64,000 nucleotides of DNA from Oikopleura dioica (taxonomy: Eukaryota; Animalia; Chordata), in the NCBI GenBank assembly GCA_907165135.1, contig OU015567.1, forward strand, positions 9,424,001 to 9,488,000. The letters are read 5' to 3'. Below, piece by piece: positions 1-64,000 of this stretch (position 1 is the stretch's first letter; every line of letters begins with the position of its first letter). A program made the translations under genes and the position numbers. Below the pieces are notes generated by a model, which saw only the letters and a list, made by a program, of their open reading frames with translations, was not told where the DNA came from and did not search any database.

Positions 1-984
1 TTGATTAACCGTGAATAAGGATCCACAAGAGAAAAACAATCGTCACTGCTCCTAGATCTCTGATACACATAACCTCTTGCAAGAACTTGAGTCTTTATTT
101 CGGGGTTCGTCGAGCGCGTGTCATAATAAATTAGAAAATATATTATGCTTTATTTCAGACGATTTCGCACGTCTCCCGTTCCCAGAGGGCTTCTTTACTT
201 CAATTTCGATGAAATCAGTCATTGAGTCGAGCGCAACGATTGTTACGATGCCACCAGACGCATTAACTCCGCTTCGAACAACACTCTCGCGCTGACTTCG
301 ATTTTTGAAAGTCGCATGGCTCGTTTTCCGGCTTCTGAAGTTCATTAGTTGCTAATAAGTTGATGGAACGTACCCTTGTTGAATAGTAGGTTCTTTTCTC
401 AAAATTCCGACTATACTATCATTTCTCAACATGACTTTAGTATCATTAGCCGTCTTCGACATGACTTTCGCTTATTTTATACTTCTGTAATAGAAAAAAA
501 AGAATAAAAGTCCATCAAATGGTGCTTTGAAAACAGTCCGGTCCAATCAATTATTAAATTTTCGAGTAGATTTCATCTTGTAATAGTTAATTTTCCATTA
601 CTGACCCGAATGATAATTGGCTCCCCGAGACGGAGTACGGAATCAAGTGTTTTCGAAACACATTATGCAGCATAATAAATTCGGCTGCTTAAAAATCGGC
701 GTTTCTACAAAAAATAAGTCGACGAAAAAGTTTTTATTCTATGAAATCATCAGAGCCAAGCTCCGCAATCTCCATCTGCACAATCTGCCATGGAATAAGA
801 TGAAATTCCATGACCAGTAAAGTCTACTGCAACACCGTAAGAGTCCATTCTTCTTATGGATCTGTTTGAATGCCTCGATCTCAGGCTCCTAAAAAAAAGA
901 AAATCCGGCTGAGACTTTCTCAAAGTCAAACGTTCTCGTTGAAGGTCGCTTCGTTTCCTCTCTCTTACTCTGAATACAACCCAT
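1..984 (-). CDS. Possible multi-exon gene running off the left edge, product unknown
   Basis: ORF 121-345(-), further open segments at about 600-700 and 740-890, GT-AG-like short introns and an acceptor-like ttattcag upstream of an ATG at 984. No single consistent frame or family could be established. Confidence 0.3.
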
Positions 985-1578
985 TTTATGAGTTGATTAT
1001 ATTATTGAAAATCTGAATAAAGAGACGAAAAACATGAAAATCTTCTGCATTTCACTAACGAAAATCGCTAAAATGCCGCAAATATTGATTTATGGCGTCT
1101 TTTTCTTAAGAAAATCATTAATTTTTTCAATTAAAATAATTGATTCTTGGCTTATCCTAATCAGATAGACTGCTCTTTGTCAGAAAAAATCATAGACGCT
1201 CATTGTTTTCTGATCTTCATTGAAGCTTGGCAAGGAAAGTTTGTTTTCAGTCAATAAAAATAATTTGACCAGCATTACACAAGCATTTTAATTCCGCCTC
1301 GCCTCGCGAACAACGTGAATTTATTTAGATCCAGCTCTGATTGTTGATTTTTGAGTTGCACCAAATCGGGCGCTCCGCCACCACCCTCTAGTGGGAATCG
1401 CCGCGACGCGCTGGTACCAGCCCAGACATTTAAAACTGTCTTCAATTTTGAAACAATCACCAAAGCAAGCCCGCCGAGCAAGCAAGAGTTGTTTAGAAGA
1501 AATCCTTTGAAACACATCGATACTTTTATACTTTTCTTGGTTTGACGATAAAAGAGCAAAATACACTAAAAGATCATC

Positions 1579-2681
1579 ATGAAGCTTGGACTTCTTTTCG
1601 CCGCTGTTAACAGCCAGAGATTCGAAAGACCACCACCATCGAACCCCGCCGCTGTTGTGGGGCCAACGAGCACTAAAGTAACTGAAGACGACTTCGTTCT
1701 CGTTCCAGAAGGATACACCGGTGGTTTCCAGGTAAGAATGATAGAAGTAAGCTTACATCAACAAATGAATTAGGACTTCAATGTTACAGGCCTTCTCGCA
1801 GAGAACGCTGATGACGACATCTTCAACGAGTTTGAGAACCTCTTTGCTCAGGTCACCTCTGAGATCAGCCGAAGTTCGTTCACCGATGACCAGAAAAAGA
1901 ACATCAAAAAGGTTGCAGAGATACTTAAGTTTTAGAATCTAACTTGTTGTAGTTCAAATTGGTGAAGAACATGATCTTGTACCTTCAAATGCTCCCAATT
2001 TTCGGAAAATTTTGCTTTTACGGCTGCTACTGCTTTGCTATGGGCCCCTTCAAACTGCTGCAAAATGCAGGTACCGGGGCCCCAATGGATGCTCCCGACT
2101 CTGCTTGTCGACGTCACGGAAGATGCAACATCTGCACCAATCGTGATTTCGGTGGTGAGGAAGAGTGTAACCAGTTCACACCTTATGGATTCGAAGCTGC
2201 AAAAGATCCAGTTACTGGAGAAAAGTTTATCAGATGCAGTGAGTAGCCCTCTATCTGCAAAAATATCTGTCTTCTACTTTAATTTGGTCTTCCTTAAAAT
2301 TTTTTTCTAGCTGACGAAATCGGAACCTGCAGCCGATCAGTCTGCGAGTGTGATGCCAAGCTTGCCTATGACCTCAAGGACCTCGAGTTCTCCTGGAATG
2401 TGATGCACCACGGACGATGGGCGGGCTTTGACGCCAAGGGTTCCTGCATCGCCGGCGCTCCAGAAGATCGTATGGACATGGACAAGTCGCCCAAGGTCAG
2501 CGAGCCAGTGGAAAGCTGCTGCGGAGAGTACCCAATGCGATTCCCATTTTTGAGTGACAATGGCCGCCTGGGATGGGAAAACGGTTCCGGCAAATTCCGC
2601 GAATGTTGCGCGGGCAAAACGTTTGACCCCGCGCTGCTCGAGTGCTGCGACGGCCAGATCACCGAGATCGGCAGCTGCTAA
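1579..2681 (+). CDS. Secreted phospholipase A2-like cysteine-rich protein, probably catalytically inactive (4 exons)
   Basis: Short signal peptide MKLGLLFAAVNS. PLA2-type motifs FYGCYC, PMDAPDSACRRHGRC and VCECDAKLA, then a Cys-rich tail (CCGEYP...CCAGK...CCDG). Introns at about 1732-1788, 1913-1952 and 2240-2310. The exon 1/2 junction needs a 1-nt correction or an alternative acceptor. Confidence 0.8.
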
Positions 2682-3160
2682 ATCAGTCGGATTCTGAACC
2701 GCTCCACTTTTTCCGCGCGCATTTTCAAAAAAATTCATGCTCATCCGAATTCGTCAGAATCAAGGTTCTGTGATTCATTTCATGGCCGGCAAAACGCAGA
2801 ACCTGAGGTGCTGATGTTTCGTTTTCTTTGTACAGTTTTCTAAGTCTGTAACCTGTCAGCTCAAAAACACTCACAAACTCACTGAAATCTTTTGTTTCGC
2901 TGAAACAAAATCTGTAAATCAAGTCACCTCGTCAAGGGATTCAATACTTTTCTAATAAAGCTTTATTATTTAAAAAAAACGATTGTATTTTGTTGTTGAA
3001 CCTATTTATTCTTCATTTAATAATGAAGAACTAGAACGAGACTCAGTCAATTGGGCGGGAAAAAGATTTTCGCTATAAATGTTTACAAAGATTTCGGTTT
3101 TAGACCGAGCGATTTCGGCCAGCTCGCCAGAATTCTGATAAACATTTAATCCGGACAACG

Positions 3161-3826
3161 TTAAGGGGGAGGTCGACGAGAATCGGGATTTTTGTAACCA
3201 AAAATCCGGAAAAACCTGCTTAGATAGGCAAATTCTGACTTTTCTCGTGGAAAGAAAAGGGTTTCAAAAATACAGCGGCGAAAACTAGAAAAAAAATTTT
3301 CTCGAAAAAATCTTGTAAAAATTAGGTCAAAGTGGGGGTGTTTCGTAACCAAAAAATCTCTGAAACGGGATTATTTTTTCTCAATCAAATACTGTTAATA
3401 GTAAGTTCAAACCCTTAAAAATACAGCGGCGACAATAAAAATAGGGATGCTTTTCTTGAAAAATTTTTTACTGTTGATTAAAAATATCCGATTTTCCTTA
3501 AAATCATCATTTTTGCTCATTTTTCACTGCAAATTTTACAAAACTCGCGGGGACTCTTAATTTTTTACAGATAATAATTTAAAAAGCATTAAAAAAAAAT
3601 ATCTAGCAAATAAAAATCGGATAAAAATTGTTTTTGGGTGAGAAAACCAACATTAAAATTTCGTAAAATGTCGAATTCCAGACACAAAATCGAAAATTTT
3701 GTTAAAAAGTTAGTCAATGCCCAAAAAGCTGGAGACCAAAAATGCTCCTTTTTTATTAAGGAATCCAAAAATATAATCAAAATTTTGAAAATGCGAAAAA
3801 TTTTTTCTCGTCGACCCCCTCCTTAA
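3161..3826. mobile_element. Non-autonomous DNA transposon (MITE) with TTAA flanks and RR...YY termini, Kolobok/T2-like
   Basis: Left end TTAA-GGGGGAGGTCGACGAGAA (3161); right end TTCTCGTCGACCCCCTCC-TTAA (ends 3826), an 18-bp TIR with 2 mismatches. AT-rich non-coding interior with a repeated AAAATACAGCGGCGA at about 3268 and 3418. Confidence 0.8.
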
Positions 3827-4306
3827 GGCCAAACAATTTCAAGGAAATTCAAATACTTTTGAATATGTAAAATTACGAAAACGTTCCAAAATCGGTTACA
3901 AGTTTGATTCTATCTCTTTTCAACTCGTTCGCCATCTAGCGCTAGATCCTTCAACCCCAGTCTTGGATCGTTGAATATTTTTGAATTTCGCGCACTCCAG
4001 TAACCGTTTTCGAACAACTCGGACGCACCTATTTTCCTTGATTTTGAGACTTTTTGGGTCGAGGGTGGCGAATGTTATCGAGATAGTTTTAAGGCTTACA
4101 AATGTTAAATTGTTCGCGCTTGTTTATTATTGCCCTTGACACCCGTCGAAATGTCAAGATCGAGAAATCGAAACGATTTTTTCAAGACACGGTTTCTCGC
4201 ACTCAAAGCAAGATTCTAGTAGACAAAGATAGCATTTTAAACCCTCTAATAGAGACTCTACGTTGGATCAAGATATTTGTCAGAACAGAGAAGCAGACAA
4301 CGAAAC

Positions 4307-5454
4307 ATGAGTAACACCGAGATTCAAGTACGAATAGACCCCATTCCCGACGAAGACGACCGCAACGTCACCAGAAGATCGAAAAAGTCGCGCTCCAAGC
4401 ATTCCAAGTTCGATCTTCTTTCAATTCTAATCAGGTGACTGACTGTTTTTGATTCAGGAATAGATTGAGCAAGATTCCATCGCAAATTTGCAAAGTCCTG
4501 CGAAAAGGATCGAGGTAATTTTGAAGTTAACGGATGATTGACTTAAAATTTTTCAGGTCTGAAGATACCGAGCCAGTTTCCTGTGCTTATAAACTAGCTG
4601 GGTGTTCTTTTACTGATGTGTAAGTTGATTGTCAAGATCGTAATCCGCTATCAAAACTTCTTAGTGCAAGCAAAGTAAACTCGCATGAACGGGAATGCTC
4701 CTTCTCCAAGATAAAAACAAAAGATTTCCACAATATTTTGCAGGTGTGTTTTTTCATCCAGTTTATACTCTTCTATGATTGCGATTCTAGGACCGCCTCA
4801 AAGAGGAGAATACAAGAGTCAAGCTGCTAGAGAACGTCTACCCATATCTAAGTTACAATGATGCCGAGTTTACAGGTGAACTAGTTGTTAATAGCAAATC
4901 ATCAACACTTTTAAGATCTTTATCTGACAAAAGATGAAGACCAGGACGAAGACGCACCCTTCGTTTTCACATCGCAGACATTTGATTCTCTCAAAATGAG
5001 CTGGAGAGTTATTGTTCAAATCGAAGATGTTCCCGATGAAGCTGAGAACGCAAACGTTTCAAGAAAACATGGTAAGATAAAGAAAGAAAAAATCGATTAA
5101 TAATAATTCATAGGAACGTTTTTCTTGTATCAGTCCGGCTCTTCTGCGTTTTATAATGGACGAAATCCCTCTCACAACAAAATCGTCTTTCTTCTCACTG
5201 ATAGCGAGTGCACTAGCCATAATGTAAGAATGATTTTATACTAAGTAAAGCCCTAAACTTTCGTTAGCCTGAGCCAAAAGCCTTCCACCATGAATTCTCC
5301 CAAACTCACAAGGAGTCAAAACACATCACACTTCCTATGGGTGAGCTTCTAAATCTTTCATAAATCAAGTAATAAAAATTCAGCACAAGCTGTCGTCGAC
5401 GACTTGAGCGAACGCCATGCCTTCCAGATGCGAGTTTGGCTTTTCAAAAAATAA
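4307..5454 (+). CDS. CYHR1/ZFTRAF1-like protein (TRAF-type zinc finger plus C-terminal domain), 9 exons, no N-terminal RING seen
   Basis: Splicing eight short GT-AG introns gives an open frame: MSNTEIQ...CAYKLAGCSFTDVASKVNSHERECSF...FTSQTFDSLKMSWRV...AFHHEFSQTHKESKHITLP...FQMRVWLFKK*. This parallels the CYHR1 C-terminal half (CKYKRIGC...HEAAC...YETPRFTVLNQTWVL...NLRLFLF). Confidence 0.7.
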
Positions 5455-5779
5455 GCCTGCGTCTTTATCAACCACTAGAATTCCTACTTGAACATTCCAA
5501 GAAATCACAGAGTCGCCGAAAGCCTTTTACTTCATTTCTTAAGTTTCCTGTTTTGTTCTCCTTTAGTTATTTATGTTTATGTGTCTTCTGGTCCATTTCA
5601 TGGCCGGAGACCTATTTATTCTTTAGTTAAAATATTCTTTTAAGTTTCAACCTTTCAAATAAAAATTAAATTTCAATGTCAACCCTTCTTTATTTCTTCA
5701 GCAGATTTTCCATTCAAGCGAATCGCATTTTGAAGGCGTCGTATTTGCTCATCTATAACAAATGCATGTATTTTTTTCA

Positions 5780-5890
5780 AGAAAATTTACTTTGGCGCGA
5801 GTTGGCGTTCTGCCATTTTTCGATTTTCTCAATTTTGAATTGGCGCGCAGCGCTCCGCTACGGGCCCGATTGGGTCCGTCAGCGCACCCC
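5780..5890. promoter_or_regulatory. GC-rich promoter-like segment upstream of AIFM1 with E2F-like sites
   Basis: TTTTGGCGCG and TTGGCGCGC in a local GC/CpG-rich patch within AT-rich intergenic DNA. Confidence 0.35.
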
Positions 5891-6303
5891 GTCTAGCAAA
5901 GACAAAGAGAAAAGGCGAAAATCCTTCGAATTTCAAAAGGGAATGAGCTGCAGAAGGTCGATCGGTTCGTCTAACTGGAAAACACAGAGAATTGCTCAAG
6001 AATTCGTCTAGTTTTCATACTGAAAGTCTAAGATATGCGAATTTTATGAAAGAACTACCGAAAAACTGTACTACAGTTATTGTAGTTCTCCAGAAAGAGC
6101 AGTAAGAACTCAAGTGATACCAAATTCGAAGGTGTTGCATACGAGAAATCATATATTTTTTCAGTTACTCAAGCTTTTTCTCAATCACAACGCACGAGAA
6201 GCTTTCTCATTCGAACTTCCTTATTCGTGATACCTTGTTATTATTTGTTATGTAATTTTTCCTATGTGGGTCAGAGAATAAGGAATAAATTTAATTTTTA
6301 AGA

Positions 6304-9300
6304 ATGTATCGAGCGTTTCGAAATGGCTCTGCTGCATACAGAAGAATTATGCCATCAGTCAGAAATGCTGCCCAGAAACCGGTAGGTCCGACTATTGAAG
6401 CTTGAGGCTAACCGAATTCAGTCGAATTACCAGAAGAGCGGTATGGGAGTGAATGAGTTAGCCGGAATCGCTGGAGTTTCTGCTTTTCTTTACTACGCCA
6501 CGAACCAGCAGTCTTCAACTCCAAAAGCCCCCGTGGCGCCCAAGAAAACAGTAGTTGTCCCGCCAAAAGGAATCGAAAAAGATGCTCTCCAGAATGAAGA
6601 TCCTCTTGCCAGTCTGAAAGAAATTCCTAACTTGGGTTCTCCCAATGATCCTAAGCCAGCTAAAGAGGAAGCCGTTGCTCCAGTTGTTCAGGAGACTGTC
6701 AAAGAAGAAGTTGTCGAAGAACCAGTTGTTGTAGAAGAACCAGTTGTTCTAGAGGAACCAGTTGTTCTAGAGGAACCAGTTGTTGTAGAGGAACCAGTTC
6801 TCGAGGAAGAGCCTGTTGTTGAAGCTACACCAGAAATTGTTGAAGCTGAGCCAGAAGTTGTGGTTGTGGAAGACGCGACTGTTGAAGAAATCGTTGAAGA
6901 ACCAGTCGTGGAAGAACAAGTTGCAGAACCTGTTGTGGAAGAAGTTATCGTGCCTGTCGTTGCAGAATCTCCAAGTGTTGAAGAACCTGCCGAGCTAGTC
7001 GCTGAAGAGTCCGCTCCTACTGAACCTGAACCTGTTGCCCAAGTCGAAGAAACCGTTGTTGAAGTCACTGTTGAAGAAACCACTGTAGAACCTGTTGCCG
7101 AACCTGAAGCAGTTCCAGAACCAGCCCCCGTTGAAGTTGAAGTTGCAGTTCAAACTGAAGAACCCACTGCTGAGCCAGAGCCAGTCTCTGAGCCTGAAGT
7201 TGTTGTTGAGGCTCCTGTTGATGCTCCACAACCCGTTGTTGAACAGGAGTCAGTAGCTGAGCCAGTTGCTGAGCCAGTCGCTGAGCCAGTCGCTGAGCCA
7301 GTCGCTGAGCCAGTCGCTGAGCCAGTCGCAGAGCCCGAGGCTGTTCCTAAGCCTACCCCTGTTGAATCTGAACCAGTTGCTGAACCTGAGCCTGTTCCCG
7401 AACCCGAGCATGTCGCCGAACCCGAGCCAGTCGCCGAGGCCGAACCAGTTCCAGAACCCGTTGTCGAAGAACCCACCCCATCTGAATCAGGTAACGGTCA
7501 ATAAATATCTGTTCTGCTCTCAAAATCAAATCTGTATTTCCAGATAGTCGAAAAGCCCCAAATCAACATACTGTTATTTACATCAAACCAGATGTCTGAT
7601 GCCGCCACTGTCCCTGTCTAACTAATTTATCTACCTTCGTAATTTATCCAGAATTTCTTTTGAGTCTATCTTCGCTTTCCTATTGACCTTACTTTTTCTC
7701 TTACTATTCTCTAAAGTATTCTATTCTTGCGCGCCTATTCTACTGTAAATACTTTTAATAAAGCCATATTAGAGTCAAATGTCGATCCAATTGTTCCTGA
7801 AGCAGGAAGTGCTGTGGAAGTTGACCCAGCTATAGATGAAGTTATCCCAGTAGTTGATGAGCAGTCTAAGCCCAAGGTTTATCCAGAGGTCCCTCCTGAA
7901 GTTGAGTACCTTATCGTTGGTGGTGGAACTGCTGCGTACTCTGCTGTCCGAGCTATCCGAAAATATGATCCTACTGCCAAGATTCTCATCGTCTCTGATG
8001 AAGCGGAAATGCCTTACAATCGAACTCCACTCTCGAAAGAGCTCTGGTTTGAATCTGAAGAAAATGCGGCTGTTGGCAAATACAAAGGATGGGATGACAA
8101 GGAGCGAGTGATCTTCCACGAAAAACTGGAGAACTACTGCACTGGAAGAGAGCTTCAAGAAAGAGAGGGTTACGGTGGTACCGCTCTTTTACTCGGCGCC
8201 AAGGTTGACCGTTTGGACGCAGACAACAAGAAGGCCATTCTTTACAATGGAACAGAAATCGGATATGGAAAAGTTCTTCTTTCTATCGGTGGCAAACCAA
8301 GAAATCTTCCAGAATTCGAGAGTGTCAAAGACAAAGTTACGCTTTTCCGCGATCTCAAGGACTTCAGACAGCTTTCCGAGATTTCACAGAACGGAGGGAA
8401 CGTAGTGGTCGTTGGATCTGGGTTTTTGGGCACAGAGCTGTCCTATGCCCTCGCTGATAGAGCCAAGAAAGTCGAGAACTTGAAGGTGTCGCAGATCTGC
8501 CGAGAGCAGGGAGTTTTGGGGGCCGTTTTGCCAGAACATCTGTCGAGTAAGTGAAAGCATATATTCGCTAATTAATCGATTTTTAGACTACTCATCCGAA
8601 GTTCTCGAAAAAGAAGGTGTCAACATCGTCCGCGATGCCGAGATTTCTAGCGTTTCCCAGGAATCTGGCAACATTTCGATCAATCTGAAAGATGGTCGTT
8701 CCGTTCCTGCTGATCATGTTGTGGTCGCAGTCGGGGTTGATATTGATCACGGCCTGGCAGAACGATCTGGACTCGAGGTGGATTCAAGACGAGGAGGATT
8801 CATTGTCAACTCAGAGTTGGAATCAAGAAAAGATATCTTTGTCGCAGGAGACGCAGCGAATTTTTACGATCAACGTCTTGGACGCCGTCGCGTCGAGCAT
8901 TATGATCACGTAAGTGTCAAAAAAGCTTCCCCAAATGTCAAGCTAATCCGTAGGCGATCGTTACTGGACGCCTTGCGGGTGAAAACATGGTTGGGAAGAG
9001 AAAAGCATACACTCATCAGTCCATGTTCTGGTCCGATATTGGCCCCGACAATGGATTTGAAGCAATTGGCTTGGTAGACTCTAAGTTGAAATCAGTCTCC
9101 GTCTTTGCCCAGCCAGAAGCACAGAATACAGAAGGCGATAATTTCGAATCACGTAAATTTGGTGAGTTAATGAAATATCGACCGTTTTAATCAATCCTTT
9201 CTTTAGACAAAGGAGTAGTATTCTATCTGAGAAACGAAAAGGTCGTGGGCGTCATTACCTGGAACATCTTCGGCAAGATGGGCGTCGCAAGAAGACTTCT

Positions 9301-9367
9301 AGCGCACCAGAGCGCGGAGGAATTAAATTACGCTGAAATGGCGCGCTTATTCAACGTCCACAAGTGA
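6304..9367 (+). CDS. AIFM1: Apoptosis-inducing factor 1, mitochondrial, with a long acidic EPV-rich spacer
   Basis: Arg-rich presequence ([16 protein letters not shown]), TM segment ([14 protein letters not shown]), FAD motif [10 protein letters not shown]...[49 protein letters not shown] and a C-terminus [21 protein letters not shown]. Confidence 0.95.
7256..7339 (+). repeat. 12-bp coding tandem repeat GCTGAGCCAGTY x6 plus one degenerate unit, encoding (AEPV)n
   Basis: Directly visible. An 18-bp VVEEPV-type repeat also occurs at about 6710-6800. Confidence 0.95.
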
Positions 9368-9597
9368 ATAAAAATTCACGACTTTAGTTCAAAGAACACA
9401 TGACTATTTATTTGTACAGTTATACTTTTATCGTGCTCTCTTTTACTTGACAAAAATATTTGTGACAATCTTTACGTGGATTAATGTACTTTGATAATTT
9501 ATAAAGCAGTCCCTTTTTGGATAGCAATAAAAAGAAATGGAAAAAAATCTTTGATGTGATATCATTTTTCATGCGAGGGTAGAATCATTAGAATGAA

Positions 9598-12500
9598 ATG
9601 ACGATAGCCGACGAGGAGGTGAACGCCGAGACAGAGGATGCCATCGAAGAAAGCCCCTGTAATAGATGGCACTGCCGAAATGAAAAGGTCAACCACATGT
9701 CCGGCATCGACGTCGCCTACCTCGCCATGGACATCGAGGAGGGCGTCGAGGTCATCTGGAACGAGATCATCTTTCAAGAAGAATACAAATCCGTCTTCCT
9801 CGAGAACGAGCCGGGAATAAGAAACAACCTCGATGCGCTCAAAAATTTGGCCCATCCGAATATACTCAAAGTGAGTAGCGATCCATAAGCAGTTAAAAAT
9901 TCAAATGCTGGTGTTCAGTTCCATGACTACTGGATACAAGGGGTTGATGGGCCTTGGACAAACTACCAAAACAAGGAAATGAGGACGATACGGGTCGTTT
10001 TCATCACCGAATACACTGGCGGCTCGGGCACTCTAAAGGACTTCCTCCGCAGATCCGTCAAGGCACAGCCCTGCGATAAAGTGAAAAAGTGAGTTTAAGC
10101 CCCCGCGAGTTTAATCAGTATAAATCTCTTAAACTCGTGTCTAAGTACTTGTCTCATTGCAGCCTACTAATTGGGCGGGGTAGACAATGATTAGATGAGT
10201 GTCTAATATGGTTCGTTTTCAAGCTGGACCCGATGGTGCAATCAAATCCTCTCCGCTTTGCACTACATGCACTCTCTTGGGACGATCCACGGCAATCTGA
10301 GCACCGACACAATTTTCCTTCAGCACCAAGGCCTGCTCAAGATTGGCTACTTTTACGTCGACCTGATACGCAATCACAGGGATCCAAAGTTAAACACAAA
10401 GGTTCGAGGATCACAGAATCAGCGTTACTTCCCAGACGAGAAATCTTCCTCTGCATTCGACATTTACTCTTTTGGTGTGATTGCGCGCGAGATGCTCATC
10501 CCTTCTACCTTCGCTGAGGCCGAATTGCAAAAGGCGGAGCCTGGAAAAGACGTTTCAGGTAAGAACTTTCTCTTGAACAGAAGCTCTGAATGAATGCCAG
10601 AATTGAGTACCTTTTTTAGACTTCGCCGAGAGCCTAGTGACGTTCAGACAAAGGTTCACATCCGAAAGCGACAAAGCTGAATTCATCGAGCTCTGTCTGA
10701 TGCCGGCGGACAGAAGGCCAGAAGCGAAATTTCTGCTACGGCATCAGAGTCTTTTCGAGGTAACATTAAGAAATTTGTAGTTTATTACTAATCAATCAAC
10801 ACGTCACTGGCGGTCGTGACGTTTTGTCAATGAGAATTTTATCGTTTATAAAATGAATATTTACCGATTATTTGCCTTTTTACAAAGAGACTAGTTACAG
10901 ATTCAGTTTTGACGACGCAAACGCGAAAAACAGGGCTGCTTGTTAGTACACTTTAGCAGAAATCGATTGACCTAGAATAATCTCTTTTGATACTCCGAAT
11001 TTATCAATATTCATCCCTTTTTGTCTTTGAACCTCAAAAGCAATCTTTTTAAAAAAGAGGAACAAGCTTTTACCCAAAAGAGAATTTAACATTCAGTAAG
11101 TAAAACAGTTGATCATTAACTAAAATTTTCTCGGGATAACGATTTCTTGCGGTTTTATTTTGTTATCGGGCGCCACTATTTGACGAAAAATAGTATATAA
11201 AATCTACGAGGACTTCTATTATGAATTGAAAATTATATTTTAAAAATGACGCTACATCAGTAGTAATAACTTCCGGTTTCTTAAACCGTTTACAGATCAC
11301 AGCCAAAGATAAATTCAAATAAACTCTGAGTACAATGACTTCGAATCTCTATTTCTTCAGTTCATGACGCAAGTAACAATGTTTATCGTAGTTATCTCCC
11401 CTGCAAATCCTCGCTGCACACACTGTTAATCAATTTCGAACGATAATCAAAGACATAGACGGGAATCTTAAAGAGCATCAAGACGAGTACGACAAGGAAT
11501 AGGGCTCGAAATTTCGAATGATTTAACACCCGATAAATGCTTGGATACACTTTTTATTGCGATTTAGGGCCGCGTTTATTTATTTTTGGAAATTTGAAAA
11601 CTTGACTTTCAATCCTCAAAATTCAAGAGCCCAGAATCAGATCATAGCAATGTGCGTGATGAGTGGCAAAGAAATGAAATTCACGAAACAGGACAACGCG
11701 CGACGCAATTTGTACCAAGACCTCGACAGATTGTTGCTGGACATTCAAAGCGGCCTCTACCCGGTTAACGGTGGTGCTGGAGTAAGAGGGGAAGTCCTCA
11801 ACAGTGAAAAAATGGAGAAGCATACAGAGCCGAGAGAAATAACTTGTCCGGTAAGGCGTTTTTATAATTACAATTGTTGCGAAACGGATCTATTTTAATC
11901 ATGATTCGGGGGAATATTTTTGTCTCAGTGAAATCAAGGAAGAGGTAAAGATTTTCTGCGTTACGTAGTATTCTTTGACAATCATAAATATTTTTATTTC
12001 GACAATATTTTGAAGGCATTCTTTGAGGTTTATTGGAGCTTGTTGTTGATGGTTTTATATCCGTTTATGATAGTTCTGATTTGGCATTTTGCGGATCGAC
12101 TTCCCGTTTTTGAATTTGATTTTGTGAGAGCAGATACTACGGTAATCGGTTAATCCAACGTGACCTCAATGTTCCTTCGATTTCCCACTGGGTTTTTGCG
12201 TAAATTCCCAGCGCACTATTCTCTTGATAATAGGCGCTAATACTCATAGTGCACAATGAGGTCAATCACGGTCTTAACATGTCGACATTGATGCTGTCTC
12301 AAGTTGACATCTGTTTAGAACGAGATTGATAATTCAGTGCTTCGCTCATTTTCGAGCATGAAATTTTAAGAGACAAAAATATAACAGCAAAGAAAACGAT
12401 TCTCTCTGGAAATTCTCATTTTTATAATTTCAGCCGCAGAAAATGGTCAAAGAGAGCGAGGAAAAGAAGTGCGAAGAGAAAAGAGCTGCTCACATCGAGT

Positions 12501-13008
12501 GCCTAATTACACAAGAGCCAAACGGAGGGGGATACTCCATCATTATCGATGTTGATCTGGCAGGTCCCTTGAAACCAGAAGATAAAAAGTGAGTTTCTAA
12601 TCATCAAGATTATTTTTCTAAAAACGTATTTTGAATTTTAAAATGATTCACTATTTCCGTTGAGTCAAGTTTAGTAAACTTAGTTTACCCGTCGATAGAA
12701 TTGAGTTCAAAAATCGTTCTTGTCTATTTTATCTGACCATATTATTCCAGAGACGCATCGAGAACACCGGAATGCAAAAGACATCTCGAGACAAAGCTAA
12801 ACAGCGCTGACACTCCGGAATCCATCGCCCAGGAACTCGCCGACTTCGCCTTTATAAGCGAGCATGACGTAGAAGTCATGCGCATGGTGATAGAGGTATG
12901 CTGTCCTTCAATAATCAAGCTCTTTACTTTGTTTAGGATCAATATAAGCTTGTACAGAACATGGTCTTCACGAATACGGCGCCAGTTCGCGAGACTCCAG
13001 GCGTGTAA
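9598..13008 (+). CDS. NRBP1: Nuclear receptor-binding protein (NRBP) pseudokinase
   Basis: EESPCNRW...AYLAMDIEEGVEVIWNEI, VVFITEY, HGNLSTDTIF and no DFG. Downstream exons give LQILAAH (BC-box-like, from 11392), DLDRLLLDIQSGLYP (11635-11850) and ELADFALISEHD. The NRBP1 versus NRBP2 distinction is not meaningful here. Confidence 0.9.
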
Positions 13009-13505
13009 CGCATGCGGCATGCCCCGGCGGCCAAGAAGTGCCAGTTCAAGGCTACCAACAAAACAACTATTCCAAGAAGAAAGCCACCGCTGAAACTGCT
13101 GATAACACTCTTTTTTACAGCTCATGAAAAGCATCTGTATAATTTTCTCTATTTACATATATATATTTCAAATGCCCTCTAACCCTATTTCTTTTCGAAA
13201 AAGCTACTGTTCCATCAAAAATCCACGTTCACTACCAGTTGTCGCAACTTAAAATCTTGAATATTGAAAATATTTTCTCGTGGGTTTACAGACCAACAAA
13301 ATAATAACAATAAAAAACAACAAAGCTTCCATCTTTTTGAAAAAATACACCTCTACATGTTCTGTCTAAACAAAAATACATATGGCTTCATGCATTTGCT
13401 TCAGATAAAATAACTAAATTCAAAAAAGAATGATTCTAACAAAAATGTATTTTTTCTTATCAATGAAATCGCTTTCAGAAAGGGATATCAAAGAGCTCTG
13501 TGGCG

Positions 13506-16500
13506 ATGAGTCGGATCGATCTACCTCAAAAAGAGAACAATCTCTTTCAAAAATTGATGAAGTGTTATGAGCAAAAGCAGTTCAAAAACGGACTTCGTCA
13601 CGCCAAGGTTCGAAGTTCGTTCAGTCTTTTCAATCGAAGTTTCAATTTTCATCCTTGAAAATAGAAAAACATCGCGCGCGTCCTATCGCCTTTTGTATTT
13701 CGCGCCTCGGCGAGCCAATCAGTGGCTTTTCCAATAATTTCCTCCCATCAACAAATTAAACATTTTTTCAGGCGATTTTATCTAATCCGAAATGTACGGA
13801 TCACGGAGAGACTCTTTCCATGAAGGGCTTGATTCTTTCGGCGATGAACAAGAGGGAAGAAGCATTGGAGCTGGCGAGAAAAGGGTTGAGCAAAAACTTT
13901 CGCTCGGGAACTTGTTGGCATGTTTACGGACTTGTCTTGCGGTCTGAGAAGAAGTATGAAGAGGCAATTAAGGTAAGTTAGCGTAAATTGCGCATATTTA
14001 ATTGTGCCGTTGAATATCTCGTTATTACAGTCTACTTTCAGGCGTACTCAAACGCTGTAAAATGGGAAAACCGTAATCAACTCATTCTGAAAGATCTCAG
14101 CCATCTCCAGATTCAAATGCGCGATTACGAAGCCTTCAAGGTATTCTTCCCTTCTTCCTCCTTCAAATTATCTTCCTTGATTCCTAGAAATCCCGCCTAG
14201 ACTTGTTGACACTTCGTCCTACTCTGCGCGCTTCCTGGATTGGTTTCGCCGTGGCTAATCACCTTCTCGGCGAGCTTGATACGGCATTTGATGTTCTTGA
14301 GGAATTCCGCACGGTGAGTACGCTGATTTAAAACATGGATTGTCCGGATAATTGTTGTTACATAAAAGTATTATAAAATAAATCAGTACAAATTATACAA
14401 GTTGTTAACGGCTGAACGAGCACGATTCGGTTGAAAATCTGAAATTAAAACTGATTTATTTCAGACTCAAAATAAAACTGAAGGACAACGAAGCAGGGAC
14501 CACGATTCTGACTATGAGAACTCGGAGATTATCCTCTACCAAGCAAAGATACTTATCGAGCAAAAGAAGCACAAGCAAGCCGTTGAGTTTTTGGAGAAGA
14601 ATACGGAAGAGATACTTGATGTGCCGCAATACCATGAAACCCTAGGAGATGTAAGTAGCTGTGGTTATTTTTTTCAGAAAACTTGAAGATAATACAAACT
14701 ATCGAATTTTATAGCTTCGCCTTATTCTCGGAGAAAACGATCAAGCCGAGGAGCACTTCACTCTTCTTGTCCATCGAAATCCTGAAAAACGAGTCTACTA
14801 CGAAAAACTTGCTCAAGCAGTCGAAGCGACTTCCGATCCCCTCCGTATTAACGAGTTTTACGATGCGATGGCGAACGCCTTTCCTCGTTCCAAAGTGAGT
14901 GTAGTAACATACCATCTTTCTTACATAACCGCTCTCTCTCTCTCCCTTATATAGATATATATTATATATTCGAAACTAGGTGACAGTCGGACAATTAATC
15001 TATTTTTACATTAGCTCCCGCTTCTTATCCCCTTGGAAATCGTCGATGGCGAGATCTTCAGCAAGCGTCTTCGTCACTACTTCAAATCATCCCTTCGAAA
15101 ATGCCTTCCAAACATACATGTAACCCTCCGCCCAATTTACAACGACGCGACGAAACGCAATGAGCTCGAGCAGCTGGCTCTCTCCTTCCTTGCGCAGCTG
15201 GAGAATACGGAATCGATGGAAGACGGGGACGAGCGCGAGTCACCTGCATGTCTTGTCTGGCTCTACCACTTCCTCGCGCAGCACTTCGACTACTTGAAGG
15301 ACTACGAGATGGCCTTACGCTATGTCAACCTTGCTTTGGAGCATACACCTACTATCACAGATCTGTATGTTACCAAAGGCAGGATATACAAGCACGCTGG
15401 ACACATTCAATACGCTGCTGCATGCCTTGACGAAGCTCAGAGTCTCGGTATATCTACTGACAAACCATCATTTCTCAAATTTACAATTAGACACTGCCGA
15501 TAGATATCTCAATTGCAAATGCTGTCGCTATCTTATCCGGGCCGGAGAAGTCGAAAAAGCCGAAAAAATGGCCGAACAGTTCACTAGAGAAAACACAACA
15601 GTTCAAGAAAACCTAAAAGAGATGCAAGTTCTTTGGTTCCAAATAGAGTGTGCTCAAGCCTATTACAGACAAGGTACAATCGTAGAAGACGTGATTTTAT
15701 TTCAATATTTCATCAGGTAAATATGGTTTGGCACTTAGAAAATGTTGCGAAATCGAAAATGTCTTTGCCGATGTTACAGAGGATCAATTTGACTTCCACA
15801 ACTATTGTATGAGAAAGATGACTCTAGGAGAGTACGTCGAAATGCTCAGATGGGAAGACTCCGTTCGGTAAGAATGACTTGCATCTCAATGGCTGTTATA
15901 TGTCTGAATATAGAGAACAGAAATACTTCCGAGCAGCAGCCCTCATCGCGGTCAATATTTATATTCAAATTCACGATGGAAGCTGGAATCCTGAAACAGG
16001 AGGAAGCGCATCTGCCGAAGCGAATCTAAGCGAAGCGGAGTTGAAGAAACTCAAAAGCAAGAAAAAGAAAGGTAGACGTTCGTTTCTTTTCATTATTATG
16101 ATGCAATATTATGTCTGTCTGAAATCCATATTCTCGTTCTTAGAAGCGCTAAAGAAAAAGAAGGAGGACGAGAAAAAGAAGAAAGAAGGCGCGAAGCGAA
16201 ACGCAGAGCCTGTGAAAGAAGATCCCCTCGAACCGGAAAAGCTGCTCAAAGAGGCGCAAGAAAAGGCACTTGAGAAAGCAAAAGAATGGTGCCAGTGGCT
16301 TGAAACGCTGAGGTAATCGCTTTTCACCTGAGATTGTGTCTTTACAAACGAATTCCAGCCCCAATTGGCTCCCGGGACAAGTTGCTGCATATGAGCTAGC
16401 AAAGAGGCGTAAGCAGCCCTTCCAGCAGCTGAGAGCGGTTAAGCGGCTTATTAATCATCACGGACTAGACAACGCGGCCGTGCACTTCACTGTCTGCGAC

Positions 16501-17032
16501 TGGATCAGCCAGGCAAAGCAGACAATTGACTCCGTTGAAGATGAAGTTGTCTCGAAAGTGCTAGCTGATGGACATGGCGAGATCCAGGCGCTTACAGGAG
16601 ATGTAGCTTCTTATAACAAAAAGTATTTGACAGGTACTCTTCCTTGATTTCAGATCTTCGTAAGATATAATCGATTTTGGAAGTCTTCATTTATAACATC
16701 AAATATCTTTAGATAACAGATCATCATATCCTCATCGCCTCCAGGTCGCCCGCGTCGCCAAGATCGTCGAGAAATCGGACGACATCGAATCTATCATCGA
16801 AGGCGACTTTTCCGCCGGTACTATCGATGATTACAAAGAAGGAGTTGCCTTGTCCAAGAGCTCAAAATTGATTGAAGCTGCTAAATCCCTGTTCCCTCTT
16901 GCGATTGAGTTCGGAGCCGAATCGGATAATCCCCCTCGGTAAGTCATCTTTTCCGTTGGCTATTGGAATCAGGCTCCATTTAGAATGCTGAAGGAGTTCG
17001 ACCAAAGCAACGGTCAAAAGAACGAAAAGTAA
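13506..17032 (+). CDS. NAA15: N-alpha-acetyltransferase 15/16, NatA auxiliary subunit
   Basis: [95 protein letters not shown]. The stop is at 16942 or, with one more intron, at 17032. Confidence 0.95.
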
Positions 17033-17270
17033 TCTGTGAATGAGATCACGAATACCGTCTTCCTCACAAATGGCTTGCAAATTAGAATATTTTTAATATT
17101 TATTTAATTTCATATCAATAATGACTTGTGCATGAGTTAACACATGTGGGTTTACTTTTTTCTATCTGCCAACCAAACGCCACACAGAAGAACGCCTTGA
17201 AAGAACAAGCTACCAAGTGATTAGACAAAATTAAAAATCGCAACAATCTCCAGACTTTTTTTTAAAGATT

Positions 17271-17779
17271 ATGAATCGGGTCGTAAGTCGGAAATTGAGT
17301 GGGTATCAAAAGCTAAGACCAAAGAAGAATGTCAAAGCAACAGGCGTAGGGATCAAAGTCAGTTTTATTGAAGAATTAAAAAAAAAAACGAAAAGCGTTT
17401 TTGATCCCCAAAGGAGCTGGTAGCGCCAAACAAACAACTCGGCTTTGTCAAGCCGAAAACGGGCTATCTTGAAGTCGAAACCGGACGGACCATCGGTGGC
17501 AAGAAAGAGATCAAAATCATCGAGTCCGACGAGATGCTCCAGATGCGCATGATCGAAATCAAGCGGGAAGAAACGTTCCAGAAGGTGCGCTGGTATTTGC
17601 CCATTTTTCTTTTCTTGGCATCGTCGTGGGTGTTTCTTGGCTTCAGTGACTCACAGATCAAACCCTCGGATGCGTATGTCGACTATTGGCAGGAAAAGAA
17701 TCCGGAGAAGTCTTTGATTGAAATTGCTAAAGAACGATATCAACTGATGAAAGAATATTATAATGAAAATGTCAAATGA
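17271..17779 (+). CDS. Small orphan single-pass membrane protein with a basic N-terminus (possible mitochondrial targeting)
   Basis: MNRVVSRKLSGYQKLRPKKNVKATGVGIK, then one GT-AG intron, then ELVAPNKQLGFVKPK...RWYLPIFLFLASSWVFLGFSDSQ...ENVK*. Confidence 0.65.
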
Positions 17780-17829
17780 TTCCTTTTGTCTAATTCAATC
17801 AGCTAATTTTATATTAATCACTTTTTATT

Positions 17830-17843
17830 TTTCAATTATTTAG
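17830..17843 (+). promoter_or_regulatory. Probable trans-splice acceptor of TRAPPC1
   Basis: U-rich tract ending tatttag, 5 nt before the ATG and about 64 nt after the upstream stop. Confidence 0.55.
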
Positions 17844-17848
17844 AAAAA

Positions 17849-18313
17849 ATGGTGGTGTATAATTTGTATATTTTGGGCAAAAACGGACAGTCGTTGTTCT
17901 ACCGAGAGTGGCTAAGGGAACAGAGCTCGAACCTATCGAGGGATGAAGAGGACAAGCTTATGGTTGGCTTGCTCTTTTCTCTTTCAAATTTTGCGAGGAA
18001 AATGTCGAGTACGCCGGGAACTGGGGCCTTCAAGTCATTCAAGGTACACAGGACTTTCTTTCGTCTTACCAAAATTTAGACATCCAAATACCAACTGCAC
18101 TACTGGGAAAGTCCGACTGGAATCAAGCTTGTGCTGAATACATCTACAGACGTCGAGCCTTGCCACGACCACTTGTCCACCCTCTACCACCACATATTTA
18201 TCCAAACCGTAGTCAAAAATCCCCTTGTTCCGCTCACGGAGCCAATCAACTCTTCGTTATTTGTCTCTAAGCTGGATGCCTTCATAAAACAACAGACATT
18301 CTTTCAGGATTAG
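17849..18313 (+). CDS. TRAPPC1: Trafficking protein particle complex subunit 1 (Bet5)
   Basis: MVVYNLYILGKNGQSLFYREW...EEDKLMVGLLFSLSNF...FKSFK|TSKYQLHYWESPTGIKLVLNT...IFIQTVVKNPL. Confidence 0.93.
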
Positions 18314-18523
18314 TGCTGCTTTGTTAAAATAACCATGTGCAATTTTTCAAATTTATCGCGCTTGTTTTCAAGTTCGTGGCGAGATTCTAGATCTATACCC
18401 TGTCTGTTTGTGCAAATCTTCATTTCTAATTATTATTCATCCGCCTGCCATCGTTGGATGTTCAGTCCTCATGACTACCTTAAGACTTACGGACGTGAGA
18501 AGTGGGATTCCCTGTTACAAACC

Positions 18524-22938
<4,415 letters not shown>

Positions 22939-25854
22939 AACGATCATCACAAACACTTGTTGCTTTCTATACTTTTTTCTCTCGCCTGTTCCTTGTTTAT
23001 CTCTTTTATAGCTGCACCGGGTTACTTTTTGTCCTTTTTTCGCGCGCCCGGGCGCTTTCCGGATGTGAAATCATATTACTTTTTCCGTCGATAATAATTT
23101 TTGTAATGCGCCTAAAATTATGCCTCAAAACAGCCGTCGCGAATTTTTTACCAAAAAAACGTTTCTGTTCAACAATTTAACACCGAGCAGTTTTCTTACA
23201 TTGAACCGCGTTAACAAACACTACTAAAAAGCCAAGGCCACAAACGTTCTGACAAAGGAATAAAATATATTTTTGTTCATATTTTATCTTGACACCTGGT
23301 TTCGCCTCTTCATATCGTATCGAAATACCCATCCCGTGTCCTGTTTTTATAACGCTTTACAAATGTTATGCTCTACAAATTTTAACGGTCAAATACTAGC
23401 ATCAAACAAAATCATCGTGATTCTCCAATACTCTAGGGTCGTTTCTGTGAAGCCTAGAATATGAAAAATACTTAATACTTGTTCCTGTAGTATCCACGAA
23501 CCTGATCATCAACTAGGATCGCCTATTATCTCCTATTTTGAATGTCAAATCAGCATATAAAGGTGTTAAAAACACCCCGTGGTGGGGAAAAGGTCAAGAT
23601 ATCTAGCCATCAAATGATCTCATAGGAACGTTTTCAGCTGGATATTATTCATTTGTGTCTGTTCCTGTTTGATCAGATGAGATTTTCCCCGAAATTGTGT
23701 TCCTACTTCTCATTTTTTCCTCCTCGTTAACGGCAGTCTGACCGTGAGTAAAAAAAACGAAAGCTTATATTTACTATTTTTACTTTCTCTCCCGTCGCAA
23801 GAGCTTGAAACCGCACAAAAAAATGGTCACAAATACTCAAAAGTAAATGCAGCAAATGGTACCACCATCTAAACATCAACCTGCTTAAGTCCCAATCACT
23901 CAGAGCCAATCACTCTTTATACTTAAAGTCCTTTCTTCGCTGGCCACTTGATGTCGAGCTGTAACAAAAAAATAACGCAGTTGAGGTCTTTTTTAAATCC
24001 GTCTTCATTCCGACCAGGTCATCATTAATAAAAAACCACTTTACTCAATCTATCTTCATTATTTTAATTGATACGAAAAAAACCTAATTTGCCTATAAAA
24101 AGCTCCAAACTACTTCTACTACTTTCTGTTAGGCTCGGCCCCTTGGGAGAGTTTTCTATCTGACTAACTTCTTGGCCACCCGAAAAGTCCACCCCCTATT
24201 CTTTGAAATCTCGGTTGAAAAAGTTGCTGAACCCAGTTTTTAATCAATAGCCTTTTCGCTGGCCGTCCGACGTCAACCTCAAATGGCTACCTAATAGTCC
24301 TTTTTTCCCGAATTTTACCTTACCTTTGTTATTCCTTAATTTTGGCCTTAGTACAACTGAACACTCTTCACCTTAAAACACACTGTTACCAACACACAGT
24401 CCCTCTTGAACTGCGCCCGAGCTTGAATTGAAAAACAACTTTTAATGTTACAACCAATAATTACACCTACGCCCGAGTATGTTCCATTACCCACCTGAAC
24501 ACCATCATTTTTAGGTGATCGATCTTTCTGCTCATTTTCAATTTTTGATCTTTGCCAAAGACACAATAAAAAACCTTTTGCTGTATTCTCACGGGTCTCC
24601 CTGATGTCTAGCGCTGGTCCCAAAAGTTCCACAAACTTCGGTTCCGTATTTTTCGTTCCTTATTTTTATCGCTGAAAATCTTTCTGTACTACTAATCATC
24701 TGATATAACCGTGAAACAAGATGCGCACACACACACATAAGAACACTCTCACACTTTTACATGCTTGTTTTTGCAAAAATATATAAATATATAAGAAAAT
24801 AAATAAGCTTCAAATTCTGAATTCGGTGATTTTCTGAGCTTGAGTCTATCGCTCTCATTCTTTTTTCTTTCTTCATTATATATCTAGCCTATACATTGAT
24901 GCAAACAGGAGTCACTCTTGAATTACTATTAGCAAATCATGCAAAAAAAATCAACGAAAATCTTCATCAAAACGAGTTTTATTATATTTACAAGATTATT
25001 TAATTTTCCTTGTTACAATTACGCATGCATTGGCAGAAAATAAAGCTAGATGAAAAGGTGATTTGCAGCAAAAAGTTTCATGTTCTTCAGCTTGTGAAAT
25101 TCCTTTTGAGGTAAAATGAGTCCATGTCCACAAATCAATTCGATTCAATGCCGGGACTTTTTGTTACTTGAACGGATGACAGACCACATTGCAGGCAATT
25201 TTGTTAAACAAAATCAGACCCACATTTAACGATCCATTTATCAGTTTCATCCGCGGAATTTTCCACAGTTATTATCATAAAGCATTAAAGAAAACTAAAC
25301 CCGCTAACCTCCGATGATATCGCACAGACCGAGTTTCTATTTGACCGATTTGTTCCTTGATCACCTACTATGCTCGCAAGCTCGTCAAAGCTCCTCCTTG
25401 ATTTAGCAGCTTTATCTTCTCTTACCTTATTTTTGCCCCTTATTGACTATTGCTCAACCTGTCTACCGCTGATCTTCTTTTACCGACTTTAAACAGTAGC
25501 TATACTCATTTTAACATCGTAAACTTGTCTGATTTTTACCGAGTACAAATCTCACTCAAACGCACTACTCTTTTATTTAACCATTTACTTCGATTTTCAT
25601 TATTATTTACAGAGTTGTTTTAGGCTTTTCCAATTTTCCTTATTTTATCCGCTTATATGATATTTCCACCGATTGTGTTTCTTTTATCTCTGCATTTTTT
25701 ACAAATTCTGCGCGTTTAAGTTCTTCACGTAAACCGAGAATGAAACGAACTTAACCTTCCAATCGTCGACAATATATTTTGTAACAATTTGGTTTAATTT
25801 CATGTGACTCTAATGCAAATAAATTTAGAAGGTAATTCACTATTACATTGAAAG

Positions 25855-28800
25855 CAATCAACCCAAACGGTGGGACGAGCTTCGGCTCCGACGTACCAAG
25901 GTATCTTTATATCTGATTTCTTTTTTCTTATATTTTTAGTTATTACCTCGACCCTTCTTTTGAACAGAGCATGCACTCGTCCAAATTTGACTTCAATAAT
26001 AACGCGTCGGTAAGACTCTCTTCCACAATTATTCTATTAAAAACATGGTTAAACAGTCGTCCAACGATGAGTCCCCACCAGTCTCAACTCGATTCAACAA
26101 TGGCTCGCCCGACTTGAAGTCGCTGCCTTCTTTCTATCCGGGAGACCATCCAATCTCCCCCGTCGGCCACCCATCTTCTCTATCAGTGGGATCGCATCAT
26201 CCTGATCGATTCTCTGGAGGCACAGCAACAACTCGGAATGAACAGTTTCCTCCTCCATTTCGCCCCGATATCGGCACTCATGGACGGGCTATAATGCTCA
26301 AGTCGAACTACTTCAAAGTCGATATCCCCAACTCTGACCTGCATCACTACGATATCGATATTAAACCCGACAAGTGCCCGCGCCGAGTAAATAGAGAGAT
26401 CGTGGAAATGATGGTTGAGAACTACAGGAACCAAATCTTTCAAGACAGACGGCCTGTCTTCGATGGAAGAAGGAACATGTACACAGCGCAGCCCTTGCCA
26501 ATCGACAAACAAAAAGTGGAGTTAGATATCAGTCTTCCTGGTGATGGAAGAGAAAGAGTTTTCAAAGTGTCAATCAAATGGGTAGCGAGGGTTTCGCTTT
26601 TCTCATTGCAACTAGCTTTGGGAGGCCAAATCCATGGGATTCCATTTGAGACAATTCAAGCACTGGATGTCGTCATGCGTCATTTGCCTTCGATGAGGTA
26701 CTCTCCTGTCGGAAGATCGTTTTTCTCAGCCCCTGCGAATGGGATCGGCAGATCCCTCGGTGGTGGGCGAGAAGTGTGGTTTGGTTTTCACCAGAGCATG
26801 CGCCCTAGTCAGTGGAAGATGATGCTCAACATTGACGTTTCTGCCACTGCTTTCTATCGCGCTCAATCGGTTGTTGATTTTCTCTGTGAGGTTCTTGAAA
26901 TCTCCAGGAATGAGCTGTACCACGCTGGGGGTCTCTCTGACTCCCATCGAGTCAAGTTTATGAAGGAAATCAAGGGGTTGAAGATCGAAATCACTCATTG
27001 CGGCTCTATGCGAAGAAAATACCGCGTCTGCAACGTCACTCGCCGGCCTGCTAGTCACCAGACATTTCCACTCGTGTTACCCGAGAACGAACAGACAATC
27101 GAATGCACCGTTGCACGTTACTTTCAAGAACGGCATAATTACACGCTAAAGTTCCCCTTTCTTCCATGTCTCCAAGTTGGTCAGGAGCAAAAGCACACTT
27201 ATCTTCCACTGGAAGTTTGCAACATTGTTCAAGGCCAACGGTGCATCAAAAAGCTGACTGACTCGCAGACATCAACGATGATAAAAGAAACCGCGCGCAC
27301 TGCGCCAGAGCGTGAGAGGGAAATCTCCAATCTTGTCAAGAAAGCAGGATTCAACAATGATCCATATGTTCGTGAGTTCGGAATACAAGTTATCGATGAG
27401 ATGACGGAAATACGAGGCCGCGTCCTTCCCCCGCCAAGACTCCAATATGGTGGAAATAATCGAAATAATATCCAAGCAACGCCAAACGGAGGAGTCTGGG
27501 ACATGAGAGGGAAACAGTTTCATACTGGAATCGAGGTCAATGTCTGGGCGATTGCGTGCTTCGCCCATCAAAAACAATGCGCGGAGCAAAAGTAATAATT
27601 TATCAGCTCTCACTTTTTAGTAAAGTTTTAGCTTGCGAATGTTCATTAAAAAGCTCCAGCAAATATCTGAAGACGCTGGAATGCCCATTCGATCTGGCCC
27701 CGTTTTCTGCCAATTCGCACAGGGTTCAGATCAAGTCGAGCCGATCATGAAGTTCTTGATGAATCGGTATCCCAATCTTCAACTGATCATGGTCGTCCTT
27801 CCCGGTCGAACACCCGTTTACGCTGAAGTCAAGCGTGTTGGCGATACGCTCCTTGGAATCGCTACCCAATGTGTTCAAGTAAAAAACGTGACTAAAGTCA
27901 CAACCCAGACGCTGTCCAATCTGTGCCTCAAGATCAACGTAAAACTAGGCGGCATCAACAACATCCTGGCTCCAAATGCGCGTCCACGAGTTTTCAACGA
28001 GCCCGTCATTTTCATAGGAGCTGATGTCACTCACCCACCTGCTGGAGGTAACGAATTAATCAAATAGGATGCTAAGTTTATTCAAAAAAGATCGTCGCAA
28101 ACCATCGATCGCTGCTGTTGTAGCGTCAATTGACGCGCATCCAAGCCGCTATTGCGCTTCTGTTCGAGTTCAACGCCACCGTCAAGAGTCCATCGAAGAC
28201 TTAGCGACCATGGTCAAAGATCTAATGCTCGAGTTTTATAAAGCGACGACTTACAAGCCCGTGAGAATTATTGTATACCGGTTAGGCTCGGCTTTTATTC
28301 AATTTTCTTGACAAAAACAATTCAGCGGAGGAGTCTCCGAGGGACAATTCCAAGCTGTTCTCACACGAGAGCTGAAAGCGATCAGAGAAGCGTGTGTCAA
28401 GCTAGAAGATAATTATCAGCCTGGAATCACTTACGTCGTTGTTCAAAAGCGCCATCATACTAGGTTATTAAATAAGCTATCGCTGATAAAGAAATTAAAA
28501 TGAGAATTTAGGCTCTTTTGCCGCCAGTCAAGCGACAAATGTGGAAAGAGTGGAAATATTCCAGGTTAGGAAGAGCATTAAACGCACAGCTAACTTATTA
28601 TTTCTTATAAAGCTGGAACTACAGTAGATATGGGAATTTGTCACCCAACAGAGTTCGACTTCTACCTTTGTTCCCACGCAGGAATTCAGGTTTGATCGAT
28701 TTTTTACTCAATCAAGGTGTGAAAATATTTCTAGGGAACATCAAGACCATCTCATTATCATGTTCTTTGGGACGACAATGAATTTTCAGCCGACGAGCTG

Positions 28801-29099
28801 CAAAATCTTACCTACCAGGTTTTCATTTCTCGTTGAAAAAAAAAAGATTATTTCTGTAGCTATGCCATACTTACGTCCGATGCACTCGATCTGTGTCTAT
28901 TCCGGCGCCGGCTTACTACGCGCATCTGGTGGCTTACCGCGCGCGCTATCACCTCGTCGACAAAGATTACGACTCTGGCGAGGGTTCCCTCATCTCCGGC
29001 ACCTCTTCTCGCGACGTGACCGACATCAGTCAATACCAATCGATGGCCAAAGCAATTCAAGTTCACCAAAACACGTTTGGCTCAATGTACTTTGCTTAA
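25855..29099 (+). CDS. Argonaute B (AGO clade), tandem paralog with DEGH tetrad, predicted non-slicing; true start uncertain
   Basis: Same domain set as Argonaute A, with an uninterrupted exon at 26057-27591. In-frame upstream exons lie at 25855-25900 and 25940-26009 (ATG at 25971), so the ORF-track start at 26045 is probably intronic. The spliced PIWI motif reads YRGGVSEG. Confidence 0.95.
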
Positions 29100-29982
29100 A
29101 GCATCCCTTCCCAAAAAAGAGTACCAACTCATGAAATTATATGCACAAATGTATCCTCCTTACGCAACCCTCTTTTCACAGTGATCTTTTGCCAGAAGAT
29201 AATTTCACCCAACCAACCAAGGGCTGTCTCTTGAGCTGTACTATCGTTACACAAAAAGTTCATTCTAGCCACTTAAAACCTAAACTCTATTATCAACAGA
29301 AAACGTCTCCCAAATGCTCCCCCCTACTTCGCCCATATACAAAAATGTGCTACTTCTGCTTTATTCTTATTTTTCCTTGACCTTTTTGGTTGCGCAAACC
29401 CCGCAAATGCGCGCTTCGAACTTGGAGTTTATTTTGAATAGTTCGGACGTGTGAAACACAGTCGGGTTTGTCGGATAATGCCCAGAACGGTGGCCATCTT
29501 GTGATGGATTCGCAAAATCGAGAGAATCAAAGAGTGCGATTCTGGCCTTATCCGACATGCTTTCTCTTTGTTGTCAGCTAACATCTCTAAATTTTAACCT
29601 TCTTTACTGTCATTGTGTGCAGTACAATATTCAGCAGTAGCATTATACATCTATTCAGTGTACTTTTCAATCGGTGTTTCTCGTTTTCAGCCTAGTTCTG
29701 CTATCAATCTAATCCCTCTTTTACCAATTTTTCTATCTTTACTAAACCAATGTCTTCTACTTCACCAACTTTACTTTCAGTTTTCTCCAGCTTACAGTAC
29801 TAATACGCTTTGCCTTCCTTTTCAACCCTTTTTCGTTGTCACTTCTATTATCAACAAGTGTTTCTCTTCCGGAGCTGATCCCCATTCATTATTTCTTTCA
29901 ACGTAGCTTCTCTTACTTCAGAAACTTATGTTTATGAAACGCTCGTTTTTAAGAATTTCCCTGACGTTTTCATAAAAAAGAA

Positions 29983-31688
29983 TGGATCCGGCGCTGGGAG
30001 CCGCGTCGCCCATGTCAGGTGGCAACAATCAGGCCCCCGGTTTAGCCGCCCTTCCGAAACGCGAAGAGATTCCTTCAAGTCGAAGTTCGATGGCCGATTC
30101 TGCCTCCGAAATGTCCGAAAGCGACACTGACGCAATGTCCTTATCAGGTAGCCTACTAGAACCTGCTCGCGAACCGGATTTTTAAGGCATTTCAGGATTC
30201 TCTGACTACAATCGCGGCTCGACAAGGCAAAGAACGATCATTGAGGAGCAATCTCAGCGGATAAATACGATGGCACAGGAGAATCGAGTGATGAAAATTG
30301 AAATCGACAAATACAAGATCCAAGTCGGAGCTCTCCAGGAAGAAATAAGAAGACTCCGACAAGCGTCCGTCAATATTCAAGCGCGCGCAGAGCAGGAGGA
30401 GGAATACATCTCCAACACGCTTTTGAAAAAGATTGAAGAGCTCAAAAAGGAAAAGGTAGATCAAAAAGCGCTCATTTTTATCTATGCTACATTTCTAGGA
30501 AACGCTAGCAAATTATTACGAGAAGGAAGAAGAATTCTTGACAAATCAGCTCAGCAAGAAACTTAACCACCTTCGACACGAAAAGTGCAATTTAGAGGTA
30601 TTTTCCTGAACCCTTTTTCCCTCTAAATTTGATTTTCAGAGAACCCTAGAACGCGAGCAAGAATATCAAGTCAATAAGCTCATGAAAAGAATCGAAAGAA
30701 TGGAGCGGGAAGCTCAAACGAAGCATACTTCCTTGGATCAGGTAAAACAAGGTAGAAAAAACTCAACGAATAAGATCTGTTTCAGCTTCGCCGAGAAAAA
30801 GTAGAGCTAGAAAATACTCTCGAGCGAGAGCAAGAAGCTCTAGTCAATCGGCTCTGGAAAAAGCTTGAGCGGCTTGAGACCGAGAAGAAGCACCTTCAAG
30901 CAAAGATTAATGAAAAGTAAGTCGTTCTGTTCTTACAGAGCTTACATAGTATTCAGGCATGCTTCCGGTACCCAAGTGGAGCAACCAAGCAGCAACCCCC
31001 GCCCAGTTGTAAAGAACGACAATTCAGAAAAAGTAGAATCACATGTAAAACACCTAAAACGAGAAGTCGACCGGCTACGCAAGCAGCTCTTTCAATCAAC
31101 CCACGAAAGTAAAGTTTCTTTTTATCGTTTCAAATAATTAATTTCTATTTAGGTTCTGCGCAAATGCGCTCGATGGAGACAGAAGAGAGGCAGCTCCGAG
31201 AGAAGAATATGCATCTTCAGAGAAAATTGCAACAAGAGATCGAGCGGCGCGAAGCACTCTCCCGTCATCTTTCTGAGTCTGAGTCCAGTCTCGAGTTGGA
31301 GGCTGATGAGCGGTAAGAAACAGCCGTTTTAGTACACCTTGTTTAACATTGCGAAATCCTAGTTATTTTCAAAACGACTTGGCGTACACTCGCGGTCGTC
31401 ACTCGCCTGGCCCGTACAGTTCCATCCACCCAGCCACAGTTTCTTCCGTTTCTTCAAGTTCATCCGGGTTTGTCCAGACATCAAGCTCGGCTTTCACGAC
31501 ACCGGTCAGTCCTTATCGAAGCAACAACCATCAAAACAACGCCATTCCACAGGTATTCCAATATGACAGCAGAAGACCCCTTTTTATTTGATTTCTAGCG
31601 ATCTTCCCGTTCTGTAACGACCCCGGACCGGTTTGTAAAGCCGAGTCCCCCACCAAGCCCAGGTCAACAACGCTTAAAAGACTACTAA
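29983..31688 (+). CDS. CCDC6: Coiled-coil domain-containing protein 6
   Basis: [66 protein letters not shown] and a C-terminal [10 protein letters not shown]. Confidence 0.93.
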
Positions 31689-32047
31689 TTAATCACACGT
31701 CATGAAACTTTCAAGAAGAAAACTGAACAACAGAAAACTACAGATAACGACCTTACTGTGCATCAAGAGACATCCTTTTTTACTTTTATCTTCTCCTAGG
31801 AAACTTCACCTAAACTACTGGTAGATAATTTCAATAAAATAAATGGACGTCAATAATAAACCAATGCCTTCAAGCGTGGAAAATTTTTCGTTTCACGATT
31901 GATGCTATCTTTGTGTCTCTTCCTCGTTTTATCTTCAAAAGCATCTAACAAACAACTAGCTTTTGGCCAGTTTTACGCAAAAACGGTCAGTCGAAATATT
32001 GCAAAACAGAAGTAAGAGCTTTATTTTTAAGAAAATTTTTGAAAGAT

Positions 32048-33459
32048 ATGAGACTGGAGGAATTTGACGTGAGGAAAAAGATATCCAAAGGAGCATTCGG
32101 TGATGGTATGACAACGGTTTTCATTAAAAATAAGAGAGGTTGATTTTTTTAAAGTTTACCTTGCGAAGCACAACGGACAGTACTATGCTCTGAAAGCAAT
32201 CGACAAGGACAACATCTACCGAAAGAATATGCTGAATGAGATTGTCGCTGAAAAAGACATTCTATCACAGTTGTCAGCGCCGTTTGTGGTCCAAATGACT
32301 TACTGTTTCCAGTCGACGAATTTGATCTACTTTGCCATGGAGTATTGCTGCGGTGGAGACTTACAGGGCCTTCTCAAAGGAGTTCAATATTTTGAAGAGC
32401 CAGAGGTATTTTATCTTTTTTTTTTATATAAAAAATAACGGAACTCAGGCCGTGTATTACATAACACAAATCGCAGTCGGACTACGTTTTCTCCACGAGC
32501 GCGGTATCATCCACCGCGATCTCAAACCAGCGAATATTCTGTTAACGGCAAACGGCACGGTCAAATTGTCTGATTTCGGTTTGGCGGCCAAGTCGACCCA
32601 ATACCGCAGGCGGAAAGTCTTTGGAACACCTGGTAATACCTCATCAGTTTTAGCATCTCACCAAACCGAAATTAGGACAAGTGAGATCTTTCAAACAGAG
32701 ACTCATTCTACGCGGAGTGTTACCAGAGAAAACACCAGCGCTGATCGGTAAAACAAGAACACAACATGCTGGCGGAGACGGGCCTCCTATCCCTTTGGAA
32801 ATGGGCTCGAGCGACGAAGAGGCAGACTCAAAGGATCCTTTTTCGGAAGACAACATGATTGTATCGAAAGAAGGAACGCCAAAAACACCTGTTTCCGCTG
32901 GCAGACGCTCCACCGGCGACAACATGAGCTCGACAACTCCCAGCAGACATATGCGTCGTCTGAGCTCCGCTACAAAGGTCGACATGTGCGAGTACACGCC
33001 TTCGAAGATGGTCGGTAGTCCAAACTACATGTCCCCGGAGCTAGTGCAGGATCATAAAGTTTGTTCGATGAGTGACTGCTGGTCACTTGGTGCTGTTTTA
33101 TTTGAGTTTTGTCTTGGCTTGCCTCCGTTTTACTCAGACACAGTTGATGAGGTAAGCTTTGCGTTTTCGTCTTATCTTTTATATAAATTTAGGTCTTTGA
33201 TAAAGTCAAAAAAGGCGATGTGGATTGGGAAGAGGCGAGCGAGTTCTTGAGCGAGCAGATGAAAAATCTTCTACAAAAGCTTCTACAACTGACGCCGAAC
33301 GATCGTCTCTCAGCGGGTGAAATTCTACAACATCCAGTCATCAATGAGTATTTTGGCGAGAGATCAACACTCGAAGAAACGATTCAAAAAGTCAAGGATG
33401 CTGAACCACCTGTAACGCCGGAATTAGACGACCCAGAGGATCTTTTGTACTTTCAATGA
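32048..33459 (+). CDS. MASTL: Greatwall/MASTL serine-threonine kinase
   Basis: AGC kinase with [31 protein letters not shown] and DFGL. An insertion containing the Greatwall-typical TPGQV lies between DFG and GSPNYMSPE. Confidence 0.82.
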
Positions 33460-33588
33460 TCTAAATTTAAGTGCACCTGAATTTCTTTACTATTCACATT
33501 CAATGGTACTTCCACATTCCTCTATCGTCACACTATCAACTTGCCTTCGTCTTCGAGTTTACTTAAAGCTTTATTTTTTAAGAAAATT

Positions 33589-35730
33589 ATGGAATCGGTA
33601 GTTGAACGGTGTAAGAGAGAGACACATAAGTTCAAGAAATTGTACGACTTCGAATCGGCATACTGGTGGGCAGAGAAATGGTTCTCCTCGTTATTGAGCG
33701 ATGATGAGACTTCTTCGAATGCCAAGAATTTGAACTTGTTTGATTCAAAATGGGTTAACTTTCCAAGTAAGGAAAATCATCCTTTCGTTTCGATAACTTT
33801 TTCCTAGACAATGTAATCGACTCGTCATTGATGGAGCCGCTGGAGGAAATGATCAGCTGTTTGATTCACAATTTTGAGTTCGCTCGAGCTGTTCATTTCA
33901 TCAAGACCAACGGGCTGCACATCAATTCCAAGACCTTCTTCTTGCTCCTTCTTCACTGCCAAGTGCAGCTTCGCGATTGGAATAACGCAGAACAAACTCT
34001 CATCGACTACGATGACAGACTGGTTGGCAAAGCTGATCTGACGAATCTGACAGCATCAGAAGATCCCCAGCAGGCCAGAATCGCCCATTTGAAAGGAGTG
34101 GTTTTCAACGCGCTAGAGAAACGAGAACTGGCAGTCGACGAGTTTAAATTCAGTGTCAAATCGGACGCAACGGCTGTTTCGAGCTTATTGACACTGGCGA
34201 ATAGAAAGATGATGCCGGAGAAAGAAGCTCAGTGTTTTATCGAAGACCTGTTTTCCGATCAGAAGGAAGGAGAGTTGAGAAATGTGTATGAAATGCATTT
34301 GACGCCGACCGAGTATACTCAGAAAGTAAATCAAAAAGAAAATCCACTATCGAATATGTGTTCTATAGGTATTTCTGATTGGTAAAATATTGTTTTCAAA
34401 AAATATTCAGAGAATCTGATTTGGCAAGTAGAAGATCAGATGTCAAAATTTAACAACGACACCGCTTTACGGTTAGTTTTCAAAAACCCTGATCTGATAA
34501 TATAAAATTGAAGGCTCTCTTCAAAACTTATGAAGATTGATCCTTACGACGAGCGAATTCTTCTCAATCACATAGGCCTGCTTGCAGAGTCAGACCAGTC
34601 CAATGAGCTGTATAAACTTGGGCATTTATTGATCGGACTTGATCCAGACAAATGGATCGGTTGGTATTGCGCGGGATGCTATTACATGGTCGTGAAGAAA
34701 CATATGAAAGCTATTGATATGCTTCGAAAGGCGCTGACAAAGGACCCGAATTTTGGGCATGCCTATCTAGCACTCGGGCATGTTTTCAGGTAGGAATATT
34801 AGTTCAAAGTCACTTCTATCATCATCTAGCGAGGAAAAAGAACATGATCAAGCGATGAACTCCTACCTCTCCGCCCAAAGAGTGATGAGGGGCTCGGCGT
34901 TGCCTGATTTATATGTGAGCGTGACCTACAGATCAATAGGAAATTATGAAGATGCACATTCATTCATCAAACAGGCCTACAATTGTGAGCCACAGAATCC
35001 ACTGGTGCTTCATGAATACGGAACGAATCTGATAAAGCTGGAAGATTATGAGGATGCGACCAAGTTTATGAATATGGCGCTGAATATTCTCATGCAGAAC
35101 GCTCGACGCAACCGACAAACTGAATGTAAAATCTGTTTCCTGAATCTTTTTATGAAATTTTTTAGTGTCTCCGAAATGGGCTCCATTGCTCTTTAACCTC
35201 GGCACTGCCTTACGCCACAAGGGAGATTTCAACGAAGCGATAGAACTGCATAAGCGAGCACTTATCCTCAGCTCCAATTCTGCCGAAGCGCATATCATTC
35301 TAGCCACCTCGCTCTTTGCCGATAATTTATTCGAGTCAGTCGAGCAGCTTCAAAACGCAATGACTTACAATCGCCAGGATTCATTTACGAACGATATTTT
35401 GACAAGAGTGATGAATGAACTTGGTAAAGAAGACCATTCGGTGCTGTTTGAAGATTCCAGTGATGAAGAAGACGAGCAAATAAAACCGCTTCCTTCGCAG
35501 CAGGATGTTCAGCAATTCGTAACTCCTCAAAATCGACCGAGACTGCAGGTAGAAAATAACTATCTTTGATTTAAAAAATTATGCGCTCCTAGTCGACTCC
35601 TCGAGAGTTCCAGTTCAATGTTGATGATTCATTCGATATGAGTATCGACGAAGATTCAAACATGGAGGATGGCGAGCGACTCGACAACTCCGGCGATTTA
35701 GACGCGTCTGACGATACATTGCCTCTTTAG
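33589..35730 (+). CDS. CDC16: Anaphase-promoting complex subunit 6 (CDC16)
   Basis: N-terminal ESAYWWAEKW, TPR array with DPYDERILLNHIGLL...NELYKLGHLL...GWYCAGCYY...LGHVFSEEKEHDQAMNSY...PQNPLVLHEYG, and an acidic tail. Confidence 0.9.
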
Positions 35731-35847
35731 AAGAAACAAAAATGAATACACTCACTGGCACATTTAACATGTTAAACACACATTTCCTTCAATTCAGTTC
35801 AAAAACTGCCAAAATACACTTTTTTACAATCTAAACTCACGAATTTT

Positions 35848-38269
35848 ATGCAGAACATGAACTTGTCGAGCAGTCGATTCGCAAAAACGCTTCTTTCTTA
35901 CAGACTTCAAAGAAGCCTTCATGTCATCTCGCAGTTTATTCCTCCTTCGAGCAGTGAAGTAACTAAATCGGATTTATACGTATCGACACAAGCAGATATA
36001 ACGAGGAGATATTTCGAAGCTTCTGGTAGAAAAGCGCAGTTGAAAATGTTCTCCATCGACGGAATTCCGGCCAGTTTCGCGGATCACATGAAAGAGCTGT
36101 GTATCGAGGGAGTCCCTGAAGAGCCCGCTTTGAATTTTGAAAAAGTTATCCGGTGCGCGCATTTAAAATGATAAAAAAGATTAATATTTTCCTAGTGTTT
36201 TTGATGACCTAAACCAAAAAGGCTTCATCAAAAGAAAGAAGAGGCTCCACTGGGTAGACTCTGGGAATCGTCGATTTACAAACCCCGTCAGTAAGAAATC
36301 CACGGCTCAAGTTCTCGATGGCCATGGCTGTCGCTTGCAAGTTTATCGATATAATTATTTTCTTCTGGACGGAGACGAAGCTATTCAAGTGTTGAATATC
36401 TTCCCAGAGGAGATGTTGACGGAAGGATTCTTGAAGATTCATTCGAAGAATGTAAAATGTGGGCATTTAATTGGAAGAACGCTCGTAAATCCAGCAGGGC
36501 GAGAGCTCCAACTGATTGCGGATGACTCGCTGGAGATAACTGGAGATCCCGTTTCTGTCAGAGATCCTAACTCAATCGAGGTAATTTTCTGCAAGGAACG
36601 ACTTGCTTTCACAATATTTTAAGCCATTCTGTCCTTATAAATCAACGATTTCCAATGAAGACTCGGATTTTTCGGGATGTCAAAGCGTGATTTCACCGAA
36701 TTTATTCAAGAACAAGGGTCAAAAGAAAATACGGAGTGGAAGTACCGTGCGTGTCCTGATTCGGGCGAATGTCTGCGTCCACAAATCGGTGACGCTGTTC
36801 TTTTGTCTTTCAACGAGTCAGTGCGGAATATCTCTCAGCCGGATGGATTTCTCAAGATTCCTAATTGCTCGAATCTCTTCTTTTCTGACGAGTTTATCTC
36901 CGCTTCTTGCATATACGACGGCAACGGGATTTTCTCGGCGGATCCAAAGGTGGTTGATCTTACTCGGATATTGAATTCTACAGAACGAGGAACACGTGAT
37001 CTTGCTGAATCTGATAAAACAAGAACAATTAAAGTGATCAACGACAACTTCGAAGTGCTCGAGGATCAGAAAGAAATCTGCAGATGGCTCATGTTTTCTG
37101 ACGTATCAAATAAATTCGATGAAATGGATTCGAACTATAAACCTATTGAACCAATCGAAAAACTAACAAAGCTGCAAAATCAAATCAGAAAAGTATGCAA
37201 GTTGATTGAGAAGATACATCAAAATCACGGAGAATGTAGCGCTGACTCTGCTCATTTGGGCGGACTCGACAAGTTGTTCATGGCAAGATTCGTTCAAATG
37301 GCTGACAATCTTCATAATTCTGTCGAGGAAAATAACTTTGATAACTTCACCAACGAATTAGCGAACTTCTGGTTCAAAAGCATTTCTTGGAGAAACAAGG
37401 GTTACAAAGACTACGCAATACCGCTGATGTCGAAACCAAACGATGCAAGTAGAGCAGTTTTCCATCAATTTGCTTCCGTCGTGGATAATTATTTGCGATT
37501 TTTACGTCTTATTCTTCCTTCTTTCGCTGACGAAATGCGAGCACATCTCCCGATGTCTGTTCGAAAAGATGATGAGTTGTTTCCAGTTGAGAAGGCGAAG
37601 ATGGTGCTCGAGCATTTGCCAGTTGATTACATCGAGGGATCGCATGAAATGGCACGGGCTGTGGTGTCGAGCGTTAATAACTTCGTGGTGCTCCTTGAGT
37701 CGGCCAATAAACTAGAAGGTGCGTAAGAGGAGATCTTTGTGCTTACTTATCCTGTTTAGTAAATATTTTGGAGTATGGAACTGCCATCGGTAGCGCAATC
37801 AACGAATTCCCCCAAATCATCTCGAAAGATGCGACCTGCAAAGTGAAGTATACAAAGCTCGCTGATCACATGTTCTTCGAAGATATGTTCTCACCTTATG
37901 ATGGATATTTGACATCGAATGAAGAGGCTTGTGGAAATGCGTTCTATCTAGTTATTAACATCTCTGGGATGGAATACCTTTTGCCAAGACAGCATAACTT
38001 GATCAAAAAGCTCAACAGAAATATAGAATATGCGGAGATGGATCTCAAAACTATAAGAAAAAGGATAGCGACACTTGAAGGAACCAAAAGAACAGGTATT
38101 TCATCACACTCTTACAAACGCTCATTGATTTTTAGAAACGAAAGCTTACAAAGACTGTATGAAAAAGCATCAAAAGATGATGTACGAGCAAGAAAAGTGG
38201 ATGATCAAGAAGACAAAAGTTCAACAGATCATAAACTGCATCGAAGATTCATCCTTTGCTGAGCCATAA
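35848..38269 (+). CDS. Degenerate valyl-tRNA synthetase-like protein (probable mitochondrial VARS2 derivative) lacking catalytic motifs; one apparent -1 frameshift near 36670
   Basis: Colinear with ValRS: IPP...ADITRRYFEASG; VIRVFDDLNQKGFIKRKKRLHWV; HLIGRTLVNPAGRELQLIADD; CPDSGE; an anticodon-domain-like segment (DKLFMARF...LANFW...YLRFLRLILPSFADEMRAHLP); and a C-terminal coiled coil. HIGH and KMSKS are absent. It could be a pseudogene. Confidence 0.75.
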
Positions 38270-38320
38270 GACGGCAACGAAAAACTGTACATGTGACTCT
38301 TCCTTGATTTCAAAATTCTT

Positions 38321-38329
38321 TCATTTCAG
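38321..38329 (+). promoter_or_regulatory. Probable trans-splice acceptor of EIF2B5 in an operon
   Basis: tcatttcag lies 6 nt before the ATG and only about 60 nt after the upstream stop codon. No donor is evident between the two genes. Confidence 0.55.
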
Positions 38330-38335
38330 ACCAAG

Positions 38336-40640
38336 ATGCCCCCAAAAAGAGGGAATAAAAAGACGACAAGCTCCAAGAGATCTTCAGAGCTGTCGTTATC
38401 TGCGATGATTTTGATGAGTGTTTCTATCCAATCACTCTCGATGGGCCAAAGTGTCTCCTACCGATTGCGAATCGACCTACTCTTGCATATGTCCTCGATA
38501 ATCTTGTTTTTCGATGCAAATTCCAGGAGATCCTTCTCGTCTCCAACAAGTATGGAAATGTCATCCAAAAATTTGTTCAGTCGAACTACAAAGGTAACTT
38601 CATCTGAGATTAACCAAAACTGTCAGTTTCTAGTGAACAACATCTGCAAAATTGAGTATCTTTCTTCTTCCGAGTTCGAGTCTGTCGGTGATATTTTCCG
38701 ATGTTTCGATCGAGATAACATGGTTTCGAAAGGTATCCGAATATTTTTTAACTTCCTAACCTTACTAAGAGCAACCGTTCGTTCTTCTCTCCGGAAGTGT
38801 GGTCACCAACGTCAATATCCGTCGCGTTTTTGATGACTTTCTAAGAGTCACCGCAGCCAATCCAAATGCTGTCCTTCACATGGCTCTTTCAAAATGCTCA
38901 CTATCTGACGATCAGAGTTATTTCATTGCCCACGACGACGGCAAAAAGGTTTTATCATTCAGGAGCCCTGGACCCCCTAACCAACCATTCGACGTTGAAG
39001 CTGGTATTTTCAAGGTATGTAAAAAGCCTGATCTAAGCTCATAGACAATTTCTAGTCCAAAATCCGAAAGCGTGTGCAGCTTCGTCTCGACCTGCGCTCG
39101 GCTGGCTTCTTCATCTGCTCTCCCAAAACTCCAAGTATTTTCGCTGATCCAGCAAATCTCGATCTTCAGTCCATGAACGATTTCGTGAAGCAAACTCTTG
39201 ACGACGAGCACATGGGTATTGGAACCAGCGAAGTCTTCTTTTCCCTTATCAAAGAGGATGAGTTTGGCGATGTCGTCACATCGCTGGACAGAATGAAGTT
39301 GATAACAGAAGCTGTCTTTAACCGAGTGATTTCTCCCTTCACTCCTGCTTACCAGTTCCGAGCGAAACAAGTTTCCTCGTATCAGACAAAGAAATCAGAG
39401 AATTATCGAGGCGAGCGAGTGCGTCTTTCTCCAACAGCAATCATTGAAAAGCGATGTGTTCTTGGCAATGGCGTCGAAGTCGGCGCTGGTTCCTTCGTAA
39501 CGAATTCAAGCATCGGCGATGACTGCAAAATAGGCGATAATGTTCGAATTGAAAACTGCGTTATCGCGCCTGGCGCTAAGATAGAGTCGTCGTGTGTTAT
39601 CAAAGGGTCTTTCTTTGGCAAAAATGTATCGATCTACGAAGGCTCCAAGATCGCTTCCCGCTCTGTCATCAGCCACAATGTTGCCATGAAGATTATTTCG
39701 GAGAAGCCGGTAATTTTGAGCTGCGGAGATGAAGAAGAGGTGGACGATTTCGCAGACTTGACGGCGCTGTCGATTGATGATGTTAGTTTTGAAGGAACCA
39801 TTGACGGTACGGCTTTTCTCTTGTATTTTCCAATTTAACTTTGCACTCTTTAGGCAAAGAGATTTTAATTTGGGCGCACGACGAGGACATTGATAAGGCG
39901 GATGATCTTGCTAAGATCGATTTCGAGTCCACTGCCGAGCAACTTTGGAGCGGAGTGAAGATCGAGGAGGAAGAAAAATCTCACGAAACGAACTCCCTAA
40001 ATTCAGAGGACGAAGAAGAATCCGACGAAGAAAGCTTTGATGAGGAAAAACAAAGGCAAAAGAACTTGGTGCTTTTCAACAACGAAGTCAAGGAATCAGT
40101 GACAAGATGTATTCGAGAGAAACTTTCTTCTGCTGATGTTGTCCCGGAAATAACAGGCATGCGAAAGCTCTTTCATTTTTCTTTCAATGATTAGGTTCCC
40201 GAAACTCGTACGCAGTTGAAGTTCCTCAAATTGTCAGAGCCATTGGTCTCGCTATTTATGGCCTGTCGAAAGAAGATGAAAAATTCTCGATTCAAAAGTT
40301 CCAAACTCATGTGAAACAATTAAAAGACATGCTCGGAAACTTTCTCTGTCCAAATGAAAACCCAAATGTGAAGATGCAAATGGAGTTCTTGCAGTTTGTT
40401 AATGAAGAGTTTGACACGACAAAACTGTTAACCCAAAAGGTAATCGACAAGCAGTATGTCTTGATAACCTTGGTAATCTAGGTTCTGATGGTTTTGTACA
40501 ACACTGACTTGTTGGATGAGCGCGTTATTCTTCACTGGAATGATAAGTTTGAAATCAAGGAGGAACTCAAAGAGAATATCGTCAAATTCATCGAGTATTT
40601 GGAGGAAGATGATGAATCATCAGAAGAAGAATCCGATTAA
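38336..40640 (+). CDS. EIF2B5: Translation initiation factor eIF2B epsilon subunit; apparent 1-nt deletion in an A-run near codon 9
   Basis: FRAVVICDDFDECFYPITLDGPKCLLPIAN, hexapeptide left-handed beta-helix repeats (VLGNGVEVGAGSFVTNSSIGDDCKIGDNVRI), and a C-terminal W2 domain ending FIEYLEEDDESSEEESD*. Confidence 0.92.
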
Positions 40641-42536
40641 AGTTCATTATTTCTGTCTATTAGGCAAAACTAGGCAAATAAATATTGAAAATATCGTATC
40701 TCTTCTTTTGGGCAACAATACATTGTATGCCCTGAGATTTGCTAATAAAAAATTGTTATTCTTATAGCATCATCTTCATCATACTCAGGGGCAAAAAAAA
40801 AAGCTTGTGCGTACACGAATCCGGGTCAGGCAAGGTAAAACAAGCTTTATTTCCGTCAAATTAGAACCAATTTATGGCACTGAACAGAGATTTTTTAGCT
40901 CTGACGGAGAAAAATAAGTCATCAACCGAATCGACTGACTTCCCGAGTTCTGCCACAAACTAGTTCTTGCTGCTACCTATATCATGCGCATTTCTCTTTC
41001 TCCGCCAAATGATAAGTCTTTAAGTTTGACATTTTCGTTAGATTTTTCGCAAATTTTCAATTTATAAGAAATACCGCAGCTTTCACGTAGAGGTTCACTA
41101 TCGTAATCGGGGTTGATTGAGGAATTCTCATGTCACAGAAAATCGCGGCACATACTTGTCCCGAACAAGTGCCTCTCAAAGTCCTGTGTTCTCCGCAAAG
41201 GCCTATAATTTCGTAAAATGATTGATAGCCGCTCTCAGTTTCTCCCAAGCAAGGAGACACCTGCTCATAGTTTATGAAATCAGGGTGTTTACATATCAAC
41301 TAGATTTACAAGAATTATTTTTTTGCAGCGCTGGCATGAATTTCTTCTCGGCTTATCTTTTTACTTATCTTATCGCGTGTTAAAAATATTTTTACTCGAG
41401 CTCCGGGTCTTTTCACATGCAAAAGGCTACCTTTCTGTGGGAGACAATTTTTACTTTAGATTTTTGTGGTAAAGGACAGTGCGGGATTAAATTTATTCTC
41501 TTTCATAATGAAATTAATTAGCTTTTGAGAAATCGTCTTCATATGAGAGAGATCATTTCTGCCAGAAATCATCATAAATTTAAAAAACATACAGAAATAC
41601 CAGGTATATTGATTTCTCGTTTCTTAGAAGACCTGGTCGTATTCGTAAAATACCAATATTTAGTTCTGTTGGTTAGTTTTAAGCCAATTCTAAGTCAGTC
41701 AGTCTGTTGTATTGAAAGTCGAGCTCTTTGCGGTTCATGTAAAAATTACTTTTGCGTTTTCTAATCCCTCGGAGAAGCCAAAAGAATGAGCCGATGAGGA
41801 GTGCTGATATCGGGGCTCGGCGGGTGACCGGCCCTGAGCTGCCAAAACAGTACCCCGCTGCGCCTACCGAGCGATAGGAGAGCGAGAAGGGCCCCACCCG
41901 TCAAGCAATAAAAAGAGCAATCTGGAATAAGGGAAGATTATCGTGGAGATCTCGACGGGAGCAGAATAAGAAAAGTAAAGAGATTTGAATTTTGAAGAAA
42001 TTATAATGGAAAAATGGGAAATTTGATTGAGAAAATGGGCTGTTTTGGTAAGTAATTCAGAATTATTAATTCAAAAGACGAAAATTCATTATAATGAAAT
42101 TTTAATTTACCATTTCCCATACGATCAATTATTTGATTTCCAGGACAAAATGCGGAAAATGAAGATAAAAACGCAATGGTTGAATACGCATCCGCCACGT
42201 TACGTGATACAGAATCCACGGCTTCTTTTGGACAATTCATAAACCCAAATGATGTTGCTCGCAACCCGAAAATGCTCAAACGTTTCTGCAGCTTCCGACA
42301 TGTCCACGAGGGCTAGACCTTTTATTAGGCTTGTCTAAAACTTCCACAGAATGCTACTAATACCGCAATATTTAATAAATAGAACGAGTGCTTGATTTAC
42401 TTCAAAATAAAGATTCAAACTTGAAAAACGATCTGTCGCTTCTGAAAACATTCGTAAAAGTTGAACTATGAATTGAATGTATTTCGTGTTTTTGAAGTAG
42501 TAAAGGGTTATTCTTTGATTTGAGCATTCTTTTGAT

Positions 42537-45382
42537 TCATTCAAATGTAACGGGTTCGGGCGATTGCTTCGAAATCCTGAAATAATTAACGTTAATCCTT
42601 TGATGGCATAACAGAGTGAGAAAGAAATCTATTCTACTTCTTCCAGAGTGAATATAACCGGCCGTGTTTATTACAAAATGCGTTACAAAATGGCCATTTG
42701 TCAACCGTTAATTTGCTCAACTGCTTATCGCAATGAATTGAATTACCATTTTTCAACCGGGAAGATCTTCGCCAAAGTCCAGTTTACTTTTGAATCGGCC
42801 GCCATTCGGCAAAGCTGTACTTGGATTTGATGACAGTACCAGCGGACGCAATCTTCTGTCCACAGGACACCGCCAATTATGCTGCCAATGTCTTTTCCCC
42901 CGAAATCGAAGCATGTAACTTCAAAGTCGTCAGTTTCTTGCTTGAAGCGTTTCTCCGCTTCGGAGGATAAGTGAAGGATTTTTGAAGTTTTTCCATCACT
43001 AGAAATAATTTCATCGGATGTGTTTTTAACGACGAATCAGTATTAATTATTTATTTACTCACCTGCCACGCAACCTCAAGAAGCTTCTTCTACCGATTTC
43101 TGATCGCGCAGGAGAATACACATAAACACGGTACTTCACTCCCGGGGTCAATGTAAGCGGCTTCACGTTTCGGGAGAGCTGTTTGCAAACAGGAAACATA
43201 ATAGTCCCGCGGCACGATAGCTTCTTTAGCAAGATGTGCTCACAATACCAGGTGTCAGACGGCGCCAGATGAGAAAGATCTTAATAAACAGTATGAACGA
43301 CGAACTTTTCAAAGAAGGCTAACCTAATGATACTTGATCCACATTTGGGATCATTTCTTTATCCTTAAGGGGGTAGAAACAGCTTTTGCCAAAGATGGAA
43401 TTTTAAAAATTTTTTTAAAGATTTTGATAACCCAATGCATGAAGAATATAATTTTTATCAAAAACTTTATTCTAACTATGTTGGAACGCCTTTAAAATTG
43501 CCCTAAAAATTGAAATTTTGGCGCAAATTTGAGTTTTTCGAAATTTAGCGATAGTTAAAATCGTTTAATAAGGGGATAAACGCGAAAATTATAGATTTGC
43601 TTTGATCACATGATCATCTTGAATAATTTTGTTAGGACCATAACTTAAGGGTATCACGAAGAAATGGTCTTTAAAATTGAAAATTTTGAAAATTTGAAAC
43701 ACAAGTTTCAATCGGCCTCGCAACATTATCATTTTTTGACATTACGCAATTTCAATCATAGATGCTCCTAGAAAAAGTATTGAACTTTCTTAAAATGAGA
43801 TTAGAAATTCTCGGTTAATCACATGACTCGAGATAATCGTGCTTGAAAATGGGCAAAAATCGGCATTTTCGACGAGATGGGTTGATGTTTCGCTCTCTAC
43901 CGCTTAACTGGGTAAACAAAAAATAATTTTAAAAACAGATGTTCTTAGATCTAAGATAAATCTAACTAAAATCGAAGAGCAAATTAAATAATCTAAGGTT
44001 TGCTGAGCTTGGGCGCCGTTCAAAAACCGGCTTTTTTCAAAAAAGCTGTTTCTACCACCTTAAAATGGATCGTATCAATCCGATTCCCTGTGAGCGCTGG
44101 AACTTGTAGCCGGGCCATCACTGTATTTTGTGTTCGAAGAGCGAGATTTACTGTACTTTCTGGTGACAGAGATATGTTCTGATTCGATATTGACATGACC
44201 CAAGTTTGCTTTGTTAGGTTGAAAATTTTAAAGTGTAAGTCATTTAAAACACGGAAATGTGAAAAATCTAAGAACTTATAAAAGTAACTTTTATGGTCTT
44301 TGATCAACCTATTCTCAGATTGTCTTTCAATAAAGGAGCTCCTCACTCCGCCAGACCTCGATCTCGTAATAAACCCAACACGGGCGCTGGATGATCCTGG
44401 TAAAGTCTTCGCAATATCATCCCAAGAGGTTGAAAGCTTGAGGAAGGATTCTCGATCACTTGTGCAAAGCTCCACTCTGTGCTGATATTCTTGCCCTTCC
44501 GGTTTGAACTTGATCCAATCGTTGATTTCAAACAAAATTCTCTTGTCGAATTGTATCCTTAATTCGCTTTGATCCAGTACTTCGTTGCGCGACTTTTGAA
44601 TATTAATCTTTTCGAGATAGAGGTCTTAATAAATATTTTAACTATGATAAACTTGTCAATTTTCTACCTGCGCCAGCGTTTCCCTCGTCTAAATAAAGCA
44701 CAACTTTCTCAATCAGCCCAAGATTTTTGTCATAGAAATCAGTCTCAATTTCAGACCCGACCCTCAAGGCCTTCGTATTGAGCTCATGAACTTGCGAGCT
44801 TGTTCGTGATCCAATAAGCTTGATCGATAGCTTAAATTGATAGACTAACATACAAACGGTGCGTAACTCACTTACTTTGACAGCATCTTTTCTCAACTTT
44901 TGGCCAGTCATTAGAAAAACTTTGTATTGGAAGCCTTTGAGCGCGAGCATCCTATTCCCAGATTGCTAATAATTGCCGGTTTTTAGCAACATCGGAGTTT
45001 CTTCTACCTGTATATTTGTGAGCAAAATAGGACTGGAGCTATCCGGTATGATCTGCACCCAATCAATTGGAATTGAACGTGTCACATTGTCAAAGAGCAC
45101 TTTCTGAACCTTTCCAATCGGCTCCAAATCAACGCATAAGTACTGCAACTCTCCGGTGAGCTTCCCATTTATCGCGATGGGATTAGACCAATCTTTAGTG
45201 CCAATTAGCGTCATTAGGATGCCGTTGAAGCCCTCCGTAGATAATTGACCGCATGTCTGAAAATTTTCTAACTATCTGATCGAAGTTACCTTTGTATCAT
45301 TTGCATAAATATTTTTAATTCTTACCTTGATCCGGATCCAATATTTTATCTTCCTTTTCGGCGAGTCAAAGTTTCTGTTCAT
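42537..45382 (-). CDS. Protein made of about four tandem PLAT/LH2 domains (LOXHD1-like)
   Basis: Spliced segments: KYWIRIKTCG...MTLIGTKDWS; YKVFLMTG...IKLIGSRTSS...KNLGLIEKVVLYLDEGNAG...FEINDWI; ...TWYCEHI...FPVCKQL; YRVYVYS...LRGSDGKTS...FKQETDDFEV...DIG...WYCHQIQV...FPVEKW. These match the PLAT consensus. The stop is at 42743 or, with a final intron, at 42537. Confidence 0.72.
43365..43907. mobile_element. Probable second TTAA-flanked MITE, in an intron of the PLAT gene
   Basis: Left end TTAA-GGGGGTAGAAAC; right end ...TCTACCGC-TTAA, a short degenerate inverted match. AT-rich non-coding interior similar in character to 3161-3826. Confidence 0.45.
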
Positions 45383-45587
45383 TCTTGTTTTCTCTTGCTT
45401 GAGATTGCCTTCCTAAATAAAATCGTTCAATCTTGTCTCAGTTCATAATGCATAGGTTCCAGTTGAGCCAATATATTTCTCAAGAGAAATGGATCTGGAC
45501 AGTGGGCTGCCAGAAGCCGCTCTAGTGCAGCGCAGTTTTGTAAATTATTGAGCGACACGGGGTCGGACTGGGCAATCGGGGAAAAAC

Positions 45588-45604
45588 GAGAGAGAGAGAG
45601 AGAG
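45588..45604 (+). repeat. (GA)n microsatellite upstream of the PLAT gene
   Basis: GAGAGAGAGAGAGAGAG, directly visible. Confidence 0.85.
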
Positions 45605-48600
45605 CCGCCGACTTACAAGAATTCCCACGGGTAGGCAGCCAGAAAGCAGTGAATTTAGACCAGATGAGAAGTCTACGGCGGTTTTATGAGAAATTCGATT
45701 TGTCATGTGACATATGATTCCGACAGATACACAACTTATGCTCAAAACTAAACAAGCGCTTGATACAGGACTTCTAATTCCGATGACGCTCTTGACGGAA
45801 AATTAAAGTTCAAAAAATCATAAATTATGATTCATAATCCCCTCCTGCGACATTTTGATGAGGAAAAGATGACTGTGGACGCAAGACCCGACTTTCCGTC
45901 TTCGAGAAAATAATCTCGCCGTTGAACTCCAAGACAGATCGCCAGTCGAGTTCTCCTTCTCTCAATGCGTCAAGCCGGAGTCGCTGGCAAATCCATTTAG
46001 GGGAAGCTGTTTTAGGATGATTTTTTTTGTTTTCATAATAATTTGTATCTATTGAAAGAATCTGATCCGATTCCTAGGGCCTCGAAGTCGACTTGAAGCT
46101 TTATGTAGCTGATTTTTGATGTTCTTGGTCGGCAAAGGGTAACCTTAATTAAACAGATATCGCTTAAGCCCAGCAAGTTGGCAATTGAAATCAAGGAAGA
46201 GTAACCATTTGTCAATTTACCTCAAAAATGTCGGTTTGCCGCGATCTGAAAAGATTCTTCGTCAATTTGTCACTCTCTGCGGGTAAAAGAGACTCAATAA
46301 CACTTCTCTCCTTCGATGTGTTTTCTCAAAGAGCTCTTGAGCTGAGCTCATTGAATCCAAATTAATTTAACTTTTGTCGCAATCAGAAGGAGATTAGAAA
46401 CGCGCGCCCGCGAGGCAGCGATTTACTCAGAAGGCAATTTCAATTTCACACAAAGAGGCCACCTTCAATCCAGTTTACAAACGAGAAGCACTGGTGCACT
46501 GGTGATTGATCAATTCAAGAAATATCATTATTATGAAATCCTAATGAGCTTTTACACGGCCCTGAGAAGCCATCGCTCAGAGGGGCCAGTTTTGAACGCG
46601 ACTTCGATGAAGACATCTTTTGCACTTTTCCAGTGATTAGTTTGAAGCTTTTCAAGGCTTAAAAATAGAAAATAACGTATCGAGAATCTCTGTCAACGGA
46701 AGAATTCCTTGGCATGGAATTATCCTAGACTTGCGCCTTAAATAAAACTTCCAGTTTGTCGAAGATTTTGTCTTCATACTTTTTGTCCAAACGACTGATC
46801 GGGTTGGTCTGGGAAGATAGATCAATATGTGTTTTGGATCGAAAACGATATGTTAACATCGTCAGATAAAAATTTAAGCTCTTGTCGAAGCAATGCACTG
46901 ATCTTAAGATCTTTTCGTTCGTAACAAACAGTAGTTGATGCTACTATCACTGTTCCTAAAGTACGAAGGACCGGAGGTGATGTCTATCCTCAATTTTTCT
47001 ATGGCGTGTTGGTTTTCTCGCTGCGCAGAATTCATAACTGTGGCCCAAGCGCACGTGTGGTCCGTGTATTCATCACAAAAAATGTTATGAAAAAGACAAA
47101 GAAAAAAGGCAGGAAGCTTTGATTTTGAACAAAAATAAAAAGGAAAGATGTTCATCAAAGGGCTTTGCCATCTGGATGCTGGTAAATGAATTTATATTGC
47201 TCGAGAGCTATTACACAGACAAAATAAACTCCTTTGAACAATAAATGTTAGACTTACTACAATCTTACTGTTTGAGTCTTCGAAAAAGTGCACCAGAGTT
47301 TAAAATATTGAACTACATCTCTTTGACTCTGAAATCTTGTTAGACTAACAGATTTGTGAATAACAAAAAGGCCAAGAGTCAAAACACTCAAGTGCTTTCT
47401 ACCAGCAGACATCTTCCTCTTCAAAATCGGAACTCAGCTTTTTTGAACTTGATCTTTTCAAAATATCGATTTCCTTGGAAGGTGTAATTGAAAAATTTTG
47501 CTTTTCAATCAGAAGGCTATGAATGCTAATTAGTAATTAGACTGTAATTGATTGAGTGATGGCTTCACTTCTTCTTTTTGACTTTGTTATTTTGAAATGG
47601 AAGAAAGAAAAAGAGATTCTATTTCTTCGCCAAGGTTGTATTTCTTGCCCTGTTTGAGCTAAGTTTTTTTTCCAGAAACGCAGTCGTAGAAAATGCATTC
47701 AACAAGTGGGCTTCAAAAGTTCATCCATGTCAAGATGACGAAGGAATGGCTATCAGAGTGTTTTAATTATTGTCTTAAAAATGTCATACATTTGAAAGCC
47801 AAACTAATAGAGGCGATTCGTAGAAGGTTCATAGTTTTTTCTTTTGCAATTGAGTTTTCCGTCTTGTAATTTAGTAATTTTGCGAGCAGAGGGAGATACT
47901 CCACTGTTATCGAGACAACTCCAGGTATGATTTTCTAATTTCTTAAAAAAAACTTGTCATTCTAGTGTCATCATCTCAACTTGGAATGAGAGAGTTTATT
48001 TCGAGCATCTTCTCCAGCCAAAGCTCAAATCTTCAGGTAAACAGAGTGCAAATAGCTTCACAGAGGAAGGAATAAAATTTTCAGCTTCATCGAGGATCGG
48101 GAGGATGGAGAGATTCAACCACGCACGAGGAAAGTTTCAAATTTAAGGAGTCTTTCGCTTTATTTTTTTTCAAAAAATTAACCCTTGAAAGTTGATGCTG
48201 GGCCCGACGAGGATGAGTTTTTTCTCGAAGAAAAGTCTCCAGCGACATCTTTATAAAGGTAGAGAACAATTAACGGGCCGACAAGTTGCAATTACAATGT
48301 CTGACATCATAATGTCCTCCTCTCACAAAACGCACAACGATCCCTTTTTCATACCCAGTAAATTTTTGAAGAAGCAAAAATGGTTTTGAAGAAAAAAGTG
48401 ATCGGTAGGTTTAAAATTTACAATCGTAATAATTACGCTAGAGACTCTAGCCTAGAGGGAAAGCCATGAGTTGTGATTAGCCTTGTTATGCTCATAAAAA
48501 GTCGTATTTACCGTTCTGGCTTTGGCGGGTGAGAGAGAAAGTCAGATTGGCCTTAATTGAAGAGAATTATGGTTTCGCGGTTGTTTTCCTGCGCCTCGAA

Positions 48601-48710
48601 GAGCGAGGACACGGAACTTGTCGACCATCATCACCATAAAGGTAAAGTCGAGATTGGCCCTGTTTTCATAGTATAAAACAAACAGTCGATGAGTGTTTTT
48701 GAACCCAAAA

Positions 48711-50932
48711 ATGATCGGCGCAAGAATGACAAACGCCAGAAGCAAGAGACCCTCTATCAGAGCTCCTCCAGGCGGAAAGAGACCTTCAGTTAAAAAACGA
48801 GTCTCAAAGTCACTTTCGCCGAGGCAAAGCGCTTTCGGGGATGAAGATTTTGTCGACTTTCGTCGTTATGTTTCAGAATCATTTACTTTCAGCTCTCCCA
48901 AAATCATATTTTTGAAACAAAAATGGCAGATCGAGTTCGCTCAGTTCATCAACCGCAGATCTCTTCAAGCCCCTCGAGAAAGTATTCTTCTTTTTGGGGC
49001 AGAAGAAAGAGATCATAGGTTAGTGATCCGCATGTTGTATGACCCTTCGCCTTGATTTATTATCTCCGAGTGAAATTAATTTTTTCTCCATGTCTGATCG
49101 ATTGCCCCTTTTTTGATTTAGCTTCATTTAGAAAAATCACATTCAGTTTGTTAAAAAAAAATGAGAGATAAAAAGGCAGTGAGCAAGAGCATGAGCTGCT
49201 CGTTGATAACGCTAGAATCTATCGACCTAAGGAATGGAAAAAAAACTTCGTATCGGTTATACACAGTAACTTAGTCGCCCGCGGATTTGAGCTGGTATTA
49301 ATATAAATAGCAATAATGACAGATAGTGTGCGTTTATAAATAAACAAGTGGCAATCTGTTATATCTAAAAGCGGCTTCGTCTGAGAATGCCATCACATAA
49401 TGGTTTTGCTGCGGTCTAGGTCGCAAGGTAACAGAGTTTTACTAAATTTCCATGATAAAGAGATACACCGACCCATCATTTGCAGTTTCGGAATAACAAT
49501 AAATTTGAATTCTTTTCTTTTCAATAAGTTAAAATCCGATGACAAGGAAAACCATGATAGAAGCGTTATAAAGAGAATAACGCATTTCGTAAGTTGGAGA
49601 AGGCCAACTAATGAGTCTCAAAGTAGAGCGAACGCGGATGGTAAAAAATCCCCCGGGTGAGCGTGAGCATCTCTTTTCGTAACTTGAATATCGTTTGATA
49701 AGGCACAAGAGCCACACGAAAATCCACTTGGGACATCAAAAATCAAAAGGTAAATGCTTCTCTTGGACAGCGAGGATTTGCTAAAAAGGATCCATGTCGA
49801 GGCTTTCAGATTACGCGTGCTAATTCAAAATGGGATCAGACTGTCATCTCTCATCAATTACTCTTTTATCGCTTGATCAGGGCCATTTATGAAGACGAAA
49901 AGCTTTAAAATTAGAATTATATGAAATTTTTCAAGACGAAAAAAGAGAAGCCGGATAAGGTGGAAAAAACGAAAACCAAAGGTTATGTCGGATACACGCG
50001 GATATATGAAAGTGTTAAGGAGAGTTGTGAGGATTTACTAGGGCAATAAAATGTGCAAAACCATAGTTTTTGAGGTTGATAATTGACAATTGAATATGGA
50101 GAGACTAAGCGACTTTAAAGACTATCTAATTGAGTTGTTTTTCTCTCAACCAGAGAGGCTTTCTTCGTATCATAACTCGAGAAAATACTCGGTCAAGCTT
50201 ACTGGTCTACTTTTTCGCTTGTTCACTTCGGACTGTTTAATTTAGAGCCACAAATAAAGGCGGTCAAGACACGACTACAATGCAGATCAGGACTCAACCT
50301 TGCGATGAAACTAACAGACGAAGAGCAGCCTAAATTGCAAGTATGCGGAGTCAAGTCTGATGGACCAGAGACGATTTTTTACCTGATTCCCGTGGGGCTC
50401 CGACAAGTGGCGATTCAACAAGTGGAAACGCAATGTTACGTCGGGATGAATGCTTCAGGGAAACTTTTTCCTGCTGTAAGTCAATCGATCGACTTACTTT
50501 CTCGGAAATATTTCTTTCAGGAGACGTATACCAATGAGTGCAAATTCAAAGAAAATGTTTACGAAAATTACTGGTGTATCTACAGCTCTGTGCAGTATAA
50601 GACCGTCAATCCCGATAAGCAGGTGATTCAACTCAATAAATACTAATTAATGCGAACAAAAAGAGGCCGTGGCATATTGGAATTAACGATAGTGGCAGAT
50701 CTGTGAGAGGGTCAAAAGCGAAGAAAGACAAGGAAGTCTCTCATTTTCTTCCTCAACCTATTGAAGGTAGATCACAATTGGCATTGATTTTTGGCAATGA
50801 TTTTTATCTTTATTTTATTTAGTACACATGATGCGGGAACCATCGCAAGCAGAGCCTCTACTTGGCCCGTCAAGAAGCAGTTCAGAAATACAACATTCGA
50901 GTACAGAATTCAACGGCTCGAAGAATGTTTAA
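48711..50932 (+). CDS. Intracellular FGF (FGF11/12/13/14 subfamily); core exons 50246-50932, 5' exons uncertain
   Basis: EPQIKAVKTRL...IFYLIPVGLRQVAIQ...YVGMNASG...ECKFKENVYENYWCIYSS...WHIGIN...SHFLPQPIEVHMMREPS. No signal peptide. Confidence 0.9.
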
Positions 50933-51653
50933 AAATGTTACTTATTATGGCAAATATACTTTGTATTCATTCATACTAGGAAAAAGTAGTTTAAGACATG
51001 GATAACTTTAAATGGAATGATGAAATCTTGTGTCTGACAGATAAATCCAATCTTCCTTCATACGGCGTCATTAGGAGGTGTGAGGAAAGTAAAGGTGATT
51101 CTAATGGTTCATATCATATGGCCAGGATATTTAGAAATGAAGCACTGAATGAAGAAATGAAAGCACCTCTGACCCTTTTCCGGAATTGACGCGACATTTT
51201 CGTGGCGAATCATCTTCAGCAGAAGTAAACTACTTTTATACAGTTATATCTCACTCATCTTTTTTGGTTACCTTATTCTTCGCTTTTTTGAAGCAAATCA
51301 ATAAGAATTTCGACTATGAATGCGCGTAGCTCTGGTATTTGAGCAAACTCGCCTAGTTCAGCTACGGACGCAATCAGACGACTTAATGAATCGGGATCTT
51401 CATGCTAGACAGGGATGCGGCTATCATTCATCAAATTTAGTAGCTCAATCGTCTATGCTCTGACGCTTAGCTTATCTTTTAATCCGGAAGTCGCCACTGC
51501 CAAAAGAGCTTTTTTATGATATTAGGGTATTCTAAATAGGGTATAAGTTATACCGTTGAACATATATCTAAGGGCCAACTAGCCGTTAATATGTAGAGAA
51601 CATATTCTCATCTAAGTATGCATCATCCCCACTCCATATCTGTATGGATTCTA

Positions 51654-52635
51654 TCAAATCATCAACTTCCGACATCTCGTCATTTCCATCAAGAAGACGT
51701 TCCGGAAGTGAGGTTTCCCCGACCTAATGAAGAATATCAGACCATGAAACGTAAGAGAACTTACGTGTAAGTCTAACATCGTCATCGCTATTTTCACGTC
51801 GACAGACTTGTTCGAGATTCTCTTCGCGCGCTGAAAAAATTTCTTGGCGTGTTCGGGAAAGTGTCGGACGAAGCAGCCAGCTTTTACCAGCAAAAGAGCT
51901 AAAAAGTGGAATAAAGGATTCATTAGTCCAATGACCCAGAAGAACTTCATATGAGAACCTAATCATTACCGCTGGTGTCGTCATTTCGTAAATTGGCGGC
52001 CTTTTCAATAAACGATCGAAGTTGAATTTGATTATTTTCGCGTATTTGCGGCTCCTCAATTGCTTGGTCGTAATATGGCGCGGCGGACGATTCCGCTAGC
52101 TTTTCAGCAGCATCAAGATAGATAGCAGCGGCAAGTTGCTCGCAATTTGCTTTTTGGTGATGCTGTGCAGATTTTTGTAGCAAATCAGTCACTTGTAATT
52201 TCTCTGCATCGTCGGCGAGACCCTTGTTTAGAAGATCAAAAGCAATCTTTTTCTCCCAGATTGCAGCGGATTTGTATTCGCTTTGTCCCAAGTCGAGCTC
52301 TACTATTCCTTTTTGGAGGTTTCCATGTTAATGTTTCACTGAGGCCAAGTGAGTAAGTTACACATGCTCGTTACGGAAAACGAGTGTTCGTTTGGTGATT
52401 TCCACAATACTATTTTTGCCTTCTAGATGCCAAGACTGTTGGAAAGGTTTGACGGAAACCTTCCTTTGGCGACATAAGCTGCATAGTCAGGGTCTAGCTC
52501 GTCTACTAAGCTTTTGTACAACAAGGATAATTCCGCTCTCGCATCTTGAATCGCTTTTTTCCTACCAAAACCTATGAATCGCTTTTTCGTTTTTGACATG
52601 ATTTCTTTATACAGTTTTGGGATTGACTGCGTCAT
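51654..52635 (-). CDS. Huntingtin-associated protein 40 (HAP40/F8A)-like, intron-containing
   Basis: YKEIMSKTKKRF...AIQDARAELSLL...PDYAAY resembles HAP40 YRLVSNKLKKRF...NVAEAGEQF...PYAAW. SPNE resembles GPGE, helical repeats follow, and LALLL...RHFPEHAK resembles LLLLL...KLLPEHAQ. Internal splice junctions are not resolved. Confidence 0.7.
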
Positions 52636-52636
52636 T

Positions 52637-52646
52637 CTGAAATACT
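52637..52646 (-). promoter_or_regulatory. Probable trans-splice acceptor of the HAP40-like gene
   Basis: Minus-strand gtatttcag directly before aATG, about 55-60 nt after the FOCAD stop. Confidence 0.55.
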
Positions 52647-52698
52647 TTTGCACTGTATTTGGATGGAAACGGTGAATCTAAAGGTGATCACAGGCAGT

Positions 52699-55600
52699 TT
52701 AGCAGTAGATTAAATCAGACAGTTCCACGGAAAGATTTCCTTTTTTCATGACACAGGGAATAAGAGCTTTTGCCCAACTGGATTTAGCTCGGAGACCTTC
52801 AAGAACGCAATTTCGCAGATTCTCTTCGATGCCTTCAGGTATTTTTCCCAGCTGTGCTTGAAGATTTGCTCTTGCAGAACACATGGTCTTTAGGTCCGTG
52901 TTCTTATTGATAAACACATATGGCTTGCCGGAAGCCCTTTGTGCGAGAAACTGATAGACTTCCAACGCTTCTTCTGAAGATGGATGTTCTTTGAGAATTT
53001 GAAGAACGTCAGGCATCCATTCAATTGCTAAAACCTCTGAGATTTTAGCCCTTGTCAGAAACTCGAAAAGAGTTGGGTAGATTCTACGCTTTTTTGCTCG
53101 TAGAATGAGAGGAGTTACAGACTTGTGAAGGTCTTTGTAGTGGATAACTTCTTGCGTCAATGTGGTGGAAATCTTGATTAACTCGCCAGTAGACGCCGAG
53201 AAAGACACAGTTTTTAGAAAGTCATCGCTACCTCTCGTCTTCAGAGAATTCATAAAGTTAAGGCATTTTCCGAGCTCCCACCATATGTTCATTGAGCCAT
53301 GATGATTATAGCAGTCTAGCATTTTGAGGACTGACGGCAGAAACTGGCAGATCTGTTGGAAACTGAAGCATATTCATTAATATTTGTGACTCGGAACTCT
53401 GATCCGGAGCCAAGTTACTGTACAGTGGCGTTTGCTGTTGCCTCCCTATCCAAACGCGTCTAAAGTAGGGCTCGCCAAAAAAAAGTCGAGGTCGATTCTC
53501 CCCTACGAATTCTGCCTAAAAATGATCCCCTTTCTTTCCTGATTCGAATGATATGTTTATGTCGGTCGTTAGTCTTGGGGAAAAAATTCTAGAGCTAGGC
53601 CAAAATCCCAGTTTTCGGGACTTCAATCACGTGCCATGACGTCATTTTTCGGAAATTTCATCATTTTTTCAATTATTCTAGCGTAACTTTTCCTGCTCTT
53701 TTCAATAAGCTAATTGAGTTTCTTTTAGAGGTAAAATCAGGATTTCACCCGAAAATTTTTACTCAAAATCCCTGAAATTCATCATTTTTCGGCCTCGTTT
53801 CAACCTAGAAAAGCTTTAATATCTCGAGTTCCCCATGCTTTCCCGAGCCGGCAAGGTACTAAAAGGAAGCGCAATGCTCTGTTCTATAAGTGTTTTGTCT
53901 CATATCTGGGGAGAATCGAAGAAAACTACTGAAAAATATTGAATGACTGATAAAAAAATACGTCAATTTTTGATTTTTTCTCAAAAAAGACAATTTTTTC
54001 ATAAATAAATTCTTAAATGGAACCCTAACCAACACTGATTATTAAAGCTCAGACTCTCAGCTTTATCTTTATATCAAAAATTAGTAGATTCGGGAGGGTT
54101 TCTTCGTTAATTTTTTCGTTTAAGCCATCAGACCCCCAAAAAGAGCCATTTTTATCGAAATTCCGCTCTAAAATTTTTTTGCCTGAGTTTCAGGGTATGG
54201 TTATATGGGGAGTTTTGGGTTTTAAAACATGGGGAACAAGAAAAACATAACCACTGGGGACTTCAAAATTTCATGGCGAGCCCTAGTCTAAAGAGGGAGG
54301 CAACGCGGGACGATTTCTGGTTCGATTTAATGCGCCCTTCTAGAAAAAGAGCGTCTGGATAGGGAGGCAACGAGGGACGCTCCAACAGGGAGGCAACCGC
54401 AAACGCCACTGTACCTCAGAAATCGCCATAAATAGTCAAACGAGCAAACTCTCGTTGGAGCTCTCTTCACCAAGTAGGAACAAATGTTCAGCGCTTCAGG
54501 CATTGAATCAAGAACTCTCAGCAGATGAGGTGCAAGTTCTTCCCAATTTAGTAGAGTAAAAGCCAGATGTTGCTTGCGTTGGACATTGGTAAGGAGATAC
54601 GTGATCAGAATCTTCAATATTTCCGGAGAAAATGAAATCTGGTTGAGGAAAAAATTGAGGATCAATTCGACGATTTCAAAATCAGCAGAATGTGCATCTT
54701 CGGCAAGTTTTAGAGATGTATATCTTCTGGATATATCCAAGATTAATATGTAAAGAAAGTTATAAAATAAAACTTAAAACCATCCTAATATCGGCATGAA
54801 AATTCGGAAGAAATCGATCGGCGGAAACTTTAGTTTGATTTGAATGCATCTAAAAACCGACAAAATTATGAAAGATCAAAAGTGGGATCTCCTGCCTGAG
54901 AAGTTTCAAAAGCCTTTGCCGCTCCGTCGAAGGTTTCAATTGCGAGAAAATTGTCGGAAGCATGAGATGCTCGTCAAGGTATTGATAGCTCTGTGGGAGC
55001 TCATGTGCACCACTGCTATGTCCTTCCGACCCAAGGAGAAGGTACTCGCCGAGGAAGTCAATTGCCCTGTTGAAATTATTATTACTGATTTCATCATTCA
55101 TTCTTACGCGATGGAAAGAATAATTTCAGGATGCTCCTCCATGTTAGAGCAAAATCGAGACAGAACAGCAAAGGCATCCCGTTTGGCTCGTTCCGGATGT
55201 CTGAAAAATAGTATCCGGGATCTCAGCTGTGCGAGTGAGATTCCACTACCTGTTTGAATGGAGAACGCCAGCAAAATATGATAATGATCCTAGGCGTCCT
55301 TTGAACGTTTGTCCATTATCATCAAGAATAGCCTTGTGTGTGTCCGCATCCAAACATGATAATGATCCTAGTCTGTATGGATCAGCATTTTCTGCCGGCG
55401 CGTGTGAACCAAATCCATAACGGTAAAACATTTTCCGATGTCTGACGAGTTTGTTCGCATTCAACTTTTCTTCATACGCGGTTGTAACAGTCAGAGCGCC
55501 AACAATTCCTTCAACTCTCATAATCTCGCTTCTATTGAGATCAACATCTGTCTTTTCTATTTCACTAGCAGCCAAATCTTTGAGCTGCTTATCTATGATT

Positions 55601-58600
55601 CCAAATTTTACGGCATTAGCACCAAGAGCAATCATTTCAAATGGATCTTTGTCTTCTGTGTTTCTCCAAACTGCCTTCAACCGCGAGCTGTACTCTTCCG
55701 CGAGACTGGTGTAATTCAACTCCAAAATAACAGGTAAAATATCCCCCATGATGAAGTGGGAAGCGTCCTGTCCCGACTGGCTTGTTGTTATCCTTCCTGT
55801 TTGTGAGTCTGCTTTGTAGTGCGACCAGTCAAGTAGTCGGTACCGCCGCTCGGCATCATCACGATCAGGCATTGAAATTGCAGCGAGGGTTTCAATCGCT
55901 GACTCTAGATATGTTTGAACGTCTTCACTAACGTCATGAACTCGTCGATACATCCACAACGCGAGTATCAGTCCGGAAAGTCCGAAAATAGAATGAACTT
56001 GAGAACTTGGAGAGCCCCGTGACGCGTTATTTAGCTCTGCATATATCAAATTCCACGCTTCTTTGGCCGTAAATCGCTCCGACACATCTTCGAAGCGAAT
56101 TTTTATATACGCAGACCAAGCATTCTTTAGCATGAAGAGATATCGAGGGTTTCCCGGCTTGACCAAGGTGTATCATTTGAATAAAAATTCATAAAGAAAA
56201 AAATAACGAAAATGCGCCTGGAATTAATTTGGGTGAATACTAATAAACGAAAAAGCACCTTTCCTCAAATGGTGTATCAGTCAAAAGGGCGCGCAGCCTC
56301 TTGACAAGCTGCGGCTGTTCATATTTAGGGCAACAAAGCTCTGCAAAACACATTCTTGAGCGTATTTCAGGAGATGTACTACGACTGGACAAATTTAGCT
56401 GGATAAATTCGAATAATTTATTCGTCCTTTCAGTTTCTTCAATATTTTGACGACTCTTTCAATGGGTTCTTCAATATGATAATTTTGAGATCATTCAGTG
56501 TCCTTCATCATTATTCTTATCAATGTTAATTATATTCTTATCCATAGGAAAATAACGCAAATTAATACGAAATTTGAATTATTTGGTTCTTTTTTCGTAA
56601 ACAAATGGTACAATAATCAACATCAATAAATAAAAATGAAAATAAGAACTCGTCCTGTCTTTGTCTTCGAAGGGCATTGTGCGCAGTATTTCTAGGTAGG
56701 GTAGATATCTCGCTTTTTAGAACTTCTGAAAGAAACAATTCGCCGCCTTCGTAATCGAGCAAGATATTGAAAACATTGTGGTTGAGAACATCGGCGCTTG
56801 ATTTCTGATTAAAAACAACGGGATTGTTGACCGATTCCAAAATGTCTGTCGGAATTACGTCTGTATTAAAATAGGTGATTTTTATACTGCCAAGCGTCTG
56901 GAAAGCAGCGCGACTGACTTCTTCATTTTCATTGTCAACCTTGAGCCACAGCCACTGAATTATGTTTTCGACGATTTGCTCGAAATCTGCGAAATGAGCA
57001 CCCTCTTTGTTTTCTGGTTCAAACTCCATTATCCGATCAAATAGGTTCAAGAAGCTTCTCAGTACTTGCGGCCTGTTGGATGATCAACGACTTTGTATGA
57101 ACACAAGATTATAAACGTGCGAAAATATGAGAGGTTAAAATAATTTTGATTCGGAAACGATACGGAAATTTCATTTCATCAAAATATTTGGAATTCAAGA
57201 AATATATTTAGAGGGAAAATTTTTACGTAACTTTATCACAAGCTCATCCCCGGATTATTTTATGACGTTGATCACAGTCCTGAGCTCATCTTCTTTGGCC
57301 CACTGGGAATTAAAATGTTTCCACAGCGATAAGAGATTTAGCTCCTCGTAGTCAACCAAAATCGCGAGAATATCAACGGCAAGGGCGGCAGCGTCTGCAT
57401 TTTCCGTCGGTGATTTTTCCAATACGGCCATTGCCAGTCGACAAATTTCCGAAGAATTGTGAGGAGATTGCGAAACATAAGAAATGATAGCCGCGGTACA
57501 AATGTAGATAATACTCTCGCTTGAGTTACTATCAAATAAAATCTTATCAGCGGTTTTGTAAAACTTTGAGAACAAAATGGAACACTCAACAGCTTGCTGG
57601 GCTTGAAGGATAATACCAAGAGGGATAAATGAGACGGAAGAAGTCAAATGCTGAGTAAGTGCAGATGAGGATAAAACAGTCATAAATCGTGGAAAGCAAA
57701 CATCTGACAGGACAGAGAGAATCATCTCTCTGGAAGCGGCTTCCGTCATTGCCTCCCACCGGATCGAAATGTTAGCTTGAAATTACTTTACTAAGATTTC
57801 CGGTAATGGAAAAGGTGAATGTAAAATCTTCGAAAAAGAATCGACTAGTACGTGATGAAAGTGACTTTGACTCTGCAGATCCGGTTTCCTTTGGGTTAGA
57901 ACACAGAGCTTGAATCTTTCCAAATAATTCCACAACAACACCTTGATCATTACCGTCGCAGTTTTGGATTCTTGTCTTCAATATATCAATAGCTTGGATA
58001 GAGATAGTCGAGTCAGAAGAAAGGCAATAAGCAAGAAGACTATTTAGAACATGGATGTCAAATTCAACTTTTGAAATCGTTTGAAAATTAGGAGGCTGTG
58101 GTTTTTTGGGGACATCTTCGAATGAGAAAAGCTTCTCGATGAAGGAAGAAACTTTTGGCTCTCTTGTAACAGCCAAAACAGAAGCAAAAGCCGCAGTGAT
58201 TTCAAGTTTCTCATGTCTTCCCAATCGACTACAATCAATGTGGTCAACAAGTTCCTTGCTTATACCAAGGAGATTGAATTCGTAAGCGCAGGATGAGAAA
58301 ACTCGCAAAAGAAGTGGGTGATTTTCCAGGATAATCTTCAACAGTGGTGTTCCACAGCGTTCAGGGAAACTTATAAAGGTGACATTTCGAACCATGAAAT
58401 CAACGAGGAAAGTCTGATGCTCATCTAGGATTTTCTTTTCCACGTGGATTATCGAGAAGACTTTCTGAAGCAAAACTTTCACATCGATCAGCTTGGTCTT
58501 CCTTGATATTGCCAAATCAAGCGCTTTGAGCAAGTCGGCTAATAACACTGTCAGCAGCGGCTCATTTCCGGAAATGCTGTCAAACATAAGCCGCGCAACA

Positions 58601-59461
58601 TCAACGCCAATCTCATCGTGCAACATCGCTGTACGCCCCACTGCTCGCAGCTTTTCTAAAATCATGTGATCTATCAAATGTTGGAGATTGAGGTCATCTT
58701 ACCGTTTGACTCGTCAAAATTCGCGCTGAAGCTCTCAAACAGGATGGGAAGAAGATCTCTACTGTATCTTTAGTATTCATTAACAATTAGCCTCTCTATC
58801 CTTCCTTGAGCCATTCATAAGGATTTACTTTTGCGCTACGGAGAAAACTCAGCACCACATCGTAGGAGGCAAACAGCATGGCCAAATCATAAATGAATAT
58901 CTTAGTTTCCCCGGTGGGCACATATGCCAGAAGAATCTCACCAATACAGTCTTCGGAAATCTGTTCCTTTTATGGCTGCCAACAAGTGTTTGAGTCGGAT
59001 TCTCTACAATAAGGAATCAACTAATCCTTGTCAGCCTTCCTGTTTTGAAACGGCTCGGAGGATGGACTTTACAGAATCTATACTTTGGACATTCACCGCG
59101 TCGAGTAGAGTCGGCAGAAAGCTTTGAATATTTTGAATATTTATGAGTTGGATCAGCTGAGCAATTGAGCTTTCACGGAGGATGACAAGCTCATGACCTG
59201 GAAATAAAATTTTTATGTTTTTTTTTTCTTTTTGAAGGAAACTTCCGACAGAAGTTTGGCGCCCGCAAAAATGCATATTGTTTGATAAACAAACAAGTTG
59301 TTACAAAAAAGTGCCAAAAATCTCAGCCCTGCTCATTTTGAATCTCATCAACTTGTTTTCGTAAGACTCGAATTTGTTTTGTTTCAAAATCTAAGTGTGT
59401 AATTCTTTGGGTTACCTAAGAAGCCGACGCAATCCTTCAGTATTGCTTGTAAGTCCGACAT
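52699..59461 (-). CDS. FOCAD: Focadhesin-like ARM/HEAT repeat protein
   Basis: Chain of minus-strand ORFs with short introns. Segments resemble focadhesin: AAALAVDILAILVDYEELNLLSLWKHF; QWLWLKVDNENEEVSRAAFQTLG; NAWSAYI...NNASRGSPSSQVHSIFGLSGL. ATG at 59461 follows a ttttag acceptor. Confidence 0.75.
53423..54411. mobile_element. Tc1/mariner-type MITE (about 160 bp when the nested element is removed) with TA duplication
   Basis: TA at 53421-53422 and 54412-54413. 25-bp TIR CAGTGGCGTTTGC(T/G)GTTGCCTCCCT with 1 mismatch. The motif AGGGAGGCAAC is repeated three times near the right end. Confidence 0.9.
53466..54285. mobile_element. hAT-type MITE (820 bp) nested in the Tc1/mariner MITE
   Basis: Perfect 12-bp TIR TAGGGCTCGCCA / TGGCGAGCCCTA and a perfect 8-bp target duplication GTCTAAAG at 53458-53465 and 54286-54293. 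No transposase ORF. Confidence 0.93.
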
Positions 59462-61366
59462 AATCACATCTAAAACGGGATTTATTTAGCGGCTCTTCTA
59501 AGGAAAAATAGAGGTGGCCAGGTGCAAAATACGCACTACAGCAGATGCTATGCTGATTTTCAATGAATTTATTCAGTTGATCCGGCTAAGATTTAATTGA
59601 ATTAATTATGAAAATTAAAATTGAGACCGGTAAAAATTTCCTAATTTGAAAGCAGCGAAAGAATACAAAGAGCTTATAAATATTGAAAAGTTCTGTAACA
59701 ACGCAGGTGCGACCGTTCTTTGTCCGCGAAATCTGCACCTGGTGGCGAATTTCGGGAAATGGCCGTAAATTAAACTTGAAGGTACTTTGAGGCGTATTTA
59801 CAGTACACTTTCGTGATGAAAACAAAAGCGACTGATCTCAAGTAGCCAAAACTGGGCCCTTGTAAAAATGTAAAAGGACCTGGTGCGCAGAATTACCGCG
59901 TGGGAAGCCCAATTTATAAGGCTACTTGGCAGAACGCCTGAAAACGCTTGACCCAGGAAAATTACCCAAATGTTTACAATCGAGGTAAATGGAAGAAGTC
60001 GTTTTGATTGACAACACCAGTCAATGTGCCAAGATATGGAGTTCTGGCTACTAAAAGAATCTTCCCATAGAAGAAAAAAAAGGACCAAACAGAATTATGT
60101 TTTCGTAGTGAGATTTCCTTGACATGTTGGCCGTAGAAAATCTGAGGGGAAAGTTTGTCAGTGAAATCCGGAAATTTACTGATCTTGATCCATGATTGTC
60201 CCACAAGATATCCCGATTATCTCCCCTAATCTGCCTGGTGTCAAGTAATGTATTCAAAAACTCGTTCCCGTGAAGGGATTATGCCCAAACTCGGATCGCT
60301 AGATCCCTATCGTCAGTTGGATTGTACCTGTATGTGTGTATACAAAAATACGGCCGCTAGAAACAAATCAATAGCGAGGCACACTTCACTCACTTGATCA
60401 GTGAACTGTAAATGGAACAGTAAAGATCAGTAGAAAAGAAGCACTTGGATATTAGAAATGAATCGGAGCTAGCCGAGGATCCGATCGATTGCGGACGATC
60501 AAGTGGAATGATGGGGATCGCGCACTTGAAGTTTTCTGCCCCAACGATGTTTCTGTTTTTCTATGTTCAAAGAATAGTACTAACTGAATAAAAAATCTCT
60601 GAAAATTAGAAAATTAGTTTTTACGCGATAATAAGGGAATGATAGGACGATAAGCACTAAACAAGCATCCAAGGAATTTACACAAATCAATAAGCATGAA
60701 GTTTTCTTCCACTCAAGCTCGGATTTCAAACTTTTCCGAAGAATCTTGAACATTTCCGGTACATTCTTCCCCTCATAAATAACTAGAGAACAAATTAATG
60801 GTTGAATAAGGGAAATACAGAGTTTGGTAGTTGACAAAATAAAGTTCATTTTTTGTTTCCAGTTTTCATGATTCGTATATTGCACATTTATAATTAATAA
60901 GTAAATCATGAATTAATCTTTCTGGCGCCAACTTGATATTATGCATCATATTGCCAGGCGAGAGGATTCTAAATTCCGTAAACGGGTATATAAATTTCAT
61001 CTATATTAACCGGCATAAATACAGTCATCAATTTGACCAAAAGTTTTAGTTGCCTAAGCTCTTGAAGATTTAAAGTAAAATGCCTCTATCATTCCCTTCC
61101 CCGAAACCGGTCTTTAGCGGTCTTTAACCAGCGTCGTTTAAAATCAGCTCGTTCGATCAGAGGCGTAATTACCGTGACCGCATATCATTCCCGCGCTGAC
61201 CCGCTGCTATTCAAATTTGGCGCTCCCCGCACCGCCATTCAATACGGTCAGAGAGCGCCCCCTACTGCGCTACATAAATATCCCCCCTGTTTTCTCTCTC
61301 CAACACTTATCAATAGAGCTCAACAAGAAAAACATAGAAAGATAGAAAAAGAAAGATTTTTTAACA

Positions 61367-62173
61367 ATGTTTGGAAATATCTCTTCCCTTCTTTCCGCGA
61401 CGCTTCTTCAAAAATATTCCTTTTTCCTTCTCATCGAGAGTATCTTCTGCATCGCCCTCGACATCTTCATCATTTTAATCAAAGAGATGAACGACGATTT
61501 CCCTCGCTCAATTCAGCTACGACCTGAATTCATCTTCACCGTTTCCATCCTCGGCCAGGGCATTTGGGCTGGTCTTCTTGGAATCTCTGTGGCGATTTTC
61601 TGCAACAAGCTGCAGCAAGAGAAATTCCGCGAGCAACTGCTCCCCTTGGGTGCTTTTACTGATGGAACTCTTCACATGGAAGCCGGTTTATTCGCTTGGT
61701 GCTTGTTTACTTCGCTTGGGCAGTTCGTCGCTGTCCTGCTGTCTGGATACTCGGCTCTTGGAATCGTTGCCCACGACCTTGTCGCGACGCAGGTTGAGCG
61801 TGCAATGAGCATCCTTATCGTTACGGAAATCTTCATGCTTCTGGCCCTCTGTCTGACCGTCTTCTCCCTCCTGATTTTTTCCTTCAACGCTCTCCTGCCT
61901 GTTTACTTCCACGCACTGATCCAAAAAATGGCTGAGCTTCTGTGTAACCGCTATTCATCAGATCGATGGAAACAGAATCCCAGCTGCAGTTTTTCTCAAG
62001 CATCCTTCGTTGGCAGTTCTGTCGAATTCAAGACGATTGACGTTCTCGCTGACCTTTCGATTCCAACATTAACCCGCAAGCTGGCCCAGAAGAGATTAAA
62101 AGATTCCAGACAATCTTCCTATGCAAGCTCCAGTGGAAACTCGTCGAATCGATCGGAAATTCTGCTGCTCTGA
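61367..62173 (+). CDS. Intronless four-transmembrane protein (MS4A/CD20-like topology), family uncertain
   Basis: 268-aa ORF with four hydrophobic segments, a GQGIWAGLLGI motif in TM2 and a Ser-rich polar tail. Confidence 0.7.
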   Translation: MFGNISSLLSATLLQKYSFFLLIESIFCIALDIFIILIKEMNDDFPRSIQLRPEFIFTVSILGQGIWAGLLGISVAIFCNKLQQEKFREQLLPLGAFTDGTLHMEAGLFAWCLFTSLGQFVAVLLSGYSALGIVAHDLVATQVERAMSILIVTEIFMLLALCLTVFSLLIFSFNALLPVYFHALIQKMAELLCNRYSSDRWKQNPSCSFSQASFVGSSVEFKTIDVLADLSIPTLTRKLAQKRLKDSRQSSYASSSGNSSNRSEILLL

Positions 62174-63256
62174 AAATACGGAAAATTTGTTAATTTATGA
62201 ATTTCAAACACTGCCAGTTGTTTCTATCTGTAAATAAAGTGAGAAAAAGTAATATTTCTATCTTCGAGGACTTGATGAGTACAAATTTTTTGTAAGGGAG
62301 GTTTTTGAATATTTAAGAGGTTGACTTTAACAGAATAGTGAAGTTATGGCGATAATACAGTTCAGCATATAAATTTAAATAAATTTGATGTTAGAAGCAA
62401 AGAGACCAGAGTTAGGGTTAACCTGATTTTGATAAGAAGTGTATAAAATATGAACACGAAAGGAGAATAATATTTTGAAGCTATCATTTGTTTCTTAGGA
62501 CTGAACAATCTGAACTAGGTAAAGTTCCTTGACAACACTTGTGGCAATTAGTTGAAGATTTTTCTGTTTGTAACCTAAAGATAGAAAATTATGACCAAAC
62601 GCAAATAGGTTTTTGCAACCTGAGACCGTGATAAATTCTGTTGCAGGCGATTCTCCAGTTTCCTTGTGCTCAAAATACGATTCTTCCCTTATAAAAATTA
62701 ACAGTCAGTCATAAATCACTGCGAACTTACGAGTATCTACCCTCCGCCAGAGCTTTCTCCACGCACCTGCTCACACCGTCAGCGATATCATCCCTACAAT
62801 TCGAGTTTTACTACTTTATTGACCTCATTCAAAAATCGCTGACATTTCTTGACGGCCATCGTAAAAATTACTTACTGTGTGATATCTCCTTTTCGAAAGA
62901 TGGTGAGTCCATTTTTATCGCCGAATCCCGAGCCGATAATTTTTTCGTTTTCCTCCATCAGTTCTTCCAAAGCACCCGAAAGATTTATGACATTATTCAT
63001 TCGTAAATTACAAAGACCGTAAGTTTAAAATTTCACGAATAAATATTCCAAAACAAGCCTTTCTTTCTCTTTCAATCGAAATAATTGACGCTCAACGAAT
63101 CTTCTAACGACTCTGATTGGCCGCGTTGCGAGGATTTCCACCAATTGCGAATTCAAAAAAAGGCGGGCCTCTTTCGGTGATACAGAGAATTCTGGTGTCC
63201 GAAAAAGAAATTTTGATGGCGGTAATGAAGATCTGAAAAAATCAATTGATCTCGTG

Positions 63257-64000
63257 ATGCTTCGACTCGAATCATATGTAGCGCCTTTTCTGACGTCTTA
63301 TTTGAAGGTAACTCAACTTGTCAACGCGATTGCTTATCATTTTCATAACAAATCGATACATTTTCTTTTCATTTAATGAAATATGTTATTTCTGTGAAAA
63401 TTCTAGCGCTTCATTCGAAATCTTACTAGCGAAGACCTCAAACTTTCAATATGGAGTGGGGAAGTAGTCCTTGCGAACCTAGAGATGCGCCTCGACGTTT
63501 TGGAAGCGGAGCTCAAGCTGCCCTTCAAGCTCGATTCTGGACACATTCATGAATTGCGAATAAATATTCCTTGGATGGCACTGGGATCGGAATCTGTCAA
63601 AGTTAAAATTTCGACGATTGAACTTTCCGTCAGCTTGAGCAAGGAAGACGAGGATGATGAAGAGGGGGATGAAAATTTAAACCAGTCGTATTTGAGCTCT
63701 GAAACAGCTTCGCATCGACAGAAGCCGAAGATCTCACAGGAAGGGGATTACTATATTTCTTGTGCCGGTTTATTTAGCTTCACTTCCGGGTTTTATATTA
63801 AAGAGGATTGTTGATAATCCCTACTAAGTCAGGAGAAGATTTGACGCCAGGTTATTTGGAAAGCCTCTTGTTAAAAATTGGAAACAACGTCGACGTAGAA
63901 ATTCAAAATCTTATCCTTAAATACGTCGAGAATGACATCGTTCTCTCCGTCAACATAAAAAGTGTTCATCTATTTCCATGCGAGGATGAAAACTGGACTC
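63257..64000 (+). CDS. VPS13B: VPS13B 5' end (chorein N-terminal domain), continues past the window
   Basis: MLRLESYVAPFLTSYLK|RFIRNL...DLKLSIWSGEVVL...LDVLEAELKLPF...GHIHELRINIPW...LGSE...PGYLESL...NLILKYVENDIVLSVNI. Confidence 0.93.

Follow-up and report, generated by a model that had tools for sequence, protein, structure and literature searches.

In the tunicate Oikopleura dioica, a single residue of the catalytic tetrad sets two adjacent Argonaute genes apart: the upstream gene encodes a complete DEDH, and its downstream neighbor has Gly in place of the third Asp. The genes, called here Argonaute A and Argonaute B, are both complete, belong to the AGO clade and lie on the plus strand at 18.5-29.1 kb of the window, the whole 64,000-nt stretch of DNA that was analysed (contig OU015567.1, positions 9,424,001 to 9,488,000). 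A is the presumed slicer, and B is an expressed and constrained tandem paralog that probably became non-cleaving through the Asp-to-Gly change and would act by slicer-independent repression.

The gene models are collected in Table 1. The introns are all of the GT..AG type and 37-49 nt long (39-48 nt in B), save one of 531 nt in A, as is the pattern in Oikopleura. When the junctions of A are projected onto the corresponding locus of the Bergen lineage (see below), GT/AG is retained. Orthologous cDNA contigs (L005, L006, L008, L009, and L080) read LQVQAIPN and PPAG(GL)DKRKPS, and set the start of A at 18524; an in-frame ATG at ~18457 is a possible alternative start. The reading frame of B is intact and begins in a mini-exon of 13 codons (25971-26009), which is kept in the orthologous cDNA and in the Bergen gene, whose annotation starts there too. 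An ATG at 26045 was also considered as the start of B and was ruled out, as it sits in the intron that follows the mini-exon. A putative 5'UTR intron of B was read by comparing the 5'UTR of the orthologous cDNA (L002) with the window; the upstream 5'UTR exon would end at 25900.

Table 1. Features of Argonaute A and Argonaute B, in window coordinates.
Feature	Position	Strand	Description
Argonaute A, CDS	18524-22938	+	17 exons, 1083 aa; hand-built model
Argonaute A, exons 1-9	18524-18598, 19130-19275, 19317-19513, 19558-19830, 19872-20083, 20128-20262, 20304-20783, 20824-20901, 20942-21096	+	
Argonaute A, exons 10-17	21141-21324, 21368-21575, 21622-21945, 21983-22178, 22222-22359, 22402-22531, 22574-22657, 22702-22938	+	
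Argonaute A, intron 13	22179-22221	+	Phase 2, within the Arg codon preceding the third catalytic residue
Argonaute A, third catalytic residue	22223-22225	+	GAT, Asp (YRDGV)
Argonaute B, CDS	25971-29099	+	9 coding exons, 923 aa; eight intron positions common to Bergen B
Argonaute B, exons	25971-26009, 26057-27591, 27632-28047, 28091-28280, 28326-28463, 28512-28564, 28613-28689, 28735-28818, 28860-29099	+	
Argonaute B, 5'UTR intron	25901-25939	+	Putative; read from the orthologous cDNA L002
Argonaute B, exon with end of MID and start of PIWI	27632-28047	+	5'-phosphate pocket (YAEVKR, TQCVQ, KINVK); first catalytic Asp, GAT, 28023-28025
Argonaute B, catalytic Glu	28186-28188	+	GAG (HRQE)
Argonaute B, phase-2 intron in Arg codon	28281-28325	+	GTTAGG...ATTCAG, 45 nt; position and phase as in A intron 13 and the Bergen B intron
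Argonaute B, third catalytic position	28327-28329	+	GGA, Gly instead of Asp (YRGGV)
Argonaute B, fourth catalytic residue	28923-28925	+	CAT, His (YYAHLVA)

The critical codon abuts a splice junction in both genes. In A, GTC TAC CG (ending at 22178) is joined to C GAT GGA GTT, which gives Y-R-D-G-V; in B, ATT GTA TAC CG (ending at 28280) is joined to C GGA GGA GTC (from 28326), which gives YRGGV. A preliminary description of this DNA had read the two junctions, the phase-2 introns in the Arg codon and the coordinates of the remaining D, E, and H in just this way, and the reading is exact. It had also considered that a different acceptor might restore YRDG in B; no other AG in the 45-nt intron could give an Asp codon.

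At the protein level, the tetrad of A is complete (D815-E857-D889-H1027), and that of B is D656-E696-G728-H866, so that B lacks the full D-E-D-H/D signature. The catalytic column was read in an alignment of 162 AGO-clade proteins, where the Gly of B stands opposite the Asp of the AGO2 motif IFYRDGVSE, a residue that, going by the motif, we take to be D669 of human AGO2. The alignment is unambiguous because B is ~75% identical to human AGO2. Of the 157 comparison sequences with a residue at this position, 153 have Asp; the other four comprise three isoforms that are odd or misaligned and an AGO4-like protein from a fish. B retains the residues matching D597 and E637 of human AGO2, and the equivalent of H807 was read from the motif YYAHLVA, the reference isoform of the alignment being divergent at its C-terminus. 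All six residues of the 5'-phosphate pocket (Y529, K533, Q545, C546, K566, and K570) are present in the window B, and the pocket is conserved in Bergen B as well, so the earlier statement that B keeps D, E, H, and the MID pocket holds.

Little else has changed around the catalytic site. Among columns that are >=97% conserved across 160 AGOs, B departs from the consensus at only 21, mostly by conservative changes. Three of these fall in the Piwi domain: P-to-T, M-to-I, and the catalytic Asp-to-Gly. None of the departures supplies a compensating B-specific acidic residue in PIWI, the new Glu residues being in PAZ and L2. Across PIWI, A and B are of equal length. The stretch that follows the catalytic site in B (SEGQFQ...) resembles AGO2 rather than AGO1 or AGO4.

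The rest of the protein is that of an ordinary microRNA-class Argonaute. Six Pfam domains (ArgoN-L1-PAZ-L2-Mid-Piwi) score above the curated cut-offs on the reading frame of the full-length B ortholog (L002, ORF 103-2865), to which the window B is 94% identical. Among solved structures, human AGO2 is the best match of the ortholog (1416 bits), followed by AGO1, AGO3, and AGO4 (1329 bits). Exon 1 of B shares 60-79% identity with animal AGO1/2. By trees, structure matches, and exon 1 identity, B groups with AGO1/2-type proteins and not with the PIWI or WAGO clades.

The third Asp of the tetrad is a direct metal ligand, and Liu and colleagues are said to have found in 2004 that alanine mutants of D669 leave human AGO2 inactive. 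A complete tetrad is no guarantee of slicing, human AGO3 being an example, so the activity of A is likewise presumed. For cleavage, the DEDH tetrad must be complete (PMC4174435). Judged from this one residue, B has almost certainly lost RNA cutting. Since the six domains, the 5'-phosphate pocket, and the AGO2-like post-catalytic sequence are kept, B most likely still loads guides and binds targets, and would most likely repress them in a slicer-independent way.

The Gly is not confined to one assembly. Through the ortholog of A (P0126), the syntenic locus was reached in the O. dioica Bergen assembly (GCA_000209535.1; L001, FN653015.1). It is ~75% identical to the window in DNA over genes and spacers, which means that the window comes from a lineage deeply diverged from Bergen, the two sharing one species name by the labels of the sequencing runs. 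All eight coding introns recur in Bergen B, whose critical junction, TAT CG / intron / T GGC GGC ATT, gives YRGGI. Scanning of marine metagenome contigs added a genomic contig (L003) and a 3676-nt metatranscriptome contig (L002), the latter a spliced cDNA with one uninterrupted ORF that reads ATT GTC TAT CGT GGC GGC ATT TCA. The CDS model of Bergen B matches this cDNA at 99.8% over 2767 nt without a gap, which confirms, in the ortholog, all eight predicted coding junctions of B. With the two copies in the Bergen assembly, the Gly thus recurs in four sources besides the window, five sequences altogether, one of them a spliced transcript. The Gly in B is neither an error nor a private allele.

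The codon is GGA in the window B and GGC in both Bergen copies, L003, and L002, which indicates one GAY-to-GGY step that predates the split of the lineages and a later synonymous change. Searches of protein databases with B exon 1, an A ortholog (P0001), and an AGO transcript described below (L068) returned no B-type protein, neither the window B nor Bergen B. The Bergen annotation itself is affected by 1-nt indels, in exon 9 of A (L001 12438-12646) and in the last exon of B (L001 19726-19970). They account for a mis-framed model of A (P0126) and for the model of B copy 1, in which a 1-nt insertion shortens the annotated protein to 881 aa. A third "Piwi" gene annotated in L001 (20815-23898; "DUF2046+Piwi") proved to be a near-identical copy of the 3' half of B (22600-23899) behind an N gap; we read it as an assembly or haplotype duplicate and not as a third AGO.

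B is under strong constraint. Between the window and Bergen, B is 94.4% identical in protein, with dN 0.039 and dS ~2.8, a saturated value, giving a dN/dS of ~0.014; for A the figures are 96.7%, ~0.02, ~1.1, and ~0.02. That B is maintained follows from 94% protein identity in the face of saturated synonymous sites (dN/dS ~0.01-0.02). B has evolved somewhat faster than A, with 51 vs. 31 unique changes relative to ascidians (chi-square 4.9), and its stem branch is long in the trees (0.25-0.36). Its intact frame in two lineages, the low dN/dS and the full-length spliced cDNA bear out the earlier impression that the gene is maintained and not decaying.

B is also expressed. Several runs (oligo-dT, metatranscriptomic, and organism-labelled) contain 0.74-0.92 of the sampled words of the spliced B cDNA, and an oligo-dT marine metatranscriptome holds a 222-nt contig 100% identical to exon 1 of B in the window. 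RNA reads of runs X8-X10 belong to a Bergen-like lineage: they are 90-95% alike to the window, align to it partially and give zero coverage of the B junction. Loose read ends at 29004 and 29089 match the 3' end of Bergen B and indicate only that the ortholog is transcribed. Proof of the B junction in transcripts accordingly comes from the orthologous cDNA L002, not from reads of the window lineage; the cDNA is spliced as the preliminary description predicted and reads Gly. In the runs X34 and X35, labelled with a second organism ("organism B"), 65% of the Bergen-type B cDNA words are present; a close relative, a wrong label, or material from prey or contamination may account for this.

The duplication arose within tunicates. 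In maximum-likelihood trees (LG+C20), A and B fall within a tunicate clade (100/100), whose sister group is the clade of vertebrate AGO1-4 (100/100). The A/B split thus arose apart from that of vertebrates, and B matches the Gly of AGO4 by convergence, as had been proposed; AGO4 reads DEGR (PMC4174435). The duplication is old, as A and B share 77% protein identity and 68.5% at aligned codons. They have five intron positions of equal phase in common, in the PIWI-coding half of the gene. B is without most of the 5' introns of A and has three introns of its own. The common PIWI introns and the differing others fit a tandem duplication at the DNA level, followed by intron turnover.

The timing within appendicularians is less settled (AU p 0.10-0.17). 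Within tunicates, two AGOs of another appendicularian group with O. dioica A, and B is sister to this group; in the best trees B originates before the split from that species. AU tests do not reject three alternatives: a duplication specific to O. dioica (p-AU 0.10), a grouping of B and the other species' downstream AGO (p 0.10-0.14), and a grouping of B and L068 (p 0.12-0.17). In the other appendicularian, one contig (L007; Ga0115100_10710141, 53-8937) carries a TPR/NatA-auxiliary gene, then sybindin, then AGO a and AGO b. The window has the same gene order: TPR (13820-16939), sybindin (17849-18304), A, and B. Both AGOs of that contig read YRDGV and are still DEDH. If AGO b is the positional ortholog of B, the Asp would have been lost on the O. 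dioica stem. Of the "independent, local split" in the preliminary description, independence stands, and "local" is less secure given this tandem DEDH pair and the p-AU of 0.10 for an O. dioica-specific event.

L068 (metagenome contig Ga0307389_10003524, ORF 3-2162) is a tunicate AGO transcript that reads YRGGVSEGQ and YYANLVAF, a tetrad of D-E-G-N. It appears appendicularian-like because it has derived motifs, such as SGPVFC, that are common to A and B. Either it is an ortholog of B or slicing was lost in it a second time, independently; both fit the trees (p-AU 0.12-0.17). That slicing has been shed repeatedly from appendicularian Argonaute paralogs, with DEGH in B and D-E-G-N in L068, is a tentative suggestion, possible but doubtful. 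Were it true, B would be the cleanest natural single-residue slicer-dead version of an AGO2-like protein, with the other known slicing determinants intact, and direct selection would be suggested for a microRNA effector that does not cut, distinct from the slicer of RNAi, in a chordate whose genome is very compact.

Among known Argonautes, the closest parallel is human AGO4 (DEGR, PMC4174435; PDB 6OON). Like B, it is of the AGO clade and the microRNA class, carries Gly at the third position of the tetrad, and is a non-slicing paralog next to a slicing one (a status predicted for B). B is nonetheless no AGO4 ortholog. It belongs to the tunicate clade (100/100) and scores higher against human AGO2 than AGO4 (1416 vs. 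1329 bits), whereas the AGO4-like P0114, which reads YYRGGVSEGQ, belongs to the vertebrate clade (100/100). B keeps the His (DEGH) where AGO4 has Arg (DEGR). An insertion specific to AGO4 adjoins the Glu finger (PMC4174435), and B has no such insertion relative to A or AGO2 around HRQE. Human AGO1 (DEDR) and AGO3 (DEDH, slicing restricted) take up microRNAs and repress targets without cutting them efficiently, and illustrate that non-slicing AGOs get retained. Their inactivity is ascribed to different alterations, namely His-to-Arg, PIWI cluster 2, and N-domain elements (PMC4174435; PMC5714244). The sole evident lesion in B, unlike in AGO1 and AGO3, is Asp-to-Gly. Human AGO2 (DEDH; PDB 4OLA and others), which among solved structures matches the B ortholog best (residues 73-920), has the same six domains and 5'-phosphate pocket. 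B differs from it by the Gly for the Asp of YRDGVSE, and by a different N-terminal extension of ~80 aa.

For Oikopleura, Henriet et al. 2015 (PMC4402516) report several Ago-subfamily proteins, and A and B are presumably among these genes. The main text, in the parts available, says nothing on catalytic residues, tandem arrangement, or slicer loss, and literature searches found no description of the catalytic residues of Oikopleura AGOs.

The sequence of events that we favor would be as follows. A single tunicate Argonaute of the microRNA class (AGO1/2-like) would have been duplicated in tandem at the DNA level to give A and B. A kept the full DEDH and is the presumed slicer. In B the third metal-binding Asp changed to Gly by a single GAY-to-GGY step, before the cryptic lineages of O. 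dioica diverged. B, expressed and under strong purifying selection, would load small RNAs and bind their targets without cleaving them, repressing in the slicer-independent manner of human AGO1 and AGO4.

Several other readings deserve weighing. It is hardly credible that B has become a pseudogene, that it is an allele disabled only recently, or that its Gly is an artefact of assembly or annotation. The truncated 881-aa protein of Bergen copy 1 might suggest so, but the window, Bergen copy 2, and the full-length cDNA all have an intact frame. The omega of ~0.014 and the Gly in five sequences with two codons also speak against it, and the similar 1-nt indel in Bergen A indicates assembly errors. 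B might instead still slice through a non-canonical active site in which another residue or water takes the place of the Asp. Its D, E, H, and AGO2-like post-catalytic segment are all kept, and the pocket could still be selected for catalysis. We hold this to be very improbable: the replaced Asp belongs to the tetrad needed for cleavage (PMC4174435), the new Glu residues of B lie outside PIWI, in PAZ and L2, with no B-specific acidic residue within it, and the retained residues could serve folding or guide and target binding instead.

The preliminary description had gone further and raised the prospect of an undescribed two-component small-RNA system. Here A and B would depend on each other, for example with B capturing guides or targets for A or passing them on to it, or acting as a dominant-negative regulator of A. 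The A-B linkage is kept in two O. dioica lineages, the gene order recurs in another appendicularian, and the catalytic neighborhood of B is otherwise AGO2-like, all of which could be taken to favor a joint function. Tandem position is, however, the default product of unequal crossing-over, and nothing points to co-regulation, interaction, or cooperation of A and B. Rather, B appears to own a 5'UTR exon, and the two coding regions are 3 kb apart. In vertebrates, slicing and non-slicing AGOs form a familiar pattern and work in parallel, not as a complex. An obligate pair is thus unlikely. A and B are an ordinary paralog specialisation of a known type, not a new kind of system. Non-slicing AGO paralogs are already known; what is new is a convergent one, by prediction, in tunicates.

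With B as a non-cleaving paralog, A and B repeat, independently and with a well-dated origin, the division of vertebrate microRNA Argonautes into slicers and non-slicers, and involve the same residue as in AGO4. This would support the view that loss of cleavage with guide binding kept is a recurrent and selected outcome of AGO duplication. Because apparently one inactivating change separates B from an AGO2-like protein, B would be a convenient natural test of the role of a slicer-dead AGO, and O. dioica is culturable and amenable to RNAi.

A few observations on the neighborhood of A are added here. Downstream of A, the block conserved with Bergen extends ~1.7 kb beyond the stop codon (22939-24700), and at 24357-24573 a contig from an oligo-dT metatranscriptome matches the window with 100% identity. 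This region may be a long, conserved 3'UTR of A. An Rfam search of the A-B spacer, including this block, gave no match. At 531 nt, the first coding intron of A (18599-19129) is of unusual length by the standards of this genome; it contains a 120-codon ORF (18771-19133). Beside the first catalytic Asp, two acceptors of A lie in tandem with a spacing of 6 nt (AG at 21981-82 and 21987-88; window 21946-21988), which yield a long form, PPAG(GL)DKRKPS, or PPAGDKRKPS; both occur among orthologous cDNAs, the longer being commoner. The contig from the other appendicularian (L007) is intron-free, with its first three ORFs only 140-184 nt apart, and looks like a spliced polycistronic (operon) transcript. 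The orthologous cDNA L008 spans sybindin and A in one molecule (window 17842-18598 joined to 19130 onwards), so the two genes may be co-transcribed.

Follow-up and report, generated by a model that had tools for sequence, protein, structure and literature searches.

Synthetase-derived pseudoenzymes are already known as a kind. SLIMP, the seryl-tRNA synthetase-like insect mitochondrial protein, is a catalytically dead paralogue of the class II seryl-tRNA synthetase (SerRS). In yeast, pre-MSK1, the precursor of the mitochondrial lysyl-tRNA synthetase (LysRS), carries cytosolic tRNA-Lys for import without charging that tRNA, and it is a fully active enzyme on its own substrate. In valyl-tRNA synthetase (ValRS) the anticodon-binding and C-terminal modules contact the tRNA (1gax complex).

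The mitochondrial DNA (mtDNA) of Oikopleura dioica holds a single tRNA gene, for Met, and import of the other tRNAs has been assumed (Klirs et al., PMC11384887). The same survey recovered all cytosolic synthetases of O. dioica; of the mitochondrial ones it found only those for Gly, Phe and Met, and mitochondrial ValRS was scored absent, as it was in Ciona and Styela (PMC11384887).

Here we report on a gene within a stretch of 64,000 nucleotides of O. dioica DNA (hereafter the window). This is a real, conserved and expressed nuclear gene whose product descends from ValRS and has kept the domain order but lost the catalytic and editing signatures. As a whole, the locus is probably best explained by an old, non-catalytic ValRS-derived protein which would bind RNA and would act in the mitochondrion. 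With ValRS proper (E. coli ValS, T. thermophilus 1gax/1wk9, animal VARS1/VARS2) the protein shares the order of domains from the HIGH-region strand to the C-terminal arm, a probable class Ia anticodon-binding bundle, and a recognisable core block of the editing domain (Y.Y...P.E.ML....A..HP.D.RY.HL), the latter especially in orthologues on TARA Oceans contigs. Unlike ValRS, it has no HIGH, KMSKS, TTRPET or GTG..TPAHD and has lost about 200 residues from the catalytic core, its length being 748 aa versus 951 aa in E. coli. By its motifs the window protein cannot be classified as an active ValRS (EC 6.1.1.9).

Like SLIMP, the protein is a lineage-restricted, dead animal synthetase paralogue under selection, with a mitochondrial location that is presumed here. 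Unlike SLIMP, it originates from a class Ia ValRS and not from a class II SerRS, belongs to another animal lineage, and has large parts of the core deleted, not just mutated. The likeness to pre-MSK1 would be an analogy of mechanism only, namely a protein of synthetase type that is targeted to mitochondria and binds a tRNA without charging it; pre-MSK1 is fully active, in contrast to the ValRS-derived protein without catalytic motifs. The analogy has its appeal in that nearly all mitochondrial tRNAs of O. dioica must be imported (PMC11384887). A literature search returned no report of a ValRS-derived pseudoenzyme, and one restricted to appendicularian-like lineages appears to be undescribed so far.

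Results and Discussion

Gene structure and family members

The gene lies on the + strand (35857-38269) and comprises five exons encoding a product of 748 aa (Table 1). Exon boundaries follow from alignments with colinear genomic contigs from two sister lineages, L001 (71% nucleotide identity over window positions 34515-38208) and L002 (73%). In these alignments the exons are conserved and the introns are not, the latter diverging much faster. All four introns are of the GT..AG type and measure 43, 43, 41 and 40 nt; the donor of exon 1 (CCG/GTGCGC) is conserved in position in L001. Introns of this size are too small to conceal exons that could restore the missing motifs, which disposes of the missed exons with HIGH or KMSKS that the first-pass annotation had named as a possible refutation of its reading.

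Two start codons come into question. The ATG at 35848 sits within a T-rich ...GCAG tract, is not conserved in L001 and would give 751 aa; the conserved start is the ATG at 35857, which gives 748 aa. Either length agrees with the spliced product of about 750 aa that had been proposed for this strand and position. Since the tract is T-rich and its ...GCAG is conserved in the window and L001, it is a putative trans-splice acceptor.

Table 1. Features of the ValRS-derived gene, in window coordinates.
Feature	Position	Strand	Content or basis
Putative SL trans-splice acceptor	35851..35853	+	CAG after T-rich tract, just 5' of conserved start codon
Exon 1	35857..36152	+	basic acid-free N-terminus (aa 1-27), then remnant of first Rossmann strand and HIGH helix
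TKSD, counterpart of HIGH (HMGH of E. coli ValRS)	35962..35973	+	hhalign alignment
Exon 2	36196..36580	+	CP1/editing-domain remnant
NIFPEE, counterpart of editing motif TTRPET	36395..36412	+	profile, HMM and hhalign alignments
Exon 3	36624..37718	+	end of editing remnant, collapsed second half of catalytic core, anticodon-binding helical bundle
T5 run with 1-nt deletion (frameshift)	36668..36672	+	relative to L001, L002 and L012
RWLMFSD, segment aligned with KMSKS loop	37082..37102	+	hhalign; family columns
Class Ia anticodon-binding helical domain (probable)	37268..37678	+	Pfam PF08264, profile positions 1-130 of 148
Exon 4	37760..38095	+	C-terminal domain
Exon 5	38136..38269	+	end of C-terminal helical arm; TAA stop 38267-38269

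A profile search with exon 3 brought up fragments of distant orthologues in TARA Oceans metagenome contigs. These contigs yielded two further full-length gene models. L006 has 4 exons and encodes 814 aa; L010 has 6 exons, some of them with a GG or GC donor, and encodes 781 aa. Both proteins share about 25% identity with the window protein and are colinear with it over their whole length. Gene structure and exclusive homology suggest that the TARA contigs derive from other appendicularians. In L006 and L010, as in L001, L002 and a third sister lineage, L012, the open reading frames (ORFs) are intact over all available exons.

Descent from valyl-tRNA synthetase

The first-pass annotation had described the product as colinear with ValRS. 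With family profiles this holds from end to end and for ValRS in particular. In an hhalign comparison the family matches E. coli ValRS with 92.2% probability (E 5.9e-7, 672 columns, query 16-740 versus E. coli 30-951), while IleRS and LeuRS, which had likewise been suggested for comparison, reach 0.9% and 0.5%. A profile of the N-terminal half, searched against the whole PDB, matches only ValRS of T. thermophilus (editing domain 1wk9/1wka, E 6e-5; full-length 1gax, E 5.6e-4). With the full-length family HMM, E. coli ValRS reaches 34.5 bits versus -2.6 for LeuRS and -3.2 for IleRS; the family HMM gives 27.9 bits against E. coli ValRS residues 151-278 (exon 2 region). The similarity is thus significant, specific and colinear in all three comparisons, as common descent implies.

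Single exons and single sequences do not recover this relationship. A phmmer search with a 349-aa ORF found no match among PDB sequences, and the full product scores about 1 bit against E. coli ValRS. The exon-3 profile returned no ValRS from the PDB sequences, only chance matches to ribosomal proteins; Pfam searches of single exons gave no tRNA-synt_1 match, only a sub-threshold Anticodon_1; and a language-model search with exon 2 yielded nothing informative. The relationship to ValRS is therefore significant only with family profiles.

Structure predictions were poor (AlphaFold mean pLDDT 46.5 for the exon-3 product and 48.1 for the N-terminal ORF of L006), so structural conclusions are limited to which families top the fold searches. 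For the exon-3 product model the top Foldseek match is 4xkz, a ValRS anticodon-binding domain, and the best 50 matches are all class Ia synthetases; for the L006 model the ValRS editing domain 1wk9 comes first. The language-model neighbours of the exon-3 product, taken as a lead only, are all class I synthetases carrying Anticodon_1.

One might still argue that the resemblance to ValRS is due to chance and the gene an unrelated orphan. The failure of the single-sequence searches would fit this, as would the exon-3 profile, which among 1.84 billion representative proteins retrieved 10 family fragments and no canonical synthetase. Four independent lines (PDB profile search, family HMM, hhalign, and Foldseek on two separate models) are nevertheless all specific for ValRS and in colinear order. 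We reject the orphan scenario, which would be extraordinarily improbable.

Loss of catalytic and editing motifs

The HIGH region had been read as IPPSSSEVTKSDL, and hhalign agrees, aligning HMGH of E. coli ValRS with TKSD. In this place L006 has ELAR and L010 has DLTR; no family member has a histidine there, and the HIGH signature is missing from the first Rossmann half. The block that follows HIGH (GTDHAGIATQ... in E. coli) is absent from the family. In the editing domain TTRPET is replaced by NIFPEE in the window, HLYPEL in L006 and HIYPEL in L010, and the hhalign alignment bears out both this replacement and the loss of the GTG..TPAHD block, as first annotated. The CP1 editing site (TTRPET, GTG.VK.TPAHD) is thus gone, while the scaffold of the domain can still be detected.

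Much of the catalytic core is deleted in its second half, again as first described: E. coli residues 422-553 correspond to about 58 residues here, and a long hhalign gap also removes much of residues 580-650. DWCISRQLWWGHRIP of E. coli ValRS is cut down to ASCI. With these two gaps the Rossmann core (DWCISRQ...DVLDTWFSS...TG.DI.FFW) is incomplete, no Pfam tRNA-synt_1 is found, and the core is roughly 200 residues short. The KMSKS loop had been assigned to GIFSADPKV; in the hhalign alignment GIFSA falls just after WWGHRIP, which does not support this assignment. The absence of KMSKS itself stands. It aligns with LMFSD (residues 383-387) inside the family-wide motif RWL(M/A)F, a segment without lysines, and no KMSKS-like string occurs anywhere in the family.

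L006 and L010 share these losses, hence the catalytic inactivation predates the split of the two TARA species from the O. dioica complex. With orthologues of only about 25% identity sharing the losses, the protein is, as far as alignments can tell, one that has been non-catalytic for a long time under strong purifying selection.

The same data bear on the idea of a still-active, extremely fast-evolving mitochondrial ValRS. Such an enzyme would account for the descent from ValRS and the presequence-like N-terminus (see below), and Oikopleura proteins and mitochondrial genes do evolve very fast (PMC11384887). However, HIGH and KMSKS are missing in all four divergent lineages, large deletions span the regions of E. 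coli residues 422-553 and 580-650, and the editing signatures are gone. Moreover, tRNA-Val, whose presence in the mtDNA the first-pass annotation had singled out as worth checking, was not found there; tRNA-Met was the only tRNA gene found (PMC11384887). We consider an active enzyme highly improbable.

Retained modules

Pfam Anticodon_1 (PF08264) matches the window protein with E 0.001 and 19.4 bits, below its cut-off of 25.1 bits, and the match recurs in L006 and L010. Together with the class Ia matches in Foldseek, obtained on a model of low pLDDT, and the language-model neighbours, this agrees with the earlier view that the anticodon-binding domain is recognisable; its tRNA-binding surface is putative. 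The C-terminal arm is kept as well, the hhalign alignment reaching residue 951 of E. coli ValRS, its end. In the alignments the retained order is first Rossmann half, CP1/editing remnant, stump of the second Rossmann half, anticodon-binding bundle and C-terminal arm. The core claim of the first-pass annotation was that of a ValRS derivative whose signatures for synthesis and editing have been erased, while its anticodon-binding and C-terminal modules survive; profile, profile-profile and fold evidence back it.

Selection and expression

Nei-Gojobori estimates gave an omega (dN/dS) of 0.087 for L001-L012 (dN 0.052, dS 0.597), 0.076 for L001-L002 (dN 0.108, dS 1.435) and 0.104 for L002-L012 (dN 0.117, dS 1.12). 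All lie well below 1, the outcome that had been named in advance as support for function. For the window versus the others pN is 0.11-0.135 and pS about 0.8, which is saturated, so that omega is not estimable. In every full stretch of 75 codons, the degenerate catalytic remnants included, pN stays far under pS, and constraint is strongest in the C-terminal third (pN 0.03-0.06).

In P0003, the 300-aa product of a JGI contig, the exons are joined across introns 3 and 4 just as the gene model has them, which shows that a sister lineage makes a spliced mRNA. RNA-seq reads under the same species label fall on the exons, and one loose end of such a read is, letter for letter, the exon 3-4 junction of L012, with intron 3 spliced out. 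The reads are less than 90% alike to the window and so show expression of an orthologue, not of the window copy. The expectation that the gene is transcribed is accordingly confirmed for orthologues, the RNA evidence bearing on sister lineages.

Intact ORFs, low omega and transcripts indicate that the family is functional. Of the two fates proposed at first, a synthetase decaying after loss of its mitochondrial tRNA is contradicted for the family by the intact ORFs, omega values of 0.076-0.104, the spliced transcript and the RNA-seq reads, and the repurposed factor is favoured on the same grounds. A decaying pseudogene was thus rejected for the family (intact ORFs in five other lineages or species, omega about 0.09, expression). 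In its descent from a synthetase, its loss of catalytic residues and its long history of purifying selection (omega 0.087), the family agrees with pseudoenzymes of the SLIMP type.

A one-base frame break in exon 3

While gene and exons are as first annotated, the continuous frame is not: a break at the T5 run had gone unmentioned. Exon 3 measures 1095 nt in the window versus 1096 nt in L001 and L002, from which it also differs by a compensating 3-nt insertion and 3-nt deletion elsewhere. The window reads GA-TTTTTCGGGATG where the relatives read GACTTCTTTGGCATG, and L012 is likewise intact at this site. A T6 run here would give DFFGM, identical to the relatives. As assembled, the frame is broken after residue 241, and the 748-aa frame is obtained only by reading through the break (with an X placed there). 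The single T-run difference puts only the window's own copy in question, not the family.

This 1-nt frameshift has one of two origins, an error of the assembly in a homopolymer or a lesion of very recent date. In the latter case the deletion would be real and the gene just inactivated in the window's lineage, i.e. a young pseudogene in a family that is functional elsewhere. The window does lack one base that L001, L002 and L012 have, 9/9 sampled words across the site occur in three DNA runs of what is probably the source sample, and a search of the sequence by hand found no canonical alternative acceptor or splice that would bypass the frameshift. However, the three runs may be non-independent of the assembly, and only 5/9 sampled words occur in a further run of that sample and likewise in a marine metagenome of independent origin, which fits a different run length. 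Regarding T5 versus T6, neither a search for the exact protein nor a pattern scan through JGI metagenomes returned a match. Long-read assemblies typically err at homopolymers, and the site is a homopolymer. Furthermore, the 1.6 kb 3' of the break stay open without any further lesion, and the window-L002 dN of 0.116 is not above that of L001-L002 (0.108) or L012-L002 (0.117). With amino-acid distances to L002 no larger than those of L001 and L012, relaxed constraint on the window branch is not seen. Recent inactivation is possible, if rather doubtful.

Mitochondrial context and possible role

No acidic residue occurs before position 34, so the acid-free N-terminus noted at first is real. In all four lineages compared, the first 30 aa contain 3-4 K+R and 0-1 D+E. 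This basic, acid-free N-terminus is conserved across orthologues of about 25% identity and resembles a mitochondrial presequence in composition, by which measure it probably targets the protein to mitochondria.

Conserved, spliced and under strong purifying selection in several appendicularian-like lineages, the gene is probably one for a repurposed RNA-binding protein and not a decaying pseudogene. Its product may be a non-enzymatic protein that binds RNA, most likely tRNA, through the retained anticodon-binding and C-terminal modules. If, with only tRNA-Met kept in the mtDNA, all other tRNAs must be imported, the ValRS-derived protein might escort or hold an imported tRNA(Val)-like RNA, much as the yeast mitochondrial LysRS precursor does with tRNA-Lys; our confidence in this step is low. 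Alternatively, and just as plausibly, it could have a SLIMP-like structural or regulatory function. The specific version, in which the dead ValRS became a dedicated mitochondrial carrier or holder of imported cytosolic tRNA (Val or several) when appendicularians lost nearly all mitochondrial tRNA genes and their mitochondrial synthetases, is a speculative proposal that we hold to be quite unlikely; if true, it would provide a first protein through which to study how tRNAs are imported into animal mitochondria.

In animals that have discarded nearly all mitochondrial tRNA genes, at least one protein of synthetase type has thus been remodelled, not lost, and then kept under strong constraint. 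This gives a concrete candidate for the way in which they deal with imported tRNAs. The gene was evidently too diverged for the profiles of the published survey (PMC11384887), and HMM-based presence/absence tables can overlook highly diverged derivatives of this sort.

Neighbouring genes

Downstream lies the gene for eIF2B epsilon (LbH_EIF2B, E 7e-24), which begins behind a TTTCAG acceptor 66 nt past the stop. Upstream, a gene for a TPR protein with weak ANAPC3 matches ends about 125 nt before the start. The operon-like array of the first-pass annotation is a reasonable description. Both neighbours, the TPR/APC-like protein and eIF2B epsilon, belong to the cytosol or nucleus and thereby lend something to the notion that the ValRS derivative is a scaffold whose role is non-mitochondrial or does not involve RNA, e.g. 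a protein-protein adaptor, in which the basic N-terminus would be incidental. The strongest constraint, in the C-terminal third, could be read in the same way, and so could the TARA species, which have other neighbours and do not keep the synteny. Against this, the retained and best-conserved modules are those that contact tRNA in ValRS, and the basic acid-free N-terminus has persisted among orthologues that have diverged widely elsewhere. We judge the scaffold role unlikely compared with a mitochondrial RNA-binding protein. The eIF2B neighbour is kept in L012.

Results and discussion

The ValRS-like gene differs by 14-29% at the nucleotide level among at least four lineages (the window, L001/L013, L012 and L002), and RNA runs deposited under the same species label (X5-X7, X2) match window positions 35500-38500 at less than 90% identity. 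On sequence divergence, these lineages, at least four under one species name, look like cryptic species. The 1-nt gap in exon 3 leaves a second reading frame of 123 codons open across the beginning of that exon (window 36603-36974); its Pfam signal and homologues were no better than chance, and it probably arises as a side effect of the frameshift.

In both TARA Oceans contigs carrying distant orthologues, L006 and L010, the upstream neighbour is the same BTB/C2H2 zinc-finger gene, so the two source species are syntenic with one another and not with the window. Non-canonical introns are on record in Oikopleura, and the donors modelled in these orthologues would fit them.

Features of the orthologous loci on the TARA contigs
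Feature	Position	Remark
BTB/C2H2 gene	L006:2870-4769	immediately upstream of ValRS-like gene
BTB/C2H2 gene	L010:3803-4507	immediately upstream of ValRS-like gene
Donor GG	L006:7545	AG acceptor; required for in-frame spliced model
Donor GC	L010:5849	AG acceptor; required for in-frame spliced model
Donor GG	L010:6853	AG acceptor; required for in-frame spliced model

Downstream in the window, only 66 nt (38270-38335) separate the ValRS-like stop codon from the eIF2B-epsilon ATG, and a TTTCAG acceptor lies 6 nt upstream of that ATG, a layout as would be expected of an SL-resolved operon.
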